Shown here: positions 1 through 23,752 of the stretch, piece after piece | Position numbering within the stretch: the first letter of the stretch is position 1 | Layout of the letters: every line of letters starts with the position of its first letter | Virus genome (UHGV): UHGV-0369329 | Length of the DNA stretch: 23,752 nucleotides | Reading direction: 5' to 3' (one strand) | Origin: a virus | Made by a program: the position numbers and the translations under genes | Notes under the pieces: model-generated | The model's input: only the letters and a program-made list of their open reading frames with translations | Database searches by the model: none | What the model was told of the DNA's origin: nothing

Positions 1-24
1 TAGCGGGTATACTCATGCCGCATT

Positions 25-99
25 GTCCTCTTAGTTAAATGGATATAACGAGCCCCTCCTAAGGGCTAATTGCAGGTTCGATTCCTGCAGGGGACACCA
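25..99 (+). tRNA. argW: tRNA-Arg, anticodon CCU, 75 nt with encoded CCA (argW-type)
   Basis: Cloverleaf readable directly: acceptor GTCCTCT/AGGGGAC, D-stem GTTA/TAAC, anticodon stem AGCCC/GGGCT with loop CTCCTAA (anticodon CCT), T-arm GCAGG-TTCGATT-CCTGC, discriminator A, CCA at 97-99. Sequence matches my recollection of E. coli argW. Confidence 0.9.
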
Positions 100-194
100 T
101 TTATCAGTTCGCTCCCATCCGTACTAGTCCGCAAAATCCCCTGCATATCAAGCCTTCCATAGATTCACAGTTCGTAATGGTTCGCGTCAGATCG

Positions 195-224
195 TTGACA
201 GCCGCACACCATGACGGGTAAAAA
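195..224 (+). promoter_or_regulatory. Candidate sigma70 promoter for int (TTGACA at 195-200, weak -10 TAAAAA at 219-224)
   Basis: Perfect -35 hexamer; the -10 is only a 4/6 match at 18 bp spacing. Position is appropriate, upstream of the int ATG at 261. Confidence 0.3.
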
Positions 225-260
225 GTGGATAAAATAATTTTACCCACCGGATTTTTACCC

Positions 261-1418
261 ATGCTCACCGTTAAGCAGATTGAAGCAGCAAAGCCGAAAG
301 AAAAACCATACCGCCTTCTCGATGGTAATGGCCTGTACCTTTATGTTCCTGTATCCGGGAAAAAGGTATGGCAGCTTCGCTACAAGATTGACGGTAAGGA
401 AAAAATACTGACCGTCGGAAAATATCCGCTTATGACTTTGCAGGAGGCAAGGGATAAAGCATGGACCGCGAGGAAAGACATCTCGGTTGGCATCGATCCG
501 GTAAAAGCGAAAAAGGCTTCGTCTAATAACAATTCCTTTAGCGCCATTTACAAGGAATGGTACGAGCACAAGAAGCAAGTATGGTCAGTAGGGTATGCGA
601 CTGAACTTGCCAAAATGTTTGATGACGACATTTTACCCATCATCGGCGGCCTTGAGATTCAGGATATTGAGCCGATGCAACTGCTGGAAGTAATCCGCAG
701 ATTTGAAGATCGCGGTGCAATGGAGCGAGCCAACAAAGCCCGCAGAAGATGCGGCGAGGTTTTCCGTTACGCTATTGTCACCGGAAGGGCTAAATATAAC
801 CCAGCACCTGACCTTGCTGACGCCATGAAAGGATACCGCAAGAAGAACTTCCCGTTTCTTCCAGCAGACCAGATCCCTGCATTCAACAAAGCACTGGCAA
901 CATTTTCAGGAAGCATCGTATCGCTCATTGCGACCAAAGTTTTACGCTACACAGCCCTAAGAACGAAAGAGCTTCGTTCCATGCAATGGAAGAACGTCGA
1001 TTTTGAAAACAGGATTATCACTATCGACGCCAGTGTGATGAAGGGCCGCAAGATTCATGTTGTTCCTATGTCAGACCAGGTGGTTGAACTTCTCACTACG
1101 CTAAGCTCCATCACTAAACCAGTATCAGAGTTTGTTTTTGCCGGGCGCAACGATAAGAAGAAGCCAATCTGCGAGAACGCGGTATTGCTTGTGATCAAAC
1201 AAATCGGCTATGAGGGTCTGGAAAGCGGTCACGGATTCAGGCATGAATTCAGCACGATTATGAACGAGCACGAATGGCCTGCCGACGCCATTGAAGTGCA
1301 ACTGGCACATGCCAACGGCGGTTCTGTGCGCGGGATTTACAACCATGCTCAGTATCTCGATAAGCGCAGAGAAATGATGCAGTGGTGGGCGGACTGGCTT
1401 GATGAGAAGGTGGAGTGA
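261..1418 (+). CDS. intS: Tyrosine recombinase/integrase, P4-family with N-terminal DUF4102-type arm domain; IntS-like, 385 aa
   Basis: ORF track 225..1418 begins at a GTG; the in-frame ATG at 261 (MLTVKQIEAAKPKEKPYRLLDGNGLYLYV) gives 385 aa, matching the IntS N-terminus as I recall it. Catalytic signature present (HGFRHEF, VRGIYNHAQY). Lies directly downstream of the tRNA, co-directional. Confidence 0.9.
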   Translation: MLTVKQIEAAKPKEKPYRLLDGNGLYLYVPVSGKKVWQLRYKIDGKEKILTVGKYPLMTLQEARDKAWTARKDISVGIDPVKAKKASSNNNSFSAIYKEWYEHKKQVWSVGYATELAKMFDDDILPIIGGLEIQDIEPMQLLEVIRRFEDRGAMERANKARRRCGEVFRYAIVTGRAKYNPAPDLADAMKGYRKKNFPFLPADQIPAFNKALATFSGSIVSLIATKVLRYTALRTKELRSMQWKNVDFENRIITIDASVMKGRKIHVVPMSDQVVELLTTLSSITKPVSEFVFAGRNDKKKPICENAVLLVIKQIGYEGLESGHGFRHEFSTIMNEHEWPADAIEVQLAHANGGSVRGIYNHAQYLDKRREMMQWWADWLDEKVE

Positions 1419-1442
1419 ACCACCTTAACCACTATCGAAGAG

Positions 1443-1476
1443 CACAAAGCATTGCAATCAAGTGCAAAGCTTTGTG
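1443..1476. terminator. Stem-loop between convergent int and tailspike genes (14-bp stem with one mismatch, 6-nt loop)
   Basis: CACAAAGCATTGCA-atcaag-TGCAAAGCTTTGTG. No clean U-run on either side, so the terminator role is inferred from position only. Confidence 0.4.
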
Positions 1477-1498
1477 TCTAACACTTATTTAAACAACA

Positions 1499-3496
1499 TT
1501 ATATTGCAGATATTATAAAACATAATAATTCTTCATATCTTATTCCATATCGCTCACCCCCTTCTATAGATATTCTGCGTTCTCCAGTATCATATTCAAT
1601 TAATTTTTCATCACCGGATTCTTCATCAAAAATTATCTTTTTAGCAATTACTGGTTCGTATTCAGTTTCCCATTTATCATAGCAAAAAAGACCATAGTCG
1701 TTTGCATCAAGCCCTTCTTCAGCAAATGCTTTATATACATCTTGGGCAATAATGCCAAAATGTAATCTAGCATTTTCTCCTTTTTCAATTACTGAATCTA
1801 TAAATCTAAAACAACAAACCAAACCCTTTATTTTATATGCAACACGTCTCTCTGCATCAGTAATCGGTCTTTTATCAGTCTTAACTCGACCATCCGATGT
1901 GTTAATCGTTGAAGTGCCAGCAAATATTGTATTCCACCTTCTGGATGCTGAACCGCAATTTCTAGCGTTATCTGTTGCTGGTTGTACCGACGCATCAAAA
2001 CGAGCATAATTATTCTCATCAGAAACAGGTCCCATCAATCCACTCAAAAAAGGGAGCCCGCTCTGATTAGCAATTATTAATTGGTTGTCACCTGAAGAAA
2101 TTGCCGAACCGGCATTGGTTCCGATAAATATATTACCTGTTCCAGAGCTTAACGATCTACCAGATCTATATCCAAGCATTACATTGTTACTTGCCGAACC
2201 AATAGAATTAAGTGAGTCGGCTCCTACTGCGACATTATTCATCCCTGTAGATGTGCCTGTATAAGGGTTATCTATAGAAGAAATCCCTCTTCCTGATCCG
2301 CTACCAATATATGTATTGTTATCTCCATTTGTAATCTCCCTTCCGGATGCATTGCCTATAAATGTGTTATTATTTAGAATGTTATAAGACAACCTTTTGC
2401 CTGATTGGTCTGTAACAATTCCAGCTCGCATTCCAGCCGCTCGACCTATTGCAACATTACCACTACCAGTATGAAGTTGTTGTAATGCACTTGATCCTAC
2501 TGCAACATTAAAATTTCCTTCTTTATTTTCATTTAGGGCATCGCGCCCAATTCCAATTATGTTACTAGCTGTGGTTGATTTTTTGCACGCATTCACACCA
2601 ATTGCTACAATCTCAGTGCCAGTGCATGGCGATGTATCTGTGAGATCGTCTTGAAGGGTATCACCTGATAATACACCTGTCCCAATTGCTGTAATGTTAT
2701 TGCCCGTGCTAATGTTTCTTCCTGCACTTGGTCCAATCGCAACAACTTGCCCGGATATATCATTTCCATTATATATCTTGCCAGCATCAAAACCAAAAAA
2801 AACATTTCCAATTGTCTGAGCAGGATTTGCAAATGGAATAGGTTCGTCTCCTTTACTTTGTATTATTTTACCAGGGCCATAAAATTTTCCATTAATATAG
2901 TTCTCAATTAAATAAGTACCTTGTGGAACATAAACACCGTCAGGTGAAACTGAAGATGCATAGGAAAATATATGTGTTGCGTCAATATTGCCATTAACAA
3001 TGTCGCTAACATCTTCATGTTTTACAAAATCAAGAATACTAATATTCTCTGCATTTTTATCATGCTGTGTTCGTTTTGTAGAATTAATTAAAGGTTGTTT
3101 TACTGTGATTAATGAATCACCAAGCCCATCATCTGAACTTAAAAGTTCTTGCCTTAACTGATCCGGGTCATACTTCAGCACATTAGGAAAATAAAACTGC
3201 TGCGCACCATATGCATCATAAACAGCCATAGAATGGCCTTGCACAGTTACGAACTTGGCAATCTGTCCGTTATATACCGGATATCCGGCAGCGTTAATGA
3301 TTATTGGTTGCGAAACAGGAATGTGAGAACCGTCTTCGTTCTCTACATAAACCTGAATCTGGTTTTCAGGATTTACCGGGTCAGTGTCAATTTTACCGAT
3401 ATAAATTTTGCCATTGGCTACGGCTTTAAAAGAACGCGCCATAGTGAAGAGTTGCGAAGGCATACTCACTACAACATTGGCTGTAATGTCTGTCAT
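1499..3496 (-). CDS. Tailspike/tail fibre: P22 gp9-like N-terminal head-binding domain, glycine-rich repeat fibre, C-terminal intramolecular chaperone (S74-type) domain
   Basis: N-terminus [43 protein letters not shown]...VLKYDPDQ matches the P22 tailspike head-binding domain. The middle has many G-x-x-A/N-rich repeats. The C-terminus has the TSDGRVK autoproteolysis-type motif followed by a chaperone-like domain. GGAG RBS lies 8 nt upstream of the ATG at 3496. Confidence 0.85.
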
Positions 3497-3628
3497 TTAA
3501 TTTGCTCCAGATACAAGGAATCGCCGCAGCATGGCTACGGTTGGCATTTGTTACATACCGAAACGGTACGATTGTTGATTTGTACAGTGGGTTTTACGAT
3601 GCCATTCCACCCATTTGGTGAGACATTG

Positions 3629-3886
3629 ATGATGTACAGCAAATACGATGAGGCGCAGTTCCACTTGAGGCTTACACACGAGTTGCACGCTAAGATTAAG
3701 CAGCGTGCAAAAATGAATAACAGGTCTATCAATTCCGAAATTGTGGCTACGATGGAAGAATCACTCTCCAAACCATCACCTGTAAGCGGGTATCGTGATG
3801 AAGAAGAGAGGCTGGCCTCATTAATCTCGGAACGAGTAAAAGAAGTTGCGGCTGAAATTCTAAGGAAAGAAAAAACCCGCGATTAA
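3629..3886 (+). CDS. Mnt-like ribbon-helix-helix repressor, 85 aa
   Basis: C-terminal part of track ORF 3233..3886. FHLRLTHELHAKIKQRAKMNNRSINSEIV...SKPSPVSGYRDEEERLASL aligns along its whole length with P22 Mnt as I recall it (FNFRMPMEVREKLKFRAEANGRSMNSELL...SKPSPVTGYRNDAERLADE). The 5' part of the track ORF is antisense to the tailspike gene. Confidence 0.75.
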   Translation: MMYSKYDEAQFHLRLTHELHAKIKQRAKMNNRSINSEIVATMEESLSKPSPVSGYRDEEERLASLISERVKEVAAEILRKEKTRD

Positions 3887-3900
3887 GCGGGTTTAGTTTT
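3873..3900. terminator. Bidirectional intrinsic terminator between convergent Mnt-like gene and antirepressor-type gene
   Basis: AAACCCGC-gattaa-GCGGGTTT, followed by AGTTTT on plus and by TTTCTTT on minus. The TAA stop of the Mnt-like gene (3884-3886) sits in the loop. Confidence 0.65.
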
Positions 3901-3912
3901 CATTATAAAATG

Positions 3913-4641
3913 TTACGCCACATTTGAGCCATGTAGCAGGTGTTGTAGTGCTTTAACGCCTTCAGAATTGTAACGGAACGCCTCTACCTGTTTGCTGGAA
4001 TGCGCCGATTTATCTAGGAAGAACTTCCCGTACTGCTCAGTTTTGAGGTTGTTTGCGTTAGCAATGCGACCAATCTTGTTGGCCGTTACTCCAAGCTGCT
4101 CTGCAACCTCCCCTGCTGAGTAGTAATGCTCTTCTATTGCCGGAAGAGGTATTGCATTAAAACCAACGAGCGGGTTGATTATACTTGCTGCCGCTGTCTG
4201 CTTTGCCTCAGGCGCAAGATTTGGCATCAGATCGAACAGATTGGTAACAGCTTCAACCGTCATTTTCAATGTTCTCGCTTGACGATACTCAACAAGTCCA
4301 CTCGCTGATTTACCGCTTTTAATGTGCGCTTCTTGCATACTTTCAAGTTGGTCTACCAGTGAGCGGCGAACGGCTTTTGACTCGCGAGCGGCAACTCGCA
4401 ATGCTTGCTTGATTGACATCTCAATGATAACCATCGAAGTTTTGTTCGCTTTTTGCACTACACTTTTTGTGTAGTGCTCTCCATCCAATTCATCTTCAAT
4501 TTTCTCGATGAATTTGTTATTACGAACCTCCGGCTCACCGCACTGTCTACGAGCCTGATTTACCATCTCAAGCAGGCGCTGGCTGTCAATGGTTTTATCC
4601 GTGACAACGGATCCGATGTTTGCTACATTCTTAAAAGTCAT
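3913..4641 (-). CDS. Antirepressor-type protein with C-terminal KilAC/ANT-like segment, 242 aa
   Basis: Start moved to the ATG at 4641 (MTFKNVANIG...), which has an AAGGAA RBS 6 nt upstream; the track ORF starts 17 codons earlier without an RBS. C-terminal YSAGEVAEQLGVTANKIGRIANANNLKTEQYGKFF resembles the KilAC/ANT domain of phage antirepressors. Family assignment is from memory. Confidence 0.55.
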   Translation of the reverse strand: MTFKNVANIGSVVTDKTIDSQRLLEMVNQARRQCGEPEVRNNKFIEKIEDELDGEHYTKSVVQKANKTSMVIIEMSIKQALRVAARESKAVRRSLVDQLESMQEAHIKSGKSASGLVEYRQARTLKMTVEAVTNLFDLMPNLAPEAKQTAAASIINPLVGFNAIPLPAIEEHYYSAGEVAEQLGVTANKIGRIANANNLKTEQYGKFFLDKSAHSSKQVEAFRYNSEGVKALQHLLHGSNVA

Positions 4642-4710
4642 TAGGCATTCCTTATGTGGTAGTAAGGGTGTGACATAGGCCGCCAGCAGCACACTGGCGG
4701 TTTTCTTTTT
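4636..4710 (+). ncRNA. Candidate sar-like antisense RNA, about 75 nt, opposite the RBS and start of the 3913..4641 gene
   Basis: Extended -10 TGcTACATT at 4621-4629 (possible -35 GTGACA at 4601-4606, 17-bp spacer). Intrinsic terminator CCGCCAG-cagcaca-CTGGCGG at 4680-4700 followed by TTTTCTTTTT at 4701-4710. The transcript would be complementary to the AAGGAA RBS (4648-4653) and ATG (4639-4641) of the minus-strand gene. No credible plus-strand CDS here. Confidence 0.45.
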
Positions 4711-4729
4711 GCGCCGTCCGGCGCACCAA

Positions 4730-5356
4730 TCAATGAATCCATTCCTCGCCGCGCAGTTTTGCCAGCATTGGCTGAGCGTTCTTTACGACAAAATTGTTGG
4801 TATCAAGATTCTTCATTTCACGAAGAAGTGATTTCTTGGTTTCTTCTGACATATAGCGAGTCTCATATGCGATATCGTAAATCCTTCCTGAAAGCTCAGA
4901 ACAAATTTGCTTCATTCCTGGGTAGATGTGTTTGCACATTTGTTGACTCTTCTCCATCCACAATTGTAAGTAGCAGAGATTAACCAGTTCTTCGTCAGTA
5001 AACTGTTTTGCAATCGGTGAGCATTCTGCCTGCCGATCCAAAATATCCAGCACCCAGCGGCGGAACTCTTTGGCTACCGGAGTGCGAGCAAACATCGCGA
5101 TTAGGTGGGCACCGCGTAGTGAGAAAACTCGCACTTTTTTGCGATAATTTCCTGAGGTACTCACTTCGAGTACCTGAGTCATTCCGGCGCTAAACTCATC
5201 GCTATACTTGTTATAAATCATTGTTACTGCACGACTATTTGCGTATTTAAGTGCAGATGCAATATTAGATGATGTAAACCAAACACCATGCATATCACGG
5301 GTGGGCACCAACTCAACTCCGTGGAAGTTGTAATCTGATTTTGCTACAATATTCAT
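4730..5356 (-). CDS. Antirepressor (Ant-like) with Bro-N/AntA-type N-terminal domain, 208 aa
   Basis: Start moved to the ATG at 5356 (MNIVAKSDYNFHGVELVP...) with an AAGGAA RBS. HGVWFTSSNIASALKYANSRAVTMI...VRVFSLRGAHLIAMFARTPVAKEFRRWVLDIL fits the Bro-N/antirepressor N-terminal pattern. Sits downstream of the Arc-like gene as in P22 arc-ant. Confidence 0.6.
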   Translation of the reverse strand: MNIVAKSDYNFHGVELVPTRDMHGVWFTSSNIASALKYANSRAVTMIYNKYSDEFSAGMTQVLEVSTSGNYRKKVRVFSLRGAHLIAMFARTPVAKEFRRWVLDILDRQAECSPIAKQFTDEELVNLCYLQLWMEKSQQMCKHIYPGMKQICSELSGRIYDIAYETRYMSEETKKSLLREMKNLDTNNFVVKNAQPMLAKLRGEEWIH

Positions 5357-5431
5357 GTTAGTTTCCTTGCATACGGTTACTGACATAGAAGCCCGACTCG
5401 TGTTCGCGCACTGTCGGGCTTCGCTATTTTT
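5357..5431 (+). ncRNA. Candidate sar-like antisense RNA, about 75 nt, opposite the ant RBS, terminating at the 3' end of the arc-like gene
   Basis: Extended -10 TGcTACAAT at 5342-5350. Terminator hairpin GAAGCCCGAC...GTCGGGCTTC (5388-5422) followed by TATTTTT (5425-5431). The transcript would cover the complement of the ant RBS (5364-5369). Same architecture as P22 sar (promoter near the ant start, terminator at the arc end). Confidence 0.5.
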
Positions 5432-5597
5432 ATGTCCTAGCATTCTTCTCTCCAATCAGTCCGTACACTTTTCTCAATTGATAAATAAGTTCCGTGTTGA
5501 ACTGTCGACACTCTTTTTCTCCATTTCTTTCAATCGCCTTCCTTACATCCTCTGGGAAACGAACCTTGCGTTGATACATGTCTTTTGCTTTTTCCAT
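5430..5597 (-). CDS. Arc-like small ribbon-helix-helix protein, 55 aa; below the length cutoff of the ORF track
   Basis: Hand-translated codon by codon: MEKAKDMYQRKVRFPEDVRKAIERNGEKECRQFNTELIYQLRKVYGLIGEKNART. Strong RBS AAGGAG 5 nt before the ATG at 5597. A beta-strand-like QRKVRFPEDV followed by helix is RHH-like, though the NG...E motif is less canonical than in Arc. Position is upstream of ant and divergent from the Mnt-like gene, as for P22 arc. Confidence 0.5.
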   Translation of the reverse strand: MEKAKDMYQRKVRFPEDVRKAIERNGEKECRQFNTELIYQLRKVYGLIGEKNART

Positions 5598-5720
5598 CTC
5601 CACTCCTTAAATAGCCCCACTGTGGGGCAATCGAAATTGTCACACCGTGCGTCATTGAAGTCAACCCCACCGTGGGGCATAATTTACTTATTGTGAATTT
5701 TTCCTGTTTGGACTAATGGT
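5598..5720. promoter_or_regulatory. Divergent promoter/operator region (Pant-like leftward, Pmnt-like rightward) with twin palindromic operators
   Basis: Palindrome 1 GCCCCACtGTGGGGC at 5614-5628; palindrome 2 CCCCACcGTGGGG at 5665-5677. Plus-strand promoter TTGAAG (5655-5660), 17-bp spacer, CATAAT (5678-5683), with palindrome 2 in the spacer. Minus-strand promoter TTGACT (complement of 5659-5664), 17-bp spacer, GACAAT (complement of 5636-5641), with palindrome 1 over the predicted start/leader. The two -35 hexamers overlap. Confidence 0.6.
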
Positions 5721-6095
5721 ATGAGTAGAGAAGACCCTCAACTTCGGATTAGGCTTCCTGTTGAATTAAAAAAAATAATTGAAGCGTCATCAAAACAAAA
5801 TAATCGTTCTATGAATGCTGAGATTGTCACTCTGCTTGAGTTGGCGATTCGTGTTTGTCGTGATTTTGGGCCGGAGGATGGTCCTATCGTTCAGCAGTTT
5901 AAAGAACAACTAGATGCGATAAACAGAAAATATGATAAAATCGAGCATGAAAAACTTATACCTCAACTTTTAGAAATCATAGAAAAACAGAAAAAACAAG
6001 TAGATAAACTTATTAGCATGGTTGAAAGATCAATTCCTCTTTCAGAGGAATATAAGCAGAAATATCTTGGTGATGACAACAAAAAACCCACCTGA
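5721..6095 (+). CDS. Mnt-like RHH repressor with extended coiled-coil-like C-terminus, 124 aa; positional equivalent of P22 mnt
   Basis: N-terminus MSREDPQLRIRLPVELKKIIEASSKQNNRSMNAEIV matches the Mnt N-terminus (MARDDPHFNFRMPMEVREKLKFRAEANGRSMNSELL as I recall). Divergent from the arc-like gene with the operator region between. Confidence 0.7.
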   Translation: MSREDPQLRIRLPVELKKIIEASSKQNNRSMNAEIVTLLELAIRVCRDFGPEDGPIVQQFKEQLDAINRKYDKIEHEKLIPQLLEIIEKQKKQVDKLISMVERSIPLSEEYKQKYLGDDNKKPT

Positions 6096-6105
6096 CGGTG
6101 GGTTT
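6084..6105. terminator. Bidirectional intrinsic terminator between convergent Mnt-like gene and the 322-aa gene
   Basis: AAACCCACC-tgac-GGTGGGTTT; on the minus strand followed by TTTTTTGTT. The TGA stop of the Mnt-like gene (6093-6095) lies in the loop. Confidence 0.6.
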
Positions 6106-6110
6106 CATAA

Positions 6111-7079
6111 TTAGATTTCTGGTTTCATTCTTCCGAAAACCTTTTCTATTCCTTTTTCGTATTCTTCTCTTGTCTCACTCATCGCTGCGACACCAAGAAG
6201 CTTACCGATATGCTGACGCAAAGCCTTGACACCAATTTCAGAAAGGAACAGATGCAACTTATCAGATTGTTTTCCGTTCTCGTCTCGGCTGGCTCTAATT
6301 TGTTCAAGGATTTTACCTTTACTCTTTGCTAGCGGGGTGTATATCTGCATGTTGGTTAGCTGCCCAAAACGAATAGGCCGTCCTTTCTCTGGCCTATTCA
6401 GGCCGTACAGTCGATACCACTCCTCGTATAGCTCATCTGGAAATTCCTTTTCATATTGACGAGCCTCTTCACGAACAAACGCTTTGAACTCGTCAATGAC
6501 AGCCTGAACTTCTGGACGATAACCAGCAAGCGCATACGCAACCCCCTTAATTCCCGCCTTAGCGGAGGCATTAATAAGTCTCTGTGCTGCGGCGGCTGCC
6601 TTTAACCGTGATTGTGGTAGATCGTCATTATCTTTGGCTTCTATTAGTGCCCTACCAATATCAACAATTGCTGTAATGTCATAACCTAACGCTTGATGAA
6701 CGGTTTTAGACTTCGAAGTAAGTTGAAATTTATAGGGATTTTCCATTTTTCGCTGCAATTCTAGATCTCGGTATTTGCTCATATACTGAGCGCCAAGCAG
6801 TTGATCTAAATCCCTGGCATGTTCACCAATCCCTAGCAACTGAGATAATCCAGTTTTCGTAACAACGACAGTTTTCGACTCGTCATCCAGTACATAACAT
6901 TCAGCATCAATGCCAAAATCATCTAAAAAGTTACCACGATGAGTTGCCCTGAGAATCTTACTTTTCCATCTTGCAGCAGCTGCTTTCTTTGCTATTTCAG
7001 AACGCTGCTCTTTAGTCAGCGACTTTGCGCGAGCGATCCCGCCCTTAGCTTTCCCTTCGCCACTTTTCTTTTCAGTCAT
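6111..7079 (-). CDS. Hypothetical 322-aa protein in the sieA/accessory slot; basic N-terminus with HTH-like SEIAKKAAAARW motif
   Basis: Start moved to the ATG at 7079 (MTEKKSGEGKAKGGIARAKSLTKEQRSEIAKKAAAARW...). Hydrophilic with no obvious TM segment. Not recognisable as any P22 structural protein. A possible P63C-type assignment is only a vague recollection. Confidence 0.55.
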   Translation of the reverse strand: MTEKKSGEGKAKGGIARAKSLTKEQRSEIAKKAAAARWKSKILRATHRGNFLDDFGIDAECYVLDDESKTVVVTKTGLSQLLGIGEHARDLDQLLGAQYMSKYRDLELQRKMENPYKFQLTSKSKTVHQALGYDITAIVDIGRALIEAKDNDDLPQSRLKAAAAAQRLINASAKAGIKGVAYALAGYRPEVQAVIDEFKAFVREEARQYEKEFPDELYEEWYRLYGLNRPEKGRPIRFGQLTNMQIYTPLAKSKGKILEQIRASRDENGKQSDKLHLFLSEIGVKALRQHIGKLLGVAAMSETREEYEKGIEKVFGRMKPEI

Positions 7080-7170
7080 AATGCAAGCACCTTTGTTGTG
7101 ATGTATGCTTGCATTATATACACTGTACACACATACAAGCAAGCATAAAGCTAAAACAAAATGCTTGCAT
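7080..7170. repeat. Four copies of a TGCTTGCATTA / ATGCWWGCAT motif in alternating orientation in a divergent intergenic region
   Basis: ATGCAAGCAC at 7081-7090 (reverse), ATGCTTGCAT at 7105-7114, AAGCAAGCAT at 7137-7146 (reverse, partial), ATGCTTGCAT at 7161-7170. Copies at 7105 and 7161 share ATGCTTGCATTA; the copy at 7081 abuts the start codon of the 322-aa gene. Confidence 0.6.
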
Positions 7171-7235
7171 TACAACCGCGCTACTCCAACTACACATTAT
7201 CATCTGGTATCCTGCGCAAAACTAAGGAGGTTGGT

Positions 7236-7424
7236 GTGAAGAAAAAATTTGTAAACGTTGCAAAGTGCGCAATTTTTATATTTTTTATGACCTTTTACGG
7301 ATTTAGTGCCGGAGAAGGTTTCGATCGTGATGCCAATGCATTCAGTTTCTTTTGTCTGTCTATAGTGGTCATAATTGTATGGGTGGAATTAAAGCAAACA
7401 TTGTTTCATGTGCTAGGGAAATAA
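7236..7424 (+). CDS. Small hydrophobic protein, 62 aa, two predicted TM helices; opposite strand to the late operon
   Basis: GTG start at 7236 preceded by a perfect AAGGAGG RBS (7223-7229) at 6-nt spacing. Product VKKKFVNVAKCAIFIFFMTFYGFSAGEGFDRDANAFSFFCLSIVVIIVWVELKQTLFHVLGK has two hydrophobic stretches. The track ORF starts at ATG 7161, which has no RBS. AT-rich, about 36% GC. Confidence 0.6.
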   Translation: MKKKFVNVAKCAIFIFFMTFYGFSAGEGFDRDANAFSFFCLSIVVIIVWVELKQTLFHVLGK

Positions 7425-7441
7425 CCATCCATGGCATTTAG

Positions 7442-9274
7442 TCACTGCTGTGTTGCCTCAGTGGCAAGCAGCGGTCTGATGGCATTCGCAGCGTTATTCA
7501 GCGCTCTTTCATAGGCTGGCGTTCCTGCTTTGGTGTTTGCCAGACGTAAGAGCGCATTCCTGGCCATAGGGCTTTCATAAACCCTCGACATAAGGCCAAT
7601 CCCTGTTTCCCCAGCCAATAGCGCGCCTCCGGTTTTTAGGTTACCAATAACCCTTACCAAAGGCGCGAGTGTCATGCCAGTCTTCGTCACAACATTAGCC
7701 TCAGATGCTCTTTTGGTAGCATCGAGAATAGATAACATCCCCTCTATCTCTTTTCCGTTCTTCCCACCAAATACAGTTTTAAACACCTGACCATTTGCTT
7801 GTTTTTGCAGCTTGCCAAGCTCGGTCATCATTTTCTGAGGGCTGTCACCTACCTTGTCAGCTATTTTGCTGATATATGCCGCCCTTAGCATGTCTTTACC
7901 TTTTTGATCGAGTTTCCCGTACAATCGAGCTATATCTGACCCATATTGTCCATACACAATGGTATTTACAGCCTCGGGAGTTAAATCTCCTTTGTTTAGA
8001 ACGTTTTTAAGGCGCGTTTGAGTTGCATGTGTTGCCATTTTTGCATAATCAGCTTTTCCCGCTCTCCATGCTGAAGCATCTTTTGGGCTAAGTCCTTTCG
8101 CTATAGATTTACTAAGGCTATTGGTTAGCGAGTTATAGACCCTGTCGACCATTGTTTGCGACATTGATGGCAGAACTGTACGATCGCCTTTTACGTCAAT
8201 GCGGAACTGAGTTCTCAGCTTATCAAGTAACTCAAAGGCATCATCTCCATTTGTTATCTCCTGAATGGCATTCTTATAATCATTAAGCGCAGAAATGGTC
8301 TGGGTGTCAGAAACACCTTTAAGTTTCCCAAGTTCGTTTACTGCTCCGTCGATAGCTCTTATGGCGCCACTTGTATCAACTGGCTTTCCAACCATTCTTC
8401 CTGACAGGCTGTTTAGTTTTGACTTGGCTAACGATTTTTCCCTTGCAACGCCTGACTTTAGACTATCAACGACTACAGATGGATCGTAGTCGCCGTATTT
8501 TTCGGTGAAGCGATTAACAAGCTTGGTTCTGGCATCCTGCTGTGCGGCTCTCATTGGTCCAGTACCAGCTATGACTCCTTCTGAGTAACCCTGCAGTTGA
8601 TTGCCAAGTTTTGTTTTTGGAGGAACTACATCCGATGTCATAACTGGTACATCTGCCGCAGCGGCACGCTTGAGCAATTGCTGATCTGCTGGTGATATTT
8701 CGCCACGAACAGCAGTAATTCCACGCCCTATTCCCTTTGCTGCTGCGGAAAGAACCCCCTGAGCGGCAAGGTTAACTCCGGCATTTTTAGCTGCATTTTG
8801 TGCGAAATCGCCTTCCTGATTTGCGGCCTCTGCCAGTGATCCAATAGCCATGCTTCCTGCCGTTCCAACTCCTGGAACTAAATACCCGCCAATTGTTTCT
8901 CCAGCTTGCGCATAAGGGTCTGTTGGTCGATCTACTGGACGATAGACATCGTCCAAAACCTTGGGGCCACCAAGCCCCTGGCTGATTGCATTAATCAGAC
9001 TTGCGCCACCCTGCAATACGTCAAATGGTATGTTTACCAGACCACGACCAGCCTGCTCTGCAATTTGCCCTGCACTTTGACCACCAGTGAGCCAATCGCC
9101 AGCTTGTTGCATCAATGATGGTTCTTCCCGTGTTGGTGCATTATTGTCCTGATTAACTGTTTGTTGCTGAACAGCCTGACCAGCAAAATACTCATCAATG
9201 GCGGTGCCAATATCTTCCGTGCTCGTACCATCAGGGAAGGTAAATGTCTTACCGTTTGCAGTTACTTTCATCAT
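7442..9274 (-). CDS. Ejection (injection) protein, P22 gp16 homologue, 610 aa
   Basis: Size and position (last gene of the virion module, after the gp20 homologue) match P22 gene 16 (609 aa). Assignment is by synteny and length rather than recalled sequence. Confidence 0.8.
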
Positions 9275-10650
9275 TCCACCGTAAATTGAATGCCTGATTT
9301 TGACGTGTAGCTACCTCCTGCTGATTGCTGAGTAGCTGGCTGTTGCCTTGATGATTTCTTCCCGCCATTACCGACATTAACGTTATATTGCTGGTTGTAA
9401 TTGTCGGTATATTGCTGAATGTCGCGCATTGATTGTTGCAGTGCTTCAGGGCTTGAGAAATCAACCTGTGGCATACCTTGAAAATACATCTTTGCTTCTG
9501 CAACGGTGTTGATACCGGATGCCCCCATGTCTCTGGCTGCTGCAATGCCCTGATTCTGCATCTTTCCTTGGATTCGCTGTGCAGCGTTGTATAGTTTCCT
9601 CTGATCACCACCAGATGCACGGCTACGAATATCTGCACCAAGAGCAGGAGAACCTGAAGAGCCTGTAATGCCAGTCATGAAGCCAAGATCGTCAATTGAT
9701 GCACCAGAAATTGCATCAAGATCTTTCTTCATTGCGTAATTCTGCGCGCTTGCTGCCGATGTAGCCGGAGCGGCAATAGAGCCAGCAGGAACGCGAACCA
9801 TATTCCCCTCGTTGTCGATACCTTCGTAGAACGCATTAGCCCCAGCGCCGTGAAGCTTCCCGCCTACCGTTACAGTTCTGCCATCTGCTAACTGAACTGT
9901 ACGCTCATTATTCCCAACCGCCCCTTTCATTGATGCTCTCTGCATCGATAAATCCTGACCGCGCATCGTGATATTCTGACCACGCGCTGTTAGCGCCTCG
10001 CCAGCCTGATTGCTGCGGATTGTCTCTGCCAGTCTGCCTCGGTCAATCTCACGACCAGCTATCTTGTCCTGAACAGCAAACGCCTTTTCTGGTCCAAGCG
10101 CACCGAGAGACATAGTAGTCAGCATGTGTGATAGCTGCTCTGGATTCTGAATACCTGTCTGAATCATCCAGTCAGCATTCGCCCCCACGCGATTTAACCT
10201 GTCCTTGTTATCAGTAATGAATTTACTGTAGGCTTCCGGTCCCTGAGAAAGAGCGACGTTAGCCCTCATGGCTAAATCGCCCATATCGTTGCGTTGCTGC
10301 TCATTAAGACCGGAAAACGCCTGTTGTGCCTGTGCAACAAACGCTGGATTTTTCTGGGCAAACTTAAATAGTCCCGATGGATCACCAGAAGCCCATGCAT
10401 CAGCGTGAACCTTATTGAACGCCCTAATAGCTTTCTGTTGCTGTTCCTGATTGTAAATATCAGCAACTCCAGCCAGACCACGTAACGCGGTCAGACCAAC
10501 GTTATTTGCACCTGATCGAGCCAATTCATTGTTTTCGCGGATCAGACCAAGCGTTGCGTTAATGTCGCTTACCTTTGGCGCATTCTCATTTTGCGTACCG
10601 ATGCCAGCCAGAAAACCACCAGAATTAATACCCTGTTGCCACGTAGCCAT
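9271..10650 (-). CDS. Ejection protein, P22 gp20 homologue, 459 aa
   Basis: Synteny (between gp7 and gp16 homologues), size close to P22 gp20, ATGA overlap with the downstream gene. Confidence 0.8.
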
Positions 10651-10659
10651 GATTACCCC

Positions 10660-11355
10660 TTAAAACAACGAGCCAAGCAGACCAAGACCGCCACCAACAG
10701 CGGCACCAATACCAGTACCAATACCAGGAACAATGCTGCCAAGTTGTGCTCCAGCAATTGCTCCAGAGGCAGCCCCGCCTATTGCAGATTGAAGGCCGGA
10801 AGGTCTATTAGCGTTTGCCGCCGCCAGTGCCGCGCTTTGCTGTGAAATCTGGCTCATGTTGTTGGCATATGTTTGCCCGGCGTTTGCCTGACCTTGCAGC
10901 GCACCAAGCCCAACGTTTGCCAGATTGTTGTAATTGTTCATCTGATTTGATAACCAAGACTGACCGAGTGTCGGCGCGATCGTAGCCAGTTGATTGCTTG
11001 TGGCTGTCGAACCAAGTCCGCCAGTCGCTTCCGCAGCAGCAAGACTCTGGTAACGAGCCTGACCTGCAAGGTCTTTATACTGCTGAGAATTGTAATACTG
11101 ATTAAGTGCCTGCCCCTGACCTTCTAAACTGGAAAGATTCTGAAGCTGGTTAACATACTGCTCCGCAAGCGGCGTGAACGGAGCAAGGTTTTTCATGATC
11201 GTCTGCCACTGCTGATTTTGCAGGTCTGCGGCATACTTCTGAGCTTCTGCGGCATACTTTGCGCTTTTATCAGAACTGCCACCTTTCCCGCCTTTTTCAG
11301 GGCAATAAGGTTCCTCGCCGCGCAGTTTTCTGCCCAGCTTAAATGCATATAACAT
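10660..11355 (-). CDS. Ejection protein, P22 gp7 homologue, 231 aa
   Basis: Synteny and size (P22 gp7 about 229 aa); Q/A/G-rich low-complexity body. Confidence 0.75.
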   Translation of the reverse strand: MLYAFKLGRKLRGEEPYCPEKGGKGGSSDKSAKYAAEAQKYAADLQNQQWQTIMKNLAPFTPLAEQYVNQLQNLSSLEGQGQALNQYYNSQQYKDLAGQARYQSLAAAEATGGLGSTATSNQLATIAPTLGQSWLSNQMNNYNNLANVGLGALQGQANAGQTYANNMSQISQQSAALAAANANRPSGLQSAIGGAASGAIAGAQLGSIVPGIGTGIGAAVGGGLGLLGSLF

Positions 11356-11357
11356 GG

Positions 11358-11813
11358 CTATCTCCCGTGATTCAGGAAGTCGATTAGTTCTTCGCGTGTG
11401 GCGCTGTAAAACGTCACGTCATCCACGCCTTTGAAGTATTTCTTGATGGTTCCTACACGCTTAAGGCCAATCATTGCGCAGTACATCTGACCGTGGCGGA
11501 ATTTTCGCGCAGCGAACGATGTGACGCACTGAACGGTGGTGTTAGTCAGAATGTATCGCCAGAACGCCAGCCCGATTTCCTTGCTGAATCCACGAACCTC
11601 TGGCAGGTACATGGCGTGGCAATCGAATGTCAGCGGCTGAATCTCCTGATAGTAAACAATGCCGCCAAACTGACCGTGCACGTTAACCTCAAAGTAACGG
11701 CATTCAGGCTTGTAGTCGTATCCATCACCGTTGTTGCTCCCGGCAATAATGTCAGGGTGATTTCCGACTGCTTCTATCAGGTCGATGTTTCGCGTTGGTT
11801 TGAATGTAATCAT
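11358..11813 (-). CDS. P22 gp14-position protein, 151 aa
   Basis: Located between the needle (gp26) and gp7 homologues, as gene 14 is in P22. Assignment by position only. Confidence 0.6.
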   Translation of the reverse strand: MITFKPTRNIDLIEAVGNHPDIIAGSNNGDGYDYKPECRYFEVNVHGQFGGIVYYQEIQPLTFDCHAMYLPEVRGFSKEIGLAFWRYILTNTTVQCVTSFAARKFRHGQMYCAMIGLKRVGTIKKYFKGVDDVTFYSATREELIDFLNHGR

Positions 11814-12514
11814 CAGTCAATCAGCCCATGTAATCTAAGTGCTGTTTCAAGCGCCAGAATACGCTGCCGCGCCTGCTGCAAACCTGTAGCGAGAGCTGCG
11901 ACTTCGGATTGTGTGTACGTAGTGCCGACCGTGTATGACTGGTTAGCATTGAATGAGCCAAGAAGTGGCGTACCTGTGGCTGCAGTCCATCCGGTATTTC
12001 TTGCTCCAACAACCTGAATTCCATCAACTGAATATGATGTTTTTACATCCAGCGGTGACTCAAGAGACTGCAATTCGGTTACGGTTTTCGATACGTAATC
12101 ACTCTTAATGCCAGAGACATCGTTTTCTACGTCATCCAGTCTTTGGTCAACAGTGAGCAGATGCGCCTGAATATCGATAACCTCATCCAGCAAGTAATCA
12201 ACATCGCTACGCAGTACGACTATCTTCCCTTCGGCGGTTGTTAACCTGACCTCAAGGAGATTTATCGCTTTTGTGTTTGCGGTGATTCTTGCATCGTGGT
12301 CGGCCAGTTCGACATCCTGTTCATCGTTTTTCACCTGAGCATCGTAAGCGCCCTGACCAGCCTGATTTGCCTTCCCGGCAATTGCGCCGACATCAGCCCC
12401 CTGATTAATGACATACAGCAGGTAAGACTGGCTGAATATATTGCGTGGAAGGATTGAAGCATCAAGGCGCGTAGCCTGAACCACAACAGGATCATTCAGT
12501 GATGAATCAACCAT
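11813..12514 (-). CDS. Tail needle, P22 gp26 homologue, 233 aa
   Basis: [36 protein letters not shown]...[35 protein letters not shown]...LRLHGLID closely matches the P22 gp26 N-terminal and C-terminal sequence as I recall it. Confidence 0.9.
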
Positions 12515-13932
12515 TACTCAATCCTTATCTGGCAGCCAGACAGAGTTACAGGTGACTTCGTGATAACACGCAATTTGAAGCCGACATTTTTCCTGATGCG
12601 CCCGACTCGCTTCCACAAAACGCGTTTGTCGTAAACGAACGGTTCATTCTGCTCAATCATCTGCTCACGCCCGTAATTTATGCCGTCAGTGGTTGCAGAG
12701 AGAAAAAGGCGGTCAGCGTACTGCGCAACGCCAGTTGACGATTCAACCTCAAGGTCGAACACTCTGGCGTTATCTGCTTTGAACAACGGAGTAAACAGCA
12801 GATGTTCCTGTTGCTTGTCGTACTGGCTGCTGATATCGAATTGCAATTTCCCGGTCACCGATTCCAGCTTATCGCCGCACGTTATCTGATTGCCTTCGTA
12901 AATGAAGTCGATAGCGCGGTACACATCGTCATACAGGCCTGTTTTCAGCACACACCATTGCGGACCACTGGCGCTTGAAGATGCGTCGTACACGAGAACA
13001 TGGCGCGGAAGGTGGATAATCAGCAGCTCATGAGCATCAAACCGCAACGATTCCATCACGCCATCAGCCAGTTCATCAGCAGTGTAGGAGCGGAGGATTT
13101 TCTCAATGCTCGCGCTGGCGATTGGTGACACCTGACCGGAGCCGATGATGTATACAGACGGCGCACCTGTTGCCGGATTGCTGATGAACGCATACGAATC
13201 AGCAAACGGCGTTTTGCAGTAAGTTCCGGCAATGCCTTTCTGCACCATCAGCGATGGTTGTGCAACATACAAAGCAGCACCAACGGTGGTTGCACCAGTC
13301 AGGGAAAAATATTCAATCGTCGATGAACCAAAACAGACGATGAAATCTCGCCATGTGCCGATACCGATGATGCCGTCAGGCTGAGACTCGGCACGATATT
13401 GTGCGCTGTAACGGTCAGGATGCGATTCGTCTTCAGGGTCAGTGATAAACCATGAATCCGTGCCGTCTTTTGACCACGCATAACGCCCACGTAAGCGTGT
13501 AATGTCGCGGACTGAGCCTAACTCATACTGCGTGAATCCGCTGTCTGTAGGCCAGTTTGAGACGGTTTTAACCGTACCATCATAGCGATACTCGACCAGT
13601 TGACCATTAACGCCTACAGCCTGTGATGTCCGACCATGTGCCATTGATACGCGACCACTTCCGGCGACGTCACCGACTTCGCTTTCGCCTTTATAGAGCT
13701 TGCCGCCACACACACGATAAACAGCATTCTGCGCCATGTTGTACTCGACGCCGCGAGATGCACCGTTCACATCAGAACGTTTGGCAATGCCCGGGAATGA
13801 GCGAAGATATCCGCTGCTGTTCAGGATTTCTTTGGGTGTAGCCAACATATTCACTGGCAGATAGTCGATATAGTCGGCGTTTCGAAAGTCTTTGCCGACA
13901 CCTTTCATAAGCGGAAGTTGCTGAATCGGCAT
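12514..13932 (-). CDS. Tail hub/head-completion protein, P22 gp10 homologue, 472 aa
   Basis: Exactly the length of P22 gp10 and syntenic between gp4 and gp26 homologues. Confidence 0.8.
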
Positions 13933-13941
13933 TTATTCACC

Positions 13942-14403
13942 TCACGTACTCGGATCATCTTTCTCGATGTAAAACCGATTCCACGTAAACGCGCTTTTGT
14001 TACCACTACCGCGAGGCATGTCATTTCGCCGCTCAAGTGGTGGTATTTTGGTTAAAGCGATACAGATTGTCTGATATGCACTGTCAGCAGCGGTAAGGAG
14101 AACGTCTGACGGCTGAATGACGTTATCCATGCACACTTGCACAGCGAGTTTCAAAGCGACGCCATCATTTGCCCATGCAGGGATACCTGAATCATCGTCA
14201 GGTAACGGCATGATGCCGTTTTCTGTATCCGCAAACTGATATCCAAGCTCGATACCTTTCGCCTGCCATGCTGCCATCATGTCTTCGAGGTCATTAATGG
14301 CATCTTCAATTGCCTGAGGGTCGGCATCTGTCAACGTGGCATTGGAATACAGCCCGGCTTTTCGTAAAGCCTTTAGAACGAGATCACCCTTCGTTTTCGC
14401 CAT
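13942..14403 (-). CDS. Tail adaptor, P22 gp4 homologue, 153 aa
   Basis: MAKTKGDLVLKALRKAGLYSNATLTDADPQAIEDAINDLEDMMAAWQ matches the P22 gp4 N-terminus pattern (KTKGDLV..ALRK.G...ATLTD..PQ...DA.DDLE.MMA.W). Confidence 0.85.
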   Translation of the reverse strand: MAKTKGDLVLKALRKAGLYSNATLTDADPQAIEDAINDLEDMMAAWQAKGIELGYQFADTENGIMPLPDDDSGIPAWANDGVALKLAVQVCMDNVIQPSDVLLTAADSAYQTICIALTKIPPLERRNDMPRGSGNKSAFTWNRFYIEKDDPST

Positions 14404-14572
14404 CTTCTTCCGCCTTAGCCACTTTTTGCTTCGTTGCGGTTTCTTCAGGAGTTTTTACCCAGCCTTTTTTCAGGTTAGATTTAACTTCTTCGTCATCAAC
14501 AATGATGTAATCGACAGCAAACTGACCACAGGTGATCATGTTGCCAGGCTTATAGAGCATTGTTCGTGCCAT
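14384..14572 (-). CDS. Small hypothetical protein between coat and gp4, 62 aa
   Basis: Start moved to the ATG at 14572 (MARTMLYKPGNMITCGQFAVDYIIVDDEEV...) with a GGGAGAAG RBS. Overlaps the gp4 start by 20 nt. A small gene at this position is typical of Sf6-like rather than P22 gene order, as far as I recall. Confidence 0.5.
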   Translation of the reverse strand: MARTMLYKPGNMITCGQFAVDYIIVDDEEVKSNLKKGWVKTPEETATKQKVAKAEEDGENEG

Positions 14573-14583
14573 TGTCTTCTCCC

Positions 14584-14607
14584 AATAAAAATGGGGCCGA
14601 AGCCCCA
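14584..14607 (-). terminator. Intrinsic terminator immediately downstream of the coat gene
   Basis: On the minus strand: TGGGGC-ttcg-GCCCCA followed by ATTTTTATT, beginning 7 nt after the coat stop codon and directly before the RBS of the next gene. Confidence 0.7.
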
Positions 14608-14613
14608 CCAAAA

Positions 14614-15867
14614 TTACTGCCCGGCAATAACGATGCCCGTATATTCAGGAACAAGTACAGAGCAACCGTACAGAGTGGTGAAACGAGCAGTGGTTACGCC
14701 TTTGATGTGGTCGAAGGCGTAAGACATGATCAGCGTAGCGCCCTGCTCTGTGGTTGCTGTCATTACCTGTGGACCCTGACCAGTCGGGAACGCCAGTTTG
14801 CCGTACATCAGCTCAACAGAACCATCAGCCCAGAACAGGTTAGCAGGTGCTGCGTTCTTGTTGAGAATGGTGATTGCTGCTGATGCTGCCGGTTTGGCAT
14901 CGACGTTTGCATATGGACGACTCGCAACATCGGTATTTTCAACAGGGAGAATCTTTGGAGAGATTGTTACGGTAGTTCCGCTAACAGCCAGAACACGGAA
15001 TACCTGCGGTTGCCCGGTGGTATCTTTTGTGATCTGGTGTACGGAATTCACACCGGCAATGGTGAACGCATCACCAACCTGCAAGCCAGATGCAGATACC
15101 GTAATAGTCCCCTGTCGGTTATCAACTGGCATACCATTTGAATCTTTCGCTTCAACCTTGTGTTCAGGTTGGCCTGATACTGTCAAGGATTCAGTGCTTC
15201 CTTTCGGTAATCGACCAGAAATATCGGTCTTGTAGCTATCAAAGGAAGCAACCGGAGGGATCTGCGCTTTTTCGTATGCTGTCAGGGTTGCGCCCTGAGC
15301 ATAGGCACGGTGACCAAGCTCGCCAGCAAGGTCTTTGTAGTTGAAGGGGTTCCAGAAAGAGCGACGGTTGATACCCTGCGGTACACCTATCGCCGTCATG
15401 GTGGCATCAATACCTGCCGCACAGTTCCACAGATCACGGCCCTGTGTACCTGTGGTTGAGTCAGCCATCGTGATCACGTTAGTAGCACGCTGCGTAACCA
15501 TGGAAATCAGGTCAGAGTCAATCTGTGCAGCAAGGCGCATACCTGCGGCTCGACCAGCTTCAGTTTTATGTTCCGGGTCACGCATTTCACGCGCATCCAG
15601 AGTGTACAGAATGTTTTTCGGCTCCTTGAACACAGAAGGAACAAGGCGCTGAACCAGTGCTGTTGGCGTTTTGCTGCTGAGATCGAGGCCTTCCTCAATG
15701 TTCATGTGGTAATGCTGCGGACGATACAGAACATCACCTGCTCGCTGCATTGCGGTATCACCGGGACGGAATTTTTTAGCGTTACGGGAAACTACGCAGG
15801 CGGCCTCAAAGCCTTCAACGTAGTTTTCGAACATGATTTCAAGGTCTTTTGCTAATTGGTTAGCCAT
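14614..15867 (-). CDS. Major coat protein, P22 gp5-type, 417 aa
   Basis: Synteny after scaffold; conserved blocks resembling P22 coat (AGVNSVHQITKD versus AGVKFLGQMAKN; NLFWADGSVELM versus NVFWADDAIRIV, from memory). Confidence 0.85.
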   Translation of the reverse strand: MANQLAKDLEIMFENYVEGFEAACVVSRNAKKFRPGDTAMQRAGDVLYRPQHYHMNIEEGLDLSSKTPTALVQRLVPSVFKEPKNILYTLDAREMRDPEHKTEAGRAAGMRLAAQIDSDLISMVTQRATNVITMADSTTGTQGRDLWNCAAGIDATMTAIGVPQGINRRSFWNPFNYKDLAGELGHRAYAQGATLTAYEKAQIPPVASFDSYKTDISGRLPKGSTESLTVSGQPEHKVEAKDSNGMPVDNRQGTITVSASGLQVGDAFTIAGVNSVHQITKDTTGQPQVFRVLAVSGTTVTISPKILPVENTDVASRPYANVDAKPAASAAITILNKNAAPANLFWADGSVELMYGKLAFPTGQGPQVMTATTEQGATLIMSYAFDHIKGVTTARFTTLYGCSVLVPEYTGIVIAGQ

Positions 15868-15885
15868 GCTTAATGCTCCGATAGG

Positions 15886-16779
15886 TTATTTTTTTGCCTT
15901 TTTAGCGGCGAAATACGGCGTCCAGTCACCAGTTTCCAGCGCCTTGGCTTTCAATTTGTCGAGGTTGTTGATTACTGCGCCGTTGCTCCCCTTAACTGTC
16001 GGGGTTGTGGCTGCCGTGGTTTTTGCTTTTGGCATGATTCTGGCCTTCGATTCGATACGTTCCAGCAGACGACCAATTGCTACGGGGTTGGTAGCTTCTG
16101 CCAGTTGCTTGCGCAGTTCAGCGTTGCGACCGAGCGCCAGAACAACGATTTCCGGCTTCTCTGACTCAAGAAGGATCATGTCCTGAATGTGAACAGGAAC
16201 ATCTTCGCGTACAGCCTGCTCTGCATCCTGGTAACCAGCCACTTTCAGTGCTTTTACTCTATGCATGTAATTGGCTGCTTTCTGCTGAAGCGTTGCGGTA
16301 CGCGCCTCTTCCTCTCGTTTCCGCTCTCGTACTTGCTCCTGGTACTTGCCGTTATCCTCTGCCCACTTAGCCATGCGTTGCTGGTAGATTTCTTCATCGA
16401 AACCGATGTCCTCATCGTCCAGTTTTGGCATTCGCGGTGGTTGAGTGATTACCGGCTGCTGCTCGACGGGTTTCTGAGACTGACGCATCAGCTCTTTCAG
16501 CTCGCGGTCTTTCTCTTTAATCGTCTTGCGCAGGTGTTTTACCAGTCCATGCTCAGCTCCATCTTCGCTGGTTGGCGAATCCAGCTTTTCTTCACCAAAG
16601 TAGAATTCCTGTTCTGATTCGTCGTCATCAGTTTCAGTAGCTTCCTCTGCATCATTGCCGGAGGACTCACTGCCATCTTCTGTTTCGACTTCTTCAGCCA
16701 GTTCGACATCATCAGGAATCTGCTCTGACGCGTCGGTTTCGATTTCAACTTCTGGTGTGTTTTCTGCCATCTGGTCCAT
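15886..16779 (-). CDS. Scaffolding protein, P22 gp8-type, 297 aa
   Basis: Position between portal and coat; highly acidic N-terminus, charged helical body, basic C-terminal helix-turn-helix-like tail (LDKLKAKALETGDWTPYFAAKKAKK). Confidence 0.75.
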   Translation of the reverse strand: MDQMAENTPEVEIETDASEQIPDDVELAEEVETEDGSESSGNDAEEATETDDDESEQEFYFGEEKLDSPTSEDGAEHGLVKHLRKTIKEKDRELKELMRQSQKPVEQQPVITQPPRMPKLDDEDIGFDEEIYQQRMAKWAEDNGKYQEQVRERKREEEARTATLQQKAANYMHRVKALKVAGYQDAEQAVREDVPVHIQDMILLESEKPEIVVLALGRNAELRKQLAEATNPVAIGRLLERIESKARIMPKAKTTAATTPTVKGSNGAVINNLDKLKAKALETGDWTPYFAAKKAKK

Positions 16780-16869
16780 TTGTTACCCCTGTTTACTCGA
16801 TGTTCAGCCCATCGGAAGGCAATAGGGTGCCAGGCCTCATAAAGACAGCCATTGCACGTTATGGGTTAA

Positions 16870-19068
16870 TTACTGCTGTGGTTGTTGCCGGGTTGATTTT
16901 TGCAGGATGCTGCTGATGTCCATGCGCTGCGCATGGCCCTGTGCCTGACTTTTCAGGACAAGCTCTGCATCAGCACGGGCATTGTCTCCTTGCTGTTGCT
17001 GGAACTGTCCGAGCAGTTTCAGAGCCTCGCGGATATCAGATTTCTGCTGGCTATCGGCAGATGCGAGTATTTTCACAACATTTGCCGCTGCAACCTGAGC
17101 ATCAGTCTGTGCCTGGAATGCTTTAACCTGAATGGCTGCCTGTTCGTTCTGCGCTTTCTGCAATTCAGCCTGACCAGCCAGAAGCTGACCTTGCGCTGCA
17201 ACCATAGCCGGATCCGGCTGACTGGCCTGTTGTTGTTTCGCCTGCTCAACCATCTGCTGTTCTTCAGGCGTTCTCGGCTTGATAACGCCAGACAGAAGCA
17301 ACTGATTGCGGTTGTATTCTTTCAGGTCGTCCATCCCTTCGCCGTCCATATTGTCGAGAATCATCGACGATACAAGGTCGTGCTTCGGCGTTCCTGGTGG
17401 GATAAGTGCCAGCATGGAAAGTAACGACTTAACCGTTGCATCACGGCGAGTAGCGAACGACTGACCGACATCGACAGTCACTTCATAGTTACCCTGCGAA
17501 AGGTCGTTAAGCGCGATAACCTGCCCTGTCTGACGGTCAACCACTTCACCAGTCATCAGCGCCACGTCATCGCTGCCGTCCTCATTAACGATACGCATCG
17601 GCGTATCGCTGCCATAGACTTCACGCGCCATAGAAAGCCACACAACGCCAGCGCGACGCATGGATTTAGCCATGTTGTCCATGTAGATATAGGACTGCGT
17701 ATCCATCCGGTTAAAGATGCTATCAACGGTATCGGTAGCGACGTTGCTCGGCATGTTCTCAAGCTGCGACGCACCTGTAATTTGCTGAATAGCCGTTCCG
17801 GTGTACTGCAATAGCCCGGCAAGAGCTGGCGGCATTTGTGTCGGAGGTGTATAACTGCTGACCTGAGCCTGCGCAGTAATATCTCCGTTTTTGTTTTTCA
17901 GACTGACCATCGGCAGGAACGCCGGGCGCTTTTTGTTGCGCTCCGCCCAATGAGTGGCGAGAGGACCAGGAATCATGTCAACATCAACTACAGGAATACC
18001 ATCACCGCCAGCCTGAGTGGCGTTATCTGCAATCATGGAAACCATCAGGTTCTCAAGACGCTGTGCATCCATCGCTTTTGCTGCGTGGCCTTCGATTCGC
18101 TCCTGATTATCAACAAATGAACGACGCCCATATACCGGGATGAGAGGAATATGTTCGCCCGGAATACGCTTCGGTTCTTCCAGCCATTCAGCGCCAGACA
18201 GAAGACCGCAATAAACTCGGCGTTTCTTCACTGTCCGCTCACCAATCAGTTCGAATGCACCATCGGTTAGCTCGTCGACAATATCTTTGATTTGCTCTTC
18301 ATCATAGATTGCCGTTTCTCCGCTAACAGGGTTGCGCCATGCCGTGAGCTTCACCTTCTCTATGCGAACTTCGTAGTAGCGACCAACATAGATGGCATCT
18401 GGCGTTGACCAGTCATATTGAGTGCCAGTGTCATCACGAGAAAGGCTTGCCGCGATGGAATCAGGGTATTCAGCCTCGAACGCTTTAGGCGTCATGGAGA
18501 ACATTTCCATAGCCCACATAGCATCAGAGCGGTCATATTGCTTGCTGTCCTGATCGAAGAAGACGCATGTCGCTGGGTCGTAAACAGGAAGAAGGCTGAT
18601 GCGTCGCTGCTCGTTACTTGGGTCCATTTCATCTTCGTAATCGGCACACATGCGGAAACAACCGAATCCGCCCGTTACAGCATCATCAAATGCGTTATCA
18701 CACGCTTCGCCACCTGATGTTTCCTGATAGTCAGCGCGGAATTTGCCGTTCATCTTTTCGGCTAACGCTTCCGATGCCTTGTCATCCTTCGGCCTGAATT
18801 TAACGCTGATGCGATTCTGTCGATACTCGCCAATGATGCGATCACATTCACGGGCAATCTTATTCAGCTCAAAGCGCGGGTAATGCTCAAACCTGCCTTC
18901 ATCAAATGAGTAACCAGCGTTTGTGCTTCCTTCCCACTGTGCGCCGGACACCCGGACGAAACGTTGAGCTTCAATAATCTGCTCACGCATATCCTGCGTT
19001 GCTGACCAGGCGTTATCAAAGTTGCACAGCACCTTGCGATGCCAGTCAGTCATCTTTTTTTCTGCCAT
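16870..19068 (-). CDS. Portal protein, P22 gp1-type, 732 aa with long C-terminal helical barrel
   Basis: C-terminal region TPEEQQMVEQAKQQQASQPDPAMVAAQGQLLAGQAELQKAQNEQ...ARADAELVLKSQAQGHAQRMDISSILQ matches the P22 portal barrel region as I recall it; size matches. Confidence 0.9.
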   Translation of the reverse strand: MAEKKMTDWHRKVLCNFDNAWSATQDMREQIIEAQRFVRVSGAQWEGSTNAGYSFDEGRFEHYPRFELNKIARECDRIIGEYRQNRISVKFRPKDDKASEALAEKMNGKFRADYQETSGGEACDNAFDDAVTGGFGCFRMCADYEDEMDPSNEQRRISLLPVYDPATCVFFDQDSKQYDRSDAMWAMEMFSMTPKAFEAEYPDSIAASLSRDDTGTQYDWSTPDAIYVGRYYEVRIEKVKLTAWRNPVSGETAIYDEEQIKDIVDELTDGAFELIGERTVKKRRVYCGLLSGAEWLEEPKRIPGEHIPLIPVYGRRSFVDNQERIEGHAAKAMDAQRLENLMVSMIADNATQAGGDGIPVVDVDMIPGPLATHWAERNKKRPAFLPMVSLKNKNGDITAQAQVSSYTPPTQMPPALAGLLQYTGTAIQQITGASQLENMPSNVATDTVDSIFNRMDTQSYIYMDNMAKSMRRAGVVWLSMAREVYGSDTPMRIVNEDGSDDVALMTGEVVDRQTGQVIALNDLSQGNYEVTVDVGQSFATRRDATVKSLLSMLALIPPGTPKHDLVSSMILDNMDGEGMDDLKEYNRNQLLLSGVIKPRTPEEQQMVEQAKQQQASQPDPAMVAAQGQLLAGQAELQKAQNEQAAIQVKAFQAQTDAQVAAANVVKILASADSQQKSDIREALKLLGQFQQQQGDNARADAELVLKSQAQGHAQRMDISSILQKSTRQQPQQ

Positions 19069-19069
19069 A

Positions 19070-20485
19070 TCAACCTACACCACAAGGAATTGAGTAACTG
19101 GAATAGTCGGGTTGCGCAGCCGACTCCGGGCAATGCATACACATCATCAGCGCATCAGCCAGGTTAGGAGATGGAATACCGAGCTTCTGCTTCATTTCGA
19201 CTTTAGTCATTAGCTCCAGCTTCCCGTTGTTATTGAATTTGCGCTGAATCTGCGTCAGTTCTGCAAACAGCTTCTCCAGCATCTTCTCGCCTATTGCTTC
19301 TTTGTCGAAACTCAGCATGTCGTCGGGGTCTGCATACTCACCGTGGACAACCGCCCGATATGTCAGATACAGCCTGTCAGCCAGCGCGTAATAGAATTGC
19401 GCTCGCTTATTGCGGAACACATCGCCAATAGTGCGAACGTTGTCACCCTGTACGACTTCATCAGCCCATGCTCCGGCCTGATACGGAGCATCTTCATCAA
19501 ATGGCGATTCGCTGCCCTTGAACATCGTGGCGGTAATTTTCTTGCCGGAGAATGCCTCCGTTGTCTGTCTGCGTAGCCCTGCACCGACACCATCGCCATC
19601 CCACAGGTAATGGTCAGCGCCGTCTTCAATAGCCAGCGAAGTTGCCCAGTCAGCACCTTCATTGATGTCCATCAGCAGGCCTTCGGCAATGCGCTTAACT
19701 ACCGAACCGTGACGCGATGCATAACCTTTAGCATCTGGCCCTGTATCTGACGGGTCATGTGCAGAAACAACCGCGCCTTTCGCTTTCCATCCGAGTTTCT
19801 TGTGCGCATCGGTTGCGGCTTCAAGCCATTCACGTTTGATGATTGCCATATCACTTGCGCTTACTGGCTCACCAAGCCAGATGTGACGATACAGTGTCGG
19901 ATTTCTGCGTTTACACTCTTCCATCTCCAGACGGAGGACTTCAGGAAAGTGCGGGTTGTCGGTGTAGTTCACCGTCAGCAGGCAAATATCATCGGGAGGA
20001 TTTACAACGAATCGCTGATAGGTATCGTCGAGGATGTTCTTAGGGTTGAAACTCACCCATATTTCGGAAAACGGCTTGCGGATGGTTGGTATCAGGATAT
20101 CCCATGATTCCTTCGTTACCGCTTCCGCTTCCTCCACCCAGCAGATATCAATACCTTCGAGCGATTTAATCTTCGTCGGGTTGTTTTTGATGCCGTAGAA
20201 CATGAACTCAGCATTAGTTCCGAGATGACGAATCATTGAACGCTGAATTTCAAACTCAGCCGAATACCCTTCCCGCTCGATGGTGTCTTCAAGCAACCGG
20301 ATTACCGAATCGCTGATGCTGTTTTGCAGTTCACGAGCGCAGAGAATACGCACAGGCTGCCGACGCGCCGCCTCAACAAGCAGCCTCGCAATTGCCCATG
20401 ATTTACCGCTACCTCGACCGCCTTTGGCGACTTTGTAGCGATGCGCCTCAATGAACGGTTCAAAGATAGGATTAATCGAGGTCAT
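19070..20485 (-). CDS. Terminase large subunit, 471 aa
   Basis: Walker A motif KGGRGSGKS near the N-terminus, size and position between TerS and portal; overlaps the TerS stop. Confidence 0.9.
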   Translation of the reverse strand: MTSINPIFEPFIEAHRYKVAKGGRGSGKSWAIARLLVEAARRQPVRILCARELQNSISDSVIRLLEDTIEREGYSAEFEIQRSMIRHLGTNAEFMFYGIKNNPTKIKSLEGIDICWVEEAEAVTKESWDILIPTIRKPFSEIWVSFNPKNILDDTYQRFVVNPPDDICLLTVNYTDNPHFPEVLRLEMEECKRRNPTLYRHIWLGEPVSASDMAIIKREWLEAATDAHKKLGWKAKGAVVSAHDPSDTGPDAKGYASRHGSVVKRIAEGLLMDINEGADWATSLAIEDGADHYLWDGDGVGAGLRRQTTEAFSGKKITATMFKGSESPFDEDAPYQAGAWADEVVQGDNVRTIGDVFRNKRAQFYYALADRLYLTYRAVVHGEYADPDDMLSFDKEAIGEKMLEKLFAELTQIQRKFNNNGKLELMTKVEMKQKLGIPSPNLADALMMCMHCPESAAQPDYSSYSIPCGVG

Positions 20486-20922
20486 TTTCCGAATAGAGTG
20501 CTCATCGGTGATGTTTCAATCTGAATTGCGCCGCCGTCTTTGCCTGTTAGCTCGTGATCAACCTTGTCGCGCCATTTATCCTTCTGTCGGTTCTTAAGCC
20601 AGAAGATGGCGGCGGTTGTATCAGGCGGGTAATACTTCTCAAGCGGAGTTTCGACAATTCTGTTTTCAATAACACGAATATCGATATCTGGAGCCACGAA
20701 GCCCATAGCGCGTTGATAAAGACGATCACTAACTTCTGCATCAGCGACGGCCTTACCCTTTTTTATGGACTCCGAAAACTTAGGATAATCAAGCTTCCAC
20801 TTGTTAATAGTTGACTCACTGACTTCAAAGAAATCAGCAAGTTCTGCATCGGTGTAGCCCAGCAAGCACAGTTTGCGTGCCTGTTCGGCATACGCCTCTT
20901 GATACTTTGTTGGGCGCGCCAT
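20482..20922 (-). CDS. Terminase small subunit, 146 aa
   Basis: Immediately upstream of and overlapping TerL; N-terminal HTH-like segment. C-terminus GKDGGAIQIETSPMSTLFGK resembles the Sf6 small terminase tail as I recall it. GGAG RBS. Confidence 0.8.
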   Translation of the reverse strand: MARPTKYQEAYAEQARKLCLLGYTDAELADFFEVSESTINKWKLDYPKFSESIKKGKAVADAEVSDRLYQRAMGFVAPDIDIRVIENRIVETPLEKYYPPDTTAAIFWLKNRQKDKWRDKVDHELTGKDGGAIQIETSPMSTLFGK

Positions 20923-20924
20923 GT

Positions 20925-21167
20925 TTATGCTCCGGTGGTGAACAGGTCTAACGCTTCCTTCGATTTACGCACCGCTTCAAATGTGCGGATCGTGATATCT
21001 GAATTAGCGCCGCCTGACTGGAAGTGAATTTTGAATAGCTCAAGCTTCAGCTCGTCAGTACCAATGAATTGAAATGCTTCTTCTGCGGCTGCGTTCTGGT
21101 TCATGACCAGTTTGTAAATCTCTAGCTGGAATTTCTGTTCTTCAGTCATGGGAATAATCTCTGCCAT
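20925..21167 (-). CDS. Small hypothetical late protein, 80 aa
   Basis: ATG at 21167 with a GGAG RBS at 6-nt spacing; stop 3 nt before the TerS ATG. An 80-codon ORF of unknown function occupies this slot in P22, as far as I recall. Confidence 0.55.
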   Translation of the reverse strand: MAEIIPMTEEQKFQLEIYKLVMNQNAAAEEAFQFIGTDELKLELFKIHFQSGGANSDITIRTFEAVRKSKEALDLFTTGA

Positions 21168-21470
21168 TGTTGGCTCCGTTTATCCGTTAAAAGGGATATC
21201 AGTTAAGTTATCCCGTGTGGGGTATAAGCCATTGTCGAGACCACTCATTGAATGGTCTCTGCAATAACCGATGTCTTTCCATCAGTCCGCCACCACAAAG
21301 AATCTTTTTTGCCATAAGGCAGGAGGTTCATCTTTCAGTGGCTGCCAGTGTTATTTCCCCACTTTCTGGCTTGGGTTGTTTCGCGGTACTGCCGTTAATT
21401 AGTGACCAGAAATTAACTCCGGTTTCATTATCAAGCCCACCCGTAGATAGGCTTTGTAATGCCTACATGG

Positions 21471-21950
21471 TTAAATGATTTGCCAGTCTTCAGCCATCAG
21501 GTCGCCAATGGATGGAACCCATGTAGCAAGGCGGTTCTGTGAGTTTTTCAATACAAGCGTGTCATTGAAAGTTGGCTCGCCAACATATTCGCCAAAGCCA
21601 TAACCCAACGCAGACGCTAATTTTCCCCCTTTCACGAGATAAACAAACTGGTCTTTCCCATTCCATCCTGCCCGCTGCAAACTTTTGCCCTGTTTTAACG
21701 CTTCCATGGCAAGGCCGAAACTTAGCCCTGATACCGGACGATAAGCCTTTTCGAATACTTCTTTTGGACTCCAGCTAACGTAGCCATCAAAGCGATCGGT
21801 GTTAGGTTTTCCGCCATCCAGATATTCAACCAGATAGCCTTCGTCCTCGCCGTTTTCTCCGGCAGGAAGCTGCCAGCCACGAAAATCGTTATATGCCTGT
21901 CTCGTCATCGGAAAGGCGTTAATCAGTTTTACGCCAATATGCTGGGTCAT
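21471..21950 (-). CDS. Hypothetical late protein with DUF2829/Tad2-like C-terminal half (candidate signalling-nucleotide sponge)
   Basis: The track ORF 21471..22073 begins at a TTG without an RBS. The first ATG is at 21950 (MTQHIGVKL...), another at 21908. C-terminal FGLAMEALKQGKSLQRAGWNGK...TWVPSIGDLMAEDWQII resembles the DUF2829 pattern as I remember it. Start position is uncertain. Confidence 0.5.
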   Translation of the reverse strand: MTQHIGVKLINAFPMTRQAYNDFRGWQLPAGENGEDEGYLVEYLDGGKPNTDRFDGYVSWSPKEVFEKAYRPVSGLSFGLAMEALKQGKSLQRAGWNGKDQFVYLVKGGKLASALGYGFGEYVGEPTFNDTLVLKNSQNRLATWVPSIGDLMAEDWQII

Positions 21951-22172
21951 AAAATTACCTATGCAGTTGGGAATAAAAAGCCCCGCAAATGCGAGGCTAA
22001 ATCCTGGTATTTGTAATGAACTGGCTCTTATCTCAACGCAGCCCCTTACCGCGCGCCATATGCTCAATATCAAGCATCAGCAATGAGATGTTTAATCTGG
22101 ATTTACTCCAGAAGTGACCACCACCCTGTCTACAGAGCCAGATGTGAAGGATGATGAGTAAAATTATCGCTA

Positions 22173-22610
22173 TCATCGAAGGCATTGCGTCCTGATGTAT
22201 TCCTGCAGGTAGTTAACCTGCGCGGTTATCTTGTCAATTCCACTTCGGAGACGGTAATAATTGAGTTCAGCATCTGCTGTAAGTCCTGGGCTTTCTCCAT
22301 CGCCCATGCTGCTGGCTCCGGTCGTTGACTTTGCACAGGTGGCGGCGACTTGCAGGCGCTTACGCCCAGCAGAAACATCAGCACGTAGACTTTCGATAGT
22401 CGCGTTAGCATCAGCAAGTTCCTTTGTATATCTGGCATCGAGTTCAGCTACATCACGTTGACGCTTCTGCATATCAGCGATAGTGGATGCGGCTTTGTCG
22501 CGCTGCTCTTTGTAGGTCATGGCGTTATCACGGTAATGATTAACCACCCATGACAGACATACGATGATGCAGATAACCAGAGCGGAGATAATCGCGGTGA
22601 CTCTGCTCAT
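22173..22610 (-). CDS. Rz: Spanin Rz (i-spanin), lambda Rz-like, 145 aa
   Basis: [21 protein letters not shown](V)VNHYRDNA... matches the lambda Rz N-terminus; ATGA overlap with the R stop. Confidence 0.9.
22226..22411 (-). CDS. Rz1: Spanin Rz1 (o-spanin lipoprotein) embedded in the +1 frame of Rz, 61 aa
   Basis: Embedded ORF with signal peptide and lipobox ([20 protein letters not shown]), proline-rich mature part. The ATG at 22411 has an AAAGGAA RBS; an alternative ATG at 22438 lacks one. Confidence 0.75.
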
Positions 22611-23083
22611 ACCTCAATCTCTCTGACCGTTCCGCCTGCTTCTTTGAATTTTGCAATCAGGTTGTCAACCTTATGCTCGAACTGACCATAACCAGCGCCC
22701 GGAAGTGAAGCCCAGATATTGCTGCAACGGTCGATTGCCTGACGGATATCACCGCGATCAATCATCGGTAAAGCGCCGCGCTCTTTAATCTGCTGCAGTG
22801 CAACAGCGTCCTGGCTTTTGGGAGAGAAGTCTTTCAGGCCAAGCTGCTTACGGTAAGCATCCCACCAACGGGAAAGAAGCTGGTAACGTCCGGCTGCTGT
22901 TGATTTGAGTTTTGGGTTTAGCGTGACAAGTTTGCGAGGGTGATCGGAGTAATCAGTGAATAGCTCTCCGCCAACAATGACGTCATAACCATGATTTCTT
23001 GTTTTTTGACGTCCGTTATCAGTTCCCTCTGACCACGCCAGCATATCGAGGAACGCCTTACGTTGATTATTGATTTCCACCAT
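22607..23083 (-). CDS. R: Endolysin, lambda R-type lytic transglycosylase, 158 aa
   Basis: [99 protein letters not shown] is essentially the lambda R sequence as I recall it. Confidence 0.95.
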
Positions 23084-23390
23084 CTTCTACTCCGGCTTTT
23101 TTAGCAGCGAAGCGTTTGATAAGCGAACCAATCGAGTCAGTACCGATGTAGCCGATGAACACGCTCGTTATATAAGCGAGATTGCTACTTAGTCCGGCGA
23201 AGTCGAGAAGGTCACGAATGAACCAGGCGATAATGGCGCACATCGTTGCGTCGATTACTGTTTTTGTAAACGCACCGCCATTATATCTGCCGCGAAGGTA
23301 CGCCATTGCAAACGCAAGGATTGCCCCGATGCCTTGTTCCTTTGCCGCGAGAATGGCGGCTAACAGGTCATGTTTTTCTGGCATCTTCAT
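23067..23390 (-). CDS. S: Holin, lambda S-type with dual-start motif (S107/S105), 107 aa
   Basis: [107 protein letters not shown] is near-identical to lambda S. ATGs at 23390 and 23384 give the Met1-Lys2-Met3 dual start. Confidence 0.95.
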
Positions 23391-23505
23391 GTCTTACCCC
23401 CAATAAGGGGATTTGCTCTATTTAATTAGGAATAAGGTCGATTACTGATAGAACAAATCCAGGCTACTGTGTTTAGTAATCAGATTTGTTCGTGACCGAT
23501 ATGCA

Positions 23506-23752
<247 letters not shown>

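Follow-up and report, generated by a model that had tools for sequence, protein, structure and literature searches.

Why does a P22-like prophage carry two genes for Mnt-type repressors, and what is the purpose of the one that lies against the tailspike gene? The question is raised by a 23,752-nucleotide stretch of viral DNA (UHGV virus genome UHGV-0369329), which was analysed as a whole and is called "the window" here. In it, an open reading frame at position 3,629, named mntA in this article, had been flagged in a preliminary description as an "extra" mnt gene. The explanation that we think probable, with a fair measure of reserve, is that MntA is a working allele of the P22 mnt family in a tailspike-adjacent slot, with its own operator and terminator, and that the antirepressor (ant) cassette beyond it is a separate matter.

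Setting and gene order

The window represents the left arm of a prophage that is P22-like (Lederbergvirus-type) and is inserted beside tRNA-Arg(CCU), and an Rfam scan of its whole length returned nothing except that tRNA. The features discussed here are collected in Table 1. Both mnt genes are on the plus strand and lie between the homologues of gene 16, beyond which the virion genes follow, and of the tailspike gene, both on the minus strand. This is the position of the immI region or "ant moron," and the content agrees with it: an Ant-type gene, an Arc-like gene, and Mnt2 are found at a divergent promoter-like pair (5614-5683). The Arc-like gene is the first of a leftward ant operon, and related contigs call a 55-aa gene there. 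On the other side, mntA and the tailspike gene diverge from a spacer of 132 bp.

Table 1. Positions in the window of the genes and control elements under discussion
Feature	Position	Strand	Remarks
Integrase gene	225-1418	+	
Tailspike gene	1499-3496	-	N-terminal P22 head-binding domain, C-terminal S74 chaperone domain
Conserved tailspike leader ("boundary sequence")	3497-3545	-	Homology to P22, CUS-3, and VR50 extends up to ...GGCTACGGT
Putative MntA operator, O_A	3556-3568		Perfect 13-bp palindrome TACCGAAACGGTA; on P22 O_mnt in alignment
Putative mntA promoter	3572-3600	+	-35 TTGTTG (3572-3577), 17-nt spacer, -10 TACGAT (3595-3600)
mntA (ORF under study)	3629-3886	+	85-aa Mnt-type ribbon-helix-helix repressor gene
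Two-way intrinsic terminator, mntA and convergent ant operon	3873-3894		-16 and -13.9 kcal/mol; z -4.4 and -4.8
Antirepressor-family gene, 242 aa	3913-4641	-	phrog_1726 "anti-repressor," E=7e-101; convergent with mntA
Ant-type antirepressor gene	4730-5443	-	Bro-N and P22_AR_C domains
Arc-like small ribbon-helix-helix gene	5430-5597	-	Weak Pfam Arc match, E=0.0012
Ant cassette control region	5614-5677		Palindromes CCCCAC(T/C)GTGGGG at 5614-5626 and 5665-5677 (CCCCACNGTGGGG, two copies)
mnt2	5721-6095	+	124-aa Arc-family ribbon-helix-helix protein ending ...KKPT; P22-positional mnt slot
Two-way terminator, mnt2 and convergent P63C-domain gene	6083-6106		
P63C-domain gene	6111-7142	-	Convergent with mnt2
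Gene 16 homologue	7442-9274	-	Virion genes next

A full-length Mnt protein

The view that the gene at 3629 encodes a full-length, 85-aa homologue of Mnt, convergent with the ant genes, is well founded. MntA matches the Pfam Arc family (PF03869; E=3e-15, residues 8-53), and so carries an N-terminal ribbon-helix-helix DNA-binding domain. With phmmer it aligns to P22 Mnt (PDB 1mnt) over residues 7-78 (72 residues, E=9e-16), an alignment that includes the linker SKPSPVxGYR and the greater part of the C-terminal region. Over the full length, identity with P22 Mnt is ~41-45%, and the recognition strand of MntA reads Q-F-H-L-R-L.

An AlphaFold model based on 15 homologues (mean pLDDT 81) predicts an extended N-terminal strand followed by helices at residues 17-29, 34-47, and 58-83, with a linker between the second of these and the long C-terminal helix, which is confident. 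A Foldseek search with this model gave Arc, AmrZ, and CopG as the best structural matches (probability up to 0.99) and returned nothing besides ribbon-helix-helix proteins; the E-values of 0.1 or worse are weak because the domain is small.

MntA is probably a tetramer, to judge from sequence and model. The Mnt tetramerisation domain PF11423 matches P22 Mnt and the natural chimera P0016 and has no match in MntA, so that tetramer formation is read from the alignment and the predicted helix only. Among natural alleles, the N- and C-terminal halves of MntA are freely recombined with P22-type and Gally-type halves, and the chimeras that join the MntA C-terminus to P22- or Gally-type N-termini argue for functional equivalence of the C-termini.

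As for the gene model, a second ATG at 3632 offers an alternative start that would give 84 aa. A long open reading frame at 3233-3886 (217 aa) and a 95-aa form starting at 3599 were rejected, because the additional codons run through the -10 element, in a reading frame that Gally, P22, and Serratia do not conserve. Please note that databases often label genes of this type "partition protein ATPase," which is wrong, or assign them the incorrect 95-aa start.

One operator, matched to the recognition strand

The spacer between mntA and the tailspike gene (3497-3628) aligns with the mnt-arc control region of P22. The palindrome O_A ends 3 bp before the -35 element of the predicted mntA promoter and lies ~60 bp upstream of the start codon of the tailspike gene, so the predicted operator lies just upstream of the gene's own promoter. 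The position of that promoter is homologous to P22 P_mnt; in an alignment of seven sequences the -35 TTG and -10 TAnnAT of P_mnt are invariant, and the ribosome-binding site and start codon also align. By a rough weight matrix, the P_mnt homologue is the best rightward promoter in each of eight mnt-tailspike spacers, at 8-10.6 bits. These promoter calls are consensus-based and weak, and P_mntA matches 8 of 12 consensus positions, under the threshold of the scan.

Operators of this family go with the protein. In all alleles compared (~15), a palindrome lies 73-80 nt before the ATG, abuts the -35 element, and co-varies with the recognition strand of the Mnt in question. Three classes can be recognised: HFNFRM with the palindrome AGGTCCACCGTGGACCT in P22; QFNLRL with AGACCAC(T/G)GTGGTCT (AGACCACNGTGGTCT) in Gally, ST64T, and SE1; and QFHLRL with TACC(G/T/A)AAA(C/T)GGTA in the window, JEP4, VSe13, Sf101, IME10, Serratia, and Klebsiella. 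Alleles that share the N-terminal half and have another C-terminal half (the Sf101 type and P0016) retain the same operator. In a Citrobacter prophage, a nonsense codon in the mnt gene is accompanied by a mutated operator arm (GGTA to AGTA).

The location of the palindrome on O_mnt and its co-variation with the recognition strand are good comparative evidence that 3556-3568, as a sequence, is very probably the MntA operator. The preliminary description had already singled out this inverted repeat as a candidate operator; its alignment with O_mnt and its co-variation with the protein support that choice, while its placing near 3560-3572 has to be corrected to the coordinates given here.

The operator appears to stand alone. 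TACC-N5-GGTA occurs once in the window, and O_A is also single in the whole JEP4 genome. No second MntA operator with up to three mismatches was found in the window, nor was one found in any of the loci fetched or in the whole JEP4 genome. Gally and ST64T likewise have one Gally-type operator each, with no second site found.

We also scanned IMG/VR with a 16-mer around the operator, which gave 68 matches, about half of them in unrelated phages. In one family of these the 16-mer motif occurs twice, 515 bp apart; we set the unrelated matches aside as chance or convergent and uninformative on MntA. All of the 30-odd true matches have a tailspike gene on the other side. A scan of species-representative genomes contributed three loci only.

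The tailspike side and the absence of P_ant

What lies to the left of the operator is also informative. The tailspike leader (...GGCTACGG), a stretch annotated as bsq1 in CUS-3, is preceded in P22, CUS-3, and VR50 by the ant terminator and ant. In the window it directly follows the operator. Since homology with P22 is found on both sides, mntA sits at a P22-type mnt control region without arc, ant, and the ant terminator.

The promoter that would drive arc and ant is missing as well, there being no P_ant that overlaps O_A. Neither a consensus scan nor a rough weight-matrix scan found a leftward promoter of P_ant quality before the tailspike gene, and leftward scores in the mntA-tailspike spacer reach at most 3.95 bits against 15.5 for P22 P_ant. 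None of the eight mnt-tailspike spacers has a leftward promoter site at the position equivalent to P_ant; their best leftward scores are at most 5.7 bits in seven and 8.2 bits in the eighth, from Proteus phage Brookers.

With P_ant and arc-ant absent and a single operator present, MntA would locally affect only its own promoter and leftward-moving polymerase that enters the tailspike gene. Given one operator and no P_ant-type promoter facing the tailspike, the regulatory target of MntA is something that we infer.

The ant cassette and Mnt2

The ant genes are probably controlled elsewhere. In the ant control region, two promoter-like sites lie back to back, one leftward (5664..5636, TTGACT-17-GACAAT) and one rightward (5655..5683, TTGAAG-17-CATAAT). 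Of the two palindromes listed in Table 1, one lies over the site where the ant transcript is predicted to begin, and the other falls within the spacer of the mnt2 promoter. Mnt2 resembles 1mnt in residues 3-43 only and has a longer, different C-terminus.

The preliminary description had proposed that MntA takes part in a layered control of ant expression. We find no support for this: the ant promoter has a different, repeated palindrome, and no MntA-type operator with up to three mismatches is present in 3900-6100.

The company that these genes keep in other genomes is equally telling. Mnt2 is listed, with identical sequence, for 643 blocks of the contig collection; in one instance, a myovirus-like prophage, it is accompanied by its Arc-like gene and a P22-type Ant, and MntA is absent. 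In ten contigs that encode an identical MntA, the two adjoining ant genes hardly differ, apart from a P22-type Ant in one place, and what varies is the Arc-like gene, the operators, and the regulator on the outside. That regulator, the 124-aa Mnt2 in the window, may be an Arc-family protein of 85, 106, or 127 aa, an uncalled one of 83 aa, or an HTH-S24 repressor. The 242-aa antirepressor-family gene stands beside MntA at nearly all loci where MntA is at least 97% identical, VSe13 (95%) being an exception. A Serratia prophage has the same five-gene order adjoining a tail-fibre gene with an unrelated N-terminus.

The different operators, the occurrence of Mnt2, arc, and ant elsewhere without MntA, and the variable positional regulator all point to an ant cassette that is independent of MntA. 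We would therefore regard the cassette (two antirepressors, the Arc-like gene, and Mnt2) as a separate mobile addition with different operators. It follows that "extra" is not the best word for the gene at 3629, which is the closer orthologue of P22 Mnt and occupies a recurring slot next to the tailspike; it is the ant cassette, with Mnt2, that has been added.

Two-way terminators with a stop codon in the loop

That both Mnt-like genes end inside the loop of a two-way terminator, as first proposed from the sequence, is borne out by hairpin energies and stop positions. The two hairpins have energies of -14 to -16 kcal/mol and z-scores of -3.7 to -4.8 against shuffled sequences, on both strands. 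The mntA stop codon (TAA, 3884-3886) lies in a 6-nt loop (3881-3886) and that of mnt2 (TGA, 6093-6095) in a 4-nt loop (6093-6096).

Each GC-rich hairpin has a T-run on either strand: TTTTTTCTTT and TTTTTTGTTG on the minus strand, and the weaker TTTAGTTTTC and TTTCATAATT on the plus strand. Each hairpin terminates a convergent gene as well, which makes both of them shared two-way terminators. With the better T-runs on the minus strand, 3873-3894 would function chiefly as the terminator of the ant operon, and a ribosome sitting on the stop codon would presumably make termination less efficient for transcripts in the mnt direction.

The mnt hairpins share with ordinary two-way terminators between convergent genes the A-run, GC-rich hairpin, and T-run that serve both transcripts; they differ in having a coding 5' arm and a stop codon in the loop, and these traits are conserved across mnt alleles. 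A stop-in-loop terminator is found in most of the mnt alleles examined; it is weak in P22, and in one Klebsiella allele the stop codon is at the base of the stem.

Two classes travel with the C-terminal allele. Proteins ending in ...KKPT have CCCACC-(TGAC/TGAA/TAAT)-GGTGGG (Gally, VR50, K. oxytoca, the chimera P0016, and Mnt2 of the window, with a weakened version in P22), and those ending in ...KTRD have CCCGCG-ATTAA-GCGGG (MntA of the window, VSe13, and Pluralibacter). The Serratia mnt gene, with GCCCGG-ATTAA-CCGGGC, has another stem sequence and yet retains the hairpin. The mnt2 terminator is near-identical to that of Gally mnt, and it and the DNA beyond it are identical to the end of an ordinary mnt gene in the VR50 prophage of E. 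coli.

Duplicated cassette or independent units?

Do the twin terminators mean that a gene-plus-terminator unit was duplicated or acquired as a cassette, as was suggested at first? In its full form this explanation holds that the Mnt genes and their terminators are a duplicated or repeated cassette, and that both repressors act on the antirepressor promoter in layers. There are reasons to consider it. Both proteins are ribbon-helix-helix repressors, and their stop-in-loop terminators do share a core, AAAAAACCCRC, which occurs at these two sites alone in the window (0.04 occurrences would be expected by chance). Moreover, MntA at 97% identity or more accompanies two ant genes in most of the places examined.

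The two copies are, however, not alignable along their length. Overall identity between MntA and Mnt2 is 26%, the BLASTP alignment is limited to 37 residues within the DNA-binding domain, and the C-terminal domains are unrelated. Identity confined in this way to the DNA-binding domain means that the pair is not a recent duplication.

The 3' ends can be aligned over only ~20 nt, namely the A-run, the GC stem, and the T-run, and this block is common to the mnt alleles of Gally, VR50, VSe13, Serratia, and Klebsiella (it is weak in P22). As the terminator is a trait of most of the mnt alleles examined, a pair of them is no evidence for duplication in this genome; the two in the window even belong to different allele classes (KTRD and KKPT). 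Nor is there an MntA operator near the ant promoter, and Mnt2, arc, and ant form a unit elsewhere without MntA.

We thus consider the duplicated, layered cassette very unlikely, and its duplication part is refuted for the most part by these comparisons. The window is better read as holding two independent Mnt/operator units of different specificity. A hetero-oligomer of MntA and Mnt2 was also considered and thought unlikely, because their C-terminal domains are unrelated.

Conservation and selection

Is the gene still in use? The preliminary description allowed for the possibility that it is a degraded pseudogene in relatives, which turns out to be true of two copies among ~50 loci, namely a frameshift in E. 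coli PK5 and the nonsense codon in the Citrobacter prophage. Otherwise, MntA is under strong purifying selection. Against the allele of Salmonella phage VSe13, dS is ~1.0 and dN 0.03, a dN/dS of ~0.03. In the contig collection, 919 blocks list this 85-aa protein with no residue changed, and mntA DNA is present in ~100 of 5,426 complete E. coli genomes. Six genera have retained palindrome, promoter, and terminator, and stem changes in VSe13, Serratia, and Pluralibacter preserve the hairpin.

These data bear on another explanation, in which MntA is a relic of an immI region that has lost arc-ant and has no present function. The paper on phage L raised this possibility for its mnt-like gene (PMC8022706), the P_ant homologue is indeed gone, and the two broken copies, one of them with an operator mutation, would fit. 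A dN/dS of this size at saturating dS, control elements kept in six genera, and a protein found unchanged in so many contig blocks do not, and we judge a functionless relic to be highly improbable. On its sequence record, we take the feature at 3629 to be real and functional.

What might MntA do?

The explanation that we prefer, a working mnt allele with its own operator, can be spelled out as follows. In the lysogen, MntA, probably as a tetramer, would be made from its own weak promoter and would bind one operator. Its local targets would be that promoter, with a geometry as in P22 (the operator centre is ~45 bp upstream of the predicted start), and leftward transcription into the tailspike gene, whether read-through from ant or from the late operon. 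The two-way terminator at the end of mntA would stop the ant operon, and for the ant cassette, control would come from the cassette's Arc-like protein and from Mnt2, acting at different operators.

Of these steps, a gate on tailspike transcription is a conjecture. It has a precedent in an earlier proposal that Mnt/Arc and their region influence the amount of late transcription that reaches the tailspike (PMC2629481). Expression data exist for the tailspike-adjacent mnt gene of Gally, which belongs to another class: stationary cells in LB show only background levels of it, and in macrophages it is induced ~40-fold along with its neighbours and the tailspike gene; its deletion left bacterial survival unchanged in the one assay tried (PMC9928086). 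The Gally data show that such mnt genes are transcribed under some conditions.

Several points count against the preferred explanation. Besides the weak promoter calls and the missing PF11423 match, the sole operator abuts the gene's own promoter, which leaves no obvious selected target; diversified operator specificities are more typical of immunity functions between phages; and deletion of the similar gene in Gally, with its background level in LB, gave no phenotype.

It is the diversified specificities that give weight to the main competing explanation, that MntA acts in trans. It would silence the ant promoter of superinfecting or co-resident P22-like phages with the same operator type and so protect the resident C2 repressor from foreign Ant, with the local operator serving self-regulation only. 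P22 Mnt is a maintenance repressor that keeps ant off, including that of superinfecting genomes (PMC2629481, PMC11016777); selection keeps solo mnt genes in phages that lack ant; and the N-terminal specificity classes and their operators diversify and recombine like immunity alleles. All O_A-type loci with an identifiable flank, however, face a tailspike or other receptor-binding gene and never arc-ant, and no phage with an O_A-type operator at its ant promoter was seen in the loci examined, a sample biased toward relatives of MntA. Action in trans would also leave the perfection of the local palindrome unexplained. We consider it unlikely, and retain the working allele with a local operator as the preferred account.

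There is a further idea that we put forward tentatively and with more doubt than conviction: that mnt, a single operator, and a stop-in-loop terminator form a selected device that is independent of the phage's own antirepressor, either a valve on tailspike transcription or a guard against rival phages. A valve or a guard would explain purifying selection in many ant-less P22-like phages, over six genera, with diversifying DNA specificity. Solo mnt genes in P22-like phages have previously been described as possible remnants; here all parts are maintained. With gene, operator, and terminator all kept by selection, such a unit must do something, contrary to the remnant view.

To a large extent, the outcome of this analysis is annotation housekeeping, in that an "extra" gene becomes a family-typical mnt allele. 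The selected role of a solo, one-operator Mnt beside a tailspike gene is a genuine but minor question. The three matched classes of recognition strand and operator at one position provide a small natural series for the study of DNA recognition by the beta-sheet of ribbon-helix-helix proteins, and such matched sets help to predict which prophages share immI-type immunity.

Comparison with known systems

The layout in which mnt stands directly back-to-back with the tailspike gene recurs in ST64T, SE1, Gally, 720R6, VSe13, Proteus phage Brookers, Sf101, and IME10, and in prophages of Klebsiella aerogenes, K. oxytoca, and Pluralibacter. The spacer is ~110-150 bp overall and ~130-135 bp in MntA-type loci (E. 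coli, Klebsiella, and Pluralibacter). Several phages with a tailspike-adjacent mnt have no ant gene, and in many P22-like phages this slot holds the sole mnt gene.

The closest model for the protein and its control is P22 Mnt and immI. The predicted protein architecture is the same, the promoter/operator DNA is homologous, and the distance from operator to gene is equal; P22 mnt, too, is antisense to late transcription and lies between the homologues of gene 16 and gene 9. The differences are in specificity (QFHLRL with TACCGAAACGGTA in MntA, HFNFRM with AGGTCCACCGTGGACCT in P22 Mnt), in the C-terminal helix, which is divergent and has no PF11423 match, and in what lies beyond the operator, where P_ant and arc-ant are absent and the tailspike leader follows directly.

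Mnt-only "ant morons" were named by Villafane et al. in 2008 for ST64T, ST104, and their relatives (PMC2629481), and of the mnt-like gene in the same region of phage L it was written that it has "another function ... or" is "a remnant" (PMC8022706). In these phages (ST64T, ST104, phage L, SE1, and Gally of E. coli LF82), mnt diverges from the tailspike gene at the same leader junction and has a single operator, as in the window; a terminator overlapping the stop codon is shared too, as checked in Gally. They differ from the window in belonging to the QFNLRL class, with AGACCACNGTGGTCT, and in having no antirepressor cassette beyond mnt.

The gene order of the window, with tailspike, MntA, ant genes, an Arc-like gene, and a regulator on the opposite strand, is that of HS-1, a prophage of E. 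coli HS whose layout is drawn in Figure 3 of PMC2629481, and of phage JEP4. The gene for MntA is annotated in JEP4 as "regulatory protein mnt." In both, the outer regulator is an HTH (C2-like) repressor, whereas in the window it is the Arc-family Mnt2, and one of the ant genes of HS-1 is split by an IS3 element. CUS-3, unlike the window, is annotated with a tandem pair of mnt genes that lies beyond ant. With HS-1, JEP4, and CUS-3, two Mnt-like regulators in one ant moron are already on record. The layout around the gene at 3629 is thus ordinary and has already been drawn in the literature, and the gene itself is a widely distributed allele of a familiar repressor, in a region known to be variable.

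Integration site and a rare tailspike

The prophage has argW as its site (table). Few complete E. coli genomes have a tailspike with the receptor-binding part found here: only one covers positions 1-3500 of the window to at least 80%. Further along, a small ORF with hydrophobic stretches may be a small membrane-protein moron.

Features of the window and their positions
Feature	Position	Strand	Remarks
tRNA-Arg(CCU)	25-99		
IntS-type integrase	225-1418		Follows the tRNA
Two near-identical palindromes, CCCCAC(T/C)GTGGGG	5614-5626, 5665-5677		Lie around back-to-back promoter-like sites in the Arc-like gene/Mnt2 interval
87-aa ORF, hydrophobic stretches	7161-7424	+	Between P63C-domain gene and gene 16 homologue

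Annotating mntA and its relatives

For mntA, the gene for the 85-aa Mnt-type protein, a 95-aa product that begins at the ATG at 3599 is given in many database entries, among them WP_042041822.1 and the annotation of the P22-like phage Sf101. This is probably the wrong start, because that ATG falls within the predicted -10 element of the mntA promoter and none of Gally, P22, and Serratia conserves the reading frame it opens (3599-3628). The label “partition protein ATPase” is also a widespread misnomer for the MntA family.

Two copies of mntA have decayed. The one in a Citrobacter sp. (L013, 5001-5015) has a nonsense mutation at codon 5, and one arm of its operator is mutated as well; the one in E. 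coli PK5 (L011, 3186-3439) has a frameshift. Among the relatives of MntA, the proteins P0016, P0033, P0067, and P0078 are natural chimeras, in which N-terminal (DNA-binding) halves of the P22, Gally, or MntA type are combined with either C-terminal class. The halves meet at the conserved linker SKPSPVxGYRD, which implies that recombination within mnt is frequent.

The 16-mer around the putative MntA operator, CATACCGAAACGGTAC, also occurs in an unrelated phage family in IMG/VR, as two copies 515 bp apart (L027, 7579-7594 and 8094-8109); L028, L032, L035, and others show the same pairing. Each copy lies within a repeated promoter-like block directly upstream of a small gene, and may there serve as the operator for a different repressor.

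Comparison with other prophages

A myovirus-like prophage with Baseplate_J and sheath-initiator genes (L104, 3718-5375) contains the exact Mnt2 protein, its Arc-like partner of 55 aa, and an Ant of the P22 type, so the ant cassette moves between phage types. Within the window's own cassette, the two palindromes share their core, CCAC-N-GTGG, with the Mnt operators of P22 and Gally. A Serratia marcescens contig (L014, 1-3431) keeps the window's five-gene order (MntA-like, two antirepressors, Arc-like, and Mnt-like); its block adjoins a tail-fibre gene whose N-terminus is unrelated to the P22 head-binding domain, with a separate terminator between operator and tail-fibre gene.

Follow-up and report, generated by a model that had tools for sequence, protein, structure and literature searches.

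The window considered here, the whole 23,752-nucleotide stretch of UHGV virus genome UHGV-0369329 that was analysed, covers one end of a prophage of the P22-like (Lederbergvirus) type, and among isolated phages it is closest to Escherichia phage JEP4 and Klebsiella phage phiKp_30. A tRNA-Arg(CCT) gene (25-99) and an integrase gene (225-1418) are followed by the tailspike gene on the minus strand (1499-3496) and by an immI-like region, beyond which lie ejection and virion genes. On its minus strand, the immI-like region encodes an Arc-like protein with an Arc domain (5430-5603), an upstream antirepressor with Bro-N and P22_AR_C domains, here called ant1, and a second antirepressor-type protein of 242 amino acids, here called ant2 (3913-4641). 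The start codon of ant1 is corrected here to the ATG at 5354-5356, giving a gene span of 4730-5356. The presumed source of an arc-ant1-ant2 mRNA is a Pant-like promoter on the minus strand upstream of arc (5664-5636; TTGACT, 17 nt, GACAAT, with TG present), in a layout that is the same as in P22. On the plus strand, a Mnt/Arc-like gene is divergent (5721-6095), and a second Mnt-like gene, at approximately 3599-3886, is convergent and is followed by a bidirectional terminator (3873-3894).

The ant2 protein gave no matches in sequence searches of Pfam, NCBIfam, and the PDB, and its putative role as an antirepressor derives from two things, the label of PHROG 1726 ("anti-repressor") and the position of the gene. 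The start of the ant2 cassette directly adjoins the end of ant1. No sense promoter was detected in the interval between the two genes, and ant2 is therefore presumably co-transcribed with ant1.

On the opposite strand, the start of ant2 is overlaid by a compact group of elements (module 2; its counterpart over ant1 is module 1). An extended -10 element, TGcTACATT (TGCTACATT), lies at 4621-4629, with its TG at 4621-4622 and the hexamer TACATT at 4624-4629, over ant2 codons 5-7 (N-V-A). It is preceded, at a spacing of 17 nt, by a -35 hexamer, GTGACA (4601-4606; 5 of 6 bases), over codons 12-14 (V-V-T), a feature absent from the initial annotation of this DNA. Beyond the -10 come the ant2 start codon (ATG at 4641-4639, "cat" on the plus strand) and, 6 nt upstream of it in the mRNA sense, the Shine-Dalgarno (SD) sequence AAGGAA (4653-4648, "ttcctt" on the plus strand). 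The group ends with an intrinsic terminator at 4677-4710, consisting of a stem (4677-4686/4694-4703), a loop (4687-4693), and a T-run (4701-4710), and reading CCGCCAG (4680-4686), CAGCACA (4687-4693), CTGGCGG (4694-4700), and TTTTCTTTTT (4701-4710). The initial annotation had reported the extended -10, the terminator, the T-run, and the leader elements, and all are located exactly where it placed them.

A transcript of approximately 73 nt is predicted from this arrangement (4636 to about 4708, plus strand). Its 5' end is placed at A4636, the seventh nucleotide after the -10, by the rule taken from the annotated sar RNA of P22, the first nucleotide of which lies 7 nt past the last base of the -10; its 3' end is placed within the T-run. 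The earlier claim that such a transcript would be antisense to the ribosome-binding site and the ATG of gene 3913-4641 is borne out, in that the predicted RNA spans both and is perfectly complementary to them. It is predicted to fold into a 5' stem-loop and a terminator stem-loop, with a free energy of -25.1 kcal/mol (z -2.4). In the first of these, stem-loop I (4637-4674), a 5' GUC pairs with a GAC located just before the terminator, and the inner helix holds the anti-SD sequence UUCCUU. The location of the anti-SD inside a helix rather than a loop is a property of the window-type variant and is less favorable for fast pairing. Uninterrupted complementarity between the module 2 RNA and its own leader extends over 73 nt, compared with 8 nt for the ant1 leader. 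The sar RNA of module 1 has the converse pattern (contiguous complementarity of 73-74 nt cognate versus 8 nt non-cognate), and each RNA should therefore be specific for its own target. Contiguous complementarity was used for this comparison in place of RNAduplex energies, the non-cognate values of which (-43 to -45 kcal/mol) are inflated by long looped duplexes.

One 9-mer and a hairpin in a single sequence could be fortuitous, and the idea that module 2 is a functionless chance resemblance has to be considered on that account. Promoter-like sites in general are no more frequent in the window than in shuffles (27 compared with 28.5). This chance frequency of promoter-like hexamers, like the presence of a plus-strand gene downstream of ant2, also lends itself to a second reading, in which only the terminator matters: it would insulate against stray plus-strand transcription, such as read-through from the mnt-like gene, and the promoter would be a by-product of coding. 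The specific geometry GACA-N14-TGnTAnnnT is found twice in the window against an expectation of 0.14, and the hairpin at 4677-4703, with 10 pairs of which 6 are G-C, ranks first among terminator-like sites in a 20-kb scan. The comparative data bear on both of these readings.

Relatives of ant2 were collected from 80 IMG/VR loci and 34 genome loci, down to approximately 59% full-length identity and from hosts that include Serratia, Citrobacter, Kluyvera, Buttiauxella, Erwinia, and Pantoea, among others, and 32 distinct forms of the unit were obtained from the set. The promoter pattern xxGACA, 17 nt with TG, and TAnnnT is present at the same position in 168 of 168 loci, belonging to two gene families, a figure to be read with the caution that related loci are phylogenetically non-independent and that independent events are fewer than the raw counts suggest. 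The -10 hexamer is TACATT in 106 of these loci, TAAATT in 58, and TAAAGT in 4, and the predicted RNA ranges from 63 to 79 nt in length. Within the ant2 family, the -35 hexamer GTGACA is invariant (88/88 loci), as are the 17-nt spacing and the TG, and the sequence of the spacer varies freely. Identical geometry at an identical place in every homologous locus goes beyond coincidence. We regard the chance reading, which is already contradicted by the comparative data (these 168 loci together with the codon constraint, compensatory changes, and cross-family covariance-model matches described below), as having a negligible probability.

The codons beneath the -10 are particularly informative. Codons 5-7 of ant2 occur as AAT GTA GCA (NVA), AAT TTA GCA (NLA), ACT TTA GCA (TLA), AAT TTA TCA (NLS), and AAT TTA ACA (NLT), such that the TG and the T1, A2, and T6 of the -10 persist despite amino acid replacement. 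Where codon 6 specifies leucine it is TTA in all nine representative lineages, a codon that accounts for 3% of the 352 leucine codons elsewhere in the same genes; GCA encodes the alanine of codon 7 in 16 of 16 cases, compared with 26% of alanine codons elsewhere, and the serine and threonine that substitute for it are encoded by TCA and ACA, making xCA universal at this position (18/18). Pairwise synonymous diversity is 0.007 over codons 1-10 and 0.12 over codons 11-20, and the 10-codon bins that make up the gene after codon 10 have values between roughly 0.08 and 0.46. As read from these codon patterns, the constraint on the N-terminal codons of ant2 acts on the DNA and not on the protein. 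Selection for translation initiation could add to the low synonymous diversity and to the A/T-rich codons at the 5' ends of genes. Such selection leaves unexplained why these exact codons are used and why the G/C-containing codons of the -35 are fixed.

The second gene family was encountered in Salmonella phage SPN3UB, in which the gene after ant1, gp22 (PHROG 4936, with anti-repressor-like relatives), carries a unit of the module 2 type despite a lack of similarity between gp22 and ant2 in BLASTP. The unit is present in 80 of 80 IMG/VR relatives of gp22, where the -35 reads TCGACA, is provided by V-D-P codons, and stands at exactly 17 nt from TGnTACATT or TGcTAAATT. Two unrelated codon contexts, V-V-T and V-D-P, each give a -35 with 5 of 6 bases at exactly this distance. 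One gp22 subtype and the ant2 locus of a Kluyvera (L087) have in common the N terminus MTSLNLA and an identical stretch of 38 nt that runs from the -10 through the leader. A covariance model built from ant2-family units only (R1) matches the gp22-family units, which were held out from the model, with E values of 1e-8 to 5e-4, as a single match per locus that is always at the 5' end of the gene; in all, 72 loci are matched. The window itself is matched at 4636-4710 with 74.9 bits, its sequence being part of the training set, and it displays the features of the family: xxGACA/17 nt/TAnnnT, an RNA of 63-79 nt, a hairpin of the CCGCCAG or GCCGGTAG type, and a T-run. Specificity is also indicated by a crude scan of the 878 open reading frames in all loci, in which the combination of an antisense TGnTAnnnT and, behind it, an antisense terminator close upstream of the start codon was found for 86 ant2 genes, one gp22 (that of SPN3UB), and two unrelated reading frames. 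R1 gave no match in four ant2 relatives with a different N terminus (L070-L073) or in distant relatives of the N-terminal domain (L097-L118), and the unit is therefore not universal in the ant2 protein family.

The notion of a mere insulating terminator is not easily accommodated by these observations. The bases of the promoter survive amino acid replacement, run against codon usage, and span two unrelated coding contexts; the terminator of the cassette is retained in loci that lack an mnt-like gene; and in the window the mnt-like gene already has a bidirectional terminator of its own. We therefore consider this explanation very unlikely.

When 57 distinct sequences are placed in a model-based alignment, 99.2% of the cells of the terminator stem are paired, and four of its nine pairs have changes on both sides (26 cells), with examples including GCCGATAG/CTATCGGC, CCGCCAA/TTGGCGG, and ACCAGCAG/CTGCTGGT. 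None of 500 shuffles reached these values for pairing and covariation, and neither did any slid register. With its G+C-rich stem, a T-run on the transcribed strand, and covariation, module 2 has the hallmarks of an intrinsic terminator. Conserved helices might nevertheless act in the ant2 mRNA, where they could sequester the SD or stabilize or process the polycistronic RNA, in which case an antisense RNA would be irrelevant. The sense leader does fold (-34.5 kcal/mol for 118 nt, z -1.8), and in the window variant part of its SD region is paired. The strand that is folded can, however, be read from the pattern of substitution: 64 cells of the terminator are G-U pairs on the antisense strand and would be C-A mismatches on the sense strand, and the T-run is found on the plus strand only, which together identify the antisense strand as the one that folds. 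The T-run is on the wrong side for a sense function, folding of the antisense strand is the more stable of the two in 19 of 19 diverse variants, and the conserved promoter would be left unexplained; a role confined to the sense leader is highly improbable.

Evidence on stem-loop I comes from per-sequence folds and is qualitative, the MAFFT and covariance-model alignments being inconsistent with one another in this region. The 5' stem-loop appears in the minimum free energy fold of 18 of the 19 diverse variants, built from differing sequences, with L016 retaining only the inner helix, and its mean z of -1.3 corresponds to a stability only moderately above that of shuffles. In these 18 the 5' end is paired to bases that immediately precede the terminator. 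An instructive case is the shift of the 5' end from AGUCAU (Met-Thr) to AAGCAU (Met-Leu), which is accompanied by a change of the partner from UGAC to GAUGU, inside a long CAUUAAUUA/UAGUUGAUG helix. In most of the diverged lineages the anti-SD is within the apical loop.

The rebuilding of the 5' stem-loop and the covariation of the terminator are pertinent to a further alternative, in which the convergent promoter acts through transcriptional interference, colliding with or occluding transcription from Pant or of the late operon and so decreasing read-through into ant2 and the tailspike gene, with the RNA being secondary. The promoter is near-consensus and convergent with the operon, and the layout matches that of Psar and Pant in P22, for which an interplay between the two promoters was reportedly described in 1987. 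Against this, the body of the RNA is itself constrained, and the RNA always covers the SD and the ATG, which interference alone would not need. Interference as the principal mode of action is therefore unlikely. It and an antisense RNA are not mutually exclusive.

The initial annotation had described module 2 as paralogous to a similar unit about 720 bp away and had suggested a duplication, and this part of the description is not supported. That unit, module 1 (5342-5432, plus strand), with TGcTACAAT at 5342-5350 and an RNA at approximately 5357-5430, is a true homologue of sar, as judged by local alignment to P22 sar (p<0.0005) and a similar two-stem-loop fold. It is missed by the Rfam sar model, RF00262, which is narrow, with P22 sar itself scoring 97.8 bits. 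For module 2, RF00262 gave no match between 4400 and 5750 at E<=10, nor anywhere in the window at the gathering threshold (43 bits), and other Rfam models returned only noise at E<=10 (SgrS at 13 bits; symR at 24 bits on module 1). When the module 2 RNA is aligned locally to P22 sar, no significant similarity is seen either (p=0.93), and R1 does not match P22 sar or module 1. Membership of module 2 in RF00262 was accordingly rejected, by covariance score and by homology to P22 sar. The pairwise alignment of the two units, which had been put forward as a check, divides in its outcome: the bodies of the RNAs are not significantly similar (p=0.16), their sole common motif being TGACATAG, whereas a 17-nt promoter stretch, ATCyGAT(G)TTTGCTACA, is (p=0.0005 versus shuffles). 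A 1-nt gap in this stretch places it in differing reading frames in the two modules. It was rejected as evidence of duplication, as it is not conserved in the module 2 family, where the spacer varies, and TTGCTACAwT is found in both modules because an extended -10 on x-TA/GCA codons must look so. The architectural likeness of the two modules is real; homology between them is not supported by the sequences and, unproven as it is, would be ancient if it exists at all.

By position, module 2 belongs to the sar type, its promoter being located in an antirepressor-type gene and its transcript running opposite the SD and start codon, and in its modeled form it does so too, as a small RNA of two stem-loops with a Rho-independent terminator. 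Like module 2, P22 sar has an extended -10 within the opening codons of the antirepressor gene, in convergent orientation to Pant, and an RNA of approximately 70 nt with a 5' stem-loop and a terminator stem-loop, complementary to the SD region of the target and located in the spacer behind the preceding cistron. The description of the architecture as sar-like, with a promoter in the first target codons, an RNA of approximately 73 nt in two stem-loops, an intrinsic terminator, and cover of the SD and ATG, is therefore upheld. The differences are equally clear. The module 2 RNA has a body without significant sequence similarity to sar, a good -35, and a predicted start approximately 3 nt inside the coding region, such that the ATG is covered, whereas P22 sar begins 1 nt ahead of its ATG. 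Module 2 serves a second cistron, behind another antirepressor gene, whereas the target of sar follows arc, and its unit is common to two non-homologous antirepressor families.

Two other small phage RNAs merit comparison. The c4 RNA of P1 and P7 is encoded on the same strand as its target and upstream of it, matures by processing of the operon transcript, and relies on short sites of complementarity. The RNA of module 2 differs in being a fully complementary, convergent transcript. The likeness lies in what is regulated, as c4 also blocks the access of ribosomes to an antirepressor message (icd-ant), with pairing setting the specificity (PMC12197685). The OOP RNA of lambdoid phages, annotated in P22 too, is similarly a short, constitutive cis-antisense RNA with an intrinsic terminator that regulates a gene of the lysis-lysogeny decision. 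It differs from module 2 in overlapping the 3' end of cII/c1, in acting through RNase III-dependent decay instead of masking of the ribosome-binding site, and in having an activator rather than an antirepressor as its target. In the literature on immI that was searched (the epsilon34 genome and "ant moron" survey, UAB_Phi20, P22 sncRNA profiling from 2026, a phage sRNA review from 2025, and Salmonella prophage transcriptomics), sar is the only RNA reported; a second antisense unit is undescribed there, and an earlier description elsewhere is possible.

We propose that the plus strand at 4601-4710 is a self-contained gene for a cis-antisense RNA of approximately 73 nt that blocks the translation of ant2, a reading to which we assign a probability of roughly 70% on the strength of the comparative sequence data. 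In P22, sar pairs with the ant leader, blocks its translation, and is needed for proper lysogenization (PMC12197685; PMC2629481; P22 annotation), and the mechanism suggested for module 2 is modeled on it. A near-consensus σ70 promoter in ant2 codons 5-14 would fire against the arc-ant1-ant2 operon, and the transcript would begin approximately 3 nt within the ant2 coding region, cross the ATG and the AAGGAA, and stop at the strong intrinsic terminator in the ant1-ant2 spacer, folding much as P22 sar does into a 5' stem-loop and a terminator stem-loop. Pairing of the RNA with the ant2 leader, on either the arc-ant1-ant2 or a late-operon transcript, would mask the SD and ATG and prevent ribosome binding, might trigger cleavage of the duplex, and could be assisted by interference from the convergent promoter. 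In this way, ant2 would gain a post-transcriptional brake of its own, independent of the canonical sar over ant1. The sequences themselves display the elements, their conservation, the constraint on codons, the covariation of the terminator, and the complementarity; the production of the RNA, its ends, and translational repression are what we infer here, and we conclude that module 2 very likely represents a real regulator, a distinct and unannotated cis-antisense RNA of the sar type.

The initial annotation had also considered that two such units in one immunity region would be unusual. This holds for the literature searched but not in nature: of 5426 complete E. coli genomes, 163, among them HS and 55989, contain a match to the two-cassette region (1.7 kb, window 3900-5620), with at least 80% of the region present in 36 of the 163, and none carries an annotated ncRNA there. 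The tandem arrangement is also present in many IMG/VR contigs, and in three of the loci (L159, L003 (SPN3UB), and L089), RF00262 places sar approximately 660-730 nt upstream of the new unit, a layout as in the window. Almost always, ant2 is the second gene, behind some other antirepressor-type gene. Identity between loci ends immediately past the T-run, at a mosaic junction, and 34 different upstream flanks were found among the 168 loci, the most frequent of which, with 92 loci, is formed by the 3' ends of ant1-type genes and occurs with both the ant2 and the gp22 cassettes.

The textbook example of an antirepressor under antisense control is the immI region of P22, for which sar is the sole RNA of this kind described. 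It now appears that a pair of antirepressor cistrons is carried by many enterobacterial prophages, P22-like ones among them, and that the second cistron of the pair is accompanied by a conserved antisense RNA gene of its own. This gene is unlike sar in sequence, and neither Rfam nor genome annotations include it. A seed alignment and a model are now available for this candidate RNA family. Its existence would explain how phages can accumulate several antirepressors and still keep them under tight control, and it provides a strong instance of dual coding, in which an antisense promoter shapes the N terminus of a protein. Phage JEP4 and the prophages of E. coli 55989 and HS offer a simple experimental system in which to test for cassette-specific RNA immunity. 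A more speculative extension, which we put forward tentatively, is that the antirepressor genes of temperate enterobacterial phages may travel as portable cassettes, each with its own sar-type RNA, and that tandem arrays may constitute a combinatorial RNA immunity code. The portable unit would run from the terminator through the leader to the first seven or so codons with the -10; the body of the gene would be interchangeable but would have to provide a -35 at 17 nt, and the conserved terminator and T-run, given the 34 upstream contexts observed, would be the recombination joint. If this is true, the constitutive antisense RNAs of a lysogen would act in trans to silence the matching antirepressor of a superinfecting phage. 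They would then be cassette-specific determinants of immunity, and the tandem of sar and the new unit would amount to a combinatorial code.

The antisense unit that faces the start of ant2 is not confined to the ant2 family: the same unit is present in all 80 of the 80 loci examined for the gp22 family (PHROG 4936), antirepressor-like genes that are related to gp22 of Salmonella phage SPN3UB and are non-homologous to ant2. It lies on the minus strand of these loci, at 2436-2532 in SPN3UB and at about 1430-1560 in L119-L198. The -35 element is TCGACA, over V-D-P codons, in the gp22 family and GTGACA, over V-V-T codons, in the ant2 family, and its distance from the extended -10 is exactly 17 nt in both. 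Comparison of a Kluyvera ant2 locus (L087, 2439-2545) with two gp22-family loci (L182 and L128, about 1434-1545) revealed 38 identical nt (TGCTAAATTTAATGAAGTCATTAAGTGGTCCTTATGAC) and a common N terminus, MTSLNLA. Such sharing implies a recombination joint that would fall within the promoter spacer, at around codon 7.

Four ant2 relatives (L070-L073, gene at 2501-3196) differ in their N terminus (about MVNNIANHSS...) and also in their upstream region. An antisense TGcAATATT is present, but the hairpin is weak and without a good T-run, and a search of these loci with R1, the covariance model built from ant2-family units, gave no match. They may carry a degenerate or alternative form of the unit.

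Module 1, the sar-like unit opposite the start of ant1 (5342-5432, plus strand), aligns with P22 sar at p<0.0005 and has a fold identical in type; it is clearly a homologue of P22 sar. The Rfam sar model, RF00262, nevertheless gives no match to module 1, even at E<=10; it is too narrow, and diverged sar genes escape detection. Phage JEP4 likewise has no RF00262 match at the gathering score.

Directly past the T-run of the antisense unit, before the ant1 stop codon (4730-4732), is a small inverted repeat, GCGCCGTCCGGCGC (4711-4724); GCGCC...GCGC repeats of similar type also occur in other ant1-type flanks. In E. coli HS (NC_009800, 327076-329838), the two-cassette region containing ant1 and ant2 is split by an IS3-family transposase, in agreement with the epsilon34 paper (PMC2629481), which describes an 'HS-1' ant moron that carries an IS3 element.

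Elsewhere in the prophage, a tRNA-Arg gene (anticodon CCT; 25-99, plus strand) directly adjoins the integrase gene (225-1418, plus strand) and is likely the attachment-site tRNA. A P63C-domain protein (PHROG 2384; 6111-7142, minus strand) is encoded in the interval that separates the mnt-like gene from those for the ejection proteins, a place occupied in P22 by sieA and orf59a. Between the tailspike gene and ant2 lies a second Mnt/Arc-like (ribbon-helix-helix) gene (about 3599-3886, plus strand), convergent with ant2, with a bidirectional terminator at its end (3873-3894). Most ant2 loci have this gene, though some lack it, and with it the immI region of the window holds three Arc-fold regulators.

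Follow-up and report, generated by a model that had tools for sequence, protein, structure and literature searches.

In phage P22, the immI region holds the arc-ant operon with its antisense RNA, sar (PMC2629481, citing Liao et al. 1987; Wu et al. 1987; Schaefer & McClure 1997). Both the mechanism of sar and the transcription of ant by read-through from the late promoter have been described (PMC2629481; PMC12111858), and the pair has become a textbook example of antisense control. Phage P1 offers two further points of comparison. According to its annotation, translation of the antirepressor genes in P1 immI (c4-icd-ant1/ant2) is controlled by a small antisense RNA, c4. This RNA arises by processing of the same transcript, and short target sites mediate its action on the icd leader. 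In P1 kilA, a gene of the KilA-N/KilAC family, an antisense promoter, PaskilA (P53as), lies within the 5' coding region, with its transcription start annotated 19 nt inside the ORF (AF234172).

We analyzed a stretch of viral DNA of 23,752 nt, hereafter the window, in which the region under study corresponds to immI (the "ant moron") of a P22-like (Lederbergvirus) Escherichia coli prophage, in reverse orientation. The Lederbergvirus JEP4 is 92.6% identical to the window, with an identical gene order, and the pair formed by ORF1 and ORF2 (Table 1) is present in 68 of 5,426 complete E. coli genomes. As in P22, gene 16 and the tailspike flank the operon, and its first gene is Arc-like. This gene sits at the position of P22 arc, matches the Pfam Arc model weakly (E = 0.0012) and belongs to a PHROG annotated "Arc-like repressor". 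The candidate promoter ahead of it stands where Pant does in P22, with palindromes on either side (5614-5628 and 5664-5678), and would drive the arc-like gene, ORF1 and ORF2. At the far end, a single terminator closes both the ant operon on the minus strand and a convergent Mnt-like gene on the plus strand. Two features of the layout depart from P22: in P22, ant is followed by a terminator and gene 9, whereas here another gene with its own candidate antisense unit comes next; and the Mnt-like gene lies at the opposite end of the operon. Terminator-like sites are frequent in the region (9, versus 2.8 ± 1.7 in shuffled sequences), and an Rfam search of the window returned a tRNA alone above the gathering threshold. 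The explanation that we favor, and consider probable, is that this operon contains two complete, unrelated antirepressor-type genes in tandem, each with a predicted sar-like antisense gate.

Table 1. Positions in the window of the genes and predicted regulatory elements of the ant operon
Feature	Position	Strand	Basis or remark
Candidate Pant-like sigma-70 promoter, TTGACT-17-GACAAT with upstream TG	5636..5664	-	consensus scan; function predicted
arc-like ribbon-helix-helix gene, 55 aa from ATG 5597	5430..5597	-	alternative GTG start 5603
sar1, sar homologue, ~75 nt	~5357..5431	+	predicted antisense to ORF1 ribosome site and leader
Psar-like antisense promoter, GTGGAA, 18 nt, TGc-TACAAT, in ORF1 codons 3-12	5321..5350	+	aligns with annotated P22 Psar
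ORF1, complete antirepressor-type protein, Bro-N + P22_AR_C, 208 aa (ATG 5356, stop 4730)	4730..5356	-	Pfam, PHROG, P22 Ant alignment
sar2, predicted antisense RNA, ~75 nt, over ORF2 start codon and ribosome site	4636..4710	+	terminator scan, covariance model
sar2 antisense promoter, GTGACA, 17 nt, TGc-TACATT, in ORF2 codons 5-14	4601..4629	+	consensus scan, conservation
ORF2, complete two-module antirepressor-type protein, 242 aa (ATG 4641, stop 3913)	3913..4641	-	phrog_1726, homologues, AF2 model
Predicted bidirectional intrinsic terminator	3873..3894	both	terminator scan, found on either strand

A sequence-only reading of this locus had proposed that antirepressor function is split over two functional genes, with a Bro-N/AntA-like N-terminal domain in ORF1, a KilAC/ANT-like C-terminal segment in ORF2, and a ribosome site and candidate antisense RNA for each. 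Much of this survives. Both ORFs are present at the coordinates it gave, on the minus strand; AAGGA stands 7 nt ahead of each ATG; a candidate promoter and terminator for an antisense RNA are found at each 5' end; and both genes are complete and look like functional genes rather than one broken gene. The proposed division of domains, by contrast, does not agree with our results, which identify both ORFs as two-module proteins. Namely, Bro-N was correctly recognized in ORF1 (residues 23-105, E = 1.8e-10, 41.7 bits against a Pfam cutoff of 25.6), but it is not alone there: Pfam also places P22_AR_C (PF10548) at residues 117-184 (E = 5e-13; 49.3 bits, cutoff 22.4). This C-terminal domain, which ORF1 and P22 Ant have in common, aligns with residues 206-274 of P22 Ant (E = 1e-9) at an equivalent distance from the C-terminus, and the PHROG match of ORF1 is "anti-repressor Ant" (E = 5e-52). 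P22_AR_N (PF10547), which Pfam detects in P22 Ant and in locus L011, was not detected by Pfam in ORF1, where Bro-N stands in its place. Judged by its domains, ORF1 is built like a complete P22 Ant in which the N-domain has been exchanged, and homology to part of P22 Ant suggests that Bro-N/P22_AR_C proteins may act as antirepressors.

ORF2 is likewise a whole protein. It aligns from residue 1 to 242 with positions 1-264 of the 264 in phrog_1726 (E = 7e-101), i.e., over its full length, and has about 2,100 standalone homologues of 241-250 aa, whose M1 is conserved across genera. RefSeq names this family "hypothetical protein". Searches of ORF2 against Pfam and NCBIfam gave nothing significant, and neither of its modules is covered by a Pfam model. 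It comprises a P1-Ant-like N-module (~14-106), long helices and a MerR/Xis-type winged-HTH C-module (~170-240). The N-module is 66% identical over 95 aa to residues 112-206 of P1 Ant1 (E = 6e-39), the core common to Ant1 and Ant2, and this homology to part of P1 Ant suggests that ORF2 may be an antirepressor. Unlike the P1 Ant C-terminus, which is Pfam ANT/KilAC, the C-module of ORF2 has no ANT domain recognized by Pfam. Pfam ANT (PF03374) matched neither ORF2 nor its last 95 aa at E ≤ 10. Of 24 members of the family, not one matched it at E ≤ 1, and 9 matched HTH_17 weakly; the positive controls (P1 Ant1, P1 KilA, L111 and L117) matched ANT at E = 1e-30 to 1e-33. Alignment of the C-module with three true ANT domains by hhalign gave a probability of 6.8% (E = 0.005), with the order HTH, hairpin, helix shared. 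BFVD matches of the ORF2 model are whole antirepressor, KilA, KilAC or Rha proteins (E = 2e-9, but TM 0.3), and a PDB fold search returned weak matches to MerR/RacA/Xis-type wHTH folds alone (E about 0.1). As a membership claim, the KilAC/ANT label was rejected, the Pfam and NCBIfam searches having returned nothing significant. Paralogy of ORF1 and ORF2 was also rejected, since their comparison shows two unrelated proteins.

The modules of these proteins are found in many combinations. The ORF2-type N-module is fused to a true ANT domain in P1 Ant1, L111 and L117, and in other genera the ORF2-type C-module has Bro-N, KilA-N or Phage_pRha as its fusion partner. Iyer, Koonin and Aravind (2002) are said to have described a domain-shuffling network of phage regulators built from BRO, KilA-N, Rha and ANT domains. 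ORF1 and ORF2 resemble members of such a network in that each is an N-module plus a C-module, recombining with Bro-N, KilA-N, Phage_pRha, ORF6N, ANT and P22_AR_C; they differ in that the modules of ORF2 lack Pfam models.

By sequence comparison, the plus-strand unit at the 5' end of ORF1 is a diverged homologue of P22 sar. As in P22, the antisense promoter lies within the first codons of the ant gene (its TGcTACAAT at 5342-5350), the RNA begins immediately past the start-codon CAT, and two hairpins follow (5357-5384, and a terminator hairpin at 5388-5422 with a T-run at 5427-5431), the terminator falling in the arc-ant spacer. The unit is 65% identical to P22 Psar plus sar over 117 columns (76/117) and 71% identical to P22 sar over 84 nt by blastn (E = 5e-6), and its predicted fold (-33.5 kcal/mol, z = -5.7) compares with that of P22 sar (z = -5.3). 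It differs from P22 sar in falling below the Rfam model: RF00262 had no match at E ≤ 10 in 3500-6200 (cutoff 43 bits), whereas the P22 sar control scored 97.8 bits. Sar-type units lie upstream of the first ant gene in 70 of 80 IMG/VR loci, and also in loci of Serratia, Pantoea, Citrobacter, Kluyvera and Buttiauxella. These units were sought by blastn because a strict perfect-stem terminator finder missed the bulged terminator of sar1.

The second unit, sar2, appears to be a previously undescribed RNA, conserved widely and related to P22 sar in its design. It consists of a 5' hairpin (4650-4667), a terminator (about 4677-4703) and a T-run (4701-4710), and its transcription is predicted from sequence and conservation. 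The promoter, GTGACA-17-TGnTAnAnT, is invariant in all 91 loci compared, which comprise 34 RNA variants from at least 10 genera. Within it, nucleotides are kept where amino acids vary, exactly at -10 positions 1, 2, 4 and 6, the TG and the -35 element; synonymous positions are invariant in ORF2 codons 5, 6, 7, 12 and 13, against a background in which the third position is invariant in 4.5% of codon columns. The terminator helix, next to the T-run, has nine pairs, three of which show compensatory changes. A covariance model of the unit scores 74.7 bits here and 47 bits at the SPN3UB locus, on which it was not trained, and finds the unit at the 5' ends of further untrained genes with other architectures, starting 5-6 nt inside the ORF. 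Similar units precede other antirepressor-family genes. Homology between ORF2 loci stops just past the T-run of sar2, beyond which the upstream gene varies.

Several results set bounds on the relationship of sar2 to other RNAs. It is 58% identical to sar1, with motifs in common, and its covariance model, used as a test of common ancestry, detected neither sar1 nor P22 sar. Compared with shuffled sequences its fold is weak (z = -1.9), and its 5' hairpin could not be aligned across genera. At E ≤ 10, Rfam returned for the two antisense units nothing but spurious terminator-type matches (SymR, 0.15; SgrS, 1.2). Among ORF2 homologues, those of Stx2a phages and of L070-73 have no such unit; hence it is not obligatory for the ORF2 family. 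Our literature searches found no tandem antirepressors and no second sar-like RNA in P22-like phages. Like P1 immI, the locus would have small antisense RNAs controlling antirepressor translation; unlike c4, these would be cis-antisense RNAs with promoters and terminators of their own, and no icd-like ORF is found. The position of the antisense promoters in 5' coding regions also recalls PaskilA, though gene and sequence are different; a scan of L140 with the sar2 covariance model, the sole sequence test of this comparison, found nothing.

These elements suggest how the operon may work. Transcription from the Pant-like promoter would run through the arc-like gene, ORF1 and ORF2 to the terminator as one operon. 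Each of the two ORFs would carry, within its early codons (3-14), a constitutive-looking extended -10 promoter pointing backward, from which an RNA of ~75 nt would extend to an intrinsic terminator in the upstream spacer. Each predicted RNA is perfectly complementary to the Shine-Dalgarno sequence of its own gene and, for ORF2, to the start codon as well. By analogy with P22 sar, it would pair with the operon mRNA or with late read-through mRNA and block translation initiation of that gene, and the two proteins would stay off unless sense transcription exceeded the antisense RNA. Predicted duplexes would favor such one-to-one pairing (-152 kcal/mol for cognate targets of sar1 and sar2, about -44 for non-cognate ones). 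While the sequence elements and their conservation are observed, we infer the transcription of sar1 and sar2, their effect on translation and the antirepressor activity of both proteins.

Other explanations of the gene pair deserve consideration. We find it very hard to credit that a stop or frameshift parted one ancestral antirepressor into an N-terminal half, ORF1, and a C-terminal half, ORF2, the outcome that the sequence-only reading had named as its refutation. Single proteins that join Bro-N to an ORF2-type C-module do exist, in Providencia, Proteus, Photorhabdus, Moraxella and Clostridia. Yet comparison with intact antirepressors shows that ORF1 possesses its own C-domain, ending as in P22 Ant, and that ORF2 possesses its own N-domain and conserved M1. 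A fusion of the two would be a four-module protein, none of which was seen, the longest relative found being P1 Ant1 with 347 aa. The 88-nt spacer (4642-4729), suggested earlier as a place to look for frameshift relics, encodes nothing conserved; it contains no coding relic but an antisense terminator and the ribosome site of ORF2, whose reading frame is +1 relative to that of ORF1. Moreover, the genes occur separately: SPN3UB has ORF1 without ORF2, phiKp_30 has ORF2 with ORF1 reduced to a 22-nt relic, and at least eight different genes, a canonical P22_AR_N+P22_AR_C Ant among them, lie upstream of ORF2 homologues. The downstream gene of SPN3UB, tried as a relative of ORF2, was rejected (BLASTP E = 1.0) and encodes an ORF6N protein. 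The same variability bears on the less improbable, though still unlikely, idea that the two products act as a complex, like P1 Ant1/Ant2 with C1. An ORF2-type gene adjoins an antirepressor-family gene in 76 of 80 IMG/VR loci, usually one for a P22_AR_C protein; Stx2a phage F451 has the reverse order, an ORF2-like gene followed by AntA+P22_AR_C; and the P1 record gives an Ant1/Ant2/C1 complex, the core of Ant2 being present in ORF2 as well. However, the upstream partner is highly variable, P22_AR_C was undetected in some partners (L016, L043, L063, L077 and L083), and SPN3UB couples ORF1 to the unrelated ORF6N gene. P22 Ant works alone, and separate antisense gates suggest independent regulation over stoichiometric co-production.

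The tandem-gene explanation also has to be weighed against one without any antisense RNA, in which the hairpin at 4678-4702 is a 3' stabilizer or processing site of the ORF1 mRNA and the first codons of ORF2 encode an N-terminal peptide signal. The weak z-score of the sar2 fold is in keeping with this, as is the presence of the same hairpin behind the ORF1 homologue of SPN3UB; there, however, the hairpin is again paired with a promoter-like TCGACA-17-TGcTACATT inside the next gene. In loci with a different upstream gene, the hairpin remains with ORF2 rather than ORF1, and it has no U-tract on the sense strand, whereas on the plus strand it is a canonical terminator. As for a peptide signal, ORF2 residues 1-14 are predicted to be disordered (pLDDT < 50 in the AF2 model) and vary in sequence, while the promoter nucleotides named above and the 17-nt spacing are invariant; selection at the protein level could not yield this pattern. 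We regard this explanation as rather improbable, somewhat more so than a complex of the two products.

With two gated genes as the preferred reading, the P22 design would be found twice in one operon, the second copy guarding a widespread unnamed family that has no Pfam model and a core in common with a P1 antirepressor. If this is correct, sar2 would represent a new family of small RNAs conserved across Enterobacterales prophages, absent from Rfam, and a clear case of a promoter constraining synonymous sites within a coding region. It would also be evidence that regulatory RNA cassettes move as a unit with the opening codons of their target genes. A bolder proposal, which we offer tentatively and hold to be doubtful, is that sar2 is a portable "self-silencing 5' cassette", combining an antisense promoter within the opening ~15 codons with a leader and a terminator, that recombines among P1-Ant-like, Bro-N, pRha and ORF6N genes. 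Several independently gated antirepressors could then be stacked in one operon, perhaps for different repressors or for a two-part antirepressor such as P1 Ant1/Ant2.

The reading of two complete genes also corrects the annotation of the pair in E. coli and Salmonella prophages of the P22 type, including longer ORF calls that run through terminators. Upstream starts at TTG 5455 for ORF1 and GTG 4692 for ORF2 were rejected, since each longer call crosses a terminator and the homologues begin at the ATG.

Antirepressor function at this locus had been read as split between two minus-strand genes, ORF1 and ORF2, each under its own antisense control. Both ORFs lie where the sequence-only reading placed them, 88 nt apart, with AAGGA 7 nt 5' of each ATG. 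It assigned Bro-N to ORF1, which we confirmed (E 1.8e-10), but overlooked a second domain, P22_AR_C (E 5e-13), which aligns to residues 206-274 of P22 Ant (E 1e-9) and has a tail of comparable length after it. P22 Ant consists of P22_AR_N and P22_AR_C, whereas ORF1 consists of Bro-N and P22_AR_C; ORF1 therefore has the complete two-domain Ant layout with the N-domain swapped.

ORF2 had been taken for a KilAC/ANT segment, yet no Pfam ANT or KilAC match was obtained at any threshold tried, for ORF2 or for the family members tested. Instead, ORF2 aligns from end to end with PHROG 1726 as a full-length member (E 7e-101), and it has about 2100 standalone family members, 241-250 aa long and without Pfam domains, in E. 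coli, Salmonella, Serratia, Morganella, Proteus, and Pantoea. Residues 14-106 share 66% identity with the core of phage P1 Ant1/Ant2 (E 6e-39). In P1, a true ANT domain lies C-terminal to this core, whereas ORF2 has another C-module there, which sequence comparison does not identify as ANT (hhalign probability, 6.8%). Taken as a whole, the AlphaFold model (pLDDT 70) is similar to entire phage proteins of the “antirepressor / KilA / Rha regulatory” kind in BFVD (E 2e-9), with low TM because the domains can move freely; a PDB search returned MerR/RacA/Xis-type winged helix-turn-helix (wHTH) matches alone, and these were weak. The ORF2-type N-module is fused to at least four other C-modules, and the ORF2 C-module (from about residue 90-110) is fused elsewhere to Bro-N, KilA-N, or Phage_pRha, in Providencia, Photorhabdus, Xenorhabdus, Yersinia, Moraxella, and Clostridia. 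Both modules are shuffled across loci, this C-module takes the place held elsewhere by ANT, and ORF2 by itself makes up a complete protein of two modules. Enterobacterial-type ORF2 sequences (59-76% identity) also appear in records labeled “Chryseobacterium sp. 18061” and “Bacillota bacterium MAG,” the former on a contig that also carries the GCCGCCAG terminator; both probably represent contamination or mis-binning.

The idea that the function of one protein is divided between ORF1 and ORF2 is therefore wrong: the two are unrelated to each other, each has a complete layout, and they are found apart elsewhere. In SPN3UB, the gene after ORF1 is an unrelated ORF6N gene, phiKp_30 has ORF2 with ORF1 reduced to a 22-nt stub, and at least eight different genes precede ORF2 in 80 IMG/VR loci, nearly all of the antirepressor family and canonical P22-type Ant among them. 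Moreover, the frame of ORF2 is +1 relative to that of ORF1, and translation of the gap, where frameshift relics might have been expected, gives nothing conserved. The other half of the claim, two working genes with an antisense RNA each, is right, the RNAs being predicted from sequence.

Features of the locus and of the ORF2 model (window positions unless residues are stated)
Feature	Position	Strand	Remark
Mnt-like gene	3629-3886	+	Convergent with ORF2; shares terminator 3873-3894 with it
Bidirectional terminator	3873-3894		
ORF2	3913-4641	-	
sar2 promoter	4601-4629	+	GTGACA-17-TGcTACATT
Predicted sar2 start	~4636	+	3 nt before CAT of ORF2 start codon
sar2 small hairpin		+	Over anti-Shine-Dalgarno sequence
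sar2 terminator	4678-4702	+	Canonical; T-run to 4710
ORF1	4730-5356	-	
sar1 extended -10	5342-5350	+	TGcTACAAT, within first codons of ORF1
Predicted sar1 start	5357	+	Directly after start codon; same placement in P22
sar1 terminator	5388-5422	+	
Arc-like gene	5430-5597	-	
Pant-like promoter	5636-5664	-	
ORF2 N-terminal alpha/beta domain	residues 17-84		AlphaFold model
ORF2 long helices	between N-terminal domain and wHTH		AlphaFold model
ORF2 C-terminal wHTH	residues 176-237		AlphaFold model

The sequence upstream of ORF1 aligns to the annotated Psar/sar of P22 at 76 of 117 identical positions, and the antisense unit predicted there, sar1, matches P22 sar by blastn (71% over 84 nt, E 5e-6) and adopts the same two-hairpin fold (z -5.7 versus -5.3 in P22). 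A search of 3500-6200 with Rfam RF00262 (sar) did not report sar1 at E<=10; P22 sar, the control (15023-15090 of its locus), scored 97.8 bits. By alignment, placement, and fold, sar1 is positionally homologous to sar and would be sar-like in action, but it falls below the score for Rfam membership. RF00262 is apparently too narrow for annotating sar in many P22-like prophages.

The start predicted for sar2, the unit at ORF2, means that the first bases of the RNA would pair with codon 2 and then with the start codon. GTGACA, exactly 17 nt, and TGnTAnAnT are present in 91/91 loci having a gene with a sar2-type 5' end (34 distinct RNA sequences, at least 10 genera). Among 17 diverse ORF2 homologues, the third position is invariant in just 4.5% of 223 codon columns, and yet in every one of codons 5, 6, 7, 12, and 13; these sites, with invariant first and second positions, coincide with -10 positions 1, 2, 4, and 6, the upstream TG, and the -35. 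Codons 5 and 6 themselves encode variable residues (65% and 53% conserved), and residues 1-14 are predicted to be disordered. The terminator helix has kept nine pairs, three via compensatory changes. Conservation thus shows the predicted sar2 unit to be beyond chance. Homology between loci ends right after its T-run wherever the upstream gene differs; therefore, the unit belongs to ORF2.

From the conserved sar2 sequences, we built a covariance model and used it to search for copies outside the training set. It finds a unit at the 5' end of the SPN3UB ORF6N gene (2437-2532 of that locus; 47 bits, E 4e-7). Further sar2-type units found with it lie at the 5' ends of Bro-N + ORF2 C-module, pRha + ORF2 C-module, and other genes (comparison loci L095-L100, L098 included, L106, and L109), with the promoter within the ORF and the same terminator, and they begin 5-6 nt inside the ORF where the start is assignable (L095-L097, L099/L100, L106). 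In Yersinia and Chimaeribacter, the unit is accompanied by the initial ~15 codons (M..LT[LV]AN...VTK), shared with ORF2, and the following domain is different. The model detects neither sar1 nor P22 sar, which leaves it unproven that the two RNA types share an ancestor. Neither a second sar-like RNA nor tandem antirepressors are described for P22-like immI regions in the literature consulted; sar2 looks like an undescribed, portable version of a regulatory design already known. The P1 record (AF234172, 2695-2731) annotates an antisense promoter, PaskilA, and a transcription start within the 5' end of kilA, a third documented case in this protein network of an antisense promoter inside a gene's 5' end.

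A sar-type unit at the first ant gene accompanies sar2 at ORF2 in 70/80 IMG/VR loci, and the same tandem occurs in Serratia, Pantoea, Citrobacter, Kluyvera, and Buttiauxella. Predicted duplexes reach -152 kcal/mol for cognate pairs, and -45 and -43 for cross-pairs, which is near background (shuffles, -35 +/- 5). At the level of sequence, our comparisons establish the gene structures, the domain relationships, and the conserved promoter and terminator elements and where they are placed. Each RNA would pair with its own gene's ribosome site, on mRNA derived from Pant or from late read-through (PMC12111858), and would block translation of that gene, so the two proteins would be gated separately. 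P22 sar is the precedent for antisense gating (Liao et al. 1987, Wu et al. 1987, both cited in PMC2629481). Partial homology to P22 Ant suggests that ORF1 inactivates a repressor, and partial homology to P1 Ant points to the same role for ORF2. Cooperation between them, as for P1 Ant1/Ant2/C1, is hinted at by ORF2-type genes being paired again and again with P22_AR_C-type genes, also in Stx2a phage F451 without sar2, but we consider it improbable.

More than 100 Stx2a-converting phages encode a full-length ORF2 homologue (59-63% identity) and have no sar2 unit. In F451 (2492-4705 of its locus), the homologue is part of an early-region cluster that also holds an antirepressor gene of the AntA+P22_AR_C type and a pseudogene of an antirepressor.

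The window is a P22-like E. coli prophage adjoining tRNA-Arg(CCT), and 3500-7200 is its immI or “ant moron” slot, running, in minus-strand reading, from a gene-16-like ejection gene to the tailspike. Escherichia phage JEP4 (Lederbergvirus) is 92.6% identical, with identical gene order; between mnt and its ORF2 homologue, it has an additional 73-aa ORF without a Pfam match (4202-4423 of its locus) that is not in the window. With the P22 genome as the reference for immI layout, mnt lies beyond Pant in P22, whereas that place is taken here by a different gene, encoding a 124-aa RHH protein (5721-6095, plus strand). Two near-identical 15-bp palindromes, GCCCCACTGTGGGGC and ACCCCACCGTGGGGC (5614-5628 and 5664-5678), flank the Pant-like promoter and also overlap the divergent plus-strand promoter of the RHH gene (5655-5683); they are probably Arc/Mnt-type operators. 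A P63C-domain protein (6111-7082, minus strand; phrog_2384, no assigned function) is encoded at the position of sieA in P22. The tRNA gene (25-99) is followed by an integrase-sized ORF (225-1418) that points away from it and directly adjoins the tailspike gene. The prophage thus ends here at argW, with an integrase module laid out differently from that of P22. The ORF1+ORF2 pair occurs in 68/5426 complete E. coli genomes, in which ORF2 carries the annotation “hypothetical protein,” and also in published phage genomes.

Follow-up and report, generated by a model that had tools for sequence, protein, structure and literature searches.

We found that positions 5357-5431 on the plus strand of the window, that is, of the whole 23,752-nt stretch of the UHGV virus genome UHGV-0369329 that was analysed, very probably encode a cis-antisense RNA of ~75 nt that is a divergent homologue of P22 sar; its expression and its repressive effect we infer from P22. 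The window represents the terminal part of a P22-like (Lederbergvirus-type) prophage, and the region around the element is arranged like P22 immI. The genes and control sites that define this setting are as follows:

25-96: tRNA-Arg(CCU)
225-1418: integrase
1499-3496, minus strand: tailspike gene
3913-4641, minus strand: second antirepressor-like gene (PHROG anti-repressor, E = 7e-101)
4730-5356, minus strand: ant, the antirepressor target gene (ATG 5354-5356, Shine-Dalgarno sequence AAGGAAA 5362-5368)
5430-5603, minus strand: arc-like RHH gene, first of the arc-ant operon (stop TAA at 5430-5432)
5615-5629 and 5665-5679: two operator-like palindromes, CCCCAC(T/C)GTGGGGCA, in the control region 5611-5683
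5664 to 5636, minus strand: promoter-like site TTGACT-17-GACAAT, within the control region
5655-5683, plus strand: promoter-like site TTGAAG-17-CATAAT, overlapping the minus-strand site in the control region
5721-6095: 124-aa RHH gene, transcribed divergently from the arc-ant control region
6111-7082, minus strand: P63C-domain ORF
7442-9274, minus strand: gene-16-like ORF

The ant product contains the Pfam domains Bro-N (41.7 bits) and P22_AR_C (49.3 bits), each over its cut-off, it matches the PHROG anti-repressor Ant with E = 4.6e-52, and its start codon is the same one that is annotated in phage JEP4. The product of the arc-like gene is probably a distant Arc homologue; it scores 19.1 bits with Pfam Arc, slightly under the cut-off of 20.4, matches the PHROG Arc-like repressor with E = 5.5e-6, and is 33% identical to P22 Arc over 40 aa (E = 3e-5). 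In its place and layout the control region at 5611-5683 appears similar to the annotated Pant/Pmnt region of P22. The divergent ORF at 5721-6095 has the RHH N-terminus alone in common with P22 Mnt (33% over 43 aa), and a full-length Mnt homologue (45% over 73 aa) lies at 3632-3886, across the operon from the arc-ant promoter.

Judged by its sequence alone, the element has a putative promoter of its own, which lies inside the 5' end of ant and opposes the arc-ant promoter. Its parts are:

5322-5327, plus strand: weak -35-like hexamer TGGAAG, with a 17-nt spacer to the -10 (TTGACA matched at 3/6 positions)
5342-5350, plus strand: extended -10 TGcTACAAT (TGCTACAAT), within ant codons 3-5 (I-V-A)
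5357-5431, plus strand: predicted sar-like antisense RNA of ~75 nt, its start placed from the -10 spacing and the 5' end of P22 sar
5357-5384, plus strand: 5' hairpin, stem GUUAGU (5357-5362) / ACUGAC (5379-5384)
5363-5368, plus strand: anti-Shine-Dalgarno sequence UUCCUU (RNA positions 7-12) in the loop of the 5' hairpin, complementary to the ant Shine-Dalgarno sequence AAGGAAA (5362-5368, minus strand)
5388-5422, plus strand: terminator hairpin, with a 10-bp outer stem GAAGCCCGAC/GTCGGGCTTC (5388-5397/5413-5422) and a 4-bp inner helix
5423-5431, plus strand: terminator tail GCTATTTTT / GCUAUUUUU, with a U-run (5427-5431) that overlaps the arc stop (5430-5432)

The extended -10, TGcTACAAT, that a preliminary description of this DNA had reported at 5342-5350 on the plus strand is present exactly there, and it is indeed adjacent to the complement of the ant start codon, though the gap to that complement, at 5354-5356, measures 3 nt and not the 4 nt given. 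The predicted start, G5357, is one base from the ant AUG. The same description had a strong hairpin with a 10-bp stem about 75 nt downstream; the stem exists, at 5388-5397/5413-5422, but the hairpin begins 31 nt past the predicted start, ~75 nt being the length of the whole transcript. Likewise, the U-run does overlap the arc stop as had been proposed, but the uninterrupted T-run is confined to 5427-5431 (5 T), since 5425-5431 reads TATTTTT.

Folding of the region, which had been suggested as a check, gave two hairpins. The predicted 75-nt fold has an energy of -33.0 kcal/mol as compared with -16.45 +/- 2.98 for shuffled sequences (z = -5.55), and 0 of 200 shuffles were equally stable. In this fold the anti-Shine-Dalgarno sequence UUCCUU is predicted to be mostly unpaired, with a mean unpaired probability of 0.66, and the terminator stem extends into the short inner helix, leaving a 15-nt apical region. 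A simple promoter/terminator scan with a loop limit of 8 did not flag the element, because its -35 is too weak and its apical region exceeds that limit. The -10 motif by itself occurs in the window at chance level (2 matches as against 1.68 expected); what stands above chance is the combination of features. The second copy of TGCTACAAT, at 2603-2611 in the tailspike-like ORF, was judged to be a chance match.

Comparison with the P22 record supported the parallel with sar drawn in the preliminary description, the geometry of the element being equal to that of annotated P22 sar within a few bases. In that record sar occupies 15021-15090 and its promoter 15097-15125, inside the 5' end of ant, while the ant ATG is at 15091 and the arc stop (15020-15022) lies under the terminator. 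Both elements are antisense to the arc-ant spacer, starting beside the ant AUG and terminating over the arc stop, and in both the target is the ant ribosome-binding site. Their promoters agree in type and offset, TGcTATACT in P22 and TGcTACAAT in the window both lying within ant codons 3-5 (TGcTAnAnT), and they agree also in the weakness of the -35, annotated as GTGTTA in P22 and reading TGGAAG in the window. Alignment of the two sar regions, also proposed beforehand, revealed the common blocks TTGCTAnAnTATTCATGTTnGTTT, TTACTGACA and GAAGCCC...GGGCTTC, and the minimum-energy fold predicted for both is the same pair of hairpins, in which the +1 G closes the first stem. On the other hand, the window RNA is only ~48% identical to P22 sar in a structural alignment and is 75 nt long instead of 68-70 nt, its terminator stem has a different inner sequence and a bulge, and its target encodes a Bro-N/P22_AR_C protein of 208 aa as against the 300 aa of P22 Ant.

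The gap between the two sequences is bridged by a wider family. At least 120 viral contigs carried matches to a structural pattern, and they yielded 69 distinct cores, 65 of them true members and 4 chance matches. Between the -10 and the antirepressor start codon there are 3 nt in 63 of the 65 members and none in the other 2, and the CAT opens an opposite-strand ORF of ~190-345 aa in 64 of the 65 (two leave the contig end; L073 has just 27 codons). In most relatives an arc-like stop is found 4-7 nt past the stem, inside the T-run. When folded singly, all but one of the members (64/65) are predicted to take the two-hairpin shape including the 5' hairpin.

Covariation across this family, as read from the compared sequences, strongly supports both helices. 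The arms of the first stem vary yet stay complementary, occurring as GUUAGU/ACUGAC, GUCAAU/GUUGAU, GUCGAU/UUCGAU, GUCGUU/UACGAU and GUCUA/UGGAC. In an arm-swap control of the 5' hairpin, the native pairs had a mean energy of -7.4 kcal/mol versus -4.45 for the chimeras, and no chimera reached the -9.4 of the window. A plain MAFFT alignment (A2) was unusable for column-wise covariation in stem 1, where it misaligns the 3' arms of different subtypes, and its count was replaced by the single-sequence folds, the arm-swap control and a model-registered alignment. In the latter, 89.6% of the cells are paired as compared with 39-50% when the partners are slid, and 108 cells are changed on both sides as compared with at most 29, 0 of 500 shuffles reaching the observed values; the outer three pairs of stem 1 are still partly misregistered in it (65.6% paired). 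In the terminator stem, pair 45/68 is found as UG, GC, AU, UA and CG in the wider family.

We also used a leave-out covariance model, R2, made from 46 members, P22 sar included, each at most 58% identical to the window RNA. With filters off, R2 recovered exactly 5357-5431 on the plus strand, from one end to the other, with 37.7 bits (E about 2e-7), where the second-best site in the window reached 9.3 bits; this score is to be read with the caveat that the seed set and the window both carry the GARGCCC/GGGCTTC stem ends used for collecting the set. For model R1 the element was the sole site in the window. Because the common blocks, the same fold and a continuous covarying family that includes P22 sar connect the two elements, sequence comparison leads us to the view that the window element is homologous to P22 sar, beyond analogy.

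This homology is out of reach of the curated Rfam model of sar, RF00262. P22 itself scores 97.8 bits with RF00262, and the model gave no match to the element either at its gathering score of 43 bits in the window or at E <= 10 in 5250-5750. Since RF00262 recognises 5 of 19 subtype representatives and misses the subtype of the window (L001, L005), its failure is read as a limit of the model, and in terms of sequence the miss reflects a narrow seed more than absent homology. The element is thus a sar subtype beyond the reach of the curated model; that a P22-like prophage carries a sar homologue is unsurprising to a specialist. For annotation, the consequence is that the curated model finds about a quarter of the subtypes sampled, and because of this narrowness the regulator goes unannotated: an RNA feature over the element was absent from every E. 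coli or phage record examined. Gene callers, moreover, sometimes extend ant over the sar element.

The pattern used to collect the first set of relatives fixed the -10 and the outer stem bases, positions that are not independent evidence in that set; of its members just the parts left free by the pattern were drawn on, and the promoter was therefore judged from a promoter-free scan and from BLAST matches. The scan took one genome per species with a pattern made of the CAT, the first RNA bases and the stem ends, leaving the upstream sequence unspecified. A TAnnnT hexamer was present exactly 3 nt before the CAT in 39/39 Enterobacterales-titled matches, whose genera include Xenorhabdus, Pectobacterium, Serratia, Proteus, Providencia, Citrobacter, Pantoea, Rahnella and Kluyvera, and at this fixed offset in 3 of the 43 other loci, two of them from Acinetobacter and one in a record titled Chryseobacterium. 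The hexamer was accompanied by TG at -15/-14 in 42 of the 54 hexamer-bearing matches, and TGGAAN occupied the -35 position in 18/54 relatives. Read on the ant strand, it is always an ANT codon followed by an NTA codon, and isoleucine, when it occurs there, is always encoded by ATA, which is a rare Ile codon in these bacteria; the fixed codons and the rare ATA therefore suggest selection at the DNA level. Conservation of the hexamer points to such selection, but this is tempered by the fact that the antirepressors downstream of these promoters are all homologous and form one homology cluster, so part of the -10 conservation could reflect the protein N-terminus. In an E. coli prophage (L005), a 3-nt shift of the ATG leaves the distance between the -10 and the +1 G unchanged. 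A further idea, that the promoter had imposed a common N-terminus on unrelated antirepressors, was rejected, as 171/171 distinct proteins fell into one cluster with their first 20 residues removed.

These data bear directly on an alternative that we consider improbable, namely that the region is merely a structural or terminator element (a stabiliser of the arc-ant mRNA, a processing site, or a stop for stray plus-strand transcription) and that the -10 is a by-product of the N-terminal codons of Ant, no discrete RNA being made. The terminator hairpin is predicted to form in the sense mRNA too, in favour of this alternative, but on the minus strand it has no T-run after it; it is therefore not the arc terminator, and arc-ant transcripts should read through it. 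A by-product origin of the promoter would agree with the chance-level frequency of the -10 motif by itself, with the weak -35 and with the homology of all Ant proteins, whose N-terminal codons may be conserved for the protein, yet it does not readily explain why an ANT and an NTA codon, the rare ATA included, invariably underlie the -10, why TG is present in 42/54 matches, or why the -10 to +1 G spacing is retained when the ATG shifts, as in L005. Furthermore, the 5' hairpin covaries though it has no role in termination, and the homologous element of P22 is an experimentally detected RNA (PMC13397905).

For the reading that we prefer, a sar-like cis-antisense RNA, the following mechanism can be proposed. 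RNA polymerase would start at the extended -10 (5342-5350), opposite ant codons 3-5, and the first nucleotide transcribed would be about G5357, a single base away from the ant AUG. The transcript would be antisense to the ant Shine-Dalgarno sequence and to the entire arc-ant spacer, and would be ended by the intrinsic terminator formed by the hairpin at 5388-5422 and the U-run at 5427-5431 over the arc stop. Folded as two hairpins with the anti-Shine-Dalgarno sequence UUCCUU in the first loop, the RNA would base-pair with positions -1 to -75 of the arc-ant mRNA, counted from the ant AUG, a stretch that includes the Shine-Dalgarno sequence, and would block translation initiation; Ant synthesis would thereby be kept low, which would contribute to protecting the prophage repressor. 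We infer promoter firing, RNA accumulation and repression of ant by pairing from P22, whose sar is a 69-nt RNA that pairs with ant mRNA and represses Ant (PMC3134472, PMC13397905, PMC11016777) and was found again by RNA-seq in 2026 (PMC3134472, PMC13397905, PMC11016777, PMC2629481).

Close relatives of the element occur in phage and E. coli genomes. Escherichia phage JEP4, which belongs to the same subtype by BLAST and carries compensatory changes in the terminator stem, and E. coli prophages have this subtype at 89-97% identity together with the same ant 5' end, whereas JEP4 and most E. coli copies have another arc allele past the terminator. The L005 prophage is like the window in sar and arc and different in the antirepressor, and its copy has siphovirus tail genes around it. 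Of 5426 complete E. coli genomes, 78 carry the module with 90-97% conservation. The portions that different prophages have in common are only 5357-5720, only 5200-5432/5433, only 5318-5432/5433, or only 5318-5356, so the matches break off at 5357, where the RNA is predicted to start, at 5432/5433, where the terminator ends, and at 5318, the promoter's upstream edge. The sar family appears to be far more diverse than the curated model would suggest, with many covarying subtypes whose ends fall at the boundaries of the sequence shared among prophages.

The exact arc/sar/ant combination was found at full length in 0 of the 5426 complete E. coli genomes, and this, as well as the Pfam score of the arc-like ORF slightly under the cut-off, would be in keeping with a decaying sar relic in a prophage with a non-functional immI. 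We hold decay to be very unlikely, however: no damage is seen in the promoter, in either hairpin, in the U-run or in the ant and arc frames, the ant ORF is kept at full length with both of its domains, and the stem changes in relatives are compensatory and not disruptive. That the region specifies a plus-strand protein instead of an RNA regulator can hardly be entertained: a mechanical ORF (5355-5696, 113 aa) is listed in the six-frame set, but its ATG at 5355 precedes the predicted transcription start, termination at 5431 would leave it with just 25 codons, it runs antisense through a recognisable arc gene, and past 5433 the relatives carry unrelated arc alleles.

The sar-like RNA can further be compared with antisense RNAs of other systems. 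Like it, the c4 RNA of immI in P1/P7 is an antisense RNA that limits antirepressor synthesis in a secondary immunity region; unlike it, c4 is processed from the transcript of its own target and acts on short upstream sites, and it is not a convergent cis-antisense RNA. We know of no sequence relationship between c4 and sar. Lambda OOP, P22 sas and the chromosomal SymR are similar to the element in that they are short, have their own promoter, end at a terminator and show full complementarity to the target mRNA in its 5' or 3' region, but they are not homologous to it and have different targets. The best Rfam resemblance was to SymR (RF01809), sub-threshold at 23.9 bits (E = 0.028) against a gathering score of 61; membership in that family was rejected on this score, and the likeness is the generic one of two-hairpin antisense RNAs. 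OOP differs also in its mechanism, which is RNase III-dependent decay (work cited in PMC3134472).

Ant acts by inactivating the repressor of the prophage, so an RNA that restrains Ant would affect the establishment and upkeep of the lysogen and the influence exerted on co-resident prophages. If sar acts in trans between co-resident prophages, its subtypes could set the specificity of cross-regulation. A broader reading, which we offer tentatively and toward which we are slightly more doubtful than inclined, is that a pair of cis-antisense RNAs, arranged in tandem and each with a promoter of its own, may keep the antirepressor operon down: the homologue of sar, a family apparently far more diverse than the curated model would suggest, and a member of a second, uncatalogued family. 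With a sar model of wider scope and with the second antisense unit, such controls could be mapped over Enterobacterales prophages.

The second sar-like unit is also on the plus strand (about 4601-4711; RNA about 4636-4711), between ant and the next antirepressor gene and opposite the start of the latter. It follows the same logic as the sar element in unrelated sequence, and consists of:

4601-4629, plus strand: promoter-like site GTGACA-17-TACATT with TG
4639-4641, plus strand: complement of the start codon, plus a complement of the Shine-Dalgarno sequence
4677-4703, plus strand: hairpin, then a T-run

No Rfam family matches the second unit. Its -10 corresponds, in reverse complement, to an N-V-A codon triplet that is 9, 15, 18 or 24 nt away from the start codon, depending on the protein N-terminus, whereas the distance from the hexamer to the hairpin keeps within 48-55 nt. 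A pattern scan for this unit matched at least 120 viral contigs and gave 52 distinct RNAs, all of which fold as a 5' hairpin plus a terminator.

We found that the BLAST matches among E. coli prophages end at window positions 5318, 5357 and 5432/5433, so that the shared sequence breaks off where the sar module does: at the edge of its promoter (5318), at its predicted start (5357) and at the end of its terminator (5432/5433). Members of the sar family also combine their 5' hairpins and terminators in differing ways; 5' hairpins of the GUCGAU type, for instance, are accompanied by six or more distinct terminator stems. The window's sar and arc module recurs in an E. coli CFSAN018748 locus (L005, 1430-2235), where the antirepressor beside it is a different protein of 306 aa and the locus is flanked, in a lambda-like siphovirus prophage, by the tail genes for minor tail protein L and a C40 peptidase; P22-like podoviruses are thus not its only carriers. 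On some contigs, two sar-type elements that differ in subtype lie within a few kb of each other (L052, at 1226-1299 and 4268-4342), and several Xenorhabdus genomes, L151 and L175 among them, hold multiple sar-type copies.

Deposited annotations of two relatives draw the antirepressor coding sequence upstream over sar into an overlap with arc, and a longest-ORF reading of the window likewise spans the sar region and overlaps arc:

867-1616, extended antirepressor CDS, PhiR5_1 (L003), deposited annotation
897-1619, extended antirepressor CDS, SPN3UB (L004), deposited annotation
4730-5455, extended antirepressor ORF, window, longest-ORF reading

In the Escherichia phage JEP4 the antirepressor is annotated from a conserved ATG that has a Shine-Dalgarno (SD) sequence and is separated from the -10 by 3 nt, and this ATG is more likely to be the true start than the extended upstream one.

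Opposite the start of the second antirepressor gene (ORF 3913-4641), we observed another sar-like antisense unit, unrelated to sar in sequence, at window 4601-4711 on the plus strand. It contains an anti-SD and the following features:

4601-4629, plus strand, promoter-like site GTGACA-17-TACATT with TG
4639-4641, plus strand, complement of the ORF 3913-4641 start codon
4677-4703, plus strand, hairpin, followed by a T-run
about 4636-4711, plus strand, predicted RNA

Neither an Rfam family nor any of the sar models matched 4601-4711, and relatives of the unit were found in at least 120 viral contigs. All 52 distinct RNAs of this type fold into a 5' hairpin and a terminator. Read on the opposite strand, its -10 spells N-V-A codons, and the position of these codons relative to the Met varies by protein type.

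Outside Enterobacterales, L130 and L191 (Acinetobacter) and L134, a record titled Chryseobacterium, each gave a sar-like match whose -10 is correctly placed. The opposite-strand ORF is long in L130 (269 aa) and L134 (240 aa) and only 37 aa in L191. Because L134 also has the second antisense unit, its assembly could be mislabelled or contaminated.

At window 5611-5683, overlapping promoter-like sites on both strands lie alongside two operator-like palindromes, CCCCAC(T/C)GTGGGGCA, at 5615-5629 and 5665-5679 with a spacing of 50 bp, a layout similar to that of P22 Pant/Pmnt. Where P22 has mnt, the window has an RHH gene (5721-6095) that has in common with Mnt only the N-terminal RHH domain. A full-length P22 Mnt homologue (45% identity over 73 aa, E = 2e-23) is encoded at 3632-3886 on the plus strand, between the second antirepressor and tailspike genes and converging on the operon; JEP4 is arranged in the same way.

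The integrase gene (225-1418) and the tailspike gene are direct neighbours, and O-antigen conversion genes are absent from the interval separating them. On its other side the integrase gene adjoins a tRNA-Arg(CCU) gene (25-96), and this is probably the prophage attachment site.

Follow-up and report, generated by a model that had tools for sequence, protein, structure and literature searches.

A 55-codon arc-like gene ahead of ant in a P22-like prophage, probably arc in an immI-type module for antirepressor control

The DNA analysed here, 23,752 nt of the virus genome UHGV-0369329 (hereafter the window), is a P22-like prophage lying beside tRNA-Arg(CCT) and an integrase gene. Along its minus strand the gene order is as follows: homologues of the P22 ejection genes (one, in the position of gene 16, codes for 610 aa), a P63C-domain gene, an mnt-like gene on the opposite strand, an arc-like open reading frame (ORF), ant, a second antirepressor-like gene and the tailspike gene. 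The slot held by the arc-like ORF and ant is the place of the P22 'ant moron', or immI (PMC2629481).

The arc-like gene (5430..5597, minus strand), annotated on its sequence, conservation, dN/dS, Arc homology and fold, comprises 55 codons plus a stop codon and runs from an ATG at 5597-5595 to a TAA at 5432-5430; its predicted ribbon-helix-helix product of 55 aa is MEKAKDMYQRKVRFPEDVRKAIERNGEKECRQFNTELIYQLRKVYGLIGEKNART. A Shine-Dalgarno sequence, AAGGAG (5603..5608, minus strand), is separated from the ATG by the 5-nt spacer TGGAG. The frame, its coordinates, the AAGGAG and the spacing thus read as the first-pass annotation had given them. In a mechanical ORF list the frame opened two codons earlier, at a GTG (5603), and because that GTG overlaps the Shine-Dalgarno sequence, the ATG at 5597 is the sensible start. 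The ORF had been called unlisted, which is true of the first-stage ORF track alone, with its 60-codon cut-off; RefSeq already annotates the identical 55-aa protein as WP_001579610.1, under the name 'hypothetical protein'.

Directly 3′ of this gene lies ant (4730..5356, minus strand; phrog_245, 4.6e-52), the second cistron, coding for an antirepressor with Bro-N and P22AR_C domains. Its start (5356) was chosen by homology with other loci, which places it 73 nt from the arc-like stop codon, compared with 68 nt in P22. On the other side, in divergent orientation, lies the mnt-like gene (5721..6095, plus strand), which codes for 124 aa with an N-terminal Arc/Mnt ribbon-helix-helix domain (Pfam Arc, 3.1e-7; alignment with P22 Mnt) and a long helical tail. 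Its N-terminus MSREDPQLRIRLP is kept in all related loci, and SREDPQLRIRLP at its N-terminus parallels ARDDPHFNFRMP of P22 Mnt. The N-terminal domain is common to the two proteins, but the 124-aa protein is longer than P22 Mnt and its tail is unrelated in sequence. It is this partner gene, and not the 55-codon ORF, that corresponds to P22 mnt.

A search of about 5.8 billion proteins with the 55-aa protein returned at least 129 protein clusters at E ≤1e-3, and every one of the 120 listed of the 129 had an E-value below 1e-17 and an identity of 68-100%. Among the matches listed, the hosts were Escherichia, Klebsiella, Salmonella, Citrobacter, Enterobacter, Raoultella, Cronobacter, Buttiauxella and others (Enterobacterales), and many close relatives bore the NCBI name 'Arc family DNA-binding protein'. 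The loci used for comparison were 13 others from about 10 genera: 11 from a scan that took a single genome for each species (Rouxiella, Raoultella, Pluralibacter, Citrobacter, Kluyvera, Proteus, Dryocola and Pantoea), one E. coli prophage and phage TL-2011b. The first-pass annotation had named conservation in related prophages as a check on the ORF; the results showed that in all 13 loci it has a divergent Mnt-like gene on one side and an antirepressor gene on the other. The order mnt-like, arc-like, antirepressor is syntenic throughout, and an antirepressor gene follows directly 3′ on the same strand in the window and in 13/13 loci, in agreement with the earlier placing of the ORF in the position expected for arc, as first cistron of the ant operon. 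The antirepressors across these loci belong to three different families, and the Mnt-like tail is variable.

The start codon of the arc-like frame (ATG or GTG) was found at the same place in 13 of the 13 other loci, and a GGAG-type motif stood 5-9 nt 5′ of it in each of them. The median pairwise Nei-Gojobori dN/dS of the frame was 0.063, with synonymous sites saturated between genera, compared with 1.6 and 1.8 in the two remaining frames of that strand, which served as control. Variable columns numbered 24, 15 and 48 at codon positions 1, 2 and 3, respectively. The conserved start and Shine-Dalgarno sequence, the low dN/dS and the codon-position bias show that the 55-codon frame is a genuine coding gene, subject to strong purifying selection. 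It could be held that there is no gene here, the ORF being a chance frame in the ant leader, or that the real gene is a 113-aa ORF on the plus strand (5355-5696): the ORF is short, a search of NCBIfam with the 55-aa protein matched no model, and its RefSeq name is 'hypothetical'. Against this stand a dN/dS of 0.063 where both other same-strand frames exceed 1.5, the conserved start and Shine-Dalgarno sequence, and the confident predicted fold described below. The antisense 113-aa ORF was rejected as a gene, being open in few loci only and not conserved. On these computational grounds the no-gene reading is refuted and its probability is negligible.

The product had been described as ribbon-helix-helix-like, and profile searches agreed. 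Pfam itself was marginal, with PF03869 (Arc) matching the 55-aa protein at an E-value of 0.0011 and 19.2 bits, below the gathering cut-off of 20.4; among the matches listed, six close relatives, 81-93% identical, already have PF03869 among their precomputed hits. The Arc family was reached through PHROG 228, 'Arc-like repressor' (E 1.3e-5), through BLASTP against P22 Arc (33% identity over 40 aa, E 2e-5), through hhalign of the 55-aa family profile with P22 Arc, which matched residues 4-44 to 4-44 without a gap (E 1.1e-4), and through a second-round profile. An exhaustive family-profile search of 1.84 billion representative proteins returned 39 hits at E ≤1e-3, and the remote relatives among them share the canonical pattern 'xLRxPxxLxxxIxxxAxxNGRSxNxEI'. 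An alignment of 37 sequences was made from the query, P22 Arc, the Arc allele carried by another E. coli prophage and 34 of these 39 hits; Pfam Arc matches 28 of the 37, a set that includes two reference Arc proteins, and the query is among the non-matching sequences. Against PDB, the first-round, family-only profile found Arc at just E 0.05-0.13, and significance came once the remote relatives were added: the second-round profile (query plus remote relatives) matched permuted Arc (1.2e-14), AmrZ (2.9e-12), Arc (7.7e-10) and Mnt (5.3e-8). De novo designed proteins and primase large subunits, which appeared in the single-sequence PDB search, were rejected as short compositional matches.

From a shallow alignment, in which the 48 sequences were at least 65% identical, AlphaFold gave one long helix at low confidence (pLDDT 64). 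With a more diverse alignment, the monomer model had a mean pLDDT of 85.6, above 90 for residues 11-40, and was extended up to residue 15 with helices at 16-28 and 33-44, which are the Arc boundaries. The predicted model is thus strand-helix-helix, the intermolecular two-stranded beta-sheet, with which the obligate intertwined dimers of this family read the major groove, lying beyond what a monomer model covers, and its predicted DNA-reading strand is residues 9-14 (QRKVRF). The best PDB matches of the model in Foldseek were AmrZ (TM 0.70/0.77) and operator-bound Arc (probability 0.95-0.98), in line with the beta-alpha-alpha fold that the first-pass annotation had put forward for structure prediction. 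AmrZ of Pseudomonas aeruginosa (PDB 3QOQ) differs: it is a global regulator encoded on the chromosome, carries an oligomerisation domain at its C-terminus and has no link to antirepressor control. At the level of profiles and predicted fold, these results show that the 55-aa product belongs with the ribbon-helix-helix proteins of the Arc/Mnt/AmrZ family, in a divergent subfamily.

A ribbon-helix-helix gene of the antitoxin or partition type could be present here by chance, with no relation to ant control. Later Foldseek matches were mostly other ribbon-helix-helix proteins, many of them antitoxins such as VapB, MazE and HicB, and some PHROG matches of the 55-aa protein are labelled 'partition protein ATPase'. 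However, the same label sits on P22 mnt itself in the P22 record, and it is therefore regarded as an annotation artefact; no toxin or ParA-type gene adjoins the arc-like ORF; and an antirepressor gene downstream with a divergent Mnt-like gene upstream is found in 13/13 loci. A chance antitoxin or partition gene is accordingly very improbable.

Arc is marked by R13 in the strand, P15, a G30-R31-S32 turn, N34 and an R31-E36-R40 salt-bridge triad. The title of PDB entry 1MYL mentions the Arc salt bridge. R13, P15, R31, N34 and E36 are present in the 55-aa protein and invariant across its family, but position 30 is Cys or Ser, position 32 is Gln, and R40 of the buried salt-bridge triad is Gln. Comparison with P22 Arc (PDB 1ARR, 1PAR) showed two ribbon-helix-helix proteins of similar length (53 aa in P22, 55 aa in the window), gapless over 4-44, with M7, Q9, R13, P15, V18, R31, N34 and E36 identical. 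The identity is only about 23-33%, and the window protein falls below the Pfam Arc cut-off. The DNA-facing residue 11 is Lys rather than Asn, Trp14 is replaced by Phe, Gly30 by Cys and Arg40 by Gln, and the family of the window protein has an invariant C-terminal motif, Y45-G46-L47, that sets it apart from P22 Arc.

The mnt-like and arc-like genes are separated by an intergenic region of 123 bp that holds two consensus promoters with overlapping -35 hexamers. The Pant-like promoter (5636..5664, minus strand; TTGACT, 17 nt, (TG)GACAAT), found by consensus scan at the position of P22 Pant, is predicted to drive arc and ant. The Pmnt-like promoter (5655..5683, plus strand; TTGAAG, 17 nt, CATAAT), also from the consensus scan, has a -35 that overlaps the Pant -35. 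P22 Pant and Pmnt have the same divergent, overlapping layout. By anatomy and comparison, the arc-like gene is shown to be the first cistron of an arc-ant transcript from the predicted sigma-70 promoter at 5664-5636. The first-pass annotation had noted that the ant operon would lack its first cistron without this ORF, and the arc-like gene completes the annotation of the antirepressor module.

A palindrome search of the region gave three candidate operators. O1 (5614..5628), conserved in other loci, is a perfect palindrome GCCCCAC-T-GTGGGGC, GCCCCACTGTGGGGC, lying over the predicted Pant transcription start; its position and its CCAC-N-GTGG core are those of the P22 mnt operator GGTCCACGGTGGACC. 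O2 (5641..5651) is an imperfect palindrome, CGCAC-G-GTGTG in the arc sense, CGCACGGTGTG, between the Pant -35 and -10, at the position of the P22 Arc operator. O3 (5665..5678) is the palindrome CCCCAC-C-GTGGGG(C), CCCCACCGTGGGGC, between the Pmnt -35 and -10 and directly upstream of the Pant -35. The 11-nt core CCCAC-N-GTGGG, with at most one mismatch, occurs three times in the window compared with 0.42 expected, and the two exact copies are O1 and O3. O2 is identical in 12 of the 13 other loci; the exception, L009, carries the variant GCCTCACCGTGTG, and the same variant sits at O3 in two loci, L003 and L004. Because one variant replaces O2 in one locus and O3 in two, O1, O2 and O3 appear to form one operator family. 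Across the 13 loci, the 41-nt core that spans O3, the Pant -35, O2 and the -10 has an identity of 95.7%, whereas third codon positions in the arc-like gene beside it reach only 40-60%; such identity in non-coding DNA is a clear mark of function. A divergent mnt-type gene, predicted overlapping promoters face to face and candidate operators between them were thus all found, and together they make up the layout of P22 immI.

The candidate operators differ from those of P22 in several respects. Their core is CAC-N-GTG, whereas the P22 Arc operator has TAGA boxes; the palindrome flanks are CCCC/GGGG, compared with GGTC/GACC in the P22 mnt operator, and occur in three versions in the window; and P22 has two unlike operators, whereas the window has three near-identical sites about 25 bp apart. 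Covariation between recognition residues and operators was looked for across the loci, and both were nearly invariant, so that it gave no assignment of protein to site. The predicted DNA-facing residues of the two proteins are near-identical, Q9-K11-R13 in the Arc-like protein and Q7-R9-R11 in the Mnt-like one. With recognition residues so alike and three sites that nearly copy one another, the two proteins may bind in common or compete for binding, and the division of labour may differ from that in P22. A search for LexA boxes found none in the control region and a window-wide count equal to chance. SOS control of ant, as in some other phages, was rejected because the control region holds no LexA box, and it does not replace the Arc/Mnt scheme.

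The first-pass annotation had also proposed a candidate sar RNA whose terminator the arc-like stop codon overlaps. A sar-like antisense RNA of about 75 nt is predicted at 5357..5433 (plus strand) from alignment with P22 sar, folding and covariation, with an anti-RBS hairpin at 5357-5384 and a terminator hairpin at 5388-5422, both on the plus strand, followed by a T-run at 5427-5431. The overlap is as described: the TAA abuts and overlaps the T-run after the strong plus-strand hairpin, the complement of the TAA being where the T-run runs in. A Psar-like extended -10, TGcTACAAT (5342..5350, plus strand), was read from the sequence on the antisense strand of ant codons 3-4; its P22 equivalent is TGCTATACT. 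A TAnnnT hexamer antisense to ant codons 3-4 is present in 13/13 other loci, whichever Ant family follows. In the P22 record, sar (15021-15090) is antisense and starts just before the ant ATG, with its promoter within the first ant codons and its terminator overlapping the arc stop codon. The predicted elements of the window have the same layout, with a promoter within the ant start, an RNA complementary to the ant RBS and a terminator in the arc-ant spacer.

P22 sar (RF00262) and the sar-like RNA agree in location, strand, a -10 within the first ant codons and two hairpins. Their alignment shows the blocks GAAGCCC...GGGCTTC, TGTCAGTAA and AAC.AACATGAATA; GAAGCCC...GGGCTTC, CTGAC and a 5′-end GTT are common to both, and the T-run of the window RNA is longer than that of P22 sar. 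Folding of the 77 nt that begin at 5357 gave two hairpins (-33 kcal/mol, z -6.7). Stem covariation was read pair by pair from per-sequence folds, the MAFFT alignment having misaligned the 5′ arms for RNAalifold, and the terminator stem could be read in this way in 13 of the 14 aligned sequences. Position 4 of the stem is G-C, G.U or A-U, and position 8 is G-C, U-A, A-U, C-G or U.G. Many of its pairs are G.U, which would be C.A mismatches on the mRNA strand. Because the stem covaries and the G.U pairs fit the antisense strand alone, it appears to be selected on that strand. The Rfam sar model RF00262, run on 5250-5750 with E up to 10, gave no match, compared with 97.8 bits for P22 itself, and at the gathering threshold Rfam matched tRNA only in the window. 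A SymR match (23.9 bits, compared with 61) was weak and was judged to be due to chance. The candidate sar RNA is therefore upheld by P22 homology and hairpin covariation but goes unscored by the Rfam sar model; its position, structure and partial sequence homology make it sar-like, and the curated Rfam model does not count it as a member.

Comparison with other prophages showed that the locus is mosaic. The segment 4600-5433 of the window (ant plus the sar segment) is found at 98-99% identity in E. coli P22-like prophages, which carry other genes in the arc slot; the homology ends at the arc stop codon. A lambda-like prophage of E. coli CFSAN018748 shares the segment 5400-6102 (arc, operators and mnt) at 99.3% identity and encodes the identical 55-aa protein (WP_001579610.1); there the segment precedes a different antirepressor gene and lies among tail genes. 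The combination seen in the window was found in 0 of 5,426 complete E. coli genomes and in no phage record. Among sequenced phages, TL-2011b alone has a homologue (79% identity), called 'Arc-like repressor' in RefSeq. The cassette is joined to three unrelated antirepressor families, in P22-like and in lambda-like prophages. Some P22-like 'ant morons' are said to lack arc, the E. coli HS prophage being named (PMC2629481); in that prophage a small ribbon-helix-helix-like ORF likewise occupies the arc slot.

Like P22 arc, the window gene is the first arc-ant cistron, has ant about 70 nt away and a divergent mnt-type gene, and bears a sar terminator over its stop codon. As read from the sequence and its predicted elements, the layout of the window is that of annotated P22 immI point for point. 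We consider it likely, at a probability of roughly 80%, that this P22-like prophage has an immI-type module for antirepressor control and that the ORF is its arc gene. The most likely function of the 55-aa protein, inferred by analogy with P22, would be that of an autoregulatory repressor of the arc-ant promoter. P22 phages mutant in arc make excess antirepressor and grow poorly. On this analogy the Pant-like promoter would fire soon after infection or induction, giving arc-ant mRNA, and Arc would accumulate. An Arc dimer or tetramer would then bind the operator cluster and turn its own promoter off, limiting the antirepressor to a brief burst, and it would probably repress the mnt promoter too. 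The likeliest Arc site would be O2, the middle operator, which lies between the two Pant hexamers as Oarc does in P22. The Mnt-like protein (124 aa) would bind the perfect palindromes and so keep Pant off during lysogeny, O1 resembling the P22 mnt operator. The sar-like RNA, starting within the first ant codons, would pair with the ant RBS and end at the terminator over the arc stop codon, adding translational repression of ant.

The main task of this genuine ribbon-helix-helix protein may instead be something other than autorepression of arc-ant, such as activation or tuning of the mnt-like promoter, action solely in concert with the Mnt-like protein at shared operators, or control of another phage promoter (e.g., for read-through into the tailspike gene). 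Three near-identical operators served by two repressors whose predicted recognition residues hardly differ, where P22 has two unlike operators, would fit such a role, and a paper on phage epsilon34 notes a possible effect of Arc and Mnt on late transcription into the tailspike gene (PMC2629481). However, the position, size, operon order and promoter layout all match P22 arc, and an operator placed between the two hexamers of the gene's own promoter is read most simply as autorepression. Such a role is thus unlikely, though the least improbable of the alternatives weighed here, and autorepression of the arc-ant promoter is retained as the preferred reading.

More tentatively, and with odds against it, the arc/mnt cassette may represent a distinct immI immunity type with a mode of action unlike that of P22, in which three CAC-N-GTG operators would be shared or competed for by two repressors (Q-K-R and Q-R-R). 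Such a cassette would be portable, and its recombination linker would be the conserved sar segment, the promoter of which is embedded in ant codons 3-4.

The arc-like gene is an ordinary, divergent member of the Arc family in what the comparison with P22 marks as a standard immI-type module, and it is already in public annotation. Were it overlooked, no regulation would be apparent at the 5′ end of the ant operon. Divergent Arc-type genes of this kind can escape both ORF-length and Pfam thresholds, which is relevant to the older statement of arc-less 'ant morons' (PMC2629481). Its practical value is that it offers a defined, widely distributed candidate set of Arc, Mnt and operator specificities for comparison with the P22 paradigm.

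The results showed a mosaic joint at 5400-5433, at the terminator of the predicted sar-like RNA and the stop codon of the arc-like gene, when the window was compared with three related loci (L001, L002 and the E. coli HS prophage, L017). The ant side of the joint matches E. coli P22-like prophages bearing different arc alleles, and the side comprising arc, the operators and mnt shares 99.3% identity with a cassette in a lambda-like prophage, where it is set in the tail-gene cluster and adjoins an antirepressor other than that of the window. None of 5,426 complete E. coli genomes carries the window's combination, nor does any of 50,697 phage records.

Between the arc-like and mnt-like genes, three versions of a CAC-N-GTG palindrome (5614-5628, 5641-5651 and 5665-5678) lie among two predicted overlapping divergent promoters, whereas P22 has two unlike operators. 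The 41-nt core of palindrome and promoter showed 95.7% identity over 13 loci from about 10 genera, and the synonymous sites beside it are saturated.

The HS prophage (NC_009800.1) was reported in 2008 to lack arc (PMC2629481). Here, a ribbon-helix-helix-like ORF of 57 aa was found at 3331-3504, matching Pfam ParD_like (8e-4) and Arc (0.011), with the same ant as in the window downstream; the region considered also takes in 3604-4245. The divergent gene in HS encodes a cI/LexA-like repressor (HTH_3 and Peptidase_S24), whereas the same slot in the window holds an mnt-type gene. In phage TL-2011b (NC_019445.1), the mnt-like gene has an apparent frameshift near its 5′ end (about 2780-2870) when set against the near-identical prophage of E. 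coli ETEC1749, and its sole annotation is an ORF of 113 aa truncated at the N-terminus.

A tRNA-Arg gene (anticodon CCT, 25-99) and, after it, an integrase-sized ORF (225-1418) form the prophage's attachment end, which immediately adjoins the tailspike gene (1499-3496, minus strand). Two more accessory genes border the arc/ant/mnt module. One, immediately after ant (3916-4641, minus strand), encodes a second antirepressor-like protein (phrog_1726, 7e-101) in which no Pfam domain was found; the other (6114-7079, minus strand) has mnt on one side and the gene 16 homologue on the other and encodes a 322-aa P63C-domain protein (phrog_2384), in the place where P22 carries sieA.

A terminator-like hairpin with a T-run (GTGTTGAACTGTCGACAC TCTTTTTC) lies within the arc coding region on the antisense strand (5494-5521, plus strand). 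It could halt read-through of the sar-like RNA or could be a chance occurrence. Its conservation is confounded by the coding constraint of arc.

An in-frame ATG (5384-5386, minus strand) lies 30 nt 5′ of the start assigned to ant and would lengthen the protein by 10 residues (MSVTVCKETN). Because it falls within the segment complementary to sar and none of the other compared loci has an equivalent, it is probably not used. For the antisense sar-type promoter, the predicted extended −10 (5342-5350, plus strand) lies opposite ant codons 3-4; the equivalent hexamer in P22 is at 15097-15102. A TAnnnT −10, mostly with TG upstream, is retained at these codons in every one of the compared loci L003-L016, P22 included, independently of which of three antirepressor families comes next. 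Keeping the hexamer over these codons limits the first residues of Ant to M-x-(I/S/N)-(V/I/L).

Follow-up and report, generated by a model that had tools for sequence, protein, structure and literature searches.

The Mnt/Arc pair of phage P22 is the founding model for DNA recognition by ribbon-helix-helix (RHH) proteins. In P22, Arc acts as a repressor of both promoters and Mnt of Pant alone. Whether a resident prophage remains silent, and whether its heteroimmune neighbours do, depends on antirepressor modules of this kind. The ant moron of P22-like phages is an element within the late operon that is mobile, has its own expression and varies in gene set (PMC2629481), and 10 types of it are known across 16 genomes (Villafane et al., 2008, PMC2629481). 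Here, we analyzed a stretch of 23,752 bp (the window) whose source, judging from its sequence, is a P22-like E. coli prophage, with virion genes 94–96% identical to those of the P22-like phages CUS-3, phiv205-1 and HK620. On the minus strand, a gene-16-like gene (9274..7442) is followed by the module and then by the tailspike gene (3496..1499), an order that agrees with the P22 order 16-(sieA position)-mnt-arc-ant-9, and we take the control region and its flanking genes to be the "ant moron" of this prophage, in the immI position. Compared with the described ant moron types (PMC2629481), the module is likewise a late-operon insert, here with two antirepressor genes, one Arc-like, one Mnt-like and one P63C gene, and in addition a true Mnt orthologue. 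The identical module type is also found within the tail operon of lambda-like prophages. In the literature searched, we found no published description of the module or its control region, and no paper giving the operator sequence in connection with phages. We put the probability at about 0.6 that 5604-5720 forms the core from which an immI-type antirepressor module is controlled, through three operators and two promoters (Table 1) and in the manner proposed below.

Table 1. Features of the module and its control core, in window coordinates.
Feature	Sequence	Position	Strand	Evidence or remark
Second antirepressor-family gene, downstream		3913..4641	-	PHROG 1726 'anti-repressor', E 7e-101
Antirepressor gene, 208 aa, Bro-N + P22_AR_C, regulated cargo		4730..5356	-	Pfam; PHROG 245 'anti-repressor Ant', E 5e-52
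Candidate sar-like antisense RNA, arc-ant spacer		5352..5430	+	Alignment with P22 sar region
Arc-like RHH gene, 55 aa, first in leftward antirepressor operon	MEKAKDMYQRKVRFP... (protein)	5430..5597	-	ORF
Putative operator S1	GCCCCACTGTGGGGC = GCCCCAC-T-GTGGGGC	5614-5628, centre 5621		Perfect 15-bp dyad; pattern search and reading
Leftward promoter, predicted	TTGACT-17-GACAAT	5664-5659 and 5641-5636	-	Promoter scan; start near 5629
Leftward extended -10, predicted	TGtGACAAT	5636..5644	-	Promoter scan
Putative operator M	GTCACACCGTGCGTC = GTCACAC-C-GTGCGTC	5639-5653, centre 5646		Imperfect dyad
Rightward promoter, predicted	TTGAAG-17-CATAAT	5655-5660 and 5678-5683	+	Promoter scan; start near 5690
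Putative operator S2	CCCCACCGTGGGG	5665-5677, centre 5671		Perfect 13-bp palindrome
Putative operator S2, 15-bp form	ACCCCAC-C-GTGGGGC	5664..5678		Imperfect because of A5664
Mnt-like ribbon-helix-helix repressor gene, 124 aa		5721..6095	+	ORF, Pfam, PDB match, BLASTP
Terminator-like hairpin closing Mnt-like gene	T-run TTGTTGTCAT	6083..6106		Scored in minus-strand orientation only

The initial annotation had placed a divergent control region between an Arc-like and a Mnt-like gene, and both the gene content and the immI position in a P22-like prophage bear this out, with the Arc-like gene heading the antirepressor operon. The Mnt-like protein (RefSeq WP_032258060.1, 'Arc family DNA-binding protein') consists of an N-terminal DNA-binding domain (MSREDPQLRIRLP...) and a helical C-terminal domain. 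It matches Pfam Arc (E 3e-7), among solved structures it is nearest to Mnt (1MNT; E 0.0016 over residues 3-43), and BLASTP gives 33% identity to P22 Mnt over the whole DNA-binding domain (E 2e-10). The N-terminal 43 residues align with those of Mnt without gaps and share R2, D4, P5, R10, P12 and the helix-B cap NxRSMN(A/S)E. The C-terminal domain is unrelated to the tetramerisation helix of Mnt, and within the family the oligomerisation domain is interchangeable. Homologues retrieved with the head carry an identical N-terminal arm throughout and gave no covariation signal; the AlphaFold2 single-sequence model (pLDDT 56) is of low confidence and was not used as fold evidence. For the Arc-like gene, the start was placed by an AAGGAG ribosome-binding site and by homologues. 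Its product, named 'Arc family DNA binding domain-containing protein' at NCBI, scores 19.2 bits against Pfam Arc, just under the cut-off of 20.4, matches PHROG 228 'Arc-like repressor' (E 1.3e-5) and aligns with the 53-aa P22 Arc ungapped in hhalign (probability 56%), with Q9/K11/R13 in register with Q9/N11/R13 of Arc. No significant PDB match was found for it, and its AlphaFold2 single-sequence model, one long helix rather than helix-loop-helix, was uninformative and not used as evidence. The protein is thus weakly assigned to the Arc family. A search for its homologues returned 129 clusters, all of at least 68% identity, and among these no distant relative with a different partner was found.

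The antirepressor gene follows the 55-aa gene on its strand after a gap of 73 bp. In P22, the antisense RNA sar extends across the ribosome-binding site of ant. In alignment with P22 sar, the spacer between them has a conserved GAAGCCC...GGGCTTC hairpin, and it folds as two stem-loops (-34.8 kcal/mol, z -7.1). An Rfam search of 3000-7500 (E up to 1) found neither sar nor any other family above threshold, symR at 5354-5425 being sub-threshold (23.9 bits vs 61), and the promoter scan found no convincing promoter for the candidate RNA. At the hairpin behind the Mnt-like gene, the stem is followed on the plus strand by CATAATTAGATTTC, not a T-run.

Two CCCCAC-N-GTGGGG palindromes of 13–15 bp, 50 bp apart, had been annotated, and direct reading and a pattern search confirmed both of them, i.e., S1 and S2. 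They are the sole matches to this pattern in the window with two mismatches allowed, both are exact, and both fall within a single 117-bp intergenic region; the chance expectation is 0.34, and two matches were reached in 3 of 100 shuffles. The annotation was right that both sites are real and overlooked a third, M, which lies midway between the centres of S1 and S2, so that the sites are 25 bp apart. M carries A/G where the S sites have C, at the fourth base out from the centre. The wider pattern GNCNCAC-N-GTGNGNC is fitted by all three sites, M with 0 mismatches, and has one further match in the 23.7 kb, compared to a chance expectation of 0.58; four matches were reached in none of 100 shuffles. 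These statistics speak against the palindromes being non-functional products of chance or sites of some host factor with no relation to the RHH genes alongside, as do their near-invariance in 70 variants and in 14 species of several families, the fact that they strictly accompany the two RHH genes, and their likeness to Omnt. With nothing specific in favour of such readings, we find them scarcely credible, and a chance origin of the palindromes is effectively refuted.

A promoter scan of 5300-6200 returned exactly the two promoters that the initial annotation had proposed, and the remainder of its geometry also holds: the -35 hexamers have 2 bp in common (5659-5660), S2 occupies the spacer of the rightward promoter and adjoins the leftward -35, and S1 covers the predicted leftward start, extending from about +1/+2 to +15 and beginning 7 bp downstream of the -10 (6 bp if taken as a 17-mer). 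M sits in the spacer/-10 of the leftward promoter. Promoter-like matches alone are at the level of chance (2 found vs 1.8 +/- 1.3 in shuffles), and the support for these promoters is their position, orientation and conservation rather than a consensus score. Among the 70 variants, the leftward -10 is GACAAT or GACACT and its TG is invariant, the leftward -35 is the consensus TTGACA in most relatives, and the rightward -10 CATAAT has a conservation of 0.986.

For the phylogenetic footprint, 70 distinct homologous regions were drawn from IMG/VR and GTDB contigs, because only 1 of 50,697 phage genomes searched with megablast and blastn, TL-2011b, has the control region (75% identity). Relative to a baseline of 0.64 at third codon positions and 0.60–0.64 in UTRs, conservation reaches 0.89 for S1, 0.97 for S2 and 0.99 for M, the most conserved element of the region. 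The central base is C47/T11/G11/A1 in S1, C in 70/70 in M, and C51/G13/T3/A3 in S2, where variation is confined to it. Within the half-sites of S1, M, S2 and their homologues, variation falls entirely at positions 2 and 4, with G1, C3 and C5-A6-C7 fixed. Since S2 lies upstream of both predicted starts, the constraint on it acts on the DNA and not on the transcript of either promoter. The strong purifying selection on the arms of S1 and S2 and their free centre support the view that the palindromes behave as protein operators, which we term putative.

The control core is also widespread. An exact 41-bp core is present in 14 Enterobacterales species (of the genera Proteus, Xenorhabdus, Morganella, Yersinia, Kluyvera, Raoultella, Pluralibacter, Rouxiella, Dryocola, Mixta and Pantoea) and is flanked by both genes in 13 of the 14; in Pantoea sp. 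1.19 (L256), the Mnt-like gene alone was found. A 48-bp core, whose range extends from E. coli as far as Proteus, Yersinia pestis and Pantoea, is better conserved than the adjacent proteins. The two RHH proteins and the three sites co-occur in ~160 loci, the exception being L078, which has the Mnt-like gene only, keeps M and S2 and lacks S1. Loci without one of the proteins, i.e., L078 and two recent pseudogenes (TL-2011b and L124), are too few to show differential site decay. The near-identity of the annotated twins is true of this variant and particular to it: most relatives carry a degenerate copy of S1. In Mixta, S1 is replaced by a perfect palindrome of the left half-site of M (CGTCACACGGTGTGACG), and in both Mixta and Xenorhabdus, the S1 position holds M-type half-sites, i.e., hybrid or swapped sites. 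An AT-rich variant (L258) with unchanged reading residues has AGCGCAC-A-GTGAGGC as S2 and GTCACAC-G-GTGAGTC as M.

The dyads might also act as RNA. In the fold of the minus-strand RNA from 5700-5598, S2 is paired with S1 (-36.3 kcal/mol, z -3.75), and the P22 ant moron is suspected of influencing read-through into gene 9 (PMC2629481), so that an S2:S1 hairpin on late read-through RNA might attenuate or process transcription into the tailspike gene. We judge this very improbable. In the 70 variants, compensatory double changes occur at 0 of 13 arm pairs and at chance level in the central column (3/70), the pair 5617:5675 (minus strand) is mismatched in 19/70, and the distance between S1 and M ranges over 24–27 bp; L078 retains M and S2 without S1, and an internal palindrome with a free centre, as each site is, marks the binding of a dimeric protein. 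Long-range S1:S2 RNA pairing was rejected for its lack of compensatory change.

Comparison of three Mnt classes suggests which protein would read which site. The classes have R2, D4, P5, R10 and P12 in common, as well as the operator core CCAC-N-GTGG, and the outer operator bases shift with Mnt residues 6 and 8, which, from the general biochemistry of Mnt and Arc, we take to be DNA contacts. The half-site is AGGTCCAC in the H,N class (P22), AAGACCAC in the Q,N class (L330-L334) and (A/T)GCCCCAC in the Q,R class, the family of the Mnt-like protein. Mnt-only class-3 loci, which are without arc and without ant, have a single dyad in the mnt promoter with the flanks of S2 (TGCGTCATTGA...CTTATTGTG), and they lack the left half of M. 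S1 and S2 have the features of Mnt-type operators and are putatively assigned as such, whereas M has the core CACAC/GTGCG and an invariant centre. We infer that, most likely, S1 and S2 are bound by the Mnt-like repressor, which would thereby repress both ant and itself, and that the Arc-like protein takes M. The first assignment follows from the core common to the three classes, the class-3 dyad at the S2 place and the Omnt-like distance of S1 from the -10; M is viewed as a distinct site because of its A/G at the fourth base, its invariant centre and its Oarc-like position in a Pant-like spacer. In the reverse assignment, the Mnt-like protein would sit on M and block the antirepressor promoter only, and the Arc-like protein on S1/S2 would turn off both promoters. 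This would copy the functional logic of P22, no site is better placed than M to repress the leftward promoter tightly, and L078 has M and S2 with the Mnt-like gene only. We consider it quite unlikely, given that the S-type site, not M, matches the operators of the two other Mnt classes (CCAC-N-GTGG, free centre), that S1 is at the Omnt place and M at the Oarc place, and that in arc-less class-3 loci the S2-equivalent operator must be read by the Mnt protein.

Given the Q-x-(R/K)-x-R on the DNA-reading strand that is common to the Mnt-like and Arc-like proteins, the two may also share sites. If both were to read GNCNCAC-N-GTGNGNC, each being able to occupy all three dyads, the circuit would run on timing, concentration and an affinity hierarchy set at positions 2 and 4, not on two specificities. 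The DNA-facing residues are near-equal (Q6-R8-R10 vs Q9-K11-R13), and the restriction of variation to positions 2 and 4, the hybrid sites in Xenorhabdus and Mixta and the inseparability of proteins and sites in all loci bar L078 are in keeping with such sharing. The S/M distinction is blurred by the sites of L258 and by the M-type half-sites at the S1 position in Mixta and Xenorhabdus, so that positions 2 and 4 may set the affinity of a site and not mark off two specificities. However, M and S2 each hold their own position-2/4 bases near-invariantly in the 70 variants, which is unexpected for mere affinity tuning, the centre of M is invariant and those of S1 and S2 are free, and the Mnt-only class-3 loci have the CCAC-type dyad alone. 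Full sharing is a tentative reading that we regard as doubtful.

Under the preferred assignment, promoter use, site occupancy, oligomeric state and regulatory outcome would be as follows. Two back-to-back sigma-70 promoters would serve the module, the leftward one for the arc-like gene, ant and the second ant, the rightward one for the Mnt-like gene. The Mnt-like protein made by the prophage, probably oligomeric via its helical C-terminal domain, would occupy S1 and S2 through CCAC-N-GTGG, keeping the antirepressor operon off and limiting its own synthesis. The strong leftward promoter would fire upon infection or once the Mnt-like protein is lost, and the Arc-like protein, as the first product of the operon, would then bind M, possibly the S sites too, and turn the operon off again. 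The sar-like antisense RNA could add translational control of ant. The bistable switch suggested by the initial annotation would likewise be conjecture.

None of this overturns existing knowledge. It adds two natural Mnt specificity classes, the second and the third, in which protein and operator changes are matched (residues 6 and 8 vs three outer bases), and these provide a ready-made test of the RHH recognition code, alongside a repressor head with swapped tails. For annotation, the genes of the module are at present 'Arc family' or 'hypothetical' only, and the module marks antirepressor-controlled prophages, some with the module in the tail operon. A broader reading, which we think unlikely, is that two paralogous RHH repressors use one operator grammar, with positions 2/4 and the centre choosing the binder, and that the Mnt-like protein is modular, its at least six swappable C-terminal domains acting as alternative sensor or oligomerisation modules on an invariant DNA-reading head. 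If true, a hard-wired 48-bp switch would free the antirepressor on prophage-specific cues, making an SOS-independent, plug-in induction system across Enterobacterales.

The comparison with P22 immI recommended by the initial annotation shows that the module is a variant of the P22 Mnt/Arc/Ant (immI) circuit with changed DNA specificity. The slot is identical, from the gene-16-like DNA-transfer gene to the tailspike gene, and the parts are alike: a Mnt-family repressor transcribed divergently, a small Arc-like gene heading the antirepressor operon and a sar-aligning spacer. The leftward promoter resembles Pant in its -35 TTGAC(T/A), an operator-holding 17-bp spacer, the -10, a gap of 6 bp and a 17-bp odd dyad with the CCAC-N-GTGG core. 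The operators had been said to differ from those of P22. P22 Omnt is indeed not found in the window at up to three mismatches, nor Oarc-type TAGA-N5-TCTA in the region, and with the reading residues H6Q and N8R these absences are consistent with the different repressor specificity that had been proposed; however, the operators are not unrelated, S1 and S2 being odd 17-bp dyads of the Omnt kind, S1 at an equal distance from the -10. They share with Omnt the core and an unspecified central base (the Omnt centre is also free among P22 relatives); in each half-site, 2 outer positions are different (GCCCCAC here, GGTCCAC in P22). M is positionally equivalent in the spacer to Oarc, the 21-bp P22 operator with TAGA subsites, and belongs to a different sequence class, related to S1/S2; thus, three related dyads stand here where P22 has one Omnt and one unrelated Oarc. 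The additional Mnt-type operator lies within the repressor's own promoter, from which negative autoregulation is predicted; in P22, Mnt stimulates Pmnt. The repressor, with its 124 aa, has an oligomerisation domain different from that of Mnt, and Ant is of the Bro-N/P22_AR_C type and followed by a second antirepressor gene. S1 and M take the places of Omnt and Oarc; unlike P22, where Pant and Pmnt are face-to-face and fully overlapping, with starts ~36 bp apart, the predicted promoters are back-to-back, with starts ~61 bp apart.

Two twin palindromes, S1 and S2, lie between the Arc-like and Mnt-like genes with their centres 50 bp apart, as the initial annotation had claimed and a direct pattern search bore out; even at two mismatches, CCCCACNGTGGGG was matched in the window by S1 and S2 only. 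Midway between them sits a third dyad, M, and the three share the grammar GNCNCAC-N-GTGNGNC, which at one mismatch has a single further match in the 23.7 kb (four in all against an expectation of 0.58; as many in 0 of 100 shuffles). A promoter scan of 5300-6200 found sigma-70-like sites at the rightward and leftward promoters proposed earlier and nowhere else. In shuffled sequence, 900 bp contain 1.8 ± 1.3 promoter-like matches, against the two found here; it is their context, not the score, that supports the predicted promoters. Coordinates confirmed the claimed geometry in all its details: the -35 hexamers share 5659-5660, S2 takes up the rightward spacer and adjoins the leftward -35, and S1 lies past the leftward -10, at 7 bp (6 bp with S1 counted as a 17-mer). 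M is located within the leftward promoter spacer and overlaps the extended -10.

Features of the control region and its surroundings (window positions)
Feature	Position	Strand	Sequence or assignment
Dyad near 84-aa Mnt orthologue	3556-3568		TACCG-AAA-CGGTA, about 65 bp upstream of that gene
Mnt orthologue, 84 aa (...SKPSPVSGYR...)	3632-3886	+	PHROG 795, E 2e-32
Second antirepressor-family gene	3913-4641	-	PHROG 1726, E 7e-101
Antirepressor, Bro-N + P22_AR_C	4730-5356	-	PHROG 245, E 5e-52
Arc-like gene, 55 aa	5597..5430	-	RBS AAGGAG at 5608-5603
Intergenic region	5598-5720		whole gap between Arc-like and Mnt-like genes
S1	5614-5628		GCCCCACTGTGGGGC
M	5639-5653 (centre 5646)		GTCACAC-C-GTGCGTC
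S2	5665-5677		CCCCACCGTGGGG
Leftward promoter (predicted)	5664-5636	-	TTGACT-17-GACAAT, TG extended -10
Rightward promoter (predicted)	5655-5683	+	TTGAAG-17-CATAAT
Mnt-like gene, 124 aa	5721..6095	+	
P63C-domain protein	6111-7082	-	PHROG 2384, function unknown

In IMG/VR, relatives of the Mnt-like protein were encoded on 151 contigs and relatives of the Arc-like protein on 106; in these loci both gene heads occur together with all three sites, the single exception being L078 (2846591578_000006, locus 1380-1500). A deletion variant, L078 lacks the Arc-like gene, S1 and the 5' portion of ant; a 3' antirepressor fragment is fused directly to M, and M, S2 and the leftward -35 carry one substitution each. 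In an alignment of seventy distinct 420-bp regions, the majority-base frequency was 0.89 for S1, 0.97 for S2, 0.99 for M and 0.97 for the whole core (5637-5684), compared to 0.64 at third codon positions of both genes, 0.60-0.64 in the two 5' UTRs and 0.61 in the S1-M linker. The arms of S1 and S2 are fixed and their central bases free (C47/T11/G11/A1 and C51/G13/T3/A3, respectively), as is the centre of P22 Omnt among P22 relatives; the central base of M is invariant. M and S2 are the constants of the family; an S1 and an S2 that are both perfect, as in the window, are found in few of the 70 variants. Among relatives the leftward -35 is mostly the consensus TTGACA, and the rightward -10 CATAAT is almost invariant. 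This comparative evidence indicates that S1, M and S2 are functional DNA sites.

Since S2 lies upstream of both predicted starts, the constraint on it would act at the DNA level. A late-operon read-through RNA could pair S2 with S1 (fold z -3.75), but the comparison speaks against such pairing: none of the 70 variants has a compensatory double change in the arm pairs, one pair is mismatched in 19 of them, the distance between S1 and M ranges over 24-27 bp, and L078 retains M and S2 without S1. Beyond the viral contigs, the exact 41-bp M-S2 core (35 specified bases) is present in representative genomes of 14 species (GTDB, L244-L257), from Proteus, Xenorhabdus, Morganella, Yersinia pestis, Kluyvera, Raoultella, Pluralibacter, Rouxiella, Dryocola, Mixta and Pantoea, where the flanking proteins have diverged far more than the core. 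Both genes adjoin it in 13 of the 14 species; beside the core of Pantoea sp. 1.19 (L256) a script search detected the Mnt-like gene and no Arc-like gene. The only sequenced phage isolate with this control region is TL-2011b (L001), where the proteins are annotated as 'Arc-like repressor' and 'hypothetical'. Its Mnt-like gene is frameshifted after codon 9 (locus 2810-2860), and the record annotates an internal start; in two close relatives (L162, L163) the gene is intact, with S2 weakened as in TL-2011b (GCACACGGTGAGG) and S1 perfect.

Residues 1-43 of the Mnt-like protein align with P22 Mnt without gaps (33% identity, E 2e-10), and Mnt (1MNT) is its best solved relative. In Mnt numbering, R2, D4, P5, R10 and P12 are kept, while Q replaces H6 and R replaces N8; residues 6 and 8 are on the DNA-facing side of the β-strand. 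This head is essentially invariant, reading MSREDPQLRIRLP in nearly all variants (L7F or I9V in a few), and is followed by C-terminal domains of at least six unrelated types (86, 87-91, 91, 117, 119-124 and 143-151 aa, the last being commonest; IMG/VR loci L004-L163), none of these types matching a Pfam family. The 55-aa protein appears to be a weaker member of the Arc family: it scores 19.2 bits against the Pfam Arc cut-off of 20.4, matches PHROG 228 'Arc-like repressor' (E 1.3e-5) and aligns with P22 Arc at an hhalign probability of 56%. In the ungapped alignment its Q9-K11-R13 stand opposite Arc Q9-N11-R13, and the helix B cap R-x-x-N-(S/T)-E is retained. Single-sequence AF2 models of both proteins were too low in quality for use.

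Proteins were assigned to sites by inference from comparison. A third Mnt class (L330-L334, IMG/VR), with the head MGRDDPQFNLRLP, comes from mnt-only loci next to the tailspike gene, without arc or ant. These loci have one perfect dyad, AAGACCAC-A-GTGGTCTT, in mnt's own promoter; its flanks, TGCGTCATTGA and CTTATTGTG, are those around S2 of the window, but these loci lack M's left half. Residues 6 and 8 are H and N in P22 Mnt (half-site AGGTCCAC), Q and N in the third class (half-site AAGACCAC), and Q and R in the window's family (half-site (A/T)GCCCCAC). Because R2 and R10 are common to the three classes, and CCAC-N-GTGG to their three operators, the comparison suggests that S1 and S2 are read by the Mnt-like protein, in which case S2 is predicted to be an autoregulatory operator. 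M departs from S1 and S2 at the fourth base from the centre, and this base, its fixed centre and its tie to the Pant-like promoter make it the best candidate for the site of the Arc-like protein; the reverse assignment of the two proteins is quite improbable.

Under a shared grammar, both ribbon-helix-helix (RHH) proteins would be able to use all three sites. An AT-rich variant with unchanged reading residues (L258) has AGCGCAC-A-GTGAGGC as S2 and GTCACAC-G-GTGAGTC as M; at the S1 position, Mixta mediterraneensis (L254) carries a perfect palindrome of M type, CGTCACACGGTGTGACG, and Xenorhabdus hominickii (L245) a hybrid, TGTCACACCGTGAGGCA; and half-site positions 2 and 4 hold all the variation. 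These observations make the shared grammar a serious rival, if an unlikely one, and a greater one than the reverse assignment. The Mixta and Xenorhabdus S1 sites are left unexplained by a strict assignment of S1 and S2 to the Mnt-like protein and M to the Arc-like protein.

The arc-ant spacer (5352-5430, plus strand) aligns with the P22 sar region, sharing the hairpin GAAGCCC...GGGCTTC and the motif GTCAGTAA, and its predicted fold has two stem-loops ahead of a T-run (-34.8 kcal/mol, z -7.1). It likely encodes a sar-like antisense RNA, although Rfam gave no family match and the promoter scan no clear promoter there.

The window is a P22-like (Lederbergvirus-type) E. coli prophage, with virion genes 94-96% identical to those of phiv205-1, CUS-3 and HK620. 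On the minus strand, a gene-16-like DNA-transfer gene, the P63C-domain gene (in the sieA position, between the DNA-transfer and Mnt-like genes) and the 124-aa gene on the opposite strand precede the control region; the 55-aa gene, two antirepressor-family genes of differing type in tandem, the convergent 84-aa Mnt orthologue and the tailspike gene follow it. This true Mnt orthologue is a second RHH repressor. The dyad upstream of it, whose TACC-N5-GGTA core is kept in those variants that were inspected among 75 related loci, is probably its own operator, of yet another specificity class. In its position the module corresponds to immI on the annotated P22 map, termed the 'ant moron' by Villafane et al. 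(PMC2629481). In E. coli CFSAN018748 (L002, NZ_CP028192.1, 5059416-5060138), an Arc-like/control/Mnt-like module 99% identical to the window's, with different antirepressor cargo, lies between lambda-like tail genes for minor tail protein L and a C40 peptidase, and the module is thus a mobile moron that moves between unrelated phage types.

The finding is real and well conserved and in principle not surprising; no description of this control-region type, operator sequence or three-site layout was found in the literature searched. The module is useful for work on RHH specificity and for prophage annotation. In kind, this is a textbook system, the immI of Mnt, Arc, sar and Ant. The earlier claim that operator specificity differs from that of P22 held in that P22-type Omnt (AGGTCCAC-G-GTGGACCT) is absent at up to three mismatches and TAGA-N5-TCTA is absent too, but the sites are recognisable Omnt relatives: S1 and S2 are odd 17-mer dyads with the CCAC-N-GTGG core, deviating in two of the outer bases of each half-site. 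S1 follows the -10 at 6 bp downstream, exactly as Omnt follows that of Pant, and M sits in the spacer exactly where Oarc (ATGATAGAAGCACTCTACTAT) does, although in sequence it is a relative of S1 and S2 and not of Oarc. Whereas P22 has Omnt and an unrelated Oarc with fully overlapping promoters, the window has three related dyads, an operator within the repressor promoter, and promoters predicted to lie back-to-back.

Follow-up and report, generated by a model that had tools for sequence, protein, structure and literature searches.

A P63C-family phage gene with a conserved array of putative operator sites: a probable self-repressed mobile cassette with a possible role in superinfection exclusion

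IS1 elements encode a small repressor protein, InsA, that binds the ends of the element. P63C proteins (Pfam PF10546), named after p63 of Myxococcus phage Mx8, are said to have been first catalogued by Iyer, Koonin and Aravind in 2002 among the shuffled domains of phage regulators. They are very common, with more than 9,000 clusters found; carriers include Stx phages (933W, for example) as well as E. coli and Salmonella prophages of the P22-like type. The literature contains three incidental mentions of a 'P63C domain', none of PF10546, and nothing on function. A further related system is BstA (PF26567), a prophage-encoded abortive-infection protein of Salmonella phage BTP1. The bstA gene is downstream of cI, and a 63-bp DNA element with direct CCCGCC repeats, termed aba, spans its start codon (Owen et al., 2021; PMC8585504).

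The P63C gene described here is found in the viral genome UHGV-0369329, in a window of 23,752 nucleotides that comprises the whole stretch of DNA analysed (Table 1). The protein begins with MTEKKSGEGKAKGGIARAKSLTKEQRSEIAKKAAAARW. That the 322-codon open reading frame is a real gene, as first annotated, is shown by 1682 homologues in a search of a 5.8-billion-protein set and by identical annotated proteins in Lederbergvirus vB_EcoP-611R6 and E. coli prophages (WP_000136767.1); 23 IMG/VR contigs also carry the protein at 100% identity. The identical proteins are already named 'P63C domain-containing protein' in databases. The protein scores 52.7 bits with Pfam PF10546 (gathering score 26.1), PHROG 2384 matches it over its full length (E 1.7e-104; residues 6-321 on profile positions 4-328 of 338), and the precomputed PF10546 assignment is present on 240 of 240 homologues among the matches listed. 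By these matches the protein is a bona fide, full-length member of the P63C family. A 343-aa open reading frame that starts at a TTG (7142) is an artefact and does not give the true N-terminus, because the in-frame reading runs through the upstream putative operator sites. The annotated start of ST104 orf23 is also such an in-frame read-through and not the true N-terminus. The initial annotation mentions neither the P63C family nor the operator array nor the link to IS1-family elements.

Table 1. Features of the P63C locus and its surroundings (positions in the window)
Feature	Position	Strand	Remarks
Intrinsic terminator stem-loop	6083..6106	.	Serves the P63C gene and the Mnt-like gene convergent with it; terminates efficiently on the minus strand
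P63C-family CDS	6111..7079	-	322 aa; ATG 7079-7077, stop 6113-6111; from ORF list and sequence
Pfam P63C domain, codons 199-286	6222..6485	-	Within the all-helical C-terminal half; Pfam match
Alpha/beta N-domain, codons ~42-175	6555..6956	-	Beta-hairpin plus helices, possibly of KilA-N/Bro-N-like type; confidently modelled
N-terminal basic two-helix module, codons ~9-39	6963..7055	-	GKAKGGIARAKSLTKEQRSEIAKKAAAARW; putative reader of the operator sites
Operator site 4 (putative)	7081..7090	-	Gene-strand sequence GTGCTTGCAT; takes up the SD-to-ATG spacer, with 1 nt between it and the ATG
Shine-Dalgarno AAAGG	7090..7094	-	From sequence
Operator site 3 (putative)	7105..7114	-	ATGCAAGCAT; shares its first two bases with the end of the -10; predicted transcription start inside
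-10 hexamer TATAAT, own sigma-70 promoter	7113..7118	-	18-nt spacer to the -35 at 7137-7142
Operator site 2 (putative)	7137..7146	-	ATGCTTGCTT; contains the -35 hexamer TTGCTT (7142-7137)
Operator site 1 (putative)	7161..7170	-	ATGCAAGCAT; farthest upstream
Junction segment, array to divergent cargo gene	7171..7235	.	Conserved; holds the cargo SD AAGGAGG (7224-7230)
Divergent 62-aa two-TM ORF	7236..7424	+	GTG start; phrog_21338 full length, E 4e-45; context, not the P63C protein

Upstream of the gene are four ATGCWWGCAT sites (7081-7170) that enclose the sigma-70 promoter and abut the ATG. They are 10-bp quasi-palindromes (ATGC-AA/TT-GCAT) in alternating orientation, with centre spacings of about 24, 32 and 24 bp. 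The same arrangement accompanies the P63C gene in Enterobacterales prophages, Proteobacteria, Acidobacteriota, Myxococcota and Firmicutes, and the array recurs in every prophage slot, including that of ST104 orf23, whose protein is only 29-31% identical. Site density is 14.8 per kb at the start codon as opposed to 0.056 per kb elsewhere in the same loci, a 260-fold local enrichment. In 45 complete four-site arrays from across phyla, core positions 3-9 of the site are invariant. The promoter geometry is conserved as well, with TAnAAT abutting site 3, TTGCAT within site 2 and a spacer of 17-18 nt. At the -10 position the T, A, A and T of TAnAAT are kept in 33, 36, 37 and 40 of the 45 arrays, respectively, and a purine-rich Shine-Dalgarno sequence is directly 5′ of site 4 in nearly all of them.

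The initial annotation drew attention to a lysine-rich N-terminus with an HTH-like motif, LTKEQRSEIAKKAAAARW. Both are present and belong to a conserved module, but no Pfam HTH model matches, and classical HTH families of Pfam and NCBIfam give no match to the window protein. In the AF2 model the module consists of helices 10-20 and 23-39. It is about 70% conserved relative to ST104 orf23, while the remainder of the protein is about 25% identical, and it is also found in at least 304 other protein clusters; no Pfam family covers it here or in 10 other carriers. The module and the array vary together. The array is found at 55 of 58 loci with the canonical module and at 2 of 18 with a variant or absent module (Fisher p 1.2e-11), a statistic that counts loci rather than independent evolutionary events, the variant group being largely one clade. 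A variant module in Acidobacteriota pairs with a different repeat, TATACTTGCYCGRG; 933W combines a variant helix 2 with an ACGTGCA repeat; and no repeats accompany four proteins that lack the module. Because the motif co-varies with the upstream array, it is very probably a nucleic-acid-binding element. The covariation also points to direct autorepression, with the P63C protein most likely binding the four predicted sites to repress its own gene. Binding by the basic two-helix module would result in tight negative autoregulation and would keep the protein low and constant in lysogens, without dependence on the phage's own circuits.

The repeats could also be viewed as RNA elements, whereby inverted pairs form 5′-UTR hairpins that control translation. 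Sites 3 and 4 can fold into a hairpin of -17.5 kcal/mol (z -4.68) that buries the AUG, and some edge positions in individual loci look compensatory. However, the stem core never varies over the 45 arrays, and thus there is no stem covariation; the pairing ends at the edge of the 10-mer, and compensatory pairs are not in excess (C:G, 7 observed versus 5.6 expected). In addition, the conserved -10 sets the transcription start at the end of site 3; the 5′ arm is therefore absent from the native mRNA, which is predicted to be unstructured (-2.1 kcal/mol). No Rfam family matches the repeats. The hairpin or riboswitch reading was rejected on the strength of the pair-by-pair analysis of the 45 arrays, the start-site geometry and Rfam, and RNA control by the repeats is considered extremely improbable. 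As a side effect, the hairpin of sites 3 and 4 might still shut off read-through transcripts.

As judged from its sequence, the P63C gene is the core of a self-contained accessory cassette consisting of predicted operator array, promoter, gene and terminator. This cassette moves as a unit between moron slots of prophages, at least four in number: immI, the position downstream of cI, the nin region and the interval between Q and holin. Among 80 viral contigs with P63C, 33 have it in immI, 23 between Q and holin and about 9 in the cI/N region. The immI copies sit beside sieA, and the cI-slot copies lie downstream of cI, after a terminator. Homologues occupy the rex/bstA slot, the nin region and the stx slot, which is the one between Q and holin. 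Those in the slot downstream of the repressor are 80% and 31% identical to the window protein; ST104 orf23 and Klebsiella P0013 occupy the BstA slot itself. In 933W the gene adjoins roi. The interpretation of the locus as a mobile cassette that would repress itself is well supported.

In the window, the gene is flanked by a gp16-type DNA transfer gene (7442-9274; phrog_770, E 5e-246) and an Arc/Mnt-like RHH gene (5721-6095). This confirms the initial placement between gp16 and mnt, within the accessory immI region, which here holds two ant genes. The descriptions of the product as soluble and non-virion and of a neighbouring 62-aa membrane protein were equally borne out. The suggestion that the gene fills the sieA slot did not hold up: an intact sieA (PF26849) adjoins the same P63C gene in related prophages, with a genuine SieA encoded beside it in L004 and L011, and the gene was rejected as a SieA substitute for this reason. 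A Pfam search of the window protein for membership in PF26849 gave P63C alone. SieA is a small membrane protein encoded on the strand opposite the late operon, and the window P63C gene shares the strand of the late operon. It is the divergent 62-aa neighbour that marks the true sieA slot, a position that holds SieA or other small proteins in related prophages.

The strong terminator attributed to the gene is real. On the gene strand a 10-bp stem (6106-6083) precedes a U run, with a fold of -16.2 kcal/mol (z -3.45); the plus-strand fold is -14.2 kcal/mol with a poor U tail. In E. coli genomes the conserved cassette ends on the left at this terminator. At the other side, the conserved block in E. 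coli prophages stops at ~7238-7244, exactly at the cargo start codon, and part of the junction segment (TTAGTTTTGMGCAGRATACCA) is also found ahead of 933W L0095. A scan of the window detected no terminator between the gp16 gene and the P63C gene. As the P63C gene is also oriented with the late operon, it may be transcribed late in lytic growth too.

P63C genes are also passengers of insertion sequences. IS1-family elements with flanking inverted repeats (GGTAGTGKSTCAGTTTGAA) enclose the gene in at least 20 environmental loci; it is divergent there from a gene for a DDE_Tnp_IS1 transposase, the array lying between the two. One type of such unit is 2.3 kb long. These elements encode a small partner protein whose C-terminus is the same basic two-helix module. 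The partner stop codon overlaps that of P63C in 29 of 80 loci, 26 of them with the transposase. The window and 80 viral loci contain neither TIRs (with up to 2 mismatches) nor a transposase, and loci without transposase have no conserved partner gene or defence island, the neighbours being heterogeneous and including housekeeping genes. No description of the IS1-family P63C passenger was found in the literature. The association with transposase and partner could mean that the ancestral role was transposition control and not defence.

This association, together with the position of the array, bears on whether the protein is an effector at all. It might be a dedicated transcription factor for the gene divergent from the array, either the sieA-slot cargo or the IS1 transposase. 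It would then act in insertion sequences as a governor of transposition or copy number, with its core serving only for oligomerisation and looping over the four sites. The array is between divergent genes in immI and in 38 of 80 environmental loci, the E. coli conserved block takes in the cargo Shine-Dalgarno and 5′ UTR, and four spaced sites suggest a higher-order repressor complex. The P63C protein has no catalytic residues, and the sharing of the module by the small partner is as expected of a regulatory pair. Nevertheless, the cassette is equally common without a divergent gene (downstream of cI after the terminator, and between Q and holin), and the arrays do not conserve a mirror-image promoter for the divergent gene. 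The 23.7-kb window has no further operator sites that might be regulatory targets, and the P63C gene is intact where the transposase is decayed or absent. The core of ~280 aa, with 43-50% identity across phyla, far exceeds what oligomerisation needs and is also found without the module. A role purely as transcription factor is rather unlikely.

The partner has a further possible meaning. P63C could be growth-inhibitory, with the small convergent partner as antidote and co-repressor, the pair stabilising the insertion sequence or prophage in the manner of a toxin-antitoxin addiction module. A tightly autoregulated promoter, as predicted here, would suit such a module, as would the overlap of the stop codons, and a shared operator-binding module is typical of antitoxin/toxin co-repression. 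Yet the genes are convergent and form no operon, there are no toxin-like catalytic residues, and no toxin-antitoxin or defence HMM matches. In the window and in 80 of 80 viral copies the partner is missing and the P63C gene is intact, which argues that P63C is not strongly toxic alone. Addiction is considered very improbable.

The core of the protein has two parts, an alpha/beta N-domain and a helical C-terminal half; the packing of the latter is modelled with low confidence (pLDDT ~50-70). Structure prediction with fold comparison found no relatives in the PDB. An enzymatic function was rejected, as the two subfamilies have no conserved Asp/Glu/His set in common; where the 933W branch has the motif VDEATGYQ, the window protein has AYALAGYR. 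The weak fold matches that were obtained are enriched for viral proteins with Bro-N, antirepressor N-terminal or 'repressor domain' labels. They raise the question of an inducer similar to P22 Ant or Roi, whose core would bind to regulators of competing prophages or satellites, such as their repressors, and inactivate them. The gene lies beside roi in 933W and in the antirepressor region of immI here, and the reported cataloguing of P63C among phage-regulator domains points in the same direction. Set against this, the Foldseek matches are poor (E-values of at least 9e-4, TM ~0.2-0.35), there is no Pfam match to Bro-N, ANT or KilA-N, and conservation as a passenger of insertion sequences in Acidobacteriota, Myxococcota and other phyla fits badly with phage repressors as targets. 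Constitutive, autoregulated expression in a lysogen would also be odd for an inducer, and an antirepressor-like function appears quite improbable.

A relationship to BstA is suggested by profile-profile comparison. P63C residues 61-190 align with BstA residues 30-154 at an hhalign probability of 72.8% (E 3.2e-5, 110 columns) with a combined profile, the KilA-N-like domain tested being BstA residues 32-147. The match depends on the profile: 42% with the window-type subfamily alone, 16.7% with a narrower profile and 1.7% with the 933W-type alone; a reversed control gives at most 0.4%. Direct homology was not supported by BLASTP (E 0.8) or by single-sequence hhalign, the signal appearing only in deep profile-profile comparison. 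Homology of the P63C N-domain to the KilA-N-like domain of BstA is thus suggestive. The comparison aligns the N-domains only and shows no BstA C-terminal domain (PF26567) in P63C. As the local Pfam copy misses PF26567 even in BstA itself, this result rests on hhalign; PF10546 and PF26567 never occur together in the precomputed Pfam lists. Among known defence systems, PADLOC-DB 2.0 has 0 families that match the window protein or ST104 orf23 at E<=1 and gives a match at chance level for 933W L0095, and NCBIfam gives no defence match for the window protein.

A defence or exclusion role is nevertheless plausible, as homologues are found in the rex/bstA, stx and nin slots and the N-domain has a weak link to BstA. 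The core, a KilA-N/Bro-N-like alpha/beta domain joined to the helical P63C domain, may be a non-enzymatic effector that binds nucleic acid or protein. It would act in conflicts between mobile elements, most likely in exclusion or abortive infection of superinfecting phages, as judged by the slots, the architecture and the 73%-probability N-domain match. The multi-site array on the replicating DNA of the element could titrate the protein, analogous to aba. Such a BstA-like role in exclusion is an inference only. The overall reading, a self-repressed mobile cassette whose core is a conflict effector, most likely for superinfection exclusion or abortive infection, is assigned a probability of roughly 45%. 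Its most elaborate form is a phylum-spanning cassette, passenger of IS1-family elements in soil bacteria and moron in enterobacterial prophages, that encodes a BstA-like, non-enzymatic, DNA-sensing exclusion protein with an autoregulatory reader domain of its own, the array setting the dose and acting as self-immunity decoy during replication of the carrier element. This form, which would amount to a very widespread single-gene defence family not recognised before, with a new effector domain at the C-terminus, is unlikely.

P63C proteins gain from this analysis an anatomy that can be tested: a portable N-terminal reader, a 10-bp operator, a promoter architecture shared across phyla and a conserved effector core, all as predicted. 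Three separate observations are linked, namely prophage morons in the rex/bstA, stx, nin and immI slots, passengers of IS1-family elements and the BstA family. An exclusion role, if true, would add to the defence catalogue a very widespread single-gene system and would account for the conserved gene beside stx and sieA. Transposition control, if true, would represent a new kind of governor encoded by insertion sequences. With either role, the operator and its predicted reader might provide a ready-made orthogonal repressor system.

Of the known systems, the P63C family as described in Pfam covers residues 199-286 only, without the N-terminal module, the alpha/beta N-domain, the operator array or the IS1 link. 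SieA of P22 is likewise an accessory gene in immI between gene 16 and mnt, but it has 164 aa, is encoded on the opposite strand and has no sequence relation to the P63C protein. InsA and other IS1-family regulators or passengers are comparable in that environmental P63C genes reside inside IS1-family elements. However, the P63C sites are internal, the protein has 320 aa with a conserved core that does not read DNA, and phage copies lack transposase and TIRs. The Bro-N/KilA-N/ANT regulators, such as P22 Ant and Roi of HK022 and 933W, resemble P63C in a beta-hairpin-plus-helix N-domain signature (YVLDDxxKTxVVTKxGLxxLLG), modular domain shuffling and a location near ant or roi genes; they differ in the C-terminal domain and have no known self-operator array or status as passengers of insertion sequences. 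BstA is closest in layout. Both are single proteins of ~300-320 aa with two domains, the N-terminal one an alpha/beta domain that is KilA-N-like in BstA and possibly so in P63C; both genes have their own terminator and a cis DNA element spanning the gene start, and both are spread broadly across phyla at ~50% identity. The window P63C gene is in immI, unlike bstA, which is downstream of the repressor; BstA lacks the basic N-terminal module, and the C-terminal domains are unrelated by profile comparison. The aba element consists of direct repeats, whereas the P63C array is formed by four quasi-palindromes around a promoter.

The 322-amino-acid open reading frame of the initial annotation is confirmed on the minus strand, with the N-terminus MTEKKSGEGKAKGGIARAKSLTKEQRSEIAKKAAAARW. 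A 343-amino-acid version from TTG 7142, taken from a mechanical ORF list, was rejected; its extension consists of upstream DNA repeats read in frame. In-frame pseudo-extensions in many other loci ('MLAM', 'DACM', 'MQAH') have the same origin. The terminator previously assigned to the gene is also present, as a 10 bp GC-rich stem with a U run after it; the folding energy is -16.2 kcal/mol (z -3.45) on the strand of the gene, and the fold is weaker on the opposite strand. The gene is oriented as the late operon, and a terminator scan of the interval between gp16 and the gene found none.

By sequence, the protein belongs to the P63C family over its full length. Residues 199-286 match Pfam PF10546 (52.7 bits, cutoff 26.1), and PHROG 2384, annotated as 'unknown function', matches end to end (E 1.7e-104); NCBIfam and PADLOC profile searches gave no match. 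Escherichia phage vB_EcoP-611R6 has an identical protein at the same genomic place; many E. coli prophages also encode it (WP_000136767.1), and it is present at 100% identity on 23 IMG/VR contigs. The sequence is thus already in databases, but under an uninformative family name, and essentially no literature on the family was found. The branch of the target protein has 1682 matches and that of L0095 of phage 933W more than 7600, with P63C the sole recognised domain in both. Glycines, aromatics, prolines and aliphatics make up the invariant residues common to the two large subfamilies; a conserved acidic or histidine set is lacking, which argues for a binding protein rather than an enzyme.

The window represents a P22-like (Lederbergvirus-type) genome. 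One of its antirepressors displays Bro-N and P22_AR_C domains (phrog_245); the second is without a Pfam domain, yet matches phrog_1726 'anti-repressor' over its full length. The protein in the Mnt position has an Arc-like RHH at residues 2-40 and a long C-terminal extension, probably a coiled-coil; Mnt of P22 has ~83 amino acids. In other prophages (loci L014 and L099) the slot also contains a ClpP-like protease, beside mnt. The tailspike joins a P22-type head-binding domain to a Peptidase_S74 intramolecular chaperone domain at the C-terminus and also gives a weak endosialidase-like signal; these features suggest a spike that cleaves itself, is specific for capsule or O-antigen and differs from the P22 one.

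Coordinates of the P63C gene, its surroundings and related elements (window positions unless prefixed; L, genomic loci around homologues; P, proteins)
Feature	Coordinates	Strand	Remarks
Integrase	225-1418		
Tailspike	1499-3496	-	
Two tandem antirepressor genes, immI	3913-4692; 4730-5455	both -	
arc-like gene	5430-5603		
Arc/Mnt-like gene	5721-6095	+	124 aa; Mnt position
Terminator stem	6106-6083		
P63C gene	6111-7079	-	ATG 7079; stop 6111-6113
Site 4	7090-7081		gene strand reads GTGCTTGCAT
SD	7094-7090		AAAGG
Site 3	7114-7105		gene strand reads ATGCAAGCAT
-10	7118-7113		TATAAT
-35	7142-7137		TTGCTT
Site 2	7146-7137		gene strand reads ATGCTTGCTT
Site 1	7170-7161		gene strand reads ATGCAAGCAT
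Segment common with 933W	7196-7226; L003:3805-3835		
Divergent two-TM membrane ORF	7236-7424	+	62 aa; GTG start; strong SD AAGGAGG; phrog_21338
gp16 DNA-transfer gene	7442-9274		phrog_770; virion genes beyond
ST104 orf23 (NC_005841)	L002:3917-4996		likely start L002:3953
IS1-family element	L027:2978-5283		about -1023 to +1282 from P63C ATG; also L037, L042, L065, L072, L093, others
Acidobacteriota element	L036, L040, L044, L046, L052, L054, L060, L063, L071, L095		upstream 140 nt
Module carriers, examples	L027:4969-5208; L093:3933-4223; P0363, P0391, P0454 etc.	- (both loci)	

Sequence comparison across loci demonstrates the anatomy and mobility of the P63C cassette, the conservation of its sites and promoter, and covariation between protein and sites. 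In E. coli genomes a block of >99% identity extends from ~6079 to ~7240 and comprises the terminator, the gene and its upstream region. The gene divergent from its upstream edge differs: strain elppa4 and Salmonella encode SieA (164 aa) there, other strains a hypothetical protein of 109 or 75 aa, and the window has the 62 aa ORF. This cargo varies among prophages, and its 5′ UTR and SD stay constant. The initial annotation had put the P63C gene in the sieA slot; the true sieA position is that of the divergent ORF, and the P63C gene is therefore the constant neighbour of the slot. Relatives occupy further classic accessory slots in lambdoid and P22-like prophages. In Klebsiella (80% identity) and as ST104 orf23 (31%) the gene lies directly downstream of a cI-type repressor, after a terminator, which is the slot of bstA in phage BTP1. 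The 933W relative is in the nin region, flanked by a DNA methylase and roi, and an Enterobacter relative (62%) is in the Q antiterminator-holin interval, the stx slot. Among the best 80 viral contigs, 33 cassettes are in immI, 23 in Q-holin and about nine in cI/N, with 16 unclassified. A segment, TTAGTTTTG(A/C)GCAG(A/G)ATACCA, is found upstream of both the window and 933W cassettes and may be a linker of lambdoid phages or mark a mosaic boundary in them; despite it, the two genes (~27% identity) and their repeats differ.

The 157 bp region 5′ of the ATG carries four copies of a 10 bp quasi-palindrome whose central dinucleotide alternates between AA and TT. In every slot the gene comes with this array, and so does ST104 orf23 at 31% identity. 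The annotated start of the latter is probably 12 codons too early, since site 3 (ATG CAA GCA CAT ...) is read in frame; the likely product begins MSDKESKE. Among 80 surveyed loci, one genome per species, the complete array is present in 45 and at least two sites in about 55, at protein identities of 43-76%; the loci include Enterobacterales, Burkholderiales, Alphaproteobacteria, Myxococcota, Acidobacteriota, Abditibacteria and Firmicutes MAGs. Measured from the ATG, the sites fall at about -86, -63, -32 and -8; their density is 14.8/kb near the start codon and 0.056/kb in the remainder of these loci. Site 2 contains a -35-like TTGCAT, and a conserved -10 hexamer, TAnAAT, overlaps site 3 by its final two bases (spacer 17-18 nt); a purine-rich SD is directly 5′ of site 4, and the start codon is usually inside this last site (ATGCTTGCATG). 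The -35, the -10/TSS and the translation start of a canonical promoter are thus all overlaid by the four-site array.

The repeats might instead act as RNA hairpins. A transcript with sites 3 and 4 (7074-7122, minus strand) folds at -17.5 kcal/mol (z -4.68) with the AUG buried. The conserved -10, however, sets the TSS at the end of site 3, which leaves the native leader unstructured (-2.1 kcal/mol) and without the 5′ arm. Across the 45 arrays, positions 3-9 of the repeat do not vary, complementarity drops to background directly outside the 10-mer, and compensatory pairs are not in excess at the variable edge positions. An Rfam search matched no family. These three results argue against a structural role and point to selection on sequence, as for protein-binding sites. 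The hairpin, predicted for transcripts entering from upstream and not for the cassette's own, may as a by-product silence translation of late-operon read-through, which may shield translation of the gene from outside transcription.

The only protein constant across array contexts is P63C itself. The window protein and ST104 orf23 have the same sites; their first 40 residues are ~70% conserved, the remainder ~25% identical. An AF2 model places helices at residues 10-20 and 23-39 of this N-terminal module. With classes anchored on the conserved ATHKG motif, the canonical module ...IAKKAAxARW(G/K) is accompanied by at least two sites in 55 of 58 loci, and a variant or absent module in only 2 of 18 (Fisher p 1.2e-11, the clades not being independent). 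933W L0095 has an altered second helix and an ACGTGCA repeat, and four proteins without the module have no repeats. A distinct module in an Acidobacteriota clade, AAKxLSxLGAxKGG...IARAAIQARWEKAGK, accompanies a distinct inverted repeat, TATACTTGCYCGRG / CYCGRGCAAGTATA; these repeats flank a TTGACTT -35-like hexamer and are preceded by a terminator. The pair is a natural specificity swap for experiments. From the covariation we infer, with a probability of roughly 0.8, that the module binds the four sites and tightly represses the gene's own promoter, for a low, constant level of P63C insulated from neighbouring phage or IS transcription.

The module, consensus GGxKGGxARAxxLTxEQRxEIAxKAAxARW, is portable. 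At least 304 other clusters, the majority of 50-130 aa proteins, carry it, often in tandem (sometimes 2-4 copies) and often at the C-terminus; no Pfam family covers it, and in one case it is joined to an XRE-type HTH. In 38 of 80 environmental loci the gene has a divergent IS1-family transposase (PF03400, above gathering score) ~137 nt upstream of it, and the array occupies the stretch between the two. A small partner of 72-113 aa converges on the P63C stop codon in 29 loci, 26 of which also have the transposase. Its C-terminus, ...NPAAVALGRLGGLKGGKARAxKLTxEERxEIAKKAAxARWKK, is the module (PHROG 2384 positions 8-38, E 3.5e-7). At least 20 loci have the unit between terminal inverted repeats, GGTAGTGKSTCAGTTTGAA, in the order TIR, DDE_Tnp_IS1 transposase, array, P63C, small partner, TIR; the minimal ∼2.3 kb element (L027) consists of exactly these genes and the array. 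Hosts are Proteobacteria, Acidobacteriota, Myxococcota and others, with larger versions carrying extra cargo. TIRs, transposase and small partner are absent from the window and all 80 viral loci examined.

The main rival explanation is that P63C simply regulates its divergent neighbour, either the sieA-slot cargo or the IS1 transposase, in the latter case as a copy-number governor. Against this, the cassette is often without a divergent gene, conservation does not extend to a mirror promoter toward that gene, and the large core of the protein, which is highly conserved, also exists without the module. Where the transposase is decayed or absent, P63C is still intact among heterogeneous neighbours, including housekeeping genes. 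An antirepressor-like protein or a toxin-antitoxin-like system is less likely.

BstA is a 307-amino-acid prophage-encoded abortive-infection protein whose gene lies downstream of cI with its own terminator; it is found at replicating phage DNA, and aba, a 63 bp DNA element across the bstA start codon, neutralises it when multicopy (PMC8585504). Profile-profile comparison aligns P63C residues 61-190 with residues 30-154 of BstA (PF26567), a KilA-N-like domain, at a probability of 72.8% (E 3.2e-5). Narrower profiles scored lower (42%, 16.7% and 1.7%), always on the same segment, and reversed-profile controls reached at most 0.4%; the C-terminal domains did not match. In the mechanism proposed, the core would act against superinfecting phages by exclusion or abortive infection in the manner of BstA, the array on a replicating carrier serving as decoy. 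This picture of a non-enzymatic effector in mobile-element conflicts, most plausibly BstA-like, is tentative and rated below even odds. No prior description of the operator array, the reader module, the IS1 passenger status or the BstA N-domain link was found in the sources searched. The regulatory architecture is unusually clear and open to direct testing. We regard the P63C cassette as a prophage moron or a putative single-gene system of the BstA type, set apart by another effector domain and by autoregulation that is probably built in.

What the first reader, a model, noticed from the sequence alone, without database searches (positions are those of the whole stretch)
7080..7170. Four copies of a TGCTTGCATTA motif in alternating orientation in the divergent intergenic region
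Four copies of a 10-12 nt motif in 90 bp is far above chance. One copy abuts the start codon of the 322-aa gene and another coincides with the upstream in-frame ATG of the small membrane ORF. The array probably forms the operator/promoter set controlling both divergent accessory genes, possibly bound by the 322-aa HTH protein itself.
Basis: seen in the sequence. Interest (0 to 1): 0.5.

Follow-up and report, generated by a model that had tools for sequence, protein, structure and literature searches.

The report
Conserved four-box operator of P63C gene
The four repeats are real and form a four-site control array built into the promoter of the neighbouring 322-aa gene; the same array travels with that gene family in phages and IS1-type transposons across many bacterial phyla, most likely so that the protein can switch off its own gene.

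Summary
TGCTTGCATTA occurs exactly three times in the window (7079-7089 -, 7106-7116 +, 7162-7172 +). A fourth, degenerate copy lies at 7137-7146 (-), and orientation alternates. The window is a P22-like prophage. The 322-aa gene (6111-7079, -) is a P63C-domain protein with no recognisable HTH.

Comparison with about 230 related loci shows a four-box array. The boxes read ATGCAAGCAT / ATGCTTGCAT / TAnnATGCAAGCAT / ATGCTTGCAT-start, with start-to-start spacings of 22-24, 31-32 and 23-24 bp. This array sits upstream of P63C genes from many phyla, while the spacers and most of the protein diverge. Box 3 contains the -35, box 2 overlaps the -10 and +1, and box 1 lies between the SD and the ATG. 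In a blind DNA-pattern scan, 79 of 80 arrays abut a P63C gene. The motif is absent elsewhere in a complete related phage.

The boxes co-occur with an equally conserved N-terminal basic two-helix motif, GGxARAxxLxxExRxxIAxxAAxxRW. My best explanation is negative autoregulation by the P63C protein; binding itself is inferred, not shown. No compensatory changes support an RNA hairpin. Control of the divergent small ORF is not supported in this window. Outside the enterics the gene is a passenger of a three-gene IS1-family element.

The parts
7081..7090 (-). It lies between the Shine-Dalgarno sequence and the ATG.
   Evidence: The consensus at this position in 95 arrays is gTGCTTGCAt, preceded by a purine-rich SD.
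7105..7114 (+). Box 2 (ATGCTTGCAT on +, ATGCAAGCAT on the gene strand). Its first two bases on the gene strand are the last two of the -10 hexamer, and the predicted transcription start falls at its 3' end.
7137..7146 (-). Box 3, the degenerate copy (ATGCTTGCTT on the - strand). It contains the -35 hexamer.
   Evidence: I4, I9. The box-3 consensus is aTGCTTGC(a/t)t.
7161..7170 (+). Box 4 (ATGCTTGCAT on +, ATGCAAGCAT on the gene strand). It is the upstream auxiliary site, about 60 bp upstream of the predicted start.
7113..7118 (-). Predicted -10 hexamer TATAAT of the 322-aa gene promoter.
   Evidence: Read from the sequence. In 95 arrays this position reads T82 A87 t51 a57 A83 T92. The simple promoter scan missed it because the -35 scores only 3/6.
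7137..7142 (-). Predicted -35 hexamer TTGCTT, with an 18-bp spacer to the -10. It lies inside box 3.
   Evidence: The box3-to-box2 spacing of 31-32 bp in 85 of 95 arrays equals a 17-18-bp spacer.
7090..7094 (-). Shine-Dalgarno sequence AAAGG of the 322-aa gene.
   Evidence: A purine-rich stretch precedes box 1 across the family.
6111..7079 (-). 322-aa P63C-domain gene, the gene that the array belongs to.
   Evidence: Pfam PF10546 at residues 199-286, E = 7e-14. phrog_2384, function unknown. 1682 homologues.
6966..7043 (-). Codons 13-38, the N-terminal basic two-helix motif GGIARAKSLTKEQRSEIAKKAAAARW. This is the proposed box-reading module.
   Evidence: Invariant residues G13 G14 R17 R26 A30 R37 W38. 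The motif is retained in homologues only 26-33% identical overall that still carry the array. It shares a recombination module with the promoter. The AlphaFold models predict helices 11-20 and 23-37 or 13-19 and 23-39.
7123..7138 (-). LexA-like element TTGTATGTGTGTACAG (YTGT-N8-ACAG) in the promoter spacer. It is an enteric-specific add-on.
   Evidence: Found at a fixed offset in 28 of 95 arrays, all of enteric type. Not tested further.
7173..7424 (+). Separate module: a conserved 63-nt leader (7173-7235) plus a 62-aa small membrane ORF (GTG 7236-7424). It abuts box 4 but is not part of the conserved array.

Best explanation
The four copies are operator boxes (consensus ATGCWWGCAT, with asymmetric half-site AAGCAT) built into the sigma-70 promoter and translation start of the 322-aa P63C-domain gene. 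Box 3 carries the -35 (TTGCTT). Box 2 overlaps the -10 (TATAAT) and the predicted start point. Box 1 sits between the ribosome-binding site and the ATG. Box 4 lies about two helical turns upstream of box 3. I propose that the P63C protein binds these boxes through its conserved N-terminal basic two-helix motif (residues 13-38), probably as an oligomer that bridges the two inverted pairs (4/3 and 2/1). Binding would occlude RNA polymerase, giving negative autoregulation of a self-contained gene cassette. Shown here: the boxes, their fixed geometry relative to conserved -35/-10/SD/ATG elements, their conservation across phyla while the spacers diverge, and their near-exclusive association with P63C genes and with the N-terminal motif. 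Inferred: the transcription start, the identity of the binding protein, and the sign of regulation.
For: (1) 95 distinct arrays have near-invariant 8-bp cores, start-to-start spacings of 22-24 / 31-32 / 23-24 bp, and a conserved TAnnAT that ends in box 2. The window matches, with spacings of 24/32/24. (2) TGCWWGCA is enriched 284-fold upstream of homologues relative to their flanks. (3) Among close E. coli-type relatives, variable columns number 2/40 inside boxes against 14/56 outside (p = 0.012). (4) A blind DNA-pattern scan of viral contigs found 79 of 80 arrays abutting a P63C-family gene; the remaining one is at a contig end. (5) In the complete related phage ON470589 the motif occurs only here, and not at immC or immI. 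(6) The array is kept whether the upstream neighbour is a small divergent ORF, a terminator or a transposase. (7) The N-terminal motif is the most conserved part of the protein. It persists at 26-33% overall identity together with the array. It also forms one recombination module with the promoter in 54%-identical variants. (8) In IS1-type relatives a second element-encoded protein carries the same motif, and AAGCAT-type sites also sit at the other two promoters. (9) Deviations from the box consensus are almost never compensated in the partner box. This fits sequence-specific protein recognition rather than base pairing.
Confidence: 0.6

Rival explanations
1. The boxes act in RNA. In transcripts that cover the region (for example late-operon read-through from gene 16), the inverted copies would pair, either 4 with 1 and 3 with 2, or 4 with 3 and 2 with 1. 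This would form a stable structure that buries the start-codon region and controls translation, processing or termination.
For: The arms are perfectly complementary (I3: 12/12). The 111-nt RNA folds at -44.9 kcal/mol with z = -5.4. The SD falls in the loop and the AUG abuts the stem. The gene is on the same strand as the late operon.
Against: The conserved -10 ends inside box 2, so the gene's own mRNA should lack box 2 and everything upstream of it. The stems are conserved in sequence, not merely in complementarity. Among pairs that deviate from the consensus, 74 are mismatches, 10 are G-U and only 5 are Watson-Crick. The recurrent box-1 variant TGCTTACA is never compensated. Rfam has no match. 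The same array occurs where no upstream co-directional transcription is expected, for instance after terminators or next to a divergent transposase.
Confidence: 0.1
2. The boxes are operators for a different protein. Candidates are a host transcription factor, another phage regulator (immC repressor, Mnt/Arc), or, ancestrally, the IS1-type transposase or the small protein that carries the same motif.
For: The window protein has no recognised DNA-binding domain. In IS1-type elements two other element-encoded proteins are available, and the small one carries the same motif. The box contains TTGCAT, which from memory resembles the CytR octamer GTTGCATT. A LexA-like site sits in the spacer.
Against: The motif is absent from immC and immI of a complete related phage. 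The array keeps the same sequence in Proteobacteria, Acidobacteriota, Myxococcota, Firmicutes and other MAGs, which no host-specific factor explains. The transposase and the small protein are absent from the phage loci, and the IS ends do not resemble the boxes. The only gene always adjacent to the array is the P63C gene.
Confidence: 0.2
3. The repeats are DNA-level sites for recombination or transposition (a resolution site, an internal transposase site or an origin), or a functionless relic of a duplicated inverted repeat.
For: The family is linked to IS1-type elements. Loci such as L036 and L072 look like deletions between direct copies of the box.
Against: The element's terminal inverted repeats (GGTrGTGnnTCAGTTTGAA) are unrelated to the boxes and are absent from the window. 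The box positions are locked to the -35, -10, SD and ATG. Conservation across phyla while the spacers diverge excludes a neutral relic.
Confidence: 0.05

Closest known systems
Multi-operator promoter control by phage repressors (lambda OR1-3/CI-Cro; P22 immI Omnt/Oarc with Mnt and Arc at Pant/Pmnt). Comparison drawn from established knowledge.
   Same: Several short quasi-palindromic sites overlap the -35, -10 and start of a promoter in a compact intergenic region. The regulator is encoded next to its sites. In IS1-type relatives the layout has back-to-back divergent promoters.
   Different: The box sequence (ATGCWWGCAT) and the 23/31/23 spacing with strictly alternating orientation are unlike any lambda or P22 operator. 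The motif is absent from immC and immI. The candidate binder has neither an HTH nor a ribbon-helix-helix domain. One site lies over the translation start.
IS1 InsA autoregulation (InsA binds the IS1 ends, which overlap the ins promoter). Comparison drawn from established knowledge.
   Same: This is an element-encoded regulator in an IS1-family element. Outside the enterics, the P63C gene and its array are an internal part of a three-gene IS1-family element.
   Different: The boxes are internal, not at the terminal inverted repeats, and are unrelated to them in sequence. The proposed regulator is a passenger protein, not an InsA-like Zn-ribbon/HTH protein. In the window there is no transposase and no IS end.
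Autorepression of plasmid Rep and partition genes at inverted repeats overlapping their own promoter. Comparison drawn from established knowledge.
   Same: It is a portable self-regulating cassette that carries both its cis sites and its trans factor, so that expression is host-independent after horizontal transfer.
   Different: There is no evidence of a replication or partition function, and the protein family and site sequence are unrelated.

Membership tests
Promoter-overlapping operator array of an autoregulated gene | Repeated specific sites overlap the -35, -10/+1 or leader of the gene's own promoter. | tested here: met
   Box 3 contains TTGCTT (-35). Box 2 shares two bases with TATAAT (-10). 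Box 1 lies between the SD and the ATG. The same geometry is seen in 95 arrays.
Promoter-overlapping operator array of an autoregulated gene | The sites are conserved while the intervening sequence diverges. | tested here: met
   Variable columns number 2/40 inside boxes against 14/56 outside. Enrichment is 284-fold.
Promoter-overlapping operator array of an autoregulated gene | The sites are confined to the regulator's own locus and always accompany it. | tested here: met
   The motif occurs only here in complete phage ON470589. 79 of 80 blindly found arrays abut a P63C gene.
Promoter-overlapping operator array of an autoregulated gene | The gene product binds the sites and represses transcription. 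| not testable with these tools
   This needs EMSA or footprinting and reporter assays.
Promoter-overlapping operator array of an autoregulated gene | The product carries a recognised DNA-binding domain. | tested here: not met
Immunity-region (immC C2/CI) operators | The same motif is present at OR/OL next to the repressor gene. | tested here: not met
   No copy lies near cI/cro (12.6-13.6 kb) of ON470589. The copies lie only at 36.7-36.8 kb.
P22 immI operators (Mnt/Arc) | The sites lie between the divergent mnt and arc-ant promoters and co-occur with the Arc/Mnt genes. | tested here: not met
   The array lies beyond the 3' end of the mnt-like gene (5721-6095). There is no copy in 4700-6100. 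Arrays occur in genomes and IS elements that lack arc/mnt.
Cis-regulatory RNA hairpin or leader | Complementary arms give a stable predicted fold. | tested here: met
   (I1, I3, I9). One search gives -44.9 kcal/mol, z = -5.4.
Cis-regulatory RNA hairpin or leader | Compensatory (covarying) substitutions maintain pairing. | tested here: not met
   Deviating pairs: 5 Watson-Crick, 10 G-U and 74 mismatches.
Cis-regulatory RNA hairpin or leader | Both arms lie within the transcript. | tested here: inconclusive
   The conserved -10 ends in box 2, which predicts a start at the 3' end of box 2. No 5'-end data are available, and read-through from upstream is possible in the phage.
Cis-regulatory RNA hairpin or leader | The region matches a curated RNA family. 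| tested here: not met
   Rfam at gathering thresholds finds only a tRNA at 25-96.
LexA (SOS) box | CTGT-N8-ACAG over the promoter. | tested here: inconclusive
   The window has TTGT-N8-ACAG at 7123-7138 (-). The same offset is seen in 28 enteric arrays, one of them (L063) with a perfect CTGT. No affinity score or binding test was done.
IS1-family insertion sequence (is the window locus itself an IS?) | Terminal inverted repeats and a DDE transposase flank the gene. | tested here: not met
   No TIR-like sequence with up to 3 mismatches is present. No transposase ORF adjoins the gene. These features are present only in non-enteric relatives.

The most novel reading that the evidence does not exclude
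The ~26-residue basic two-helix motif (GGxARAxxLxxExRxxIAxxAAxxRW) and the ATGCWWGCAT/AAGCAT boxes form a previously undescribed, portable protein-DNA recognition pair. This pair has stayed almost unchanged across bacterial phyla. It wires the divergent promoters of a three-gene IS1-family transposon (transposase, P63C protein, small motif-bearing protein). P22-like prophages have captured the gene together with this pair as a self-regulating accessory cassette.
Probability: 0.45. Interest if true: 0.7.

Novelty: new variant of a known kind. Interest (0 to 1): 0.6.

Why it matters
P63C-domain proteins are common in prophages and mobile elements, yet they have no known function and almost no literature. 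The array supplies three concrete handles: a defined promoter, a defined 10-bp site, and a candidate new DNA-binding mini-domain. Together these make the family experimentally tractable. The array also shows that an accessory gene in the sieA/immI slot of P22-like prophages shares its regulatory cassette with a widespread three-gene IS1-family element. That links phage accessory genes and transposon passenger genes. A 10-bp operator kept nearly invariant from Firmicutes MAGs to E. coli is unusual. It could serve as a compact, host-independent, self-limiting expression module.

Tried and rejected
1. Immunity-repressor operators. Rejected because no copy lies at immC of a complete related phage.
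2. Mnt/Arc operators. Rejected on position and on the distribution of the array.
3. RNA hairpin or riboswitch-like leader. The fold is stable, but there is no covariation, there is no Rfam hit, and the -10 lies inside the would-be stem.
4. Host-factor site. The CytR-like TTGCAT was recalled from memory. It was rejected as the general explanation because the array is conserved across phyla.
5. IS end or transposase site. The TIRs are unrelated to the boxes and absent from the window.
7. Promoter for the small divergent ORF. No sigma-70-like promoter was found. Using box 4 as the -35 gives a poor -10 (AACTAC).
8. Literature searches. Searches for P63C, the motif strings, ISPa14 and ISMhu11 gave nothing relevant.
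9. Unused tools. The metagenome scan and the representative-protein search were not used, because the viral and genome scans already gave about 230 loci.

Full report
**Context.** The window is a P22-like (Lederbergvirus) prophage arm. It starts with a tRNA (25-96) and an integrase (225-1418). On the minus strand it carries terminase, P22 portal, P22 coat, the ejection proteins and a tailspike with a P22 head-binding domain. Between the gp16-like gene (7442-9274, -) and an immI-like block lies the 322-aa gene (6111-7079, -). The immI-like block has an Arc/Mnt-like ORF at 5721-6095 (+) and antirepressor-like genes at 4730-5455 and 3913-4692 (-). A small ORF is divergent from the 322-aa gene. 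Its likely product runs from GTG 7236 to 7424 (62 aa), with SD AAGGAGG, and matches phrog_21338 over its full length. The finding lies in the 156-bp gap between these two genes.

**Observation.** TGCTTGCATTA occurs exactly at 7079-7089 (-), 7106-7116 (+) and 7162-7172 (+), and nowhere else in the window. A fourth, degenerate copy lies at 7146->7137 on the minus strand (ATGCTTGCTT, 9/10 of ATGCTTGCAT). Orientation alternates, and the region 7079-7172 as a whole is an imperfect dyad with 34-nt arms. Each box is itself nearly palindromic (ATGC-WW-GCAT). The one correction is that the ATG at 7161 inside copy 4 is unlikely to be a real start codon.

**Comparative evidence.**
- *Close relatives.* E. 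coli prophages and phage vB_EcoP-611R6 carry the gene plus the intergenic region as one module. The similarity breaks exactly at the start of the small ORF, which differs between phages.
- *Complete related phage.* In that complete phage genome the motif occurs only in this intergenic region, and not at cI/cro or arc/mnt.
- *Viral contigs.* A protein-guided scan gave 75 loci with 52-100% protein identity. The four boxes are kept at equivalent positions while the spacers diverge. The upstream neighbour is often a rho-independent terminator rather than a divergent gene.
- *Genomes.* A profile-guided scan of one genome per species gave 80 further loci at 43-72% identity. They come from Enterobacterales, Burkholderiales, Rhodanobacter, Alphaproteobacteria, Myxococcota, Desulfobacterota, Acidobacteriota, Abditibacteria, Verrucomicrobia and Firmicutes MAGs. 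Most carry the same four boxes.
- *Summary of the arrays.* I collected 95 distinct arrays. Box 4 reads aTGCAAGCAt, box 3 aTGCTTGC(a/t)t, box 2 T-A-n-n-A-T-GCAAGCA(t/c), and box 1 (purine-rich)-gTGCTTGCAt. In distant members box 1 is followed directly by the start codon. Start-to-start distances are 22-24, 31-32 and 23-24 bp; the window has 24, 32 and 24.
- *Enrichment and orientation.* TGCWWGCA occurs at 13.1 per kb in the -170..+40 region of 132 distinct loci, against 0.046 per kb in their 820 kb of flanks, which is about the chance level. The orientation pattern AA-TT-AA-TT holds in 33 of 38 arrays with four exact cores.
- *Close E. coli-type variants.* Variable columns number 2/40 inside boxes and 14/56 outside (Fisher p = 0.012).
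- *The converse test.* An exact DNA pattern for boxes 4-3-2 found at least 120 viral-contig stretches. Of the 80 examined, 79 abut a P63C-family gene and the last is cut by a contig end. These include homologues only 26-33% identical to the window protein.

**Anatomy and mechanism.**
- *Promoter.* The TAnnAT hexamer that ends with the first two bases of box 2 has the conservation profile of a sigma-70 -10 (T82 A87 t51 a57 A83 T92 out of 95). TTGCAT/TTGCTT inside box 3 lies 17-18 bp upstream of it. This explains why the box3-box2 distance (31-32 bp) differs from the other two.
- *Window coordinates (minus strand).* The -35 TTGCTT is at 7142->7137 and the -10 TATAAT at 7118->7113. The predicted start is near 7106. 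The SD AAAGG is at 7094->7090 and the ATG at 7079.
- *Consequence.* A protein bound to boxes 3 and 2 would occlude RNA polymerase. Box 1 adds a site over the ribosome-binding region of the DNA, and box 4 an upstream auxiliary site. Each inverted pair (AAGCAT - about 14 bp - ATGCTT) places its half-sites two helical turns apart on one face of the helix.
- *Which protein?* The only gene that always accompanies the array is the P63C gene. Its most conserved segment is the N-terminal GGxARAxxLxxExRxxIAxxAAxxRW, with invariant G13 G14 R17 R26 A30 R37 W38. This motif survives even where the rest of the protein has drifted to about 27-30% identity and the array is still present. In E. coli, a 54%-identical allele shares a near-identical promoter plus the first 39 codons with the window gene. 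Boxes and motif therefore recombine as one unit.
- *Conclusion.* I propose negative autoregulation through this motif. Binding and the sign of regulation are inferred, not shown.

**The IS1 connection.**
- *Layout.* In most non-enteric loci a 280-330-aa protein is encoded divergently. It has an InsA-like Zn ribbon and/or HTH and an IS1-type DDE region; Pfam DDE_Tnp_IS1 and NCBIfam transpos_IS1 match, but weakly.
- *Boundaries.* Three 99.9%-identical copies in one Kaistiaceae MAG delimit a 2.52-kb element with IS1-like terminal repeats (GGTgGTGCaTCAGTTTGAA).
- *Gene content.* The element contains the transposase, the four-box region, the P63C gene and a third, convergent gene of 75-100 aa. The C-terminus of that third protein carries the same GGxARA...RW motif.
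- *Divergent promoter.* On the opposite strand, box 4 offers TTGCAT 16-17 bp upstream of a TATAAT/CATAAT that lies just before the transposase ATG (read). In these elements the array therefore probably serves back-to-back promoters.
- *Extra sites.* Alphaproteobacterial copies add ATGCTT-N6-AAGCAT sites at the transposase 5' region and at the small gene's promoter.
- *Absent from the window.* None of this IS machinery is present there: no TIR, no transposase and no second motif-bearing ORF.

**Rival explanations.**
- *RNA.* The 111-nt region would fold very stably as RNA (-44.9 kcal/mol, z = -5.4). However, the stems are conserved in sequence rather than only in complementarity. Substitutions are not compensated: 74 mismatches, 10 G-U and 5 Watson-Crick among deviating pairs. 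The conserved -10 lies inside the would-be stem, and Rfam has no match. An RNA role in late read-through transcripts of the phage cannot be excluded, but it cannot explain the conservation elsewhere.
- *Host factors.* These are unlikely as the general reader of the boxes, given the phylogenetic breadth of the array.
- *LexA.* A LexA-like YTGT-N8-ACAG sits at a fixed place in the promoter spacer in 28 enteric arrays, including the window (7123-7138), and in none of the others. This may add SOS control in enterics. It was not tested.
- *The small divergent ORF.* It has no predicted promoter. It belongs with its 63-nt leader, which occurs with many different small ORFs and also without the array. 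The claim that the array controls both genes is therefore unsupported here.

**Verdict.** It is wrong in detail: the protein is not a recognisable HTH protein, joint control of both genes is not demonstrated, and the in-frame ATG is not a start. The logic of the array (promoter-overlapping operators of a self-regulated cassette) is a known kind. Its sequence, geometry, phylum-wide invariance, candidate reading motif and dual life in IS1-type elements and P22-like prophages appear to be undescribed.

Noticed in passing
window 7173-7235 (leader) and 7236-7424 (ORF); L005 2500-2556: A ~63-nt leader ending in SD AAGGAGG is conserved in E. coli/Salmonella P22-like prophages, but it precedes many unrelated small (mostly membrane) ORFs. 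It also occurs without the P63C gene. It looks like a cargo-swapping slot for small accessory genes next to gene 16.
   Followed up: partly
window 7123-7138 (- strand): A LexA-like TTGT-N8-ACAG lies in the spacer of the predicted promoter. The same element sits at the same offset in 28 of 95 arrays, all enteric (L063 has a perfect CTGT-N8-ACAG). It is absent from all non-enteric arrays.
   Followed up: partly
L151/L152/L154 1973-4493; also L086-L160 generally: Outside the enterics the P63C gene is the middle gene of a ~2.2-2.5 kb IS1-family element (TIR GGTrGTGnnTCAGTTTGAA, divergent transposase, convergent small gene). Three 99.9%-identical copies occur in one Kaistiaceae MAG.
   Followed up: partly
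e.g. L091 3455-3685 (-), L114 3972-4208 (-), L151 3974-4285 (-): The small third gene of the IS1-type element ends with the same GGxARAxxLxxExRxEIAxKAAxxRW motif that begins the P63C protein. The motif is therefore a modular mini-domain used twice in one element.
   Followed up: partly
L036 and L072 (upstream of the gene start near 3001): Some loci keep only boxes 2 and 1. In L036 the sequence that flanks box 4 in its close relative L034 is joined directly to what follows box 2, as if recombination between the direct repeats had deleted the -35 region.
   Followed up: no
L004 2501-2774; L073-L080: P63C alleles only 54% identical to the window protein share a near-identical promoter and first ~39 codons with it. 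A recombination junction therefore lies right after the N-terminal motif.
   Followed up: partly
L099, L103, L107, L109, L115, L117, L126, L138 (upstream of the gene start): An Acidobacteriota clade of P63C genes lacks the standard boxes. Instead it has inverted repeats TATACTTGCyCGGG / CTCGGGCAAGTATA around a TTGACT promoter, together with a variant N-terminal motif (KGGEARA...AAIQARW). This may be co-variation of site and reader.
   Followed up: partly
L105, L114, L120, L142, L151, L158 (about -110 to -170 and +1200 to +1520 relative to the P63C start): Alphaproteobacterial IS copies carry a second site type, ATGCTT-N6-AAGCAT, at the transposase 5' region and again at the promoter of the small gene.
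   Followed up: no
window 3233-6095: The immI-like region is duplicated or mosaic. It has two Arc-domain ORFs (5721-6095 and the C-terminal part of 3233-3886) and two antirepressor-like genes (4730-5455 with Bro-N + P22_AR_C; 3913-4692 in phrog_1726).
   Followed up: no
window 1499-3496 (-): The tailspike combines a P22 head-binding domain with a Peptidase_S74 (endosialidase chaperone) domain and a weak endosialidase catalytic-domain hit, which suggests a capsule-specific receptor-binding module.
   Followed up: no
window 25-96 (+) and 225-1418 (+): A tRNA gene is followed by a tyrosine integrase at the left end, so the window includes the prophage attachment end.
   Followed up: no

Follow-up and report, generated by a model that had tools for sequence, protein, structure and literature searches.

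A 62-residue predicted membrane hairpin in the sieA position of P22-like prophages is a candidate superinfection-exclusion protein

The window that we analysed is the whole of a 23,752-nucleotide stretch (UHGV virus genome UHGV-0369329), a P22-like (Lederbergvirus) prophage adjoining a tRNA and an integrase gene; its features are collected in Table 1. The minus strand carries the late genes, which run from gene 16 via genes 20 and 7 to the head genes. A gene for a 62-aa protein lies on the plus strand, and its stop codon is separated by 17 nt from that of gene 16. The preliminary description of this locus had the small gene running against the late operon and convergent with gp16, and this is what we found. 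The gene is inside the hypervariable non-structural insert between genes 16 and 9, the fast-changing region known as the 'ant moron' of P22-like phages (Villafane et al. 2008, PMC2629481), where the window also has Mnt/Arc-like, antirepressor and P63C genes. The product of gene 16 carries the RefSeq name 'P22-gp16 family phage DNA ejection protein' and is 54% identical to P22 gp16 over the full length, with near identity in the N-terminal 120 residues and in a large part of the final ~60.

Several of the neighbouring genes have features of their own. The tandem antirepressor-type genes differ from each other, one matching the PHROG 1726 anti-repressor and the other having Bro-N plus P22_AR_C, and the Arc/Mnt-like protein is unusually long (124 aa). 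Between the lysis cassette and the packaging genes there is a gene whose 200-aa product has a Tad2-like (Thoeris anti-defence 2) domain at its C-terminus (PF11195, E=1.5e-21). An Rfam scan of the window matched the tRNA only, with no RNA family near the 62-aa gene.

Table 1. Features of the window, with the 23-aa ORF of phage BTP1 for comparison (last row, in the numbering of that sequence).
Feature	Position	Strand	Remarks
tRNA	25-96		
Integrase gene (int)	225-1418		
Tailspike gene	1499-3496	minus	
Antirepressor-type gene	3913-4692	minus	
Antirepressor-type gene	4730-5455	minus	
Arc/Mnt-like gene	5721-6095	plus	
P63C-domain gene	6111-7079	minus	Pfam PF10546, E=7e-14; divergent from the 62-aa gene
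Divergent intergenic region	7078-7172		Between the P63C gene start and the 62-aa gene; two operator-like inverted-repeat pairs, TAATGCAAGCA/TGCTTGCATTA (12/12, 16 nt apart) and GCAAGCAT/ATGCTTGC
Candidate -10 element TATCAT	7198-7203		
Candidate -10 element TGgTATCCT	7205-7213		
sieA-type leader TGGTATCCTGCGCAAAACTAAGGAGGTTGGTGTG	7205-7238	plus	5' UTR/promoter-proximal element, Shine-Dalgarno and GTG; left boundary of the slot
Shine-Dalgarno AAGGAGG	7224-7230	plus	5-nt spacer to GTG
CDS, 62 aa, MKKKFVNVAKCAIFIFFMTFYGFSAGEGFDRDANAFSFFCLSIVVIIVWVELKQTLFHVLGK	7236-7424	plus	GTG 7236-7238; stop TAA 7422-7424
Predicted transmembrane helix 1, residues about 8-26	7257-7313	plus	Hydropathy, family alignment, AF2
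Predicted transmembrane helix 2, residues about 36-52	7341-7391	plus	Hydropathy, family alignment, AF2
3' linker CCATCCATGGC	7425-7435	plus	Directly after the stop codon; right boundary of the slot
Gene 16 homologue (DNA-ejection protein gp16, 610 aa)	7442-9274	minus	Convergent with the 62-aa gene
Tad2-like-domain gene	21471-22073	minus	
Lysis cassette: lambda-S-type holin (PF05106), endolysin, Rz	22173-23390	minus	
23-aa ORF MERDLLNFVFLIFGLVVGKLLFA of BTP1 (L138, LT714109)	14011-14082	minus	Inside STnc6030

The ORF starts with a GTG at 7236, five bases after TAAGGAGG (7223-7230), and the AAGGAGG at good spacing that the preliminary description had pointed to can be read directly. This heptamer occurs once in the window with both strands counted, and 2.2 occurrences are expected by chance; the motif alone is not beyond chance, the ORF is. 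The translated protein matches the PHROG 21338 profile from end to end (62/62 positions, E=4.3e-45), a family that is catalogued as being of unknown function. For the E. coli, Salmonella and Serratia alleles we obtained dN/dS values of 0.16–0.42 in frame and 0.7–1.5 in the two other frames, from counts that are small (8–10 synonymous versus 11–13 non-synonymous differences) and consistent between pairs. Length, topology and start position are conserved in relatives spanning 31–98% identity. Judged by these comparisons, the ORF is a genuine gene under purifying selection. It is also AT-rich, as had been described (about 36% GC): the window as a whole has 47.3% GC, whereas 7223-7424 has 35.6% and the ORF 34.9%.

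E. coli and Salmonella use GTG as the start codon, for which one E. coli-type allele, Serratia and three distant relatives have an ATG in the aligned position. RefSeq/PGAP leaves the gene unannotated in the majority of the 89 carrier E. coli genomes (see below) and otherwise sometimes calls an 87-aa version (WP_021547413.1), which begins inside the leader/operator region. We rejected this 87-aa reading from ATG 7161 because the extra 25 codons are a leader that fronts unrelated proteins; in a protein search these upstream 'codons' were conserved yet fused to different proteins. Since they are common to unrelated genes, and since the ATG of the distant relatives aligns with the GTG, we take the 62-aa start to be correct.

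At an identity of at least 99%, the 62-aa protein is present in 89 of the 5426 complete E. coli genomes (1.6%), and the gene is intact in all 89 of them. E. coli strains CFSAN018748 and APEC IMT5155 are carriers, as are the hosts of phage phiv205-1. Alleles that are ~80% identical are found in Salmonella enterica and Serratia fonticola, and many Salmonella genomes carry the 62-aa gene. Searching 1.8 billion representative proteins with a profile brought in only a few further relatives, at 31–60% identity (61–66 aa), which keep the length, the start position and the two-helix pattern, and a scan with one genome per species returned a single locus, in Serratia fonticola. The PHROG 21338-type family is narrow. 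The preliminary description had staked the gene on its conservation in related elements, and this is borne out by the E. coli, Salmonella and Serratia alleles together with the relatives at 31–60% identity in P22-like prophages. All of the distant relatives that we examined are convergent with the gp16 gene, in divergent P22-like prophages. In five loci (L133-L137) a family member is the sole gene between gene 16 and the tailspike gene, so the family has long been associated with this position, independently of the other genes of the 'ant moron'.

In some Salmonella prophages (5/29 lipoprotein loci) the 62-aa gene is the second gene, behind one for a 161-aa lipoprotein, and has its own Shine-Dalgarno sequence there, so it can be an add-on and not only a replacement. 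We had considered the 161-aa gene upstream of these Salmonella homologues as a possible SieA (see below) and rejected it because its product is a lipoprotein. The Serratia fonticola locus (L009, 5560-7196) has a Rap1a-like gene (type VI secretion immunity, PF18602) before the family member and a 329-aa remnant of the gp16 C-terminus after it, and looks like a decayed P22-like prophage that kept the small gene.

The two hydrophobic helices of the preliminary description are seen both in the Kyte-Doolittle profile, with hydrophobic stretches at residues about 8–26 and 36–52, and in the AlphaFold2 model, which is a helical hairpin (H2-25 + H29-59) with a mean pLDDT of 87.7. The N-terminus has a net charge of +4, the loop one of -2 and the C-terminus one of +1, and these fit a hairpin with both ends in the cytoplasm (N-in/C-in). 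The product is therefore predicted to be a two-helix inner-membrane hairpin in this orientation. In the family alignment K10, F14, M18 and G22 of helix 1 are invariant, and their i, i+4 spacing puts them on one face of the helix; in helix 2 the conserved residues are S37, F38, I43, I46, I47, W49, E51 and K53. The invariant face would suggest that helix 1 has a function in the membrane and is not removed as a signal peptide. Alternatively, it may be cleaved as a signal peptide after S-A-G.

Searches with the protein did not assign it to anything known. Foldseek against viral structures gave no significant match, as expected of helical hairpins, and PADLOC models gave 0 families at E<=1. A Pfam scan found no family at E<=5, with a library that presumably includes Imm_superinfect. 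The NCBI-style names from protein searches gave the 62-aa protein no function.

The sequence in front of the gene was more informative. The 34 nt at 7205-7238 match the P22 sieA leader, GTG included, with 97% identity; the P22 reference at this site reads ...TGGTATCCTGCACAAAACTAAGGAGGTTGGTGTG-sieA. In the window the leader TGGTATCCTGCRCAAAACTAAGGAGGTTGGTGTG is fused to the 62-aa gene at the start codon, and behind the stop codon there is a short linker (CCATCCNTGGC, 7425-7435) which is followed by the gene 16 stop codon. We call this arrangement the 'sieA expression slot', a category defined in this analysis, and the gene in it the cargo. A megablast with the 40-nt leader was too insensitive (1 match), and we used an exact-pattern scan of IMG/VR, which found the 22-nt core of the leader (7206-7227) in 112 stretches. 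Across 116 loci the leader fronts about 14 unrelated cargo families (13 by blastp clustering, 14 by a finer split). The cargos are nearly all envelope proteins, with transmembrane helices, a signal peptide or a lipoprotein signal: P22 SieA, the 62-aa protein, the 161-aa lipoprotein, three kinds of single-helix coiled-coil proteins (107–109 aa), a 129-aa and a 99-aa signal-peptide protein, a 116-aa four-helix protein, a 149-aa and a 103-aa single-helix protein, a 75-aa two-helix protein, a 68-aa YobH-like protein (PF13996) and one apparently soluble 140-aa protein. SieA excepted, none of the cargos scanned has a known function.

The linker, CCATCC[A/T/G]TGGC or CCATCCNTGGC, comes immediately behind the stop codon of most cargos, among them many unrelated ones. 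Variants of it are behind P22 sieA (L008, about 3323-3334) and the sieA of E. coli prophage HS1, and it also divides tandem cassettes (L015 6190-6200, L132 5975-5985). It is able to form a 4-bp stem with a 4-nt loop. In five Salmonella loci (L015-L019) the 62-aa gene and linker are followed by a 22-aa ORF with a Shine-Dalgarno sequence (6216-6284, MVTVGWIIVALLVALWAKNRYY) that overlaps the gene 16 3' end on the opposite strand, and the same sequence is also found behind two other cargos (99-aa and 68-aa).

At least 10 upstream contexts combine freely with the cargos, the P63C gene of the window being one among at least 10 alternative upstream neighbours of the slot. The 62-aa gene is found in at least seven of these contexts, and the P22-type context is found with nine cargos. 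Homology with other prophages breaks on both sides of the 62-aa gene, and the same E. coli allele adjoins gp16 proteins that differ at the C-terminus and are 610, 621 and 743 aa long. By these breaks, contexts and varied gp16 neighbours the 62-aa gene is a separately exchanged module, in agreement with the separate acquisition proposed earlier. Because it has the same leader and the same 3' linker as sieA, it has been swapped in by recombination at these boundary sequences. The presence of one allele beside gp16 proteins with unrelated C-termini gives no sign that the small protein and the resident gp16 are co-adapted; there is a loose association of cargo type with the type of gp16 C-terminus, but it is confounded by linkage and is uninformative. 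The 'ant moron' has been described at the level of gene content, and as far as we could find its published description differs from ours in having no leader and linker that frame a single cargo position.

Upstream of the leader, the divergent intergenic region presumably holds promoters, and its repeats look like regulator binding sites for one or both of them. In addition, ATGCTTGCATTA is repeated at 7105 and 7161. We found no consensus -35 near the candidate -10 elements, and a consensus promoter and terminator scan of 6900-7600 found nothing. The annotated PsieA hexamers of P22 fall in sequence that is not conserved in the window, which upstream of 7192-7205 diverges from both P22 and HS1. 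The first terminator-like site downstream of the 62-aa ORF is weak and lies at 7976-7991.

SieA types A, B and C are inner-membrane superinfection-exclusion proteins of P22-like prophages (Leavitt et al. 2024, PMC10883804). One copy in the chromosome is enough for full exclusion with P22 sieA and only 85 bp upstream, and for full exclusion of P22-like phages with HS1 sieA and 106 bp upstream (PMC10883804). The type B sieA of HS1 has a diverged copy of the leader. One IMG/VR locus with the 62-aa gene (L045) is 98.3% identical to HS1 over 824 nt ending at the Shine-Dalgarno sequence; the 106 bp cloned with HS1 sieA come from this upstream DNA. The cargos, the 62-aa gene in L045 and the gene for the 212-aa type B SieA in HS1, have no similarity and take up exactly the stretch where identity is lost. 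Some 26 nt behind the stop codon, where gene 16 has its 3' end, the two sequences are similar again. At the level of the alignment, this is a clean allelic replacement of type B sieA by the 62-aa gene. In the loci examined, sieA and the 62-aa family are mutually exclusive and never co-occur: the 62-aa gene is in 0/10 complete SieA-A loci, and tblastn with SieA-A and SieA-B found neither in the window or in the family-carrying loci (23 stretches, up to ~8 kb per side).

We also considered the 62-aa protein as a homologue of SieA and rejected this. An hhalign comparison of the family alignment with P22 SieA gave a probability of 0.4%, the tblastn search was negative, and the SieA motif FxRYPxEAxxFNK (PMC10883804), which is present in P22 and HS1 SieA, is missing. 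SieA is assigned to PHROG 7745, distinct from PHROG 21338. What the two have in common is the setting. Both are in the slot after gene 16 and convergent with it, with a gap of 17–22 nt, and both have the common leader, the Shine-Dalgarno sequence, the GTG and a related 3' linker; the 62-aa gene and all of its relatives lie between genes 16 and 9, as sieA does, and the protein is likewise predicted to be in the inner membrane. In contrast, SieA proteins are 164–212 aa long with 3–5 helices, at least three transmembrane segments being part of how SieA is recognized, whereas the 62-aa protein has two hydrophobic helices. The comparison also bears on SieA itself, for which the start is uncertain (162 or 164 aa; Leavitt et al., PMC10883804). 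The cargo-swap junction is right after the GTG in all cargo families (in P22, L008 3829-3831), which supports the 164-aa GTG start.

A second case of exclusion is known from this position. STnc6030 of phage BTP1 is a transcript that is strongly expressed in lysogens and was reported as an antisense RNA (Owen et al. 2020, PMC7067206). Cells with it are totally immune to BTP1 but not to P22, and induction is undisturbed; the four SNPs that allowed escape were all non-synonymous and near the gp16 C-terminus. As none of its ORFs exceeds 60 aa, the authors called the transcript non-coding (PMC7067206). Escape mutants of P22 SieA also include changes in the gp16 C-terminal region. STnc6030 resembles the 62-aa gene in its gene 16-tailspike position and orientation and in being antisense to the 3' end of gene 16. 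The DNA upstream of it in BTP1 has homologues in front of distant members of the 62-aa family; the window has no significant DNA similarity to BTP1 in the gene 16-tailspike region. STnc6030 differs in that its published mechanism is RNA-based and in having, in place of a family member, a 23-aa hydrophobic ORF with a GGAGG Shine-Dalgarno sequence within the 155-nt gene 16-tailspike spacer. The start of this ORF aligns with the starts of those distant family members. The ORF is conserved in about 20 IMG/VR relatives with two substitutions, a variation too low for a coding-constraint test. STnc6030 may act through this encoded 23-aa membrane peptide, and such an action would explain both the escape mutations in gp16 residues and the unaffected induction.

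With the place and the translation signals of sieA, the 62-aa gene is a good candidate for a new exclusion protein. We put at about even the chances that it encodes a prophage-expressed inner-membrane excluder of P22-like phages which acts via the gp16/gp20 conduit or a host partner. The gene would be expressed from the prophage, as sieA is, which we infer from the expression of sieA and STnc6030. The product would be placed in the cytoplasmic membrane, and the hairpin would there block genome delivery by superinfecting P22-like phages. Helix-helix contacts could disturb the membrane insertion or the function of the gp16/gp20 ejection-protein conduit; an alternative target would be a host inner-membrane partner that the conduit needs. 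Prophage expression and superinfection exclusion had both been raised in the preliminary description, and they seem better grounded now through the sieA leader and the HS1 replacement. A shared slot with sieA does not prove a shared function.

Small inner-membrane proteins that block phage DNA entry are known from other phages, such as T4 Imm. HK97 gp15 is another small inner-membrane blocker (cited in PMC10883804). The 62-aa protein appears comparable to these injection blockers in its small size and topology, as a protein with one or two helices that is encoded by the excluding phage and is proposed to act at the cytoplasmic membrane. It has no detectable homology to either, and they come from other phage lineages.

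A broader proposal, which we can offer only tentatively and would not expect to hold in full, is that the position after gene 16 is a dedicated 'exclusion slot' in which shuffled envelope cargos each block ejection-protein-mediated DNA entry. The fixed leader and the short 3' linker would then serve as recombination boundaries, with cargos sometimes in tandem, and the cargos would include SieA A/B, the 62-aa hairpin, the lipoprotein, the coiled-coil and periplasmic proteins and the 22-23-aa peptides.

The diversity of the cargos can also be read in another way. Many small bacterial membrane proteins modulate host inner-membrane proteins, and the 62-aa protein could be a host-directed lysogenic-conversion factor which acts on an inner-membrane protein or envelope property (a transporter, a sensor kinase, stress tolerance). 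The very diverse cargos, with a YobH-like protein (PF13996) among them and a Rap1a-like T6SS immunity gene adjacent to the family member in Serratia, would suggest a general moron landing site and not a dedicated exclusion locus, and the region was already known as the fast-changing 'ant moron' (PMC2629481). We think this unlikely, though, as the family is found only in P22-like prophages and always beside gene 16, persists even where the region has no other non-structural gene, and has replaced sieA allele for allele; moreover, both functional results for the gene 16-tailspike position, SieA and STnc6030, are exclusion. An excluder in the membrane also has to be weighed against an RNA, namely a lysogenic transcript that reads into gene 16 antisense, would target incoming or late-operon mRNA, and for which the ORF is secondary. 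The convergent arrangement with 17 nt between the stops, with no terminator-like site before the weak one at 7976-7991, would allow this, and an asRNA model has been published for BTP1 at the equivalent position (PMC7067206). As the sole function it is improbable in our view: selection has been purifying on the protein, with the out-of-frame controls near 1, the ORF, its start and the residues of the helix face are kept where synonymous sites are saturated, the Shine-Dalgarno sequence is strong, and the window has no significant DNA similarity to BTP1 here. An antisense role may exist alongside the protein.

The preliminary description had also offered a toxin or holin-like effector, and for this we found no support. 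Such a membrane-damaging product (type I-toxin-like, abortive-infection or a holin/antiholin-like peptide) would depolarise or permeabilise the membrane once triggered. In its favour, the 62-aa protein is small, very hydrophobic and, like class II holins, has two helices; the gene is also AT-rich, and its convergent transcription could put it under antisense control. We nevertheless found nothing suggesting toxicity. The prophage has its own complete lysis cassette with a lambda-S-type holin elsewhere, while the 62-aa gene has neither the lysis-cassette location nor the late-operon orientation of a class II holin or pinholin gene. The C-terminal tail of its product has 12 residues with a net charge of +1 and would not seem to be the highly charged cytoplasmic tail of class II holins, PADLOC gave no match, and the gene is intact in every carrier E. 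coli genome. A toxin would be expected to kill the lysogen, because the strong, unsequestered Shine-Dalgarno sequence is behind a sieA-type constitutive leader, and we consider this explanation very improbable. The ORF could also be spurious, or only the leader and linker might matter, for instance as recombination or transcription signals; the gene is mostly unannotated in RefSeq and AAGGAGG alone is not improbable. The PHROG match, the in-frame purifying selection and the length, topology and start that are conserved at 31–98% identity essentially refute this on sequence grounds, and we give it next to no credence.

The hypervariable region between genes 16 and 9 and sieA are already known, and the 62-aa family is known as 'unknown function'. 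Our literature search, with older P22/HK620 papers outside it, found nothing on the 62-aa gene, on the shared leader and linker, or on the list of cargos. Superinfection exclusion at the inner membrane is poorly understood, and for P22-like phages only SieA has been studied; how SieA recognizes very divergent ejection proteins is a question that was raised by its discoverers. If the 62-aa protein is indeed an excluder, a 62-residue hairpin that replaces sieA would be the smallest tool for probing the block of the gp16/gp20 DNA conduit. Further candidates can be picked out simply by the conserved leader and linker, and about a dozen families are already listed here. The 62-aa gene may influence which hosts P22-like and therapeutic podophages can infect. 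If it turns out to have no anti-phage effect, the slot would be a general expression site for envelope morons, which would itself be useful for reading the cargo of prophages.
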